Below are positions 1 to 64,000 of a stretch of DNA of 64,000 nucleotides, in pieces. Made by a program: the position numbers and the translations under genes. The notes beneath the pieces were generated by a model. That model did no database searches. It saw only the letters and a list, made by a program, of their open reading frames with translations, and was not told the DNA's origin. This DNA is from Octopus bimaculoides (taxonomy: Eukaryota), in NCBI RefSeq assembly GCF_001194135.2, contig NC_068984.1, positions 7,217,382 to 7,281,381 of the forward strand. The letters run 5' to 3'. Each line of letters opens with the position of its first letter. Position 1 is the stretch's first letter.

Positions 1-36
<36 letters not shown>

Positions 37-210
37 AAAAAAAACTTTTGGAGAGAAAACAGAGTAAGGAAAAGCAGAAAGTTCTAGAAAGTTCCCAAAG
101 TTTCAAACGACGTGATGTATTGGAGCGATTTTTCATCAACGGAAGAGTCCAGTGAAATCCATATGTATATCCAGCAGTAATCCGGGTGGAATGCTGGTGT
201 GTAGATGAGG

Positions 211-411
<201 letters not shown>

Positions 412-1065
412 TGTATGTGTTTATATATGTAAACCCATTTTACACCAAAATCTCTATTCCAAGTATGATTAAAATTTGTCGAAACTAAATAGAAAAAATG
501 TACTTGAAATTCTTTCCATGCGTGAAAAATATTTCTATAATATTCAATGTAAAGAAAGACAATGATTGTACGGCTCCGGTTTGTCTTTGATGTGTTTTAT
601 ATTCACTGTTATATTTGGTAATGAAACTACGCAGTCCTCTTGATCTCATAGTCGTAGATCATATTATTGCTTATTGAATCAAATAATACATTATGTTGTT
701 CAGGAAGGGACCGTTTGAACACCATTACAATATGTCTCGCTTCATATAAGAAAATTAAATTAAAAAAAAGGAGTCTTTTAACAGCAAAATCCAACAGATG
801 TTTAGCCGTGGATGGTGTTAGTTGTATTCGGAGCGGAGAGTTCATAATGTTCGTTTTTCTACACGTAATAATATCAATTTCACACATCGACTGCTGGACT
901 GTAATCATAGTCCATACCAGATTGTAACAGGACGATGACATCTTAGTCAAAGAAAGAAAAAAAAAAGAAGTAAGAAAGAAAAAAAAAAGAAGAGAAAAAA
1001 ATAATCTGCTGCTGTTACAACTACAGCCGCTAATTCTAAACAATAAACTTTAAAACAATAAAAGA

Positions 1066-1067
<2 letters not shown>

Positions 1068-1141
<74 letters not shown>

Positions 1142-1153
1142 TTAATAATAATA
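1068..1153. repeat. (TAA)n microsatellite
   Basis: Near-pure AAT run directly upstream of the LINE fragment at 1154. Confidence 0.95.
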
Positions 1154-1425
1154 ATGAGGAAAGAAAGAAAAGTCGATAGATATGACAGGTTAGCTTGGGA
1201 GGTTAAGCAGTTGTGGTCGATGAATAAGGTAGCAGTAGTACCAATAATTGTGGGAGCCCTGGGAACAGAGGATAAAAATCTTGAGAAGTACATGGAACAA
1301 ATAGGGGCTCCAATAAGGGTGGAGCAGTTACAGAAAACAGCTCTGCTTGGAACCGCTCGAATACTCCGGAAGGTGCAGGAAAAATAAGAAGTGTTACCTT
1401 AGTTCACTGGTAGTGAACAGCTGAC
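1154..1425 (+). mobile_element. 5'-truncated R4/Dong-like non-LTR retrotransposon (ORF C-terminus plus short 3' UTR)
   Basis: 1154-1387 reads ...RYDRLAWEVKQLWSMNKVAVVPIIVGALGT...VEQLQKTALLGTARILRKVQEK*, the C-terminal pattern of restriction-like-endonuclease LINEs (KY..L..E...LW...VVP.IVGALG...LQK.ALLGTARILRKV). A 3' UTR stem-loop GTTCACT-GGT-AGTGAAC lies at 1402-1418. Confidence 0.8.
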
Positions 1426-1447
1426 ATGAATGTATGTGTATATGTGC

Positions 1448-1593
1448 ACGTTCTGAGTTGAAATTCTGCCGAGATCACTTTAGCTTTCATCCTTTTGGGG
1501 TCAATAAAATGAGTACCAGTTGAGCTGTGGGGTCGTAAACGACTTCCTCCCTCCCTGATGTTACTGGCCTAGTGCCAAACTTTGAAGCCAATA
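1448..1593 (+). mobile_element. SINE family A, 3' part
   Basis: GTTCTGAGTTGAAATTCTGCCGAG...CTTTCATCCTTTTGGGGTCAATAAAATGAGTACCAG core, shared with many copies in the window. Confidence 0.8.
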
Positions 1594-1714
1594 TTTAGTT
1601 CAGCCGCTTAGCTGCATTTCTTTCCGAGGTCGAAATCCTTGCATAGTCTAATACTTTGCACAGCATAGCATTAATAAACGTGTATCATAGACAGAACAAT
1701 TACAAATTCCTGTA

Positions 1715-1784
1715 ATTCATTTAATTATTTAAGTAAATTTAATATTCATTTAATTATTTAAGTAAATTTAATATTCGTTTAATT
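1715..1784. repeat. 29-bp AT-rich tandem repeat, about 2.4 copies
   Basis: ATTCATTTAATTATTTAAGTAAATTTAAT twice plus a partial third copy. Confidence 0.85.
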
Positions 1785-2124
1785 CAGAGTGAGTTGAGCG
1801 ATGTGAAAAATCAGTTATCCGGAAAAGTTTTGGAACCAAAGTTTTCTTGAAAATCGATGTTGTAACTGTAGTTTCATTGGAGTTATCTACCTTGCTTTTA
1901 GAATTAACCAATGTCTAGAAACTACATGGATAACTAATATGAAATAAGCCATCAGGGTGTAAGAACTCCGAATTCTACATTGGAAGAGACGGTCGATCGA
2001 TTATGTATGTGTGGAAATACCGGACGATAAATATATCAGAACTACAGTCTGTAAATTTATTAAACTATCGATTTTTTTAAACAATGCTCCAGTAGTAAAG
2101 ACAGTTATGAGATTTTTTGTGGTC

Positions 2125-2230
2125 TATTTAACCCAACCAATACTTAACTAATTCTTATTTTATCGATCTCAGAAAGATGAAAGACAAGTTTATACTTCGG
2201 CTGGATTTGAACACGGGAAGTAAAAAGATC
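2125..2230 (-). mobile_element. degraded SINE family A
   Basis: TTATTTTATCGATCTCAGAAAGATGAAAGACAAG...GGATTTGAAC is the reverse complement of the family A core. Confidence 0.6.
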
Positions 2231-2524
2231 TCGTGAGTAAATACTATCAAATGTTGTAATTTCATTTTCACCACTTCTTCTGACAATAAAAACGTGGTCT
2301 TTCTCCAGTCGAAAACGACCGATGAGAGTTCCGCAACTTCTTGCTAAAAAAAAAAACCTGTTTATTGTGATTAAATGAAAATACTGAACTCACTCCTTCC
2401 ACCAAATGGATATTGTCTGCACTGGTACACAGTGTGCCGCAGACCGGGCAACCAAGAGGCTGCAGAGAAACGTGAAATAAAGTATTCTGCACAAGAACAA
2501 GTTTCTCCCGAGCAGACCCATTTC

Positions 2525-2760
2525 AGGAAAAGGTAGTAATATTGTCTACAGTAGACAACTTTAATGACCACCCATCGGAAATGCTACATTCGTATACTTC
2601 AGCCAAAGCATAAAGAAAAACTTGCTGCCGCGGTAAATGAAGAATTTGTTCAAAACAGGAAATATCCACAGATGTAACAATGTTACGAGGAAACACTTTG
2701 ACAAAGAGTCCGACAGCTGTCGACATGTTTCGTTAGACTGACCTGGTTCGGACATTTAGG
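2525..2760 (+). mobile_element. possible highly decayed RTE-type LINE fragment
   Basis: Broken frames give KVVILST, HRKCYIRIL...VNEEFVQ and RLTWFGHL, resembling the RTE motifs AVVLSTLLY / HQRCLRRIL...NEEVL / RLRWFGHV. Several frameshifts are required. Confidence 0.3.
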
Positions 2761-3039
2761 TGACAACCTTGATTACCAATCTTGTTCATGATTAATTAAC
2801 AAATGAATTAACAAATTTAATGCTAACATTACTCCTGTGAGTGAGTGGTGTGGTCATGCGATCTATTAGAAACCGCAGATAAATGTAACCCGTTAGATCA
2901 TGTGGTCCTGAGTTCCCTGCACAAAGAAATCATTTTTTATAAACTAGAAAGTGAACCCCAACATATAATCTGGGAAGAGGACCCCTCCACAAATTATCAT
3001 TAAGAAAAATATGGTAAGATCAGCAATTTGAGGGGAGGG

Positions 3040-3235
3040 AATTAGGGACTTAAGCTAAAAGAATTAAGCCTCTGGGAAAAGAAACGAATGTATACAAGAA
3101 GAAAACACGGTGCCTTATTTTATTAATCGCTGAAGAATGAAAGACGAAGCTGATCTCGTCGGGATTTGAACTCTGAACGTGAAGAGCCAGAAGAAATGTT
3201 GCTAAGCATTCAAACGATTCTACGACGGCCATCGG
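3040..3235 (-). mobile_element. degraded SINE family A
   Basis: TTATTAATCGCTGAAGAATGAAAGACGAAGCTGA...GGATTTGAACTCTGAACGT...GCTAAGCATT. Confidence 0.65.
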
Positions 3236-3873
3236 AATTGTGACATTCATTATGTGGAACTATGGGTATGGGTGTGTGCAGAGAGAGAGAGAGAGANNNN
3301 NNNNNNNNNNNNNNNNNNNNNNNNNNNNNNNNNNNNNNNNNNNNNNNNNNNNNNNNNNNNNNNNNNNNNNNNNNNNNNNNNNNNNNNNNNNNNNNNNNNN
3401 NNNNNNNNNNNNNNNNNNNNNNNNNNNNNNNNNNNNNNNNNNNNNNNNNNNNNNNNNNNNNNNNNNNNNNNNNNNNNNNNNNNNNNNNNNNNNNNNNNNN
3501 NNNNNNNNNNNNNNNNNNNNNNNNNNNNNNNNNNNNNNNNNNNNNNNNNNNNNNNNNNNNNNNNNNNNNNNNNNNNNNNNNNNNNNNNNNNNNNNNNNNN
3601 NNNNNNNNNNNNNNNNNNNNNNNNNNNNNNNNNNNNNNNNNNNNNNNNNNNNNNNNNNNNNNNNNNNNNNNNNNNNNNNNNNNNNNNNNNNNNNNNNNNN
3701 NNNNNNNNNNNNNNNNNNNNNNNNNNNNNNNNNNNNNNNNNNNNNNNNNNNNNNNNNNNAAAAACCATTTCGTATTCTCCTCACGTCCTGTGCGGAGGCC
3801 GGAGGGTTGTGTTAAAACAGTGAAGTTTCACAAAAAACCACGAGGCGTGATGGATTAACAGGACACACACTCA

Positions 3874-3929
<56 letters not shown>

Positions 3930-4196
3930 TACGCATACTTACAGAGATACATACATAGATACAAGACAGACACACTCAGACACACATTCATAAACACACC
4001 TACTCACAGAACCACACACAATTTAATGGTGTTTTGTTTGTTTGTTTGCTTTTTTTCCTTTTCACGCTTGTCCTAGTTCACCTGCAGGAAATGAAACGGA
4101 AAACGCTGTGTCTATTCGTGTATAAGTATGTCTTCTGTAAAAAAGAGAAAATAAATTATAATAAATAAATAAATAAAACAGTGCAAAGTTTTAGAG

Positions 4197-4600
4197 GTGG
4201 GCATGGTTGTGGAGGTACGAAACTAGTCCCTGAACCACGCTGTAGCGGATTCAATTCCACAGTACAGTACCATTTATTTCTTTATTGCCCACAAGGGGCT
4301 AAACAGACACGACAAACAAGAGGATGAAGTCGATTACATCGACCCCAGTGCGTAACTGGTACTTATTTAATCGACCCCAAAAGGATGAAAAGCAAAGTCG
4401 ATCTCGGCGGAATTTGAACTCAGAACGTAACGACAGACAGCTAAGCATTTTCGTCCGGCGTGCTAACGATTCTGCCAGCTCGTCGCCCTGACCATTGCCC
4501 TCGGCTCACTACCGTACTAGCCTGAATGTTTGGAATACAGGGTGAATGAAATTTGCTAGACGAAAACTGTGCGGAATCTCCAAGTAAATAATCGTGTCTG
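4197..4600 (+). mobile_element. old SINE family B split by a family A insertion
   Basis: The head GGCATGGTTGTGG...AACCACG...ATTCAATTCCAC (4197-4272) continues after 4488 with GCCCTCGG...GAAATTTGCTAGACGAAAACTG. Confidence 0.55.
4274..4487 (-). mobile_element. near full-length SINE family A
   Basis: Reverse complement reads GGCGACGAGCTGGCAGAATCGTTAGCACGCCGGACG...GTTCTGAGTTCAAATTCCGCCGAGATCGACTTTGCTTTTCATCCTTTTGGGGTCGATTAAATAAGTACCAG (tRNA-like head plus conserved core). Confidence 0.9.
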
Positions 4601-4779
4601 GAGGATTTGAAAACCGGTGCTTTCGCACAAATGTAAATATTTCCAACGAGTTATTTCCCCTTCCTTCAACTTTGCATCTTGTAATTTACGCGAAAAATAA
4701 AATGACTGCTGAACAAATATTGGTCGATGTTATCCGCTGAAAAGCCGAAGAAAATTAAAATAGTATTTAAGCATAGTCT

Positions 4780-5400
4780 GATGATGAGGAGGATGATGAT
4801 GACGATGATGACTGTCGGTGTTGTTGTTGTTGTTGTGTTGTTAGTGTTTAGCCCTTGGCTAGTTCCGACTCAACAGACCTATGCTCAAAGGTGCTAAAAA
4901 CTTTTAGTTAATTCACCTAATAATTCTACTTAACAATACAAAGCTTTTACGCTACGTCTGTTTCGTCGAAGTCTTTTCGTATTTTACTGACGAGTCTATC
5001 AATGTTAGAAGGATATTTGGTCGCTATTTCTAGCAAGTCTAGGGACGGCATATATATCGAACACAAAAGAGAAGTTGAAAATTATGGTGATGATGATGAA
5101 GACGACTACGATGATGATGAGGAGAAGCGGAGGAAAGAGAGGGAAGAAGGGGAAGGTAGGATGTGGAGGAGGATACTGCAGCTGTTCTGGCTATTGTCGA
5201 TCATAATGGTGATGGAGGTAGGAATGATGATGATTATGATGATGAGGAGGAAGAGGAGGAGAAGACGATGAGGATGATGATGATGATGATGAAAAAACTA
5301 TGATGCAAACGATGATGTGGTGATGATGATGATAATGAAGTGGTGATGGAAGAGGCCAGGTGAGAAATCTAGTAAGGTGATGAAGTTGATGGTGGGAGCG
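4780..5400. repeat. degenerate (GAT)n/(GAG)n/(TTG)n low-complexity tracts
   Basis: Trinucleotide runs at 4780-4842 and 5080-5400. Confidence 0.85.
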
Positions 5401-5574
5401 CAAGTAAGGTAGGATTATTTAAAGTAACAAATCTTGTCTGCAATCATAGAATACAAAATGCTTCTTGTCTGCATATTTGTTCCGGTCTCCGAGAATGAAA
5501 GCAAAAGATATTGTCTGTCATAAAGGAAACGAAAGATGAATTTCAGAGATAAGTACTTATATAACATATACATA

Positions 5575-5603
5575 TGCATGCACACACACACACATATACC
5601 CAC

Positions 5604-5652
<49 letters not shown>

Positions 5653-5765
5653 CATATATATATATAAATATATATATTTATATATATATATATACATAGA
5701 TATATACATATGCATATATATACGTTTATGTGTGTGTGTTTGTATATATATGTATGTATGTGTAT

Positions 5766-5826
<61 letters not shown>

Positions 5827-6087
5827 CATGTATGTATGTATGTATGTATGTATGTATGTATATTGTGTGTGTGAGTCTGTCTGTATCTTTCCTTCAATAT
5901 AACACTGCGTTCAAGTTGTTTTCCTATCTCAGATTTTTCATATTTTCTTATAAGGTTTTTACAGCTCGCTCGGAACAATAAAGTTCCTAATTTATATTTG
6001 AAGTTTCCAGACCTTCACAATCTCATTTTAAAGAATTGGAGTGCTTAAGCGTATTCCTATTTTTGTGACACACACGCACGCACTCAT

Positions 6088-6176
<89 letters not shown>

Positions 6177-6192
6177 AAGAAAGAGAGAGAGA

Positions 6193-6235
<43 letters not shown>
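5575..6235. repeat. compound (CA)n/(TA)n/(TATG)n/(GA)n microsatellite cluster
   Basis: Read directly from the sequence. Confidence 0.9.
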
Positions 6236-6238
<3 letters not shown>

Positions 6239-6561
6239 CGCAAATTGCTCTTTCAATTTTAGTGAATGTAAGTATAAGCAAGCGTGTTTTATTGTGCGTA
6301 TGTAAATAAGAATGTATGCGTTTACAGTGAAAGTTCGATAAATGATATTCTTTCAAAATTATTATAGCTTGAAAATATTTGTTGGATTAAATATTAAGTT
6401 CACTCGGTAGTCATCGATTTCTAAGTGTTTGGTGGTGTGTAATGCGGTCAATAATGTGCAATGCATACGTACATACATACATATATACATACATACACAC
6501 ATACACACACACATGCGCATACATACGTACGTACATACACACATTGTTACCTTTCTATAGC

Positions 6562-6611
<50 letters not shown>

Positions 6612-6618
6612 AATATAG

Positions 6619-7110
6619 GAAATATTGAGAAATCCGCAGTTACTCTATTCAGCTTACAAGTTCAGGTTTATATCTGTAATTATCGGGGCCCTGGGATATG
6701 TAACACACTGCCTGAATACCAATCTTTAGAAATTAGGCCTCGCCAAACCACAAAGAAGGCAAATTTGAAGACTGCAAATCCAATCCATCACTGGAACAGT
6801 AAAAATCTGTAAAACTTTCCAGAAGTTTACCATTTAAATATATATGAGCATGTCTAGATATGTAGCATTATGCATGAGAATACATGCATTAAACATACAC
6901 ATCTGCACATACATACATACATACATACATACATACATGCATACATACATATATACATACATACGTAGTACGTGCAAACACAAAAATACCCTGTTGTTGA
7001 TGTTAAAATTCCAATGAAGGAACCATGGATCTAGGTTAGAAACTGGTTCCTTCTCTATTGGCAAGAAATCTTGAAATAAACTGAATAATGACATACATAC
7101 ATACATACAT
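6619..7110 (+). mobile_element. 5'-truncated R4/Dong-like non-LTR retrotransposon, second family, with long 3' UTR ending in (CATA)n
   Basis: One frame, 6619-6837: EILRNPQLLYSAYKFRFISVIIGALGYVTHCLNTNL*KLGLAKPQRRQI*RLQIQSITGTVKICKTFQKFTI* (IIGALG and LQ..S..GT.KI motifs, two in-frame stops). The UTR has an internal (CATA)n and ends ...GGCAAGAAATCTTGAAATAAACTGAATAATG(ACAT)n. Confidence 0.75.
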
Positions 7111-7138
7111 ACATAAATGTATGTATGTACGTACGTCG

Positions 7139-7484
7139 TGGCACTCCGTCGGTTATGACGACGAGGGTTCCAGTTGATCCGATCAATGGAACAGCCTGCT
7201 CGTGCAGACATGCGTACCCTTAACGTAGTTCTCGGGGAGATTCAGCTTGGAACAGAGTGTGACAAGGCTGGCCCTTTGAAATATAGACGCAACAGAAACA
7301 GGAAGTAAGAGTGAAAGTTGTGGTGAGAAAGTACAATAGGTTCGCCACAATCTCCTGCCAGAGCCTCGTGGAGAGTTAGGTGTTTTCGGTCAATAAACAC
7401 TCACAACGCCCGGTCTGGGAATCGAAACCGCGATCCCACGACCGCGAGTCCGCTGCCCTAATCACTGAGCCGTTGCGCCTCCAC
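7139..7484 (-). mobile_element. tRNA-derived SINE (family D tail)
   Basis: The reverse complement starts GGAGGCGCAACGGCTCAGTGATTAGGGCAGCGG...GTTTCGATTCCCAGACCGGGC (A/B-box-like) and ends TTTCAAAGGGCCAGCCTTGTCAC...ACCGACGGAGTGCCA. Confidence 0.85.
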
Positions 7485-8789
7485 ATGTATGTATTACGTA
7501 CACACACATGTGAGTACGTAAGTGCAAAATGAGGAGGAAAAAAAATTTGTACTCGAATACCAAAGCTAGTTAAGAATCCTACTTTATTAAAACTTAGGAA
7601 AAGACTACACAAAGTGTTACTCAGAGTTTCAAGTAAGCGATCATCAGACAGTTGTGTGAGAGACTAATACATCTTGTTCTCCGGACACCTGCACGCGCGT
7701 GCGAGTGTGTTGGACGTTAGCGATGGAAGTTGTAGTGAGTGTAGACACTATACACTGGTTTTCGAAGGAAGAAAATGAATTAGCGATCTAAAAAGTATTT
7801 TTCGAGGGAAAACAAAGAAGTTATAAAATACAAAAATACACAAAAAAAATCTGATGTGATGGAAGACAACGATAGACATGTGCTTCGGTTCCGTATTAAA
7901 CCAGTCAACGGTTTCTGTAGTTATTAGAGCAGAACAGAGAAGTCTTATTTGTCTCTCCACTGCTTTGTTACGTTTCTATAGTTCGAAAAATTACTCAGGT
8001 ATATTTTTGATCCGAGTAATATACACAACTTAATTTAAATAGATCCAAGGGAGATAACACAAAGCAGTCTCTGTGTCATAAATTTAGTCGATGTTACAGC
8101 GGTTGAATGCCGTAGCGTAATTCTTAATTTAATAATAGTTCCGAATGAGGCAGAGACAGACAACACAATATCAACGACAATGTTTGTGACTCACGTGGAA
8201 AAAAAAAAAAAGCTATTTTCAAGAAATTACGATTAAATTCTCGGAAGTATTTGCTTGGCAGAGAAGAAAATATTAGAATGTGAACATCAAAATTACATAT
8301 AAGCGTCAAAACGTTCAGAATACATATTTAAGCATTATATATTTTGCAATACTCCGTCTCTATCGGTCTTTATTGTAAAGGACTGACTGATGTGAAATAG
8401 TTTTATAGAATAGAAACAGACCGGAGATTGCAAAGATTGAAGTTAAACTTGGTTATATCATAAATTCCTAACAATATTAAAGTTGTAACCACTTAATTTA
8501 TTTTTGTTTTTTTATTTTCATTAGATTTTGTTGTATATCGGGAGGGTCATTATGCAAATAATAAACACACGCACCGTTTCTGTTTCACTTCTTTATTGTT
8601 AATTTATCAATTGGTTAACTATTTCTCCACTCAACTAATTGATGGTTCGATTAATCTTATTTCGTCTATTTATTTATTTATTTTTAAAATTTTTGACTAG
8701 TGGTACAGTTATTTAAGCGAATCTGTAACAGTCAATTTTAAAAAACACTTTGTTAAAATTTGGTGCATGAATGAGGTTGGGAATTAATG

Positions 8790-8800
8790 AGAGAAAGAGA

Positions 8801-8874
<74 letters not shown>

Positions 8875-9157
8875 AAGAGAGAGAGAGAGAGAAAGGAAAA
8901 AACGAAATAAATTAACAGTTAATTAGTAGCACTGATTTATAGTTATTTGGTTCTTCTCTACTTAGAAAGATTTGTATAAATTGAAATAAAAAACAAAAGA
9001 AAGGAAACAAATAAGAATGAAAGCAAGAGATCAAAAAGAGAGAGAGAGAGAAAAGAGAGAGAGAGAGAAAAGAGAGAGAGAAGAGAGAGAGAAGAGAGAG
9101 AGAAGAGAGAGAAGAGAGAGATAGAGAAGAGAGAGATAGAGAAGAGAGAGAAAGAGT

Positions 9158-9235
<78 letters not shown>
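8790..9235. repeat. (GA)n and GA-rich degenerate tracts
   Basis: Two polypurine tracts, 8790-8895 and 9030-9235. Confidence 0.9.
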
Positions 9236-9238
<3 letters not shown>

Positions 9239-9395
9239 GAGGTGGTGGTGGTGGGGTAATATGGAATACGGCTCTAGAAATAAAATTTAATGGTCTATTT
9301 AGTGTGATAAAATGGAAATAGAATCCTGTATTCATTCGATGTTTCCAAACATCGAAATAAACGAATTGAGCATGAAGAGGTAGAGTGTGAATCCA

Positions 9396-9603
9396 TCTTT
9401 TTCACTCTTTTGTTTCTGTCATTTGACTTTAACCATACTGGAGCACCACCCTGATGGCCTTCGCCGAATAAATCATCGCCAGTACTTACCTTTTAACTCT
9501 GGTGCTCGTTCGATCGGTCTCTTTCGCCGAAACGACAATTATGAGAATATAAACAAACCAATACCGGGTCTGAAGCGGTGGGCACACACACACACACACA
9601 CTC

Positions 9604-9666
<63 letters not shown>

Positions 9667-9786
9667 GCGATAAGCTTCCATTTAGATTCGGTTTACCAAG
9701 TTCACACACATTACGTTGGGTGCCGTGCAGTGCGACTGAACCTGAAACCTCATAGATGCAACACGAGTTTCTCAGCTCTACAGCCA
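9396..9786 (-). mobile_element. SINE family B with expanded internal (CA)n
   Basis: GTCATTTGACT...CCATACTGGAGCACCACC tail, CA run at about 9585-9662, then head remnant CTGAACCTGAAACC. Confidence 0.8.
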
Positions 9787-9892
9787 TAAGATTGAGTTTT
9801 AAAAGAGAATGCTGGAGGAGACAATTTAAATTAAAGCAAAAAAGTTAATCTTCAGGATAAATTTCTATTAAGCTTACTTAATAACACCAACA

Positions 9893-9950
9893 TGGCGGAT
9901 AGGTGACAGAATCATTCGCATGTCTGACAAAATGCTTAACGGCATTTGCT
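9893..9950 (+). mobile_element. SINE family A head fragment
   Basis: GGCGGATAGGTGACAGAATCATTCGCATG...AAATGCTTAACGGCATTT. Confidence 0.55.
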
Positions 9951-9989
9951 CAGGATCATTATGCATTTTGTTACCCATTGCCTGCTTAA

Positions 9990-10507
9990 CCCATTGCCTG
10001 CCATGAGCCCCATTTGGGGATCTGCTAAAAACAATCTCACTGCCAGTTCTTCATTGTATTTAAAGTGAATTGCTTATGGACATTGCAAATGCAGAGGTGT
10101 ATTTAACAATATTTAGTAGTTAAGGTTTGTCATTATTAGCGCCGGCTAATTCTGGGACATTTTATGTCATAAATCGCAATTTGTGAAATACAAAAATGTT
10201 GATTGTTTTGAAAACGTTTTTTCCCCCCTGCATTTCCCATTTAAATCATTCATTGATATTTCATACACATTCGCATTTGATACTATAGTTAAAAAAAAAA
10301 AAACTGAAATTTTTATTATTGCAGTTGAATAGAGAAGGTTAAATATGCACTTTTTCAGCGATCCTCATCTGAGACATTTCGAAAACTTATCATAATTTCC
10401 CAAATGATTCATATATGAAAACAAATTTGAATACTATATATTATTTTAACTCCTAAGACACCTGGCAAAGCCAAAAAATATGAATAAAAAAATTGGCAGT
10501 TAATGGG
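9990..10507. mobile_element. piggyBac-type MITE, 518 bp
   Basis: TTAA on both sides (9986-9989, 10508-10511). TIRs CCCATTGCCTGCCA and CCCATTAACTGCCA (reverse complement of the right end) match 12/14, with CCC termini. The interior is AT-rich and non-coding. Confidence 0.75.
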
Positions 10508-10821
10508 TTAAGGTATATTCGAAGCCATATGAAAGCTGTTCACTGTAGACAAATAGGTGTAAATACACCAAGTCAGTGTGCATGCAGGATGCATGCATTT
10601 CGGAGTGGTTATCTCTTCTTCAACAGAAGAAACCGGAAAGCCAGACGCCGCGAACTGACACACAAATCCCTCATATGATATTCCCGTCATTGTTCGATGA
10701 CTGGTTGCAGTATTCAGCGGTTAACCGTAATAATATACAGGGTGACTGCACTAAGTAGTGGTGTGTATGAATACAAACTTGTTACCAGTTCAAATATGCT
10801 TCCGGAATATTGAAACTTTGC

Positions 10822-10940
10822 ATGTTCTGAATTCAAATCCCGCCCAGATCAGTTTTTGCCTTTTAACCCTTTACGCTTGATAAAATAAAGTAGCAGTCAA
10901 GTTCTGGAGTCGATACAACCCTGTTGTACCCTCCCCTCCC
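10822..10940 (+). mobile_element. SINE family A, 3' part
   Basis: TGTTCTGAATTCAAATCCCGCC...GCCTTTTAACCCTTT...GATAAAATAAAGTAGCAG. Confidence 0.7.
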
Positions 10941-11099
10941 TATCGAACCTCAGTACTCAACTGGTTCTTATTTTATCTACCCTTAAATGGTAAAAGGCAC
11001 AGTCGACATCAGCGGTATTTGAACTTGCATCGCAAAGAAAGGCAAAATGCCGCTCAGCTTTTTGTCCGGCTTGCTAACGATTCTGCCAGATCACCGCCT
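10941..11099 (-). mobile_element. SINE family A, tail-to-tail with the previous copy
   Basis: CTCAGTACTCAACTGGTTCTTATTTTATC...GCTAACGATTCTGCCAGATCACCGCC. Confidence 0.8.
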
Positions 11100-11289
11100 T
11101 ATATCGATTTGTAATCTGTCGAAAATGTTCACTTCCACACGGATATCATACATCGATACAACATATCATAATACCTACTTCCTCACAATGTAATATCATA
11201 CCCATTTACCATACAATATCATGTAGTTCCTTCTACACAACATATCTAGCTCCACACCAAAAGACACCCACTTCTTTATAATATGATAT

Positions 11290-11525
11290 CTCTTGCTTGT
11301 TTCAGCCATTAAACCGCGGCCATACTGGAGCACCGCCTTAAGAATTTTTAGTCGAATCAATCAAACCCAGTACTTATTTATTTAAACGAGGATCTTAATC
11401 CAACAGTCTCTTTCCGGAACCGCTACGTTACGGAAACGTAAACACACCAACTCAGGCTGTAAATCGGTGGTGGGAAATAAACACAGATACAAAGATATAC
11501 AAACACACACACACACATACACACA
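11290..11525 (-). mobile_element. SINE family B, 3' half ending in its internal microsatellite
   Basis: TTGTTTCAGCCATT...GCGGCCATACTGGAGCACCGCC...GAACCGCTACGTTACGGAAACGTAAACACACCAAC. Confidence 0.8.
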
Positions 11526-11544
11526 CCTATCTATCTATCTATCT

Positions 11545-11916
11545 GGTTTATCAACCGAGTCTATCGTCAATATCGTCACGCCTCCTTCCTTTAAACGGGA
11601 AGGAAGAGATGTATTTATCGTACTTGTGGCTATGGCCAAAGAATGCATCTGGTGGACGCGTCTGAAAGGATTAGAGACAAATACTTTCCTCTCTGGTCAA
11701 TCTCTCATCAACTTTTTCAAGTATCACTTGAAAAGGAAGGTGAGAGTAGAGAGGCAAGTGTTGTCTAGCAAATGTTTCGAAAAAAGATGGATACATGTAG
11801 CAAGAATGGCACGTATAAATGACGAAGCCACCTTGACCATGATTCTATAAAACGTTTTAAAATTTTGTAAACAGAGAGTTACTTACGTTTCTTGCATAAA
11901 TAAAAGGAATTTTATT
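11545..11916 (+). mobile_element. 5'-truncated Tx1/L1-clade LINE, ORF2 C-terminus plus 3' UTR
   Basis: Open frame to the stop at 11850: LSTESIVNIVTPPSF...FIVLVAMAKECIWWTRLKGLETNTFLSGQSLINFFKYHLKRKVRVERQVLSSKCFEKRW. The AK..IW..R and F..RW pattern is typical of L1/Tx1 C-termini. Confidence 0.7.
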
Positions 11917-12770
11917 NNNNNNNNNNNNNNNNNNNNNNNNNNNNNNNNNNNNNNNNNNNNNNNNNNNNNNNNNNNNNNNNNNNNNNNNNNNNNNNNNNNN
12001 NNNNNNNNNNNNNNNNNNNNNNNNNNNNNNNNNNNNNNNNNNNNNNNNNNNNNNNNNNNNNNNNNNNNNNNNNNNNNNNNNNNNNNNNNNNNNNNNNNNN
12101 NNNNNNNNNNNNNNNNNNNNNNNNNNNNNNNNNNNNNNNNNNNNNNNNNNNNNNNNNNNNNNNNNNNNNNNNNNNNNNNNNNNNNNNNNNNNNNNNNNNN
12201 NNNNNNNNNNNNNNNNNNNNNNNNNNNNNNNNNNNNNNNNNNNNNNNNNNNNNNNNNNNNNNNNNNNNNNNNNNNNNNNNNNNNNNNNNNNNNNNNNNNN
12301 NNNNNNNNNNNNNNNNNNNNNNNNNNNNNNNNNNNNNNNNNNNNNNNNNNNNNNNNNNNNNNNNNNNNNNNNNNNNNNNNNNNNNNNNNNNNNNNNNNNN
12401 NNNNNNNNNNNNNNNNNNNNNNNNNNNNNNNNNNNNNNNNNNNNNNNNNNNNNNNNNNNNNNNNNNNNNNNNNNNNNNNNNNNNNNNNNNNNNNNNNNNN
12501 NNNNNNNNNNNNNNNNNNNNNNNNNNNNNNNNNNNNNNNNNNNNNNNNNNNNNNNNNNNNNNNNNNNNNNNNNNNNNNNNNNNNNNNNNNNNNNNNNNNN
12601 NNNNNNNNNNNNNNNNNNNNNNNNNNNNNNNNNNNNNNNNNNNNNNNNNNNNNNNNNNNNNNNNNNNNNNNNNNNNNNNNNNNNNNNNNNNNNNNNNNNN
12701 NNNNNNNNNNNNNNNNNNNNNNNNNNNNNNNNNNNNNNNNNNNNNNNNNNNNNNNNNNNNNNNNNNNNNN

Positions 12771-12818
<48 letters not shown>

Positions 12819-13009
12819 CATATGCATACTTATATACATACACCGATCAACAAATACATCCATAGTCATACACACGCACATACATTTATGTTCATATATG
12901 CATGTACTTAGGTATATTTTGGGGCACTTCAGTATATATACATATACATATGCATGTGGGATGGGAAGGATAGGAGGGGGAAAAACTGAATTGTAATTAT
13001 TATTTTTAT

Positions 13010-13345
13010 TCACTGACCCATCTTGAAAATGCATATCTGGTGCGGTGGTTACACCTTGGAATTTTCTCATCATGCTTGTTTACCAAGCTCTCATTATTCA
13101 GCAGTATACACAATGCTTCCTCAAGGCAAAGGTCACATTTGTCGGATAGCGAATTACATGAGAGAGCATTTTCTATTATTGACCATTCCATTTCGTTTTT
13201 TAATTTTTGATTCTGTCAGTCCCCGTATGAGGTCTGCCAGTGACGTTGCGTGTCGTCTGTTTATTTTTCGGAATGAAGAGATGTGGTTGCGATAACGGAC
13301 TTTGAATTGGTTTTCCGAGGCACCCGTATATGTTGGAATGTGGAG
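13010..13345 (-). mobile_element. Penelope-like element fragment, C-terminal GIY-YIG endonuclease (pseudogenised)
   Basis: Minus strand reads TYTGASENQFKVRYRNHISSFRKINRRHATSLADLIRGL, then a frameshift, then MEWSIIENALSCNSLSDKCDLCLEEALCILLNNESLVNKHDEKIPRCNHRTRYAF. This matches the PLE pattern YIG.TE..FK.RY.NH..SF...WSI...C.LCL.EK...LLNK..E...C.H. Confidence 0.85.
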
Positions 13346-13354
13346 ATTATGCGT

Positions 13355-13483
13355 TTTTCTTTTACTTGTTTCAGTTGTTTGACTGCGGCCATGCTAGAGC
13401 ACCGCCTTTAGTCGAACAGATCGACCCTAGGACTTATTCTTCGTAAGCCTAGTAATTATTCTATCGGTCTCTTTTGCCGAACC
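13355..13483 (-). mobile_element. SINE family B 3' part, followed by (AT)n and a gap
   Basis: TTTACTTGTTTCAGTTGTTTGACTGCGGCCATGCTAGAGCACCGCCTTTAGTCGAACAGATCGACCC. Confidence 0.85.
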
Positions 13484-13521
13484 ACTATGTTATTTTTATA
13501 TGTATATATATACATACATAC

Positions 13522-13552
<31 letters not shown>

Positions 13553-14276
13553 TATATNNNNNNNNNNNNNNNNNNNNNNNNNNNNNNNNNNNNNNNNNNN
13601 NNNNNNNNNNNNNNNNNNNNNNNNNNNNNNNNNNNNNNNNNNNNNNNNNNNNNNNNNNNNNNNNNNNNNNNNNNNNNNNNNNNNNNNNNNNNNNNNNNNN
13701 NNNNNNNNNNNNNNNNNNNNNNNNNNNNNNNNNNNNNNNNNNNNNNNNNNNNNNNNNNNNNNNNNNNNNNNNNNNNNNNNNNNNNNNNNNNNNNNNNNNN
13801 NNNNNNNNNNNNNNNNNNNNNNNNNNNNNNNNNNNNNNNNNNNNNNNNNNNNNNNNNNNNNNNNNNNNNNNNNNNNNNNNNNNNNNNNNNNNNNNNNNNN
13901 NNNNNNNNNNNNNNNNNNNNNNNNNNNNNNNNNNNNNNNNNNNNNNNNNNNNNNNNNNNNNNNNNNNNNNNNNNNNNNNNNNNNNNNNNNNNNNNNNNNN
14001 NNNNNNNNNNNNNNNNNNNNNNNNNNNNNNNNNNNNNNNNNNNNNNNNNNNNNNNNNNNNNNNNNNNNNNNNNNNNNNNNNNNNNNNNNNNNNNNNNNNN
14101 NNNNNNNNNNNNNNNNNNNNNNNNNNNNNNNNNNNNNNNNNNNNNNNNNNNNNNNNNNNNNNNNNNNNNNNNNNNNNNNNNNNNNNNNNNNNNNNNNNNN
14201 NNNNNNNNNNNNNNNNNNNNNNNNNNNNNNNNNNNNNNNNNNNNNNNNNNNNNNNNNNNNNNNNNNNNNNNNNNNN

Positions 14277-14314
<38 letters not shown>

Positions 14315-14604
14315 AAGGGCTTATGGACTTATTTTGTACAAGATCGGAAAGTTGAACCGTGAACTTTTATGCGTCTTTTTTCTTCTTTTTCTTATCTCCT
14401 TATTCCTTCACTCATGTCCTCTATGTCATCATTTCATTAATCTATACCCTTCTCATTTTCCGATGACGGAATATCCCATACTCTGGGATATCCTAGAAAC
14501 AGCAGTAAGACATTGAATTCTTTCCAATAACAATCATGTATATGACTTGAGACGTTTGTTGTCCTCTTTAACAATTATATATGTGTATGTATGCATATAT
14601 GTAT

Positions 14605-14757
14605 ACATACAACTGGCTTCCTTCAATTTCCCTCTACCAAATCTACCTTAGCCTCGAGCCGCGGCTGTAGTAGAGGACATTTGTGCAAAGAGCCACGTGG
14701 GACTGAACACGGAGATAAATGGTTGGGAATCAAACTCTTTACCACACAGCCACGCCC
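14605..14757 (-). mobile_element. SINE family B head
   Basis: CTACCAAATC...GGGACTGAACAC...TTTACCACACAGCCACGCC. Confidence 0.75.
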
Positions 14758-15344
14758 AATATAACATCAATGACAAAACCCAAGAAATAACACCAAACAA
14801 AACTGTAATGTGTTTTAATCATCTTCATCCTTTATTTAGCCACAATACACGTGTTTATGAAATAAAATAATACTTAGGAAGCAGTTAACAATTACAAACT
14901 TACACAACCAATCTTCTCTTCACACGTCTTGGAATTTTTACAAACAATAAAAATAGTAATAATAATAATAATAATATTAATAATTTTAATAATGTAATGA
15001 TAATCATAATCAAATTTAAAAATAAAAACATAACGGAAAAAGTAACAAGAAAACATACATATAATCTCACGGCTTTCATAGTTCCCTCTAAAATGTAGAA
15101 TATTATATAAAGGACTGTATATTAGGACAGTACATGTCACACAGATGTTATCATTTCGCAATCGGAAGCATCGTCACTACTCACTTCTATCTGTGATCGT
15201 TGTCTGTGTTTGAGTGATTCTAAAGCTTTCGAATCTTTGCCCAAAGGCAGAGTATCTCCGTTGCTCTGTGAAGAAGAAGAAGAAGAAGAAAGACGAAAAT
15301 ATATGAAATTGGAAAACTTTATAATACTTGATCTTAAATTTTAA

Positions 15345-15395
<51 letters not shown>

Positions 15396-15834
15396 NNNNN
15401 NNNNNNNNNNNNNNNNNNNNNNNNNNNNNNNNNNNNNNNNNNNNNNNNNNNNNNNNNNNNNNNNNNNNNNNNNNNNNNNNNNNNNNNNNNNNNNNNNNNN
15501 NNNNNNNNNNNNNNNNNNNNNNNNNNNNNNNNNNNNNNNNNNNNNNNNNNNNNNNNNNNNNNNNNNNNNNNNNNNNNNNNNNNNNNNNNNNNNNNNNNNN
15601 NNNNNNNNNNNNNNNNNNNNNNNNNNNNNNNNNNNNNNNNNNNNNNNNNNNNNNNNNNNNNNNNNNNNNNNNNNNNNNNNNNNNNNNNNNNNNNNNNNNN
15701 NNNNNNNNNNNNNNNNNNNNNNNNNNNNNNNNNNNNNNNNNNNNNNNNNNNNNNNNNNNNNNNNNNNNNNNNNNNNNNNNNNNNNNNNNNNNNNNNNNNN
15801 NNNNNNNNNNNNNNNNNNNNNNNNNNNNNNNNNN

Positions 15835-15865
<31 letters not shown>

Positions 15866-17667
15866 AAACATCCACAATGGGCTGGCCCTAAAAAAATAAA
15901 TTCATAACAGAAAATCAAAACTTGTACCAAATATCACAAATGCAAATCGCTGCATCACACTGTCGACCTGCCTATGAAATGTTGTTACACACCGCTGCTC
16001 ACAATGCGCTTCCTTGCATTGTTTTATTGTTGTAAGTTTTGGTGTTACCAATATCGCAATTTCTCACATATGATTAGCTTGTTGTCATTGTTAAAAATCA
16101 TTTAAATCGAGTTACTGGGCTGAACGAAACTATAAAGAAATGCTGGAGACGACTTCTCGCTCGGTGCTCTGACTTAATAAGCACCAGAAATAAACTGAAC
16201 AATCGATTCAATGAGCCGAGTTATTCGGTTATAAATTACGTTCTTTTGTATTTTTGGCCTGATAGGGCCATCGAGGAACACTACAGGTGCCTGAGAAACT
16301 CTAATCGCTCAGAAATGATGCAAGGCGCGATTTCTCAAGACACGGAATGCGGGGAAACAACACTGAAGCTTTGCTGGGTTGTGTAGTTATGTCGAACAGC
16401 TGTTGTCACATGTTGGACAAATTTGGATCTTTGGTTGAGTCCATTGTAAGAATTTGAACTCAGAACTTAAAGAAATATAACTAAATACTGCACAGCAATT
16501 TTTTTCGTCCTACACCGAATATGTTAATGTGTAACCTTCACTTAAGTCAACGAATGTACGTTCCAACATCTTGTTAAAGATTATTTATAAATATGTCATA
16601 TCTTTGACATTTTCGTGGACGGAAAATTAGAATGTAAAAAACAAAAAAAACAAAAAAACAAAAAAAAAGATAAAAAATAAGATTAAAAAATTGTTCCAAT
16701 CTTTTGACTTGATTTCTCTGCCTTACTCCCTCTTTGTACTTTGTTTCACAGGCTTCCTTTTTAAACTCTTCCCCAATCCATCTTTATAGTGTGCCGCTCC
16801 CCCTTTCTCTACCACGCCTCACTCACTCTCTGTATAGTTACATGACAAAGCTATGAAACTTCGTTTAGAGTTTAGTTAAAATAATCTGGGGGTGGAAGTG
16901 GGACATCATTTAACCATCTGTATTGCGAGTGATAAAAGATTAAGAACCAAAATGTCGGCAGTATTCTCACGCACAGTAGCTACTGTAATGTATAACGGAA
17001 AGACGAAAAATACACTTCTGCGTCGTCTCAAACCATGTGACGTCAAGAAGACATTTTTTTAGCCCTTCACTTCAATAAACAGGCGTTTAATCGCTTTAAC
17101 GGTTTATCAGTGATTTCTTAATCTGACAAATTTATTGAAATAAAAAGATTTCAATAAAACACAGCGCAAACAATTTCAAATGAATGTCTGAGTCGCTGCT
17201 AAATGTTGTACTTTCTGTTTCACACTGCAACGCTATTGACGATTTTATTTAATTTACTGTGATTTTTATTTATTTAATTTTCTTTTATTTTTGCAGTGTC
17301 TTAGAGAGAAAAAAAGACGCTTTTCTATGTTTCTTGTATTGAGCTGATTACCATTACCATCGTATTCTTTAAGAAGTTGACAACATATCATATTCACGTG
17401 AAATATTTACACTGTCTATAGTTCCTCCGCAAGGTTTTACCCGATTTTGCCTTCACTAAATCGATCTTAAATATGGGCACAGAAACGCACACATACATCT
17501 ACAGACACACAATCAACTAAATGTCTTGTGTGTGTGTGCGCGTGCGTGTGTCAGCGTGTACGCGCGTGTATATATATATATATAGTGTAAACAGTGTTAG
17601 CAGTTATAGTAACCGACTAAGGGATAAAATATCCCGTATATACTATCGGTATATATTATTTTCTAAT

Positions 17668-17706
<39 letters not shown>

Positions 17707-18758
17707 ACACACACACACATACACACGCACGCACGCACACACATATATATATATATAAAGAGAGAGTGAAAGAGAGCGAGAGAGAGAGAGAGAGAGAGAG
17801 AGTTAGATATAGTTATATATACATATATATGCAGATATATCAACATACATGCATACACACACACACATATCATGGATGGATGGATGGATGGATACAGAGC
17901 GAGAGAGAAAGAAAAGAAAATAGACCGAATAGATAAGTGTAACTATATGTTTGGTATAAGTGTGTGTGTATACATGTATGTGCGCGTATGTGTATGTGTA
18001 TTCCTGTGTTCCGAGAAAGAAAGAAGAGAAAGGTAATACTTGATACATACAAAACTCACAAATCCACACACTGGTATTTATGCTGTGAACGTTTGACGAC
18101 ATGACAACCTTTTTTAATGCACACACTGACAGATTTTAAAAACAACGATCGGTAATCTAGCGCCTCATCTTTATATTGAAACTGTTATATTTACTGGTTG
18201 GAGTTGAAACAAAGCAAAAATATAAAGAAAATGTGAGAAAAAAAAAAAAAAAGGATTGTCCGTCTCTTTTAATCAGAAATATCACGATGCAATATATTTT
18301 GAAGTATGAGTCAAAGACATTGCTGTTTTCTCTTTCTGTATGTGCTCATCCACGCAAGGGCACACATTGTGCTAAACACAATAATAGTGTAGTATTATGA
18401 CTTAGTGTAGTATTATGACACACGTATATATATATATATGTGTGTGTGTGTGTATGTGTGTATGTGTGTGTGTGTGTGTGTGTAACCTGTATAGTAGATG
18501 TATAAGCTGGGAAAATTTAGTTATTTCTCCATTAACTGGGAAGGTGATGAACACTCTTAACCGGTTTTCGAGTTAACCTTTCTTAAAGAAACAAACAGCC
18601 AATAGCTTTATATACTCAACAAGTATACAAGGAATACCGGAGCTGCTAATTTGCATACCGTAAATGTTTAACACTTTATTCAATATCAGGGACTGTCCAA
18701 GGGATTTCAGTCCACTCAGTATGAAGGTAGGATATATTGTATACGTAACCTATGCAAG

Positions 18759-19090
18759 TGAAGGCGCATGGCGCCGTGGTTAGATCGTAGGGCGCACAAT
18801 CATGAGGTAGTGAGTTCAAATTCTGGACCGGGATGTGCGTTGTGTTCTTGAGCAAGACACTTTATTCTATGTTGGTCCAGTTCATCCAGCTGTAAAAATG
18901 AGTTGCGACATGTCACTTGTGCCAAGTTCTATATCGGCTTTTGATTTTTCCCTTGGATAACATCGGTGGCTGGTATGCATGGGCAACTGCTGGTGTTCCA
19001 TAAAACAACCTTTCCCGGACTTGTGCCTCGGAGGGGAACTTTCTAGGTGCAATTCTATGGTCATTCATGCCCAAAGTGAGCCATTACCCT
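18759..19090 (+). mobile_element. full-length tRNA-derived SINE family C
   Basis: GAAGGCGCATGGCGCCGTGGTTAG...GAGTTCAAATTC (A/B-box-like), core GTGTTCTTGAGCAAGACACTTTATT, tail ...GGACTTGTGCCTCGGAGGGGAACTTTCTAGGTGCAAT. Confidence 0.88.
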
Positions 19091-19093
19091 AGC

Positions 19094-19129
<36 letters not shown>

Positions 19130-19163
19130 GTTTGCATATATACATATATGTTAGCGTGCCTTC

Positions 19164-19195
<32 letters not shown>

Positions 19196-19871
19196 TAGAA
19201 TCATTACGTATTTAATGCACATTTTTCAGCTGAATACTATTTCTCGGATTTTCTTTTCTTATGCATCAATCTGAACTTGATAAAATATTTATCATTGCCA
19301 TATTAATTCATTGGAACCGGTTTTTAATAAGCACATAATCATCTCTACAAGAAAGAATTTGGAAATATATTCTGCATGGTGCGGTACCTTTTTTACAAAA
19401 CTAGGACATGTTTTTATGTCGATATTTAGCCAGGGATAGAGCGTAAAATTCTAGTTCCCGTTGACAGTCGTGTTGAGGATGTTGTTATTTTAGAAATACT
19501 AACGAGATAATTAATTGGAGTATAATTTCGTAATCTATTCATTAGTGTTTCCTGATGGCTACTTATTTTCGTAAATAGTGAACGGGATATGAATGGAAAA
19601 TAGAGAGTTAAATGAAGAGAAGAAAAAAACATTAAGTGTTGACAAACAGAGAAGGGAAGGGAAACGGAAGGTGAGTAGACGTCAAGAACTAACCACCTCA
19701 TTGTGTCTTAAGAAATATCACAATGTCAGTTTTAGCTTCATCCTCTTTACCATCGTTCAAATGTCACAGCAAATGTGAAAACTCATTAAGACAGAAAAAG
19801 GCTTTTAAAGAAAAGTAACCACACGTTTGCAGTTTTGATTCCTTCCGACTCTGTCTTTGTTGTGGTTTTGT

Positions 19872-19885
19872 CCACCAGATGGCAG
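19872..19885 (+). promoter_or_regulatory. candidate CTCF site
   Basis: CCACCAGATGGCAG matches the CTCF core CCASYAGRKGGCRS at all 14 positions and lies in non-repetitive sequence. Motif match only. Confidence 0.4.
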
Positions 19886-20115
19886 TCGGGGAGGGAAGGC
19901 ATGGTGACATGTCTATTGGCTGCCTTCCTACCGTCAATCTTAAACATCAGTAGCATTTCGCATGTAATATGACGCTAATTATATCGTCTTCTATTCACTA
20001 CCGATTTTCTTTAAAACTTATTCGTGTATAACAGTCACACAGCTGCCACCTGATTCTAGTAATACAAGTAGTGTTCATCTGTGTGTGTGTGTGTGTACGC
20101 GTGCATGTATGTATG

Positions 20116-20154
<39 letters not shown>

Positions 20155-20162
<8 letters not shown>

Positions 20163-20336
20163 AAAAGTAAATGAGTATATGCATATATACGTACAGGTAT
20201 GTGCATACCGACATCCACCTGTATGTATAGGTGCATATCTGGGTACAGGACATTGCAAACAAACGTAGACGAGAACACACGAGCCACATAGAGAACATTC
20301 TACTTCATCAGCTACCCACGTTTTAACACCGGCGTG
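20155..20336 (-). mobile_element. interspersed repeat, possibly a Penelope-like element terminus
   Basis: Minus strand ACGCCGGTGTTAAAACGTGGGTAGCTGATGAAG...CCTGTACCCAGATATGCACC resembles PLE-type termini as recalled. There is no second copy in the window. Confidence 0.35.
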
Positions 20337-21044
20337 TATAATTCATAGTGTATGTATTTTTTATCCATATAATATATATCAGTGTAATATATATATGGTA
20401 TGTATTTATTGCCCATATAATATATGTGTAATATATTATTTTGTAAGTTTATACACTCTGTATAGAAATATATATCAGATTTAAGACTAACAAGTTCGTC
20501 TGTCTCTTTGCATAAACTATAAGCTTATATCTTTCTTCTGTTCTGCCTCTTATATTAGAGTTCCTTCAATGAAGGAACTCAAATAGAATGAATACCACAT
20601 ACTGATAATGAGTATCTCTAAATTCTTAATTTGTTAAAGATATTTTGGAGATCTACTAAGAATTAGAATGAGATTGTATCAAAGAATCGATCGTAGAAGT
20701 GAGATGCGATATCATTTTTGCACCTGAAGAAATAAGCCGAAACTAAATTTCAATTCTCAATGCTAACAATAAAATATATTAATTGAAGCGAATCTATTAA
20801 ATTAGGCATCAATGTTCAATACGTTTGAATGAGATATATTGGCACATTTATGCATTTCCCAAAGTTATTACATTGCAAACGTAAAAGAATAACTTTAATA
20901 TGAATCGAAACCGTATTTTTAATACAACAATCCAGAAATTTTCCTCTTATTATGCCGCATGTTTCCCTTTATTTTGTAAGGATATAAAATTCTAATATAT
21001 GTGCAAGAATTGAAATTTGGATGTTGAATCTAGTTGATTGGAAC

Positions 21045-21190
21045 AATACCAGCAATAAACTGGTACTTTATTTTATCGATCTGAGAGGCTCAAAAAAAGT
21101 GAAGTCTGCATCGGAGGAAGTCGATCTCAGAACGTTAAGATTTATGCAAGCCAACAACATAACGTGTTTGCTTACAACTCCACCGATTCT
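21045..21190 (-). mobile_element. degraded SINE family A
   Basis: AACTGGTACTTTATTTTATCGATC...GAAGTCGATCTCAGAACG. Confidence 0.55.
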
Positions 21191-22404
21191 GCTCAATTAT
21201 CATGAAAGCTGGTCGTGACAGGATGTGATTTATTTCAAAAGTGGGAAGAGTCGATTCAGTTATGGAATTGAGATTTGAAATCACAAATATAAAGACTACC
21301 GCCATCCACTTACCTCTTCATTTGAAATGATTTTGAAACTAAAACAAATAAAGTTAGGAAATTTCTCCGAAAGAATAAGACAGAAATTGTTAGAAAATAT
21401 GAACTGACGCTTGTTGAACCGAGAAACTAACATTTTTACTTAACAGACCGTAGCTAATTTGTTCGTCCTTTAAGTTCGAAATCACTTTAGCCTCTTTTGT
21501 TGTGGTTGGTTTTGTTTTTTAAGCGTTTGCTTCAGTTAACTGCATTTGCTGCCTTCATACGACTCACGCATGAAATGAATTTACAGTTTTTGTACAAAAA
21601 CTGGTTGAGTGTGCAAATAGCATTCAAAGCACGTGCAGCCATTGTCAACAAACGAAACATAAATACGAGAAAATGCATAACTGTAAGAAATTTCGATCAA
21701 AAATATGAAATCTGGTTTGATAGAACCTAATGTCCTTTGACTGACTGAATCTCTGCACAAGAAATAGATGTGTAAATGCCGTTTCCATAAAAGAACACAA
21801 AGAAAACGGCGAAAAATATTTACCTTGAGTGTCATAGCTCCAAGCATCAAACATTGCTCGGAGCTAACAGAAATGGAAATTCAGCAAAAATATAAATAAA
21901 TATAAAACGAAACATAACACACAGCGTGCATAAGATCAATAAAAAATAATATCTTCTAGCGATAGATCTTTAAATGGTGGACTCTAGATTACTGTAACGT
22001 TACTCCTTTTTCCCGATTCTTTTCATGAAGTTTAATGTCCCTGACAGCCATCTTTGCAAAGTTGTTGTATTTCGAAAATTTGAATTTATAATACGATGAA
22101 GAAAAATGACATTTGTATTTCCTGTTCGACACACATATCGCTACGATATATCCATTATTGATGTGAGACTTACAGAATTACTAAATAACAATTTTGTAAT
22201 TCATTTTCCCCTCTTTACTATTTTTTTCCCTTCTACTAAAACAACTAAAAATGATTTCGTGGGTTGAATCGTTTCCAGTACCTTTTGAAATCTCTGTATC
22301 TCTGGTTCAAAACTTAAAATGATATTTTAATCAACAAGCCATATAGCTCAAATAGTTTTTTTTTTTCCACTTTATACTTCGATTGACCGCAACGGAATAA
22401 AATT

Positions 22405-22620
22405 ATAGGCCTAAATGTTTCGAATTTTGCCGCAAAATTTTACGGGAGGAGGATAGTCGATTGCATAGACCCCCAATAATTTACTGGGACTTTATTGTAT
22501 CGACTCCGAAGGAATGAACGTAGAAATTTACCTCGATGAAATTTGAACTGGGAACATAAAGATCCGGAACAGCTGTGCTAAACAGTCTTCCCGTCGCACT
22601 AACAACTCTGCCAGTTCGTC
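22405..22620 (-). mobile_element. SINE family A
   Basis: TAGTCGATTGCATAGACCCCC...TCGACTCCGAAGGAATGAAC...ATTTGAACT...CTAACAACTCTGCCAG. Confidence 0.75.
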
Positions 22621-22701
22621 AAAGAGTAAAAGAAAGACCCGTACCCGGTCAAATCGTAATAGGTTAAAAATATATTTATTCTTTTCATGAATATTACGTA
22701 T

Positions 22702-22988
22702 ACTCTTTTACTCTTTTACTTGTTTCAGTCATTTGACTGTGGCCATGCTGGAGCACCGCCTTTAGTCGAAGAAATCGACCCCAGAACTTATTCTATCCCT
22801 CTCTTTTTGCCGAACCGCTAAGTTACGGGGACGTANNNNNNNNNNTCTTTCAGTTTCCCTTTACCAAATCCACTCACAAGGCTTTGGTCGGCCCGAGGCT
22901 ATAGTAGAAGACACTCGCCCACGTAGTGGGAATGAACCCAGAACCATGTGGTTAGTAAGCAAGCTACTTACCACACATCCACTCCTGC
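22702..22988 (-). mobile_element. young SINE family B (10-N gap at the internal microsatellite)
   Basis: CTCTTTTACTTGTTTCAGTCATTTGACTGTGGCCATGCTGGAGCACCGCC...CAAGGCTTTGGTCGGCCCGAGG...TACTTACCACACATCCACTCCTGC. Confidence 0.9.
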
Positions 22989-24199
22989 AACTATGTGACG
23001 AAACAGATATTAGATAAAACAATTCTGCATTTATTAAATAAGACAATGTTTTGCATTGCTGCATTATAAGAATGTAGACATTTTATATTTTTTTATCTAA
23101 CGAAACACAAATATGAAATGCATAACATTTATCAACACAACGCTATATCAGTTCATGAACTGTACAAGGGAATGGGCCATCTGATCCAGTTTTGATTCCT
23201 AGTCGAAACTTATTGTAATTACGCAGAAAGATTATTTAGAAGCACCATGAAAAATCACGTAAAAATGCCTTATTTTTACTTCCTTTATAAATTTGTCATT
23301 TTGTAGTTGAATAAGAAATCAATTTTAGATTAGATATAACAAAAACACAAACGAATGAAAGAATTTAGTAGAGCAGGTTGTACGATAACGGCAATAAAAT
23401 GAGTTGTGTACCACCATCTTAGTTATCCATCTGTGAGTCGAACAAAGCAGTTGAAGGTGGAGCCAGCATATATAAAGCTCGTCTATAGAGAAAGACACGT
23501 GGAATGGGAATAAGATAACAGTAAATGATCAAACTATTGACGATAACATATTTCTAGCCACTGCTGCCGAGGATTACATAGAATATAGTTTATCGTCAGC
23601 AGCACTAACAATAGGAGAATGTTATCAGATTGTTTACGGTTGGTTGAGCAGTCGTGCTGTCGCATATAAATTACTTAGTTATTGGAGTTTTTCGTTGAAT
23701 ATGTATAAATATATAGTCGTGATTGTAGAGCATCTTTTGTCATGATGGTAATATCTGCTTCGGTCCTCCTTAACTGATGAATCAAATGTTTAAAAAGGGT
23801 ACGCCCTTCTACTTTTTTTGATGAGAGAAACATTAATATACACTGCGGCTGTCAAAAGCATATGGTGTGGTAAACCAGAGATACAAAATACATGTTTTAT
23901 GCTTAAAATATGCATATTTCTTTGTTTATTTCCAATTTTCAAAGGGAACAAAATATCAGTGGACCAATCATGAAATAGGGGCTGGTATAAATGTTCGATA
24001 ATTCGATAAAGTGTTAAAACATTAAAATCCGAGCTAGTTATACATTGACAAAATTCACTTCAAAAAGGTTACATATTAAATAAGGGGGTCCTGAATCGGG
24101 GATCGCATTAATAGATTTCCCATTAGATAACGGTTTGTTAAATGTGATTAAGACCGAGTTTGAGTTCATTCTTCCTTTGATAAATAAGCCTTTCTATTA

Positions 24200-24352
24200 T
24201 AGACACAAGGCCTGAAACTTTGGTGGGAACAGGACGATACTTGATTGATACTTATTTTATCGACCCCCAAAAGAATGAAAAGTAAAGTCGACCTCAGACG
24301 AAATGCCTCTAAAGACGGACGAAATGCCGCTACCGATTCTGACAGCTCGCCT
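24200..24352 (-). mobile_element. SINE family A with internal deletions
   Basis: TACTTATTTTATCGACCCCCAAAAGAATGAAAAGTAAAGTCGACCTC. Confidence 0.7.
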
Positions 24353-24454
24353 CCTTTAAATTTACTAAATAATGGATCGAATGTTAGAAAAAAGAAGTTT
24401 CCTAGTTTCTTCTATGACGAATTCAGCTAAGTTATATAGTTGCATATTTAACTA

Positions 24455-24665
24455 CAGGGTGTCCACAAAGCCTGTGTACATGGAGTAAATAAAATCATAA
24501 TATAAACAATTAAATATCAGAAATAATAATTTCTTAAAGTATGTGTTAATCCCCATGTGGGTACATGGAGTAAATAAAATCATAACATAAATAATTAAAT
24601 ATAAGAAATAATAATTTCTTAAAGTATGTGTTAATCCCGTGTACCCAAACTTTGTGGACACCCTG
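24455..24665. mobile_element. Tc1/mariner-type MITE, 211 bp, with an internal 85-bp tandem duplication
   Basis: TA flanks both ends. TIR CAGGGTGTCCACAAAG is perfect for 16 bp and imperfect to about 27 bp. The unit starting GTACATGGAGTAAATAAAATCATAA occurs at 24476 and 24561. Confidence 0.88.
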
Positions 24666-24699
24666 TAGCATTTTACTCAAACATTAACGCATGGAAGGT

Positions 24700-24835
24700 G
24701 AAAGCGCATGACCTAGCGGTTAGGGTACTGCACTCACGATCGCAAAATTGTAGTTTCTATTCCTGGACATAGCGGTGCGTTGGGCTCTTGAACAAAACAA
24801 TTCATTTTGTACCACTTCAGTAGAACTCAGCTGTG
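24700..24835 (+). mobile_element. degraded SINE family C head and core
   Basis: AAAGCGCATGACCTAGCGGTTAGGG...CTCTTGAACAAAACAATT...AACTCAGCTGT. Confidence 0.6.
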
Positions 24836-24845
24836 AACGAGAAGC

Positions 24846-25164
24846 CCTGGTTTCCAAACTGGGAAGTAATGCCCCCGCCCCACTGAAGGCGGTGGAAAGT
24901 TCCAAGGGGCGCTGAAGAAAAGTGGGTCGAAAATGGAGTAGTGATTCATGTAAATATTGGGGCAATAATGGGGTAACGATTCATGTGAAAACAACAAAAT
25001 AATAGGTTCGTGAATTTAAGTCTTATTTACGAAATACAGTTGCTTTGGATTTGCTTCAGAAAGAGGTCTATATTTGTGATGGTTAGTTGGGGTGGGGGCG
25101 CTAGGAATGTGGCTACGGTGATAAGTGGGCGGCGGCAGCCTGAAAAAGGTTGGCAAACCACCCT
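24846..25164. mobile_element. possible hAT (Charlie-like) MITE
   Basis: Left end CCTGGTTTCCAAACTGGG...GGGGCGC and right end GGCGGCAGCCTGAAAAAGGTTGGCAAACCAC resemble Charlie-type termini. TIRs are degenerate and no TSD is visible. Confidence 0.4.
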
Positions 25165-25522
25165 TAAAAGTCTTGTTATTGATCATTTTATACGTTCATA
25201 TATTTGATTAAACCGTGTTTGATTAAACTAAGGACTACTCAATGCTTGTTAGTAGATTGCGCATCTCTTAAATCTTACAAGGTTGACAGTAACTTCGAAG
25301 TTTCGGTTAATAAGTAGCGCAGAAAACGTAATTGGTATTTTTAAGCTTCAAGCAATAAACGTAGGTCGACGAAAGTTGATCGGTGCTTTTGCGCAAGCGA
25401 TTCGCATAATTCTTCGACATCAGCAGCAAAAAGGTCTTCCAGCAGTTTTAACTGTCCATAGTATGCGCATGAGTTAGGTGTGTGTGTGATTTGCGTGTGT
25501 GAGTATGTGTGTGTATGTGTCA

Positions 25523-25560
<38 letters not shown>

Positions 25561-25902
25561 NNNNNNNNNNNNNNNNNNNNNNNNNNNNNNNNNNNNNNNN
25601 NNNNNNNNNNNNNNNNNNNNNNNNNNNNNNNNNNNNNNNNNNNNNNNNNNNNNNNNNNNNNNNNNNNNNNNNNNNNNNNNNNNNNNNNNNNNNNNNNNNN
25701 NNNNNNNNNNNNNNNNNNNNNNNNNNNNNNNNNNNNNNNNNNNNNNNNNNNNNNNNNNNNNNNNNNNNNNNNNNNNNNNNNNNNNNNNNNNNNNNNNNNN
25801 NNNNNNNNNNNNNNNNNNNNNNNNNNNNNNNNNNNNNNNNNNNNNNNNNNNNNNNNNNNNNNNNNNNNNNNNNNNNNNNNNNNNNGTGTGTGTGTGTGTG
25901 AG

Positions 25903-26064
25903 CAGTCGATTACATCGACCTCCAGTACTCGATTGGTACTTATTTAATCGACCCCGAAAGAATGAAACACGAAGGCACCTTGGCAAGATTTGAACATAAA
26001 GAACCTCGAGTAATGCCGTTAAATACTTTCTCCGGTGCGATAGCGACTCTGCCACCTCATCGTC
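25903..26064 (-). mobile_element. SINE family A
   Basis: AGTCGATTACATCGACCTCCAGTACTCGATTGGTACTTATTTAATCGACCCCGAAAGAATGAAA. Confidence 0.8.
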
Positions 26065-26632
26065 ATTGGTGTGGCGTGTCGATAGAGTTTGTGGTTAAGA
26101 AACAAAGTATTTACTAATAACAAACATATCGTTGAGAAGAGATAGAAAGAGAGGGCGGGAGAAAGAGGGAGAGGGAGGGAGAGAGAATGAGAGATCAAGA
26201 AAAGATGAGAAAGCCAGAGAAAGAGAGAGAAAAGAAGGGAGCGTAAGGAATAGATAATGAGAGTGAGAGGGGGTAGGGATAGAGAAGGGGACAGAGACAG
26301 AGAGACAAAATGGCGGTTGGTGCTCTTTGATGCTCTTTGCAATGTTTATTGTCTCCAAAACAATATAATTTCGCTGTCTTTTTGCCTCCTCACGGAACCA
26401 ACCATCAACGTCTTATTGACACGATGAAGTCATTCAGAAAAAATATAAAAATTAAAAAAAAACTCAGTGTGTGTCCGTGCGTTTGTGTGTGTGTTTGTGT
26501 GAGTACGTGCATGGGCGCATGTGTCGTTAATGTTGATTCTTTTTAGTTTGCTCATTATTTTCTTTTATTGTTTTGTTTTATCATTTTTATTGTTATCACC
26601 ATTATATCGAAAATGCTTGGCTTTATTTATTA

Positions 26633-26701
<69 letters not shown>

Positions 26702-27251
26702 TTTTGCGATTACTTTTTCTTTCATTTTTTTTTTGTGGTGTTTCGTTTCGTTTTGTTTCTCGGAAATGTTTCTAAATAAATGAAATATTGTAACGTTTGA
26801 ATCATTCACGGAATGAATNNNNNNNNNNNNNNNNNNNNNNNNNNNNNNNNNNNNNNNNNNNNNNNNNNNNNNNNNNNNNNNNNNNNNNNNNNNNNNNNNN
26901 NNNNNNNNNNNNNNNNNNNNNNNNNNNNNNNNNNNNNNNNNNNNNNNNNNNNNNNNNNNNNNNNNNNNNNNNNNNNNNNNNNNNNNNNNNNNNNNNNNNN
27001 NNNNNNNNNNNNNNNNNNNNNNNNNNNNNNNNNNNNNNNNNNNNNNNNNNNNNNNNNNNNNNNNNNNNNNNNNNNNNNNNNNNNNNNNNNNNNNNNNNNN
27101 NNNNNNNNNNNNNNNNNNNNNNNNNNNNNNNNNNNNNNNNNNNNNNNNNNNNNNNNNNNNNNNNNNNNNNNNNNNNNNNNNNNNNNNNNNNNNNNNNNNN
27201 NNNNNNNNNNNNNNNNNNNNNNNNNNNNNNNNNNNNNNNNNNNNNNNNNNN

Positions 27252-27371
27252 ACCACAACCACCATCACCTTATCCACCACTACAACCAACACCACCACCA
27301 CCACCACCACCACAACCACCACAACCACCATCACCTTATCCACCACTACAACCAACACCACCACTACCACC

Positions 27372-27402
<31 letters not shown>
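27252..27402. repeat. (ACC)n-derived tract with higher-order duplication
   Basis: CACAACCACCATCACCTTATCCACCACTACAACCAACACCACCA occurs twice within the ACC/ATC run. Confidence 0.75.
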
Positions 27403-27403
<1 letters not shown>

Positions 27404-28540
27404 AGTCATCGTGTGGCTGTGGTCGCCGTTCCCATTGTCGCCATCAGTATCGCCCTCATCATCACCGCCAGCCTAAACAATAATTTCAACGTCTTCGCCC
27501 TTGTCTCCCAATACGGGACGTTTTCTAAAAAACATCCAGAAAATCATCAGCAGCAGCTACATCAACAACAACAACAATGAAGTAAAATAAAATCGCCATT
27601 CCGATTCCCTTCTTTGCTTATTGAAATCCTGTTGGCAGCAGTTATTGTCAAGAAATAGAGAAATCGATAAGTTATTAGTTATTAAGGATATATAGAATTA
27701 TGGCAAAAAAATGAAAAGTTTGTTTGTAGCAAATATTGTTGGTGGTTGGCATGCTGGGATGCCAAATCGTGCTTTTACATTTAAAATGCGTCTATTACAT
27801 ATTTCATACAAGCACTCCACATATTACGGCTTTGTGTTCGTATTGAAACAAGACTTCTGCAACGATTCTTCCCCCAAAAAATTGAGCGGCGTCCATTGTA
27901 GTTTCAAGCATTGAAAATATTTATTTATTTATTTATCATTTATATTTTATTTTCATTTATATATTTCATTTTTAGTCCTTATACGTTTTTTTCCTCCTGT
28001 TATTTATTTATTTCTCTGTTCTGTGGTTTTAGAAATTATAGAAGATAGTTTCTCTTTTTTTTTCTTTTTTTCGTTAACTAAAATAAATTTGCATGAATCC
28101 GTTATGTTTTGCTGTATTTTAACTAAAGACAATGAGTGATAAAGATATCCGAAAACTGTGTTGATTGGTTGTGCTGTTCGAATCAAAATGAGTTATTGAT
28201 CTCTCTTCTTTTTCTTTCGAAATTTCCCTTCATATTTAAAAAAAAAAGCAAAACTAGAATATTTTTCAGAGCTTAACCAACTGCACATAAAATAAACACC
28301 AACTCAAAAAAATTTAATAAATTATCATTTGAATGTTTCAGTCATAAAAACGTACAGGAACTAAATCTAAGTAGATTGAGAAGAGTTTTCTGAAAGAATG
28401 AAATAAAACAAAACAACAAGGTTTATACCAGTGATTCTCAATCTTTTTAGTATTTAGGCCAGATCCAAAATCTGGATTTTTTTAGGGGGCAGCACCAAAA
28501 AGGTAAAGCACAAGTCAGTTAAAGAAAACTTTTGCATACA

Positions 28541-28950
28541 GGTGCAGGAGTGGCTGTGTGGTAAGTAGCTTGCATACCAACCACATGGTTTTGGGTTCAG
28601 TCCCACTGCGTGGCACCTTGGGCAAGTGTCTTCTATTATAGCCTCGGGTCGACCAAAGCCTTGTGAGTGGATTTGGTTGACGGAAACTGAAAGAAGCCCG
28701 TCGTATATATGTATATGTGTGTATATGTTCGTGTGTCTGTGTTTGTCCCCCCAACATCGCTTGACAACCGATGCTGGTGTGTTTACGCTCTCGTAACTTA
28801 GTGGTTCGGCAAAAGAGGTCGATAGAATAAGTACTAGGTTTACAAAGAATAAGTCCTGGGGTCGATTTGCTCGACTAAAGGCGGTGTTCCAGCATGGCCG
28901 CAGTGAAATGACTGAAACAAGTAAAAGAGTCAAAGAGAGAGTAAAGAGAG
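28541..28950 (+). mobile_element. full-length young SINE family B inserted in the left Tc1 TIR
   Basis: GGTGCAGGAGTGGCTGTGTGGTAAGTAGCTTGC...GGGTTCAGTCCCACTGCGTGGCACCTTGGGCAAGTGTC...GACTGAAACAAGTAAAAGAG tail. Confidence 0.92.
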
Positions 28951-29133
28951 GTTGGATAAAATAATGGAAACAGCGTCATAGCATCATAATTCTGAAATAT
29001 CTATAAAACCGTCAAAAGCTTGTTCATTTTTATGTTTTTTGATTTATCATTAGTGTTGCTTAATATGTTTTGCTAAAATTTCTGTTTCTTTTCAGATATC
29101 ATCAAAAAAAAAAGGAAATTAAAATTCACTAAA

Positions 29134-29993
29134 ATGACAGATCTATCTGCCTTTCAAAGAGGTCAAATTGTTGGTGCTCGAATGCCAGGCGCTAGCGTAA
29201 TGAATACAGCAGAAATGTTTGGTGTATCAAGAAGTACTGTCTCGAAAGTAATGACAGCCTTTGGGAAAAGGGGAAAAAACCTCTTCGTCAAAACAAAACA
29301 CCGGAAGAAAACCAAAACTTTCAGATAGGGACCGTCGGACTCTTACGCGAATTCTTAGAAAGGATCACAAAAGTACAGCTCTCAAAATTACTGCAGAGCT
29401 TAATGACCACCTTGAGAACCTAGTTTCCACAAAAGCTGTTCGCCGGAAGCTGCACAAAGCCGGATTTTAAGGGAGGGCTGAAATCAGAAAACCACTACTT
29501 TCAAAGACAAACGTTGCAAATCGCCTAGAATGGAATAAAAACCTACAGAATTGGTTCTTAGAGCAGTGGAAGAATGTTATTTTCTAGGACGAATCATCCA
29601 TTACCTTATTTCCGACCACCGGCCGAGTATACGTGTGGAGACAGTCCAAAGAACCATTTGACCAAGGCTGCTTTCTTCCAACTGTTAAGCATGGAGGAGG
29701 ATAATGCACCAATTCATACTGCTAAAGTTGTTACTGGATGGCATGAGGAACATTCTAGTGAAGTTGAACATCTTATCTGACCACCACAGTCCCCAGATCT
29801 CAATATTATTGAACATTTATGGTGCATTTTAGAAAAACAGGTAAGGAGTCGATACCTTCTACCATCATCACTACAAGAACTGGAGACTGTTTTAGCTGAA
29901 GAATGGACAAAAATTCTTTTGGAAAAAATTCAAACTTTGTACGAGTCCATACCTCGTAGAATTCAAGCCAAAGGCGGTCCTACCCCATATTAA
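29134..29993 (+). pseudogene. Tc1 transposase pseudogene (paired-like HTH plus DD36E catalytic domain)
   Basis: MTDLSAFQRGQIVGAR...GVSRSTVSKVM, frameshift, GRKPKLSDRDRRTL...RKPLL...F*DES...GRVYVWR...PTVKHGG, deletion, DNAPIHTAK...*PPQSPDLNIIEHLW...SIPRRIQAKGGPTPY*. It has three in-frame stops, two frameshifts and a deletion at about 29699. Confidence 0.92.
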
Positions 29994-30648
29994 AATATAT
30001 TTGTCTGAAATTTTAAGGTGTTTCCATTATTTTGTCCAACACCTGTACTTATGGAGGAAAGACTATCGCGGGTTGCCGGAAGGTTGCTTGAGGGCCACAT
30101 GCAGCCCTGGAACTGCGGTTGACAACCGCAGTTTTATACACACGAACATCAAATCAGAAACAGATGTAGAAAATCGGAAGAATTTAGATACGTTATTAAA
30201 AACTTGTAAAGACTACGAACTGACTGCAGTATGCATGAGCCAAAACAGGACGTTGGAGTGTATGATACAATGTAAATATGGAAAAGATTGGGACCACAAG
30301 GCATCAATGAGAATCACGCTATTTTATAAAACGTTTAGAAGAAAAGATAGCATATCAAGAGATTAATTCGTGATGCTTAAATACATGTGCCTCCATCGGA
30401 ACTTCTGTTCTTTATGTCCGAAGCTGTCTGTGTCCATTTGCTGCTAAACTGAAATTCTAAACTGAAATAGCTTAATTCTTGGTCAAATTATGTGCTGTAT
30501 ATCTCACCAGAAAAAAAGTGGTATTCGAAATCAGGATTAGCAGTCGTCTGAGGGCCTATTGTAGAAAGACTCAGAAACCTGTTGCAAACATATGTATGCA
30601 ATATGTAAAAGGGTTCGAAATCGAATGAATAACCACCTTATAATAAAT

Positions 30649-30691
<43 letters not shown>

Positions 30692-31479
30692 GCTAATATC
30701 GAATAGTAAGAATGAGTGCTCAACAACGCATTGGTGGATACATATTCTTCATTTGTGAGTTAACAAGGTTGTTGATGGTTATCCTGTTTCCTTATCGACA
30801 AAACACCGATAAGGATGAAAAATGAGAAAAAGAAAGTCACCCAAGTAAATCTTTTCTAGGTCTGAATAAACTGTTATGGAATAGATTAAGAAGATAAGCG
30901 TTTTACCTTTTCTAAAATGGCGCTGTATGATTCAAGAGAGTCCAGAGATTGTTCGTCAGAATAATCATAGCCATGCATGGCGAGATTTTTCTTCTTCCTT
31001 TCATTTTTGAATACGGCTCGTACCTATGACACAGAAATAAAACAAAAATAGCGATTAGATGTTATCAATATGGCGTTAATAAAGGAAAATATAACGATAA
31101 AATATATTGTAGACGTTTACTGAGTAAGACTTAAAGGTTTTCTTTTCATTTTCCCTGATAACGAAACTGCCAGTAGAATTGAATCTGAGACCCTAGAATT
31201 ATTATGGGTATGAGATATTTCATGATTTTATAAACAGTTTGGGTTCCAAGAGCTTTTTAAAGTCTATAGATTTGGTTGTGCGTTTGTATTAACGGTTATC
31301 TCACTGACCAAAAACCTATTCAGCTAACAGATTATCGCACTGGATCATGGAATAAAGATATATTGTATACTGTATTGTAGTTCGCACACTGTGAATTACA
31401 TCCACACACCTACATGCATACACATACAGATATACACAGGCATGTATATATATGATACGTAGGTGCTTGCGAGCATTCG

Positions 31480-31510
<31 letters not shown>

Positions 31511-31672
31511 ATATATATATATATATATATATATANNNNNNNNNNNNNNNNNNNNNNNNNNNNNNNNNNNNNNNNNNNNNNNNNNNNNNNNNNNNNNNNN
31601 NNNNNNNNNNNNNNNNNNNNNNNNNNNNNNNNNNNNNNNNNNNNNNNNNNNNNNNNNNNNNNNNNNNNNNNN

Positions 31673-31714
<42 letters not shown>

Positions 31715-33044
31715 AGAGAAAGACGGAAAGGGAGACAGACAGAGAGACAAATACAGTACGATATTAAATAAGAATAAAAGACCTTATCCTAATCTTAGTT
31801 TCTTTGAGAATGGTGACTGCGTCATTGGCTCTATTTGTATATTGAGTCTGTCAGCGTAATTCCATGTGACTCATCAAAAAGTCTTCCCTGTTATATTCGT
31901 TTTTTTTTTAATCTAGATCTTATCATTTAACCACAATGTTTTGAAAACGAGTTAAGTATTAGATACCAAAGTCTGCTGGAGCTTGATTAACATTTATATA
32001 TTATATTATATTATATTATATTATATTATATTATACAGAAGAGAAATGCTGTCATTCATTTTAGCATGTCGTAATTGTAAATTTGATTCTATTAACTTTA
32101 CTAATTTCAGTAAAGAAAATTCTCGTGTCGCATTTACCTGCTTCTTGAGTTTTATAAACATAAACGGTTATAATCAAGAAACGAACACCGATCTCAGTTT
32201 CCATTCGTATTTAGAACACAACTTGACATTGTCATTAGAAATCTAGTTAGAATACAATCAAGTATAACGATTAAAAGAAATGATAAAAGTTCATTTTAAT
32301 CCTGTCGATTATTAAATCGTCAATACGCTTAAGGGATTAAATATTATTTCATTTTCCATTTCCATTTAATTTAATGTTTTTTAAACAAAGAAACTCTTCG
32401 TTATATTTCGTTTTGGGATTTGGTTTGCAAGATTCTTTATGTGAGTTCGTGTGTTGAAGCATATTCTGTTGTGTCTGGGGAGAGTCATTCTCTTTTAGTA
32501 CCTTATATTTCAACACACTCACCGGTAAAATTTCCACTCATTTCTTTCTTTATTTTTCTAAACTTTTTCGTTACGTCTTGCAACCTTTTCAATAGTTTTG
32601 ACTCACGTTATAGTTTTACCCCAAAATATTTCCGAAATTAGTAACCAATTTCCTAATTACCGATAACAAGTGATTCGACAAACGTTTTCCTAAATCAAAT
32701 ATTTTTGGTTAGTGTCTTATCTACCAATGCTTTGGATTATTTGTGTTGTCACGCAAATCCTTGATTAAAGGAGTTGCATTCGCAAGCATTCCATTTCCTA
32801 GGGTAGCACTTCTAAACTTTTTCTTATCACGTCTGTCTTTCATTAATATTTTTTAACGCCCTTGCGACGATGCAATGCTCAACAGAGCATTGTAACTTAG
32901 ATCCGGGTACTTGCTTGAAACTTCACCCCATGTTCTTCATCACGTGGCTTCATTCAAAGTTAACCAAGTATTCTTTGTGCTTCGTATATATCTCATATAG
33001 CAACCAAGGAACTCTAAATGTTCACAGACATTAATATCTCACAC

Positions 33045-33089
<45 letters not shown>

Positions 33090-33207
33090 CATACTTATAT
33101 GCATAATACACACAAGCACACACACATAAACACACAGAGGCATACAGACAGACAGACATACATGCAGACAGACAGACACACAGAAAGACAGACAGACAGA
33201 CAGACAG

Positions 33208-33284
<77 letters not shown>

Positions 33285-33677
33285 AGCATTTTTTGATTTA
33301 AAGTTTAAAGAGGCAAAACAGCCTGAAATATTCGGTGGCGTTAAGCACATAAAAATGTAAAAAAAAACAAAAAACATACAAAATCAAGCGAAGATGAGAA
33401 TTTTCTAAATGAAAAAAAATATATATACATATTCCACCCAACAAACTCTGTCTCTCTAAACTATGCTGTTTTGTTTTTATCTGAATATTGTTTACAGATC
33501 TTTCACGCATATATAGTTCAAATGAAGCTTTTGTATGTCACGCTTGACTCAGCTCAGCTCAGACAATAAAAAAAAATGGCTGCTCTAAACATGAACATTA
33601 GACAACGCCTGAGTTAATAACGTCTTAGAAACCTTAATATTATTATTTCATTTTGTGAAAAACACAATTGGGACACA

Positions 33678-33843
33678 GGCATGGCTGCGAGATTAGGCGC
33701 AACTGCGACTGTACGATTAAAATATTTGCCTTGCAACCTCATGGTTCCGTGTTGAGTGCTACTGTACGGCATTTTAGGCAAATATCTTCCACGGTAACCC
33801 TCAGTTCGACCGAATATATTCTGAGTGAATCTGGTAGACGGAC
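33678..33843 (+). mobile_element. old SINE family B head
   Basis: CAGGCATGGCTG...GCAACCTCATGGTTCCG...GGCAAATATCTTC...GAATCTGGTAGACGGAC. Confidence 0.65.
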
Positions 33844-33891
33844 ATTTGGTGGAAGAGGCCCGTGGCATCTCAAATTTGGAGAAATCTTGTA

Positions 33892-34392
33892 TTCTTTTAT
33901 TCTTTTACTTGTTTCAGTCATTTGACTGCGGCCATGCTGGAGCACCGCCTTCAGTCGAACAAATCGACCCCAGAACTTATCCTTTCTAAGCCTAGTACTT
34001 ATTTTATCGGCCTATTTCGCCGAACCGCTAAGTTACGGAGCGTAAACACACCAACATCAGTTGTCAAGCGATGGTGGGGGGACAAACACAGGCACACAAA
34101 TACATACATATNNNNNNNNNNNNNNNNNNNNNNNNNNNNNNNNNNNNNNNNNNNNNNNNNNNNNNNNNNNNNNNNNNNNNNNNNNNNNNNNNNNNNNNNN
34201 NNNNNNNNNNNNNNNNNNNNNNNNNNNNNNNNNNNNNNNNNNNNNNNNNNNNNNNNNNNNNNNNNNNNNNNNNNNNNNNNNNNNNNNNNNNNNNNNNNNN
34301 NNNNNNATATATATATATATATATATACGACTCAACCCAGGGCCATGTGGATGGGAAGCAAGCCTCTTACCACACAGCCATTCCTTCGCCTA
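33892..34392 (-). mobile_element. SINE family B (gap in internal microsatellite, about 100-bp internal deletion)
   Basis: The tail TTCTTTTACTTGTTTCAGTCATTTGACTGCGGCCATGCTGGAGCACCGCC and the head end CTTACCACACAGCCATTCCTTCGCC are both present. Confidence 0.88.
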
Positions 34393-34734
34393 TTGAGAGT
34401 ATCTTCCTTTTACAAGTGTAGCTGGTCTTTATTGCTATTTTGCAATTATGAGCCATCCTCTACAGGCGCATATGATTTGAAAAAGACAATAACTTATGTT
34501 GTATAATATTTGATAAATATATATATTTGTACACACACATATATCCAGATTTAGAGAATAAAATAGTTAAAATCTAAGCTACGTATGTTTCCTAGTTAGC
34601 AGAACATCGGAAGTATTAATTGCTCAAAGTGAGGTACTTCACTAACTGCTCATCAGGCCAAAGATACTTGAGTCTCATTAAGGTTGCATTGTCGTCAAGG
34701 GATGCAATGTGAACTAGCAGAAGATTCGATCAAA

Positions 34735-34950
34735 AATGTGTGTGTATGGATGGGGGTGTACATATGTCTATGCGTTTGTGTTTCTCCTTCCACCACCGCT
34801 TGGCAACCGATGTTGTTTTGTTTATGTCCCCGGTAGACTAAGTACCAAGGTTTTAAAATATGTACTGGAATCGATTTGTTCGCCTACAGCACTTCAAGAC
34901 GATGCCCCAGGATGGCCCACTGTCCAGTAATTGAAAAAAGGTAAACGATA
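34735..34950 (+). mobile_element. SINE family B 3' half
   Basis: CCACCACCGCTTGGCAACCGATG...GATGCCCCAGGATGGCC...GAAAAAAGGTAAACGATAAAAGA. Confidence 0.65.
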
Positions 34951-36519
34951 AAAGATATAATTATATATTATATGCAATTCGCTAGGCGAGAATTAGCGAG
35001 AGTTAGACGAGATGGCGTCTGCTTATCCAAATCTTCTGGTACCATTTGCTAAACTGTTAAGTCAGATGTCTTTTCACGTCTGACTCTGTGTGTGTGTGTG
35101 TGTGTGTGCGCGCGTGCACTTGCATGCGCGCTTTGCACGTGGCAATGTGGTCTTGCTTTTTTTTTGTTTTGTTATTTTTTTAACTACATGTTTTGGCTGA
35201 TTATTATATTTTTTATTATAATTGAAGAAATCAACATCTTCATCATCATCATCATTTTTATCATTTTCCTTTCTGGTCTATTCATGCACGTGTATGTGTG
35301 TGTGTGTGTGTGCATGTCTGTCTGTGTGCGTATCTCTATGTGTGTGTGCATGTACGCGCGTGTATCATCTATGTGTGTGCGCACATGCGTGAGTCCACTG
35401 GCTTCGCATGTTGTGAATGTACGCGCATAAGTGAATGAACAAGCAGAGGAGGTCGGTGGCGATGCTGGTGGGGGTGGCGATAAAGGTGGTGGCAGAGGGT
35501 GACGGCGGCGGCGGTGGTGGTGGTGGTGGCGGTGGTGGTGGGGAAGTGATGTTTTGATATTTAATATTTAATAAATGAAGGCAATTTTTTTATATTAAAA
35601 TATTCTGCGATGTTTGTTTTATGAATTTTGTATTTAATTTTTTATTATTTTGTGCTTCATTTAGCAGAAAATGTTAACAACATGAGAGGGAAAAGAACAA
35701 GAAAGAAAGAAAGAAAGAAACAATGTTAGTGTTTTCCAGACGTCTCTAAAATAGTCATTTAGAAATTAGACAGAAAGAGAGGGATAGAGTGGGGAGAGAT
35801 ACCACGCAGTTGTACTCAAGGGAAGAAGACGAGAAAGAGAGAGCGGGGAAAGAGAGAGAGAGAGTCAAATAGAAATAGACAGAGAGAGAGAGAGAGACAG
35901 AGAGGAACACACAGATAGAGACATACAGAGACAAACAGACAGGCGAACAGACAAATACCACAGAGTTGTACTCAAGGAAAGACGAGAGAGCATTTTAAAG
36001 CGGCGTCTGATGGATTCAATAGAATAAGAGAGAGAAAGAGAAAGAGAGAGAGAAAGAAAGAGAGAGAGAAAGAAAGAGAGAGAGAGAGAGAGAGTAAATC
36101 TCAGCCAACTTTGGCTATTTTCGCCGTCAGTGTGACCTTTCATTAAGTTAAGTGATTTAAATATTTTGATGTCTTTGGACTCAACCCACCGCCAATTATG
36201 GTAATGATGTGGGAGCTAGAGCTAATTAACACGGCACCAGAGTGTCGATGGTGAAGAGACATGTCTAGTCCGGTTGGATTTGAATCCATAAAACAAACCA
36301 GGTTTCTTTACGTGTTTATTCTTCATTCTACCCCCTTTACCAATTGGCCACCCTTATATCTACCCTTTGATAATAAGGGGGAAGGTAGTATGGTCTTTCA
36401 TACAGCACACTTTGTTACGTACCATTAAAAAGTTTCCTTACTTTTTTCTAAGCATCTCGTCCTCTGGTGCCCCTTAACACATCGACAATGATGTATCCGG
36501 GTGGGGTCTTTATCGTTTA

Positions 36520-36755
36520 ACTTTCATCTGTTACAATCATTAGGCTCGGCCATGCCGGAGCACCTCATTGAAGGATCTTAGTCGAACGAATGGAGCCCAG
36601 TACATTTTCTTTTTCTTTAGAGTTTGGTACCTCTTCTATCAGTCTCTCTTTTATCGAACAGCTAAGCTGCAGGGATTTAAACACACCAACACCGGTTGTC
36701 GAGCGGTGATGGGGGACAAACACAGACAAAAGGCACACACGAACACACACAAACA

Positions 36756-36797
<42 letters not shown>

Positions 36798-37188
36798 TAC
36801 ACATAACATATACGACGGGTTTCTTTCAGTTTCCATTTACCAGTTGTTGACTGAGATGTACCCAGGTATTGTCAACTTATCTGATATTCCTTGAAGAAGT
36901 TTGTCCAGGTTTCGTTTAAAGGTGATGGGATCTTTTTCTACTTTGATTTCATGTAGGATATTGTAAATAGAACAGGGCCTGTTTCAAAAAGAAATTGTCT
37001 TGCAGTGAATTTGTGTTGTGATCCTGTAGAGGGCGAATGACATGAGGCTCCAGTCTTGGATAAATTCTGAATCGGATGTTAAGGTTGTCTTCGTGCTATA
37101 GAAGAAGGCGGTTGCCCAAGGCGCTATGTAGTGGGATTGAACCCGGAACCATGTTACTGGGAAAAAAACTTCTTTCCACGTAGCCACG
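36520..37188 (-). mobile_element. SINE family B interrupted by an inverted LINE fragment
   Basis: SINE sequence runs to ...TTCTTTCAGTTTCCATTTACCA (36842) and resumes at GCTATAGAAGAAG...GCCCAAGG...TAGCCACG (37095-37188). Confidence 0.85.
36843..37086 (-). mobile_element. CR1/L2-group LINE 3' fragment, inverted copy of about 38085-38338
   Basis: The reverse complement encodes NILHEIKVEKDPITFKRNLDKLLQGISDKLTIPGYISVNN and is roughly 90% identical by eye to the copy near 38.1-38.3 kb. Confidence 0.85.
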
Positions 37189-37266
37189 CTTTATCATTTC
37201 TAAATAATAATTAGTTGGATCGGAATTTTTAAGTTTGATACCAAAAAGTAAATGTTTAAGTGAAGG

Positions 37267-37298
<32 letters not shown>

Positions 37299-37830
37299 TG
37301 TTATTATTATTAGTATGTTCTGACCAACTTATATGTGTCGTCTGTGCTGTAATTCGTTCAGCATCACCAGAGTCTCGTATCAAATCACTTGCCGGACGGG
37401 TACATCTCTTCAACTCAGGAAGAGCATTGTTGTTATCGAGTAGATCTATGATTAAAAGTATTCCACCCATGACCAACATCATTAATTTTATAAGGCATAA
37501 TATATCCCTGACAATATCAAACGCGTCTTTTATTTGCATGGCGAGTCGAGGAAGATTTTATTGCTATTTCTAGCAAATCGAGCGACCACGTGAACAATTC
37601 CTTATACATCTCATTTTCTTGCTGCTAATCAATAGATGCTAATGTGTGATTAAACACTACTCACACTTAATTCACAGTTAACTATATTACTGTGGTTAAT
37701 TACTTTGGTTTAAAATGCGGTTTTGCTGAAATCGTGTCTTCTCTAAAAAACTGTATTGTTGTCGATGTATTACTAACAATGTTCTTATCAATTGCCATGA
37801 ATAATTACATAGCCTATAGCAATTTTTATC

Positions 37831-37897
<67 letters not shown>

Positions 37898-37969
37898 GTT
37901 ATTATTATTTTGCTGATAGCGAATATTACGCTGCTTGTCAGTTTTGCTAATTATCTTGTCACCAAAATA

Positions 37970-38365
37970 ATTAGGCCCGAAAAGCCAAACCGCCTTAAGA
38001 TGTTGAAAGTTTATTCTCTCCAACGCCGCTGTGAGCGCTACATCATTTGTACAATGTGGAGAATATAGAACCAGCATTGCCCAAACGACCTTAAAATCCG
38101 ATTCAGAATTTATCCAAGACTGGGGCCACATGCCATTCGCCTCCTGCACAATCAGGATCACAGCACATAAATTCACTGCAACACAATTTCTTTTTGAAAC
38201 AGGCCCTGCTCTATTTACAATATCCTACACGAAATCAAAGAAAAAGATCCCATCACCTTTAAACGAAACATGGACAAACTTCTTCAAGGAATATCAGATA
38301 AGCTGGCAATACCTGGGTACATCTCAGTCAACAACAACTCCCTGCTTGAACGGGCCGACGCCTGT
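37970..38365 (+). mobile_element. 5'-truncated CR1/L2-group LINE, ORF2 C-terminus
   Basis: RLKMLKVYSLQRRCERYIICTMWRI*...FRIYPRLGPHA; GPALF then a frameshift to NILHEIKEKDPITFKRNMDKLLQGISDK...NNNSLLE. These match the CR1/L2-type RL..L...SL.RRR.R and FK..LDK.L motifs. Confidence 0.85.
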
Positions 38366-38690
38366 CAGGTGACGTTATTTAGTTAGACATGGTCTGGGTC
38401 AATCTTTGGCCGAAACGTATTTAAGTTATCTAAGTTAACTTCCAGAGCTGTGAACTAGATTCGATATTTTCCAATGCATAGTTCAGTATATAAATGTTAG
38501 TCTTATCACCAACAGAGGTGAGATAAAGTAACTGCTATCAAAATATTCTAACCTATGTCTAGTCAGAATTACACTGCAACGATAAACTTTTGTCACTAAC
38601 TGAAATATATTTCCAAAGGAAACGGTTTGTTTAACATTGGAACTAGCCTTTTCTCAAACCTGAAAACAAATTCGAGGCGTAGTAATTTTT

Positions 38691-38723
<33 letters not shown>

Positions 38724-39729
38724 TTTTCGTTGTACACCATTACTAAAGAAAAGAAAGAAAAGATAACGAATCCACACGACTGGGAAATATTTATGGCACT
38801 GGGAAAAGTACTTTAACTGCTATTTCTAAAGTCGGTGCGTAGTGAAGCAATCAACTTACCTCTGATTATAATTATGCTTATAATTGTAGAANNNNNNNNN
38901 NNNNNNNNNNNNNNNNNNNNNNNNNNNNNNNNNNNNNNNNNNNNNNNNNNNNNNNNNNNNNNNNNNNNNNNNNNNNNNNNNNNNNNNNNNNNNNNNNNNN
39001 NNNNNNNNNNNNNNNNNNNNNNNNNNNNNNNNNNNNNNNNNNNNNNNNNNNNNNNNNNNNNNNNNNNNNNNNNNNNNNNNNNNNNNNNNNNNNNNNNNNN
39101 NNNNNNNNNNNNNNNNNNNNNNNNNNNNNNNNNNNNNNNNNNNNNNNNNNNNNNNNNNNNNNNNNNNNNNNNNNNNNNNNNNNNNNNNNNNNNNNNNNNN
39201 NNNNNNNNNNNNNNNNNNNNNNNNNNNNNNNNNNNNNNNNNNNNNNNNNNNNNNNNNNNNNNNNNNNNNNNNNNNNNNNNNNNNNNNNNNNNNNNNNNNN
39301 NNNNNNNNNNNNNNNNNNNNNNNNNNNNNNNNNNNNNNNNNNNNNNNNNNNNNNNNNNNNNNNNNNNNNNNNNNNNNNNNNNNNNNNNNNNNNNNNNNNN
39401 NNNNNNNNNNNNNNNNNNNNNNNNNNNNNNNNNNNNNNNNNNNNNNNNNNNNNNNNNNNNNNNNNNNNNNNNNNNNNNNNNNNNNNNNNNNNNNNNNNNN
39501 NNNNNNNNNNNNNNNNNNNNNNNNNNNNNNNNNNNNNNNNNNNNNNNNNNNNNNNNNNNNNNNNNNNNNNNNNNNNNNNNNNNNNNNNNNNNNNNNNNNN
39601 NNNNNNNNNNNNNNNNNNNNNNNNNNNNNNNNNNNNNNNNNNNNNNNNNNNNNNNNNNNNNNTGCTCAAAATAATTGAGCACTCAATATAAGTTCAGTTA
39701 TATATTCTTTTAGAATATTACTTATAAAA

Positions 39730-39805
<76 letters not shown>
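39730..39805. repeat. (TA)n-(TAGA)n microsatellite
   Basis: Read directly from the sequence. Confidence 0.95.
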
Positions 39806-39806
<1 letters not shown>

Positions 39807-40475
39807 CAAACGCGCTGATACTCTCAGACGAAAGAAAAATAGTGTAAACGTATTATCATATTATAATATTTATACACACACACACACACACATGCACACA
39901 CGCATATATATATATATATATATACTAAATATGAGGATATGAATATATATGTACATGTGAATGCACGAGTATGCATATATATACGTATACTCTTATATAC
40001 ATGTATGTATATATCTCAGGATCTTTTGTATGCGATGCTGTGCTGACTGGTCAACACGTCGACAGATGGCTCTACTCATCCCTCATCCCATCCGCTTTGT
40101 TCAACAACCGTCTCCGGTAATCACCAGACAGATCTATTCTTCAGCAGACCCTGCTCTCTTCGTTCACTTAATGTCCATCACTACGGAGACCAGTTACTAA
40201 ATATTTTGACTTCCCTTTTAGCATTGACCCCGTCCCAGTACAGAAGCACCAACCACTAACCTCTTCCACTTTACTGGCTGTGTTGCCTATTATAAATTTC
40301 ATTTATTCAACGTCTAACAGCAGCCAGAGCCTCGACTTTAAAGTTAGCAGTCCCGAGTCCTGAAGTCAGACGTTTTCAGTGGAGCGAGACTAAGACACTG
40401 AGTTACAACATATGTAAGCGAACTGAAGCAGGCGGGAGTCAACGAACGTTATCTACACCGCGAGTTGGGGACACG

Positions 40476-40520
<45 letters not shown>

Positions 40521-40617
40521 CGAGAAGGCACCTATACACATTGCGTAGTAAAACGATGTACACAGACGTATATGGTGCGCAGGATTTCATTAATTGTGTT
40601 TTCAGGGTTAGAAGAGT

Positions 40618-40693
40618 GGGCATGGCTTGACTGTGGCTCGAAGAGGTTCGCTTTACAGTTGCATTGTTTTGTTCCTAGTTCCACCGCGTGCCA
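40618..40693 (+). mobile_element. degraded SINE family B head
   Basis: GGCATGGCTTGACTGTGG...AAGAGGTTCGCTT...CTAGTTCCACCGCGTG. Confidence 0.5.
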
Positions 40694-41146
40694 TATGTGT
40701 GTGTGTGTGTGTGTGTACAAAAGAGGTTTCGAAATAGGTCGCACTTAAGCTACGATACACTNNNNNNNNNNNNNNNNNNNNNNNNNNNNNNNNNNNNNNN
40801 NNNNNNNNNNNNNNNNNNNNNNNNNNNNNNNNNNNNNNNNNNNNNNNNNNNNNNNNNNNNNNNNNNNNNNNNNNNNNNNNNNNNNNNNNNNNNNNNNNNN
40901 NNNNNNNNNNNNNNNNNNNNNNNNNNNNNNNNNNNNNNNNNNNNNNNNNNNNNNNNNNNNNNNNNNNNNNNNNNNNNNNNNNNNNNNNNNNNNNNNNNNN
41001 NNNNNNNNNNNNNNNNNNNNNNNNNNNNNNNNNNNNNNNNNNNNNNNNNNNNNNNNNNNNNNNNNNNNNNNNNNNNNNNNNNNNNNNNNNNNNNNNNNNN
41101 NNNNNNNNNNNNNNNNNNNNNNNNNNNNNNNNNNNNNNNNNNNNNN

Positions 41147-41187
<41 letters not shown>

Positions 41188-42467
41188 CACATACACACAC
41201 GTACGTACACATGCACACACACGCACGTACACACACACACACACAAACACACACACGCACATATACATACATATATATCGTATTGAGAGATTGAGAGAAA
41301 GAGAAAGTGAGAGAAAGAGAGAGATATACACACATACTTCTCATCAGTCTTTCTCTGTTATTCATAGTCGCTGATATTTCACTGCATGTTGTATTTTGAT
41401 CTGTGTTATCGTGCTAACCGAGGCCAAACACCCACTTTATATAAAGCCGGTTGCATAAAAACAAAACAAGTCAGGAAAATACAATTTAAATGGCAGCTAA
41501 CTGCTCTACAACAACACCTTCTGAAAGTTTTGCTCTGATTCGTTGTATTTTTGACACGTGAACTATGCTCTTTGTTACGTCTACTTGCTGTGTATTTCGG
41601 GATTCGAATATAGTTTTATTTATTATAAACGTTGATTCGAATATAGCTTTATTGGAATCCGTGTAAATAGCAGCTTTATGTACACACGTATATATTTCTA
41701 TAAACACGCGGTTTTATATATTTGTGGGTTTCATCCTATGCGTGTGTATGCGTCACGTGTACAGGTTCAAATTTAATGCGGATATGTTTGAACAGAAGGT
41801 CTAAAACACACTTAAAAACGTTGTCTGTAACAATCATGGCTGCCGTAATATTTTCGCTTAACATAACAGTTCTGAAAATTCAAGCACGTAATTACGATGA
41901 TACAGACAAATATAACCAACCCACATTTACGCACACACACTAATACAAGCACGCACACTCACACACAGAACATATACATGTGTATACAATATGTAGTTAA
42001 AAACAAATTAGAAAATTTCTAAGTGCTGCGTTCATTTATGAACGAGCGTGTCGCCTGCTGGATGTACACGCGTTTTGAAATAGTTCAATATGGTTATATA
42101 TAAAGCTATTGATAACCATTAGGTGAACGTACACGTTTATACAAATACACGCGCAATCTTTCACACGTAAATCTAACATTATCGATCTATTTGCTTGTGT
42201 GTGTGTGTGTGTAGAGGGAAGAAGTAATCTCACGCAGGAAAGAATATAGAATTTGTTTGGGGTTTCAAGATTTACCTGAATCTCAAAACGTGTGATTGCT
42301 TTTAAATCTTGTAATAGAAACTGATTTCGTATTTGACACGGGCCATTTCTCACGACACACACACACGAAACAGTCCTTCGTATGTATGCATGTATGTATG
42401 TATGCATGTATGTATGTCTATCTATCTATCTATCTATTTCTCCCCCTCTCTCTCTTTCTTTCTTTCT

Positions 42468-42502
<35 letters not shown>

Positions 42503-42629
42503 TATATATATATATAAAAAAACATTATTATTCATAAAAAATAATAACGATAGTGGCCGCAAGCATAAAAGTCGTATAGATAAAATTAATAAATATATAA
42601 ATATTAATTATNNNNNNNNNNNNNNNNNN

Positions 42630-42669
<40 letters not shown>

Positions 42670-43080
42670 GTATGTATGCATGCATGTATGCGTTTGTATG
42701 CGTGTGTTTGTATGTATGTATGTATGTATGCATGTATGTATGTATGCATGTATGTATGTATGCATGCATCTATGTATGCGTGTGTATGTGTGTGCACTAT
42801 CTACTTACACGTCCACCATCTTTCCAATCGAGCCCTTTAATCCAGTAGACTATTTCAAGAACTGCTCATCTGTCGATGTAACTCTAGCTGTAATGTCCGA
42901 CCGCACCGTTGCTCACACCAGCCATTTGCCGGTGAAACACACATAAAACTAACATAAACAAACATACAATGTTTGGGGGTTTTCTTTGTTAGTTTTGTTT
43001 GTTCTTTTTGGAAACCGCTGGTGACATCTTTTTTAGAAGCGTCACTGTTTTTTAATTTATTTTCCTCAGTTTTCCCTATC

Positions 43081-43124
<44 letters not shown>

Positions 43125-43753
43125 NNNNNNNNNNNNNNNNNNNNNNNNNNNNNNNNNNNNNNNNNATGTGTGTTTGGGTGTGTGTGTGTGTTAGGTTGAT
43201 CACCAGTTGCATTGTCAGGTCGCCGATAATCCAAACGGTTGCGCTCATCGGACTTCTTTGGCAGAGAGGTTTGACAGAAACCCGAAAGGAAACAACAGCA
43301 AAAGAAGTGTTGTATCTTTTTCGTAGAATAGCAATGACCGTAGAATTGCATAAATGAACGAGTGTGCCTCTATGTAGTTTCCCATCCAGCTAGAAATAAT
43401 AGCCAACTTTCTCACAAATGTCACCCAACATTCTTAGGGTTTCACTGGTTAATGTAACGTCTGAAAACAAAATAATGAAATGCTTTAAATCTAATATGAT
43501 AAAATTTTCTTTTTCAGTGAACACCGATACATTGGGGTCCCTACGTATCGCAGGGCAGTTGTTGTCGTCTGACAATTATTGTTCTGCCATAAGTTTTATT
43601 ATAAAGGCTGCGAGCTGGCAGTTTGTTTGATACAAAGGAATTTATATCAGTTAATATATTTTCACTGCGAGAATGATTCGAAGGGTAAAACAATGAAACA
43701 GCTGTACAGAGTTTCATGTTGCATCGTGGAAATATTATTGGTTGATTTTAAGA

Positions 43754-44165
43754 AATGTTAGCACGCCGGGCGAAACACTTAGCGGCATTTCGCCTGTCTT
43801 TGTGTTCTGAGCTCAAATTCCGTTCAAAGGTCGACTTTGCCTTTCATCCTTTCGGGGTTTATGAATTAAATACCAGTTGCGTACTGGGGTCGATCTAATC
43901 GAGTGGTCCCCTCCCCAAAAATTTCGGGCCTTGTGTCTAGAGTAGAAGAGTAAAGGCGATGAGCTAGCAGAAACATTAGCACGCCGGGCGAAATGCTTAG
44001 CGGTATTTCGTCTGTCTTTACGTTCTGAGTTCAAATTCCGCCGAGGTCGACTTTGCCTTTTATCCTTTCGGGGTCGATAAATTAAATACCAGTTGCATAC
44101 TAGGATCGATCTAATCGACTAGCCCTCTCCCCAAAAATTTCGTGTCTTGTACCTAGAGTAGTAGA
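43754..44165 (+). mobile_element. head-to-tail pair of SINE family A
   Basis: Two copies of about 200 bp (43754-43950, 43955-44165). Each has TTAGCACGCCGGGCGAAA...GGTCGACTTTGCCTTT.ATCCTTTCGGGGT and ends TAGAGTAG(A/T)AGAG. Confidence 0.92.
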
Positions 44166-44269
44166 GTTATTTTTATCATAACCTCACTGGTAGGATGAAA
44201 GATTAAGAAAGCTTTTATCAACCTCCCAGCTGTATTTCGAACTCGCATTTCGAAATCGCAGCGAAAGTG

Positions 44270-44548
44270 TGTGACTTAGTGCATTGCAGCGGTGCATTGT
44301 GTCCTTGAGCAAGACACTTTATTTCACGTTGCTCCAGTTCACTCAGCTGGCAAAAATGAGTAGTACCTGTATTTCAAAGGGGCCAGCCTTGTCACATTCT
44401 GTGTCACGCTGAATCTCCCTGAGAACTACATTAAGAGTACGCGTTTCTGCGGAGTGCTCAGCCACATGCACACTAATTTCACGACGGAGCTGTTCGGTTG
44501 ATTGAATCAACTGGAGTCTTCGTCGTCGCAACCGACGGAGTGCCAGTA
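44270..44548 (+). mobile_element. SINE with family C core and family D tail
   Basis: GTGTCCTTGAGCAAGACACTTTATTTCACGTTGCTCCAGTTCACTCAGCTG followed by TTTCAAAGGGGCCAGCCTTGTCAC...ACCGACGGAGTGCCA. Confidence 0.85.
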
Positions 44549-44594
44549 TAAATCGTAACATATTGATAATGGTTTCTAATTTAGGCTCAAGTCC

Positions 44595-44772
44595 GCAATT
44601 TTGAGTGGAAGAGGATTAGGCGATTGCAAAACTGTCAGTCCTTGGCTGATGCATTTTCTTTCTTTTGACCCCGAAAGAATGAAGGCGAAATATGACCTCG
44701 GCGGGATTTGAACTCGGAATGTTAAGAGTCAGAATTTTTCCGACGTTCAAACGAAATGCTAGGTTTCCGCCT
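44595..44772 (-). mobile_element. degraded SINE family A
   Basis: GACCCCGAAAGAATGAAGGCGAAATATGACCTCGGCGGGATTTGAACTC. Confidence 0.75.
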
Positions 44773-45495
44773 TATGGAAGACTAATAACGGCCGTAGAAC
44801 AGTATAATTCAACAGGCGAACGTCTTTGTGATTGTTCAACCAGAGAGAAATAACTACTAACTCTCCCTCAAACGAAACAATCTGAGTGACCCATTGGTTT
44901 ATACAGTTCTAGATATGTGCTGTAACAGAAGAAGTTTTGACAATAGGGCGACGCGAACAAGAAAGGCTTGGAAGTAGACAAAAAGAATAGTGACATTAGC
45001 CAGGAGAATGTCACATTGAACTCAGTCTAGGGATACAGACGGAGAGAAAAGGAGGATGCATGGACGACGACAGAAGGGAGATGGATATAAAATAAGTGTG
45101 GATAAGAGATGTTTGTTTTATACGGAAATAAATGGCGTATCATACAGTAATTTATGACATTTGCAGTTACGAATAACATATTTGAGGCTAATATTTTTGA
45201 ATACTCATCATCATTGTTCGAGTGCTAAAGTTGTTTGTTAATATAACATGTGCAAAGAGAATTATATATATCCGTGAAATTCTAAACTGAACCGAAACGA
45301 ATTGAAACATTTGTTTAAAAACAGAAACCAAGATGGCTACTAAAATGAGATATATATAGGGAAATAGTGAAACTTTATCTCCGATTTTATTGTGGCTGAT
45401 CAGAAAAGAGAGTCATAAAAAGCAAAACGAATAAGGTCAGAGAGAGGGAAAGAGATAAGGAGGAAATCTGGGAGATAGATAGAGAGAGAGAGAGA

Positions 45496-45528
<33 letters not shown>

Positions 45529-45695
45529 TAAGTGAGAGTTGTGTTTACGTTGTACGCATGTATGCACCAGTTTTGTTGTGTACATTTAACGGAAAGATGC
45601 GCACTTTTGTAACAATCAAAATGAACAGAGCGGCATCGAGACAAACACGCGCGTAATCCTACGGTGTATATGTATATATATACATGCATACGTAT

Positions 45696-45754
<59 letters not shown>

Positions 45755-46317
45755 TACATGCATACAGTCATACACACATACGAACATGTGTGCTTGTTCA
45801 CGTATATGTGTATGCATAAATATGTTTGTGCTTGTATGTTTATATATATATATATATTACACAAACACATACACACACACATATTTATATACGATGAACA
45901 CACCAGTGTAAAACGAGATACGCCACCCTGTTAGTATTAATTAAAAAAATTGCAATATATTGGAAAGACCATCTGTGTATTTGATTCTGCTAACACCGCA
46001 TTTAAAATAACGACTTGCTCGATCAGTCTTCGGCTTCTTTCCAAACACACGTCCGACAAACGTTTCTCCACGCGCTCAACACACGATAGACACACGTTTT
46101 GCAGACGTTCACTTATTATGATTGTGTTGGCAATCCATATTTTTCTTACTATCTAATCAAATTAACGCCGTGCCGGTGAAACTGATATTCCGGTGGAGAA
46201 ACCAATGACCGCCATTGAAACTGTTAACAATGGATGTTGTTTTCTTGATCCAATGTTTGTCTCTTGTTTCCTTTTGTTCTCGGTATTTACTCTGGATTCG
46301 AGTAGTTTTCATGCCTG

Positions 46318-46410
<93 letters not shown>
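46318..46410. repeat. pure (CA)n of about 90 bp
   Basis: Read directly from the sequence. Confidence 0.97.
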
Positions 46411-46412
<2 letters not shown>

Positions 46413-46686
46413 AAACGCACTCACGCACGTACGCACGCACGTAGACACACATACATCCACACATACACATATACAAACATACTTATGCATGTCTATTTGT
46501 GTGTTCGATTGCATAAATGGACGCATAAACCATTATATACATACATACATACAAACATATATATATACATTATATACATATATACATACACTCGTATATA
46601 GATACATATATGTATATATACATATATATATGTGTGTATATACATATGTTTATATATATATATATGTAAATATATATATATATGAA

Positions 46687-46741
<55 letters not shown>

Positions 46742-47883
46742 ATATATANNNNNNNNNNNNNNNNNNNNNNNNNNNNNNNNNNNNNNNNNNNNNNNNNNNN
46801 NNNNNNNNNNNNNNNNNNNNNNNNNNNNNNNNNNNNNNNNNNNNNNNNNNNNNNNNNNNNNNNNNNNNNNNNNNNNNNNNNNNNNNNNNNNNNNNNNNNN
46901 NNNNNNNNNNNNNNNNNNNNNNNNNNNNNNNNNNNNNNNNNNNNNNNNNNNNNNNNNNNNNNNNNNNNNNNNNNNNNNNNNNNNNNNNNNNNNNNNNNNN
47001 NNNNNNNNNNNNNNNNNNNNNNNNNNNNNNNNNNNNNNNNNNNNNNNNNNNNNNNNNNNNNNNNNNNNNNNNNNNNNNNNNNNNNNNNNNNNNNNNNNNN
47101 NNNNNNNNNNNNNNNNNNNNNNNNNNNNNNNNNNNNNNNNNNNNNNNNNNNNNNNNNNNNNNNNNNNNNNNNNNNNNNNNNNNNNNNNNNNNNNNNNNNN
47201 NNNNNNNNNNNNNNNNNNNNNNNNNNNNNNNNNNNNNNNNNNNNNNNNNNNNNNNNNNNNNNNNNNNNNCCCATCCCCACCCACCCTTCTCACGTATACA
47301 TATTTATGCTTGTAAATTTTCGTATGTGGTATAATCATTTTGTTTCCTATATTTTTAAACGTATGTATTAAAGTGTATGTGTGTGGGTATCCATGTGTGT
47401 ATGTGTGTGTGTATACATCTGTTTTCTTCGGAGAACAGATGAAGCGAAAGGGCGTCTATATGTGTAGTGCATGTATGTGCACGCGAGAGTGTGCGTGTGT
47501 GTGATTTTGTGTGTGTATGTTTCCATCTACGTGTACGTGCATGTGCTTGAAACGTGTGTTCATGTGAGACCATTCGCGTGCCCGTGTAGGTGTTTGTACG
47601 AATGCATGAGGGAGCGTGCGCGTCGCAGTGCGAGTGCTTGTGCGCATGTGTGATCATTGAGCTCCGTTGGTAGTCTATGACTGTTGTCTCTTGTGGGTAA
47701 TGAACAGTTTGATGGGTGGAAATTATACAAAAGGATCTGTTTAGCCGAGCAAAATGGGAACGGTTATGTAGTTGAGATATAAATGGAAGAAAACGTTGGC
47801 ATTGCTCAAAGAAAAATTTTTAAAAAACAGACTACAATTCCGAATCCTTTTCTTTTTTGCTGGTTTATATTTTTTACTGTCTG

Positions 47884-47884
<1 letters not shown>

Positions 47885-47918
<34 letters not shown>

Positions 47919-48296
47919 GTCTCACACTCTCCCTCTTTCTCACTCTCTCCCTCTCTATTTCTCACCCACTCTTTCTGTCTCTCTTCTCTCTCTCTCCCTC
48001 GCTCTCCGTCGCCTTTTCTCTCTCTCTCCCTCTTTCTATTGCCTTGTGTCTGTCTGTCTCTGTCTTTCCCTCTCCTTCTCTCTAACTCTCTCTTACTTTA
48101 ATTCTTCGTCTCCCTCTCGCTCTCCCTCGCCCTCCAACACTCTCTTTCACTTTCTTCTTTTGTCTGTCTTTGTCTTTCTGTCCCTCTCTATCTCTCTCTA
48201 ACTCTCTCGCTCTCTAATTCTCCATCTCTCCCTCACTCTCCCTCACCCTCCCGCTCTCTCTCTCCCTCTCTCTATCGCCTTCCCTACCTGTCAATC

Positions 48297-48328
<32 letters not shown>

Positions 48329-48330
48329 CC
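47885..48330. repeat. CT-rich polypyrimidine low-complexity tract
   Basis: Degenerate (CT)n. Confidence 0.9.
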
Positions 48331-48697
48331 CGCAACCCCCATCTCCATCCACGAGACCCATCCTCACACAGACGTGTAACAAAATGGGCAAAAGAGAACC
48401 AAACACAGGACAGAAGGCCAATGTGTGTGTGTGTAGAGGTGGGAGGCGTAAGACTTGGGATAAGACCCCAAATAAAGGGCGAGAGAAAGATTAAGCGTTT
48501 CAAGCCAAACGTTTGCAACGCAATCACATTTTAAGCCGACGTTTTCATTCGTCGTTTGTCTAAGCTAATGCGCATGCGTCTGTTTGTCACTTAACATCTG
48601 TACTCTTACTCTCCCCTCTCCCTTGTTGCCCCTTTTCCTCCTTCATTCTGTTTAGTTACGTCAATATATTTAACAAGATATTTATATTTTGCTTTCA

Positions 48698-48857
48698 TCT
48701 TCTTCTTCTTCTTCTTCTTCTTCTTCTTCTTCTTCTTCTTCTTCTTCTTCTTCTTCTTCTTCTTCTTCTTCTTCTTCACCTTCTTCTTCTTCTTCTTCTT
48801 CTTCTTCTTCTTCTTCTTCTTCTTCTTCTTCTTCTTCTTCTTCTTCTTCTTCTTCTT
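48698..48857. repeat. (TTC)n of about 160 bp with one interruption
   Basis: Read directly from the sequence; interruption ACC near 48778. Confidence 0.97.
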
Positions 48858-48919
48858 TGTTGGCCGCCATAGTTCATCAAATGTTTCTTGTATTGTCATC
48901 TCTTTGGGGTTTTGCAAGT

Positions 48920-48940
48920 TTATTTATTTATTTGTTATTA

Positions 48941-48995
<55 letters not shown>

Positions 48996-49062
48996 GTTTA
49001 TTTATTTATTTGTTATTATTATTATTGTTATTATTATTATAATGATGTTTATTTATTTATTT

Positions 49063-49131
<69 letters not shown>
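48920..49131. repeat. (ATT)n arrays interspersed with (TTTA)n
   Basis: Three blocks of TTTATTTATTTGTT-(ATT)n. Confidence 0.92.
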
Positions 49132-49132
<1 letters not shown>

Positions 49133-49321
49133 TGTTGGCAGTGGCCATTGTTGTGACGGTGTTGGTTTATATTTACTCTTTCTGTTTTCCTACTGATTTT
49201 TACATTTAATATTTTATTCACTTTCTTTATGTGTTGTTATTGTTGTAGTTGTTGTTACTGCTACTGCTGCTACCACCGTTCTTATTGCCAAGGTTTAACC
49301 TTGCTTTTAATCATCACGATA

Positions 49322-49440
49322 TCGATAAAATAAAATAGCAGTCATGTACTGGGGGGATGGGGTCGATGTAACTGACTTGCCTCCTCCTTCTCCTCCCTTT
49401 AATATTGCTGGTCTTGTGCCGAAGTTTGAAAGTATCATTC
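49322..49440 (+). mobile_element. SINE family A 3' part
   Basis: CGATAAAATAAAATAGCAG...GGGGTCGATGTAACTGACTT...GGTCTTGTGCCGAAGTTTGAAA. Confidence 0.65.
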
Positions 49441-49831
49441 CTAGTGTTGATGTTTGTGTATGTATTCAAAACCGGGAAGATTCTCTATATTTATCTAAGG
49501 CAGTCATTTTGCCGAATATGTTTCGTATTTATGAATGCATTTCTGTAGGAGCAAGTTCCGGTCGTAGTACTCTTTTACTGGATTCTACTCCTTTCGTCTA
49601 CCCGTGGCTCTGGTTGTAGACATATGTGCCAAATTGGGTGTGGTCTGATCAAGCACGAAACCACCTGGTTTTGAAACGATCTCCTTATCAGTCATAAAGC
49701 CAGGCAGCCAGCCAGCCATGCAAGCGCTTATGCATTTGCTATCTTCTTCTTCTTCTTCTTCTTCTTCTTCTTCTTCTTCTTCTTCTTCTTCTTCTTGATC
49801 TTATAAATTTAATACAATTTATTAATATAAT

Positions 49832-64000: not shown

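What the first reader, a model, noticed from the sequence alone, without database searches (positions are those of the whole stretch)
28539..30045. Tc1 transposon with DD36E spacing (Incomer-like) in an apparent cephalopod genome
Seen: from the second catalytic Asp (GAT at 29700, DNAP) to the Glu of NIIEHLW there are exactly 36 codons in one frame (NAPIHTAKVVTGWHEEHSSEVEHLI*PPQSPDLNII), not the canonical 34. The TIR is about 29 bp, and the element is about 1.1 kb without the SINE and with an internal deletion. Established: DD36E defines the Incomer family of Tc1/mariner, described mainly from fish, frogs and bats plus a few arthropods, with horizontal transfer proposed. Inference: if the host is an octopus, this copy may extend the family to molluscs and is a horizontal-transfer candidate.
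Basis: partly seen in the sequence, partly recalled or inferred. Interest (0 to 1): 0.75.

Follow-up and report, generated by a model that had tools for sequence, protein, structure and literature searches.

The report
Dead DD36E Tc1 transposon, octopus-type
This is a broken, long-dead copy of a Tc1-type 'jumping gene' whose enzyme has an unusual 36-residue spacing in its active site; it belongs to a lineage beside the known Incomer family, found here in octopus-type DNA and spread between animal phyla by horizontal transfer. That is a useful new host record for transposon specialists, but ordinary biology.

Summary
Window 28539-30045 is a Tc1/mariner element flanked by a TA duplication. Its short inverted ends are split by a 407-bp SINE-like insert. 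Exactly 36 codons separate the second catalytic Asp (29700) from the Glu (29811).

The spacing is not private to this copy. It is present in 66 of 75 measurable homologues. A four-copy consensus, which includes a full-length Octopus sinensis chromosomal copy, restores an intact 343-aa DD36E reading frame in a 1,273-bp element.

The window copy cannot move on its own. It carries one frameshift, three stop codons, a 159-bp deletion inside the catalytic core and an interrupted left end.

In my neighbour-joining trees the element sits in a strongly supported clade (90-100% bootstrap). That clade also holds copies from spiders, a mantis shrimp, an amphipod, a nematode, an ant, a pike and a poison frog. 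It is sister to the published Incomer clusters, not inside them. Support for one common DD36E clade is only moderate (84.5%, 18% and 62% in three data sets).

The octopus-type consensus is 79-80% identical in DNA, ends included, to the shrimp and frog copies. That fits horizontal transfer, not vertical descent.

Verdict: a new host record and a probable new cluster of a known kind. Interest is modest.

The parts
28537..28538 (.). Left TA target-site duplication
   Evidence: Read directly. It matches the TA at 30046-30047. The O. sinensis and Dendrobates copies are flanked by TA as well.
28539..28544 (+). First 6 nt of the left inverted end (CAGGTG), cut off from the rest by the insert
   Evidence: Alignment with the right end and with the full-length O. 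sinensis copy.
28545..28951 (+). 407-bp SINE-like interspersed repeat inserted into the left end (a secondary event)
   Evidence: Absent from all related copies. At least 10 related fragments lie elsewhere in the window, and one lies in the O. sinensis flank L003:2425-2671. ARAGORN and Rfam find no tRNA in it.
28952..28975 (+). Remainder of the left inverted end (TTGGATAAAATAATGGAAAC...)
   Evidence: the repeat finder I2, 22 nt at 95% complementarity; alignment.
28976..29133 (+). 5' untranslated region
   Evidence: Aligns with the same region of L003 and L001. The consensus of this region is 72-74% identical to the shrimp and frog copies.
29134..29279 (+). Reading-frame piece A (frame of 29134): start codon and first helix-turn-helix. 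It ends at a 1-bp insertion in the A/G runs at about 29266-29279.
   Evidence: Translation; extra base relative to L003, L004, L001 and L002; weak Pfam HTH_23 and HTH_32 matches.
29280..29699 (+). Reading-frame piece B (frame of 29135): HTH_Tnp_Tc3_2 domain and the start of the catalytic domain. Stops at 29468-29470 (TAA) and 29585-29587 (TAG). First catalytic Asp at 29588-29590. Ends at KHGGG.
   Evidence: Translation; Pfam PF01498 E=7e-13.
29699..29700 (+). Junction of a 159-bp (53-codon) internal deletion that removes most of the stretch between the two catalytic Asp residues. AGGAT/GGAT microhomology sits at both edges in intact copies.
   Evidence: DNA alignment with L003, L004, L001 and L002. 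The D1-D2 distance is 37 residues here against 90 in relatives.
29700..29993 (+). Reading-frame piece C (frame of 29136): second catalytic Asp at 29700-29702, TGA in place of Trp at 29778-29780, catalytic Glu at 29811-29813 (36 codons between D and E), 12-bp deletion at 29966/29967, natural stop at 29991-29993.
   Evidence: Translation; Pfam DDE_3 E=1e-10; alignment.
30017..30045 (-). Right inverted end (reverse complement CAGGTGTTGGACAAAATAATGGAAACACC)
   Evidence: Nearly identical ends occur in the O. sinensis, Oratosquilla and Dendrobates copies.
30046..30047 (.). Right TA target-site duplication
   Evidence: Read directly.

Best explanation
Window 28539-30045 is a dead copy of a cut-and-paste DNA transposon of the Tc1/mariner superfamily with a DD36E catalytic triad.

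When intact, the element is about 1.27 kb long. It has roughly 30-bp inverted ends (CAGGGGTTGGACAAAATAATGGAAAC...) and one intron-free gene for a 343-aa transposase. The transposase has paired helix-turn-helix DNA-binding domains and an RNase-H-like DDE domain. By analogy with Tc1, Tc3, Mos1 and Sleeping Beauty, it would bind the ends, excise the element and reinsert it at a TA, which becomes duplicated. That mechanism is inferred from homology and was not tested here.

This copy inserted at a TA and then decayed. It gained a 1-bp frameshift and three stop codons. It lost 159 bp from the catalytic core and 12 bp near the C-terminus. A SINE-like repeat then landed inside its left end. It can neither make a transposase nor, probably, be mobilised by one made elsewhere.

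The element belongs to a distinct, well-supported DD36E clade that is sister to the described Incomer (DD36E/IC) clusters. Both share the two-residue insertion at the same place (EH-x-x-E-[FV]...WPPQSPD). The clade occurs patchily in cephalopod, arachnid, crustacean, nematode, insect, fish and frog genomes, at about 80-85% nucleotide identity. The best explanation is repeated horizontal transfer followed by bursts of copying and decay within each genome.
For: Structure of the element.

The 36-residue spacing is shared. 66 of 75 measurable hits have it, as do 47 of 158 sequences in the large alignment.

A four-copy consensus restores an intact 343-aa DD36E frame in a 1,273-bp element.

A full-length copy with a TA duplication lies in O. 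sinensis CM016861.1, inside an intron of a Peptidase_S28 gene. It is 88% identical to the window copy.

Trees (neighbour-joining, Kimura protein distance, own script):
- The window clade gets 99%, 90% and 100% bootstrap.
- The published Incomer references form a clade at 95.5% in the small DDE set. In the 157-sequence DDE set the Incomer-side clade (published references plus IC-type representatives) gets 59-69%. In the full-length set, which has IC-type representatives only, that group gets 89%.
- All DNAP/DNAR-type DD36E sequences form one clade in every best tree, at 84.5% (54 sequences), 18% (157 sequences, DDE domain only) and 62% (125 full-length sequences).
- The two insertion columns were removed from the distance matrices of the two larger data sets. 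In the small set they were kept, but gapped positions are skipped in each pairwise distance. So agreement between tree and indel is independent evidence.

Profile test: an HMM of the window clade scores the published Incomer domains at 182 bits, the nearest non-36 lineages at 160 and all DD34E at 142.

Cross-phylum identity: consensus against the Oratosquilla copy 79.8% over 1,267 nt; against the Dendrobates copy 78.6%; shrimp against frog 85.0%; the ends are nearly identical. The non-coding 5' region is 72-74% identical.

dN=0.088 and dS=1.03 against the intact relative P0001. This shows purifying selection on the transposase while the lineage was active.
Against: Support for a single DD36E clade is weak with dense sampling of the DDE domain alone (18%).

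Mean DDE-domain identity of the window clade to published Incomer (45%) barely exceeds its identity to DD34E lineages (43%). The window clade scores about equally against the Incomer and DD34E profiles (196 against 200 bits).

The end sequence differs from the fish Incomer ends (CACTCACCGGCCACTTTATTAGG...).

The D2-E loop changes length often. Spacings of 32, 35, 38 and 40 occur among close relatives, and P0169 shows 36 arising independently.

Only neighbour-joining trees could be built. The consensus rests on four copies, two of them from metagenome assemblies of unknown host. The window's own host is not proven. No host-gene dS was computed, so horizontal transfer rests on the established expectation that neutral sites are saturated between phyla.
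Confidence: 0.8

Rival explanations
1. It is an ordinary Tc1 (DD34E-lineage) element whose D2-E loop gained two residues independently of Incomer. On this reading the DD36E match is convergent and the clade is a separate, unrelated offshoot of DD34E/Tc1.
For: The loop changes length repeatedly among close relatives (32, 35, 38, 40). P0169 carries 36 on a DNDPKH-type background far from both clades. Bivalve TLEWI elements are a further DD36E group. Support for the joint clade is only 18% in the dense DDE tree. The window clade keeps the DD34E-like TVKHGGGSVM motif where Incomer has TVQAGGG. The end sequences differ.
Against: All three best trees still join the two groups, and only them, although the indel contributed nothing to the distances between DD36E and shorter-loop sequences. 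The insertion is at the same place and has a similar sequence: EHSSEV-EHL-WPPQSPDLNIIEH against the Xenocatantops Incomer EHSSEF-KHL-WPPNSPDMNIIEH. The reciprocal profile score favours Incomer over the nearest DD34E lineages (182 against 160 bits). Both groups share an N-terminal DLSDF-RG-VGAR motif.
Confidence: 0.17
2. The element was inherited vertically from an ancient bilaterian DD36E transposon and kept in many phyla. No horizontal transfer was involved.
For: dS to the nearest intact relative is already about 1.0, so the split is not recent. The clade is taxonomically broad.
Against: Identity is 79-85% over the whole element, including the non-coding 5' region and both ends, between a mollusc-type consensus, a crustacean and an amphibian. 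Those lineages split more than 500 million years ago (established knowledge). Individual copies decay neutrally: the window copy is already 12% from a copy in O. sinensis. The distribution is patchy, with one frog, one pike and one nematode among the named hits.
Confidence: 0.03

Closest known systems
Incomer (DD36E/IC), Tc1/mariner superfamily (Sang et al. 2019, PMC6875036)
   Same: DD36E spacing with the two extra residues at the same place in the D2-E loop. About 1.2-1.3 kb long. A single intron-free frame of about 343-346 aa. Inverted ends of 22-32 bp. TA duplication. Sister position in all my trees. Patchy distribution with evidence of horizontal transfer. Deletion derivatives exist (bat MITEs there; L007 and L008 here).
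   Different: It lies outside the four published clusters, as a separate clade (90-100% bootstrap). DDE-domain identity to them is only about 45%. It has TVKHGGGSVM and DNAPIHTA motifs where Incomer has TVQAGGG and DNAPCHKA. The end sequence differs. In the papers I could search, Incomer hosts are fish, frogs, bats, hagfish, insects (bees included) and arachnids; none is a mollusc.
Canonical Tc1-like DD34E elements (Tc1, Sleeping Beauty, Passport, Frog Prince, Quetzal)
   Same: Same domain architecture (paired HTH plus DDE_3), the same TA target and cut-and-paste logic, a similar size, and the TVKHGGG and SPDLN-IE motifs.
   Different: 36 rather than 34 residues between the second Asp and the Glu. 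The element falls outside all sampled DD34E lineages in the trees.
TLEWI (Tc1-like elements with introns, DD36E, pteriomorph bivalves; bioRxiv 10.1101/656579)
   Same: A Tc1-like transposase with DD36E spacing in a mollusc.
   Different: TLEWI elements have spliceosomal introns, no inverted ends, low copy number and a YQDNDSKH motif, and were reported absent from cephalopods. This element has ends, a continuous reading frame and an FQDDNAPIH motif.
Intruder (DD38E) and Traveler (DD35E)
   Same: Sibling Tc1-like families defined by a length change in the same loop and known for horizontal transfer.
   Different: The loop length and sequence differ. DD38E and DD35E representatives fall elsewhere in the trees.

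Membership tests
Incomer (DD36E/IC) | 36 residues between the second catalytic Asp and the Glu | tested here: met
   Window copy: 29700 to 29811. Also met in 66 of 75 measurable homologues and in the four-copy consensus.
Incomer (DD36E/IC) | Element of about 1.2 kb with one frame of about 346 aa (range 335-382) | tested here: met
   The consensus is 1,273 bp with a 343-aa intact frame. Intact relatives P0001-P0008 are 343-346 aa. The window copy itself is truncated and broken.
Incomer (DD36E/IC) | Short inverted ends (22-32 bp) and a TA target-site duplication | tested here: met
   Ends of about 27-30 bp and TA on both sides. The end sequence is unlike that of the fish Incomer elements, but end sequence is not a stated criterion.
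Incomer (DD36E/IC) | Falls within the monophyletic Incomer clade in a tree of the DDE domain | tested here: inconclusive
   It is sister to the published Incomer references, not nested among them. The joint clade appears in all three neighbour-joining trees, with bootstrap 84.5%, 18% and 62%. The profile test places it between the Incomer and DD34E profiles.
Tc1/mariner superfamily | Paired helix-turn-helix DNA-binding region plus a DDE catalytic domain, inverted ends, TA duplication | tested here: met
   Pfam PF01498 E=7e-13 and PF13358 E=1e-10. All three catalytic codons are present (29588, 29700, 29811). Ends and TA.
DD34E/Tc1 family in the strict sense | 34 residues between the second Asp and the Glu | tested here: not met
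   36 in this copy and throughout its clade.
TLEWI (bivalve DD36E) | Spliceosomal introns in the transposase gene, no inverted ends, YQDNDSKH motif | tested here: not met
   The consensus and P0001 have a continuous frame. Inverted ends are present. The motif is FQDDNAPIH.

The most novel reading that the evidence does not exclude
The element represents an unnamed DD36E family or cluster, sister to Incomer, that has moved horizontally among at least five animal phyla or classes: cephalopod, arachnid, malacostracan, nematode, amphibian/teleost. It would be the first Incomer-lineage transposon recorded in Mollusca. Its consensus is intact, so it could be resurrected as an active transposase.
Probability: 0.45. 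Interest if true: 0.4.

Novelty: new member of a known kind. Interest (0 to 1): 0.3.

Why it matters
It adds cephalopods to the host range of the DD36E (Incomer-lineage) Tc1 transposons. It also points to a well-supported sister cluster that earlier surveys, seeded with the toad Incomer, seem to have missed.

The roughly 80% nucleotide identity between octopus-type, mantis shrimp and poison frog copies is one more clear case of transposon transfer between phyla, involving marine invertebrates.

Practically, the copy is a neutral marker. Its SINE insertion and deletions could be used as presence/absence characters among octopods. It has no functional consequence for the host locus that I can see.

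Tried and rejected
- Rfam scan of the region: only a mir-2843 match far below threshold (E=0.26) inside the insert, which I treat as chance.
- ARAGORN on the insert: no tRNA, so a tRNA-derived head could not be shown.
- Other copies of the element in the window: none.
- Whether the flanks form an older inverted-repeat element into which this one inserted: the score was no better than shuffles, so rejected. The flanks are unique in the window.
- Finding the window's source by exact look-up of a window ORF: nothing on record. The window has no obvious coding exon to use instead.
- Literature searches for DD36E or Incomer in cephalopods or molluscs: only the bivalve TLEWI preprint turned up. A search for DD34E with cephalopod terms returned nothing relevant, and one query was malformed.
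- Domestication was considered and rejected, because the frame is broken.
- Contamination or misassembly was considered and rejected. The copy is interrupted by a repeat that is interspersed through the window, and the O. sinensis copy sits in an intron on a chromosome-scale scaffold.
Full report
WHAT IS THERE

Window 28539-30045 is bounded by TA at 28537-28538 and at 30046-30047. The right end reads, in reverse complement, CAGGTGTTGGACAAAATAATGGAAACACC. The left end is the same motif split in two. CAGGTG lies at 28539-28544 and TTGGATAAAATAATGGAAAC starts at 28952. Between them sits a 407-bp insert (28545-28951).

The repeat finder reports the inner 22 nt as 95% complementary. The 28-nt end motif has no chance matches in shuffled sequence. 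The insert is an interspersed SINE-like repeat. At least ten related fragments lie elsewhere in the window, and one lies next to the Octopus sinensis copy. ARAGORN and Rfam find no tRNA in it.

THE CODING REGION

The three forward frames together spell a Tc1-type transposase.
- Frame 1 runs from the ATG at 29134 to a 1-bp insertion at about 29266-29279.
- Frame 2 runs to 29699, with stops at 29468 (TAA) and 29585 (TAG). The first catalytic Asp is at 29588.
- Frame 3 runs from 29700 to the natural stop at 29991. The second Asp is at 29700, a TGA at 29778 replaces a Trp, and the Glu is at 29811.

Pfam finds HTH_Tnp_Tc3_2 (E=7e-13) and DDE_3 (E=1e-10). Compared with every related copy, 159 bp (53 codons) are missing between KHGGG and DNAP, with AGGAT microhomology at the edges. 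Another 12 bp are missing at 29966/29967. This copy is dead.

IS THE SPACING PRIVATE TO THIS COPY? NO.

A protein search returned 215 homologues. Of the 120 listed, 75 span the loop, and 66 of those have 36 residues between D and E. The exceptions are more distant DD34E or DD35E proteins and two decayed copies. Intact 343-346-aa relatives (P0001-P0008) read DNAPIHTA..W.EEH..E.EHL.WPPQSPDLNIIEHLW.

I then fetched DNA for related copies:
- a full-length copy in O. sinensis (GCA_006345805.1, CM016861.1; L003:3187-4467), flanked by TA and lying in an intron of a Peptidase_S28 gene;
- two ENA metagenome contigs (L001, L004);
- a Logan contig that encodes the intact P0001 (L002).

A majority consensus of the window, L003, L004 and L001 gives a 1,273-bp element with 30-bp ends (one mismatch) and an uninterrupted 343-aa DD36E frame. 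The window copy is 93.4% identical to that consensus and 88.2% to the O. sinensis copy.

IS IT INCOMER?

I took the DDE-domain alignment from the Incomer paper (PMC6875036, supplement 4). It supplied 13 Incomer references and DD34E, DD34D, DD37D and DD41D references. I added my hits and later 105 unbiased representatives from a HMMER scan of 1.84 billion proteins. Only neighbour-joining with Kimura distances and bootstrapping was available (own scripts).

Small set (54 sequences):
- window clade 99%;
- published Incomer 95.5%;
- the two together 84.5%.

Large DDE-only set (157 sequences):
- window clade 90%;
- the Incomer-side clade (published references plus the IC-type representatives) 59-69%;
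- every DNAP/DNAR-type DD36E sequence falls in one clade in the best tree, but with only 18% bootstrap.

Full-length set (125 sequences, 342 columns):
- window clade 100%;
- Incomer-type representatives 89%;
- joint DD36E clade 62%.

The two insertion columns were dropped from the two larger matrices because most sequences have gaps there. In the small set they stayed in, but gapped positions are skipped in each pairwise distance. So the exact match between the tree clade and the indel is independent support.

A profile test agrees. An HMM of the window clade scores the published Incomer domains (182 bits) above the nearest non-36 lineages (160) and above DD34E overall (142). The window clade scores about equally on the Incomer and DD34E profiles, whereas true DD34E neighbours strongly prefer the latter.

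Evidence against strict membership:
- DDE-domain identity to Incomer is only about 45%, against 43% to DD34E.
- The motifs differ: TVKHGGGSVM and DNAPIHTA here, TVQAGGG and DNAPCHKA in Incomer.
- The fish Incomer ends (CACTCACCGGCCACTTTATTAGG) differ from CAGGGGTTGGACAAAATAATGG.

My reading is that this is a distinct cluster, sister to the described Incomer clusters. That makes it Incomer in a broad sense, not one of the published groups.

Spacing alone is a weak criterion. P0169 has 36 on an unrelated DNDPKH background. Spacings of 32, 35, 38 and 40 occur among near relatives. The TLEWI preprint makes the same point and describes a different DD36E group in bivalves, one with introns and without inverted ends.

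HORIZONTAL TRANSFER

Named members of the window clade include the following:
- spiders: Trichonephila, Araneus, Parasteatoda;
- the mantis shrimp Oratosquilla oratoria;
- the amphipod Trinorchestia;
- the nematode Strongyloides venezuelensis;
- the ant Harpegnathos;
- the pike Esox lucius;
- the poison frog Dendrobates tinctorius.

I fetched the shrimp and frog loci. The octopus-type consensus aligns end to end with the shrimp copy at 79.8% (1,267 nt) and with the frog copy at 78.6%. Shrimp against frog is 85.0%. The ends are almost identical, and the frog copy has a TA duplication. The non-coding 5' region is 72-74% identical.

Against the intact P0001 gene, dN=0.088 and dS=1.03 (Nei-Gojobori). 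These hosts separated more than 500 million years ago, and single copies decay neutrally. This level of identity therefore does not fit vertical descent. A dS near 1 also means the transfers are not recent, and no donor can be named. I could not compute host-gene dS.

HOST

The window is a gap-rich, microsatellite-rich draft with no evident exon. An exact look-up of a window ORF found nothing. An octopod origin is inferred from two things: the 88% match to the O. sinensis copy, and the SINE-like repeat shared with that locus. It is not proven.

LITERATURE

In the searchable library, Incomer is reported from fish, frogs, bats, hagfish, insects (later bees as well) and arachnids. I found no report from cephalopods or other molluscs. 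Subscription journals are not covered, so priority cannot be excluded.

VERDICT

The thing itself is an ordinary dead transposon. Its modest value is as a new host record, as a probable new sister cluster of Incomer, and as a further example of cross-phylum transfer.

Noticed in passing
window 28545-28951; related fragments at 22703-22987, 13358-13492, 33893-34108, 34329-34385, 61027-61151, 11289-11511, 14594-14756, 36521-36842; L003:2425-2671: A roughly 400-bp SINE-like interspersed repeat is frequent in the window and also lies beside the O. sinensis copy (75% identity). Its head has no detectable tRNA fold. It may belong to the cephalopod SINE families, but this was not tested.
   Followed up: partly
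L007:9823-10416 and L008:9898-10415 (ENA ERZ21867824): Two copies of a roughly 600-bp internally deleted derivative share the same junction (consensus position 548 joined to 1212). This suggests a MITE-like non-autonomous form that amplified in an unidentified host. The octopus SINE is absent from 20 kb of flanks.
   Followed up: partly
L006:13750-14960 (Dendrobates tinctorius JAYMGB010000220.1): The frog copy lies within the CASTOR1 gene. NCBI's predicted 'isoform X1' (P0073) joins CASTOR1 exons to the N-terminal half of the transposase. This is either an annotation artefact or an exonised transposon.
   Followed up: no
P0076 (Strongyloides venezuelensis) against P0007: A parasitic nematode carries a decayed protein that looks very similar by eye to the metagenome-derived P0007 of the same clade (identity not computed). 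This is another patchy host for the family.
   Followed up: no
P0169 (representative library): A DNDPKH-type Tc1 transposase also has 36 residues between D and E but falls far from both DD36E clades. The spacing has arisen more than once.
   Followed up: partly
window 43751-44167: A 216-bp unit is present as 1.9 tandem copies (85% match). Its sequence looks like another SINE-like repeat.
   Followed up: no
window-wide (e.g. 3300-3760, 11930-12770, 13560-14290, 38880-39660, 59720-60640): Many runs of N are flanked by TA, CA or GA microsatellites, which is typical of a short-read scaffolded draft assembly. No convincing protein-coding exon was seen among ORFs of 110 aa or more.
   Followed up: no
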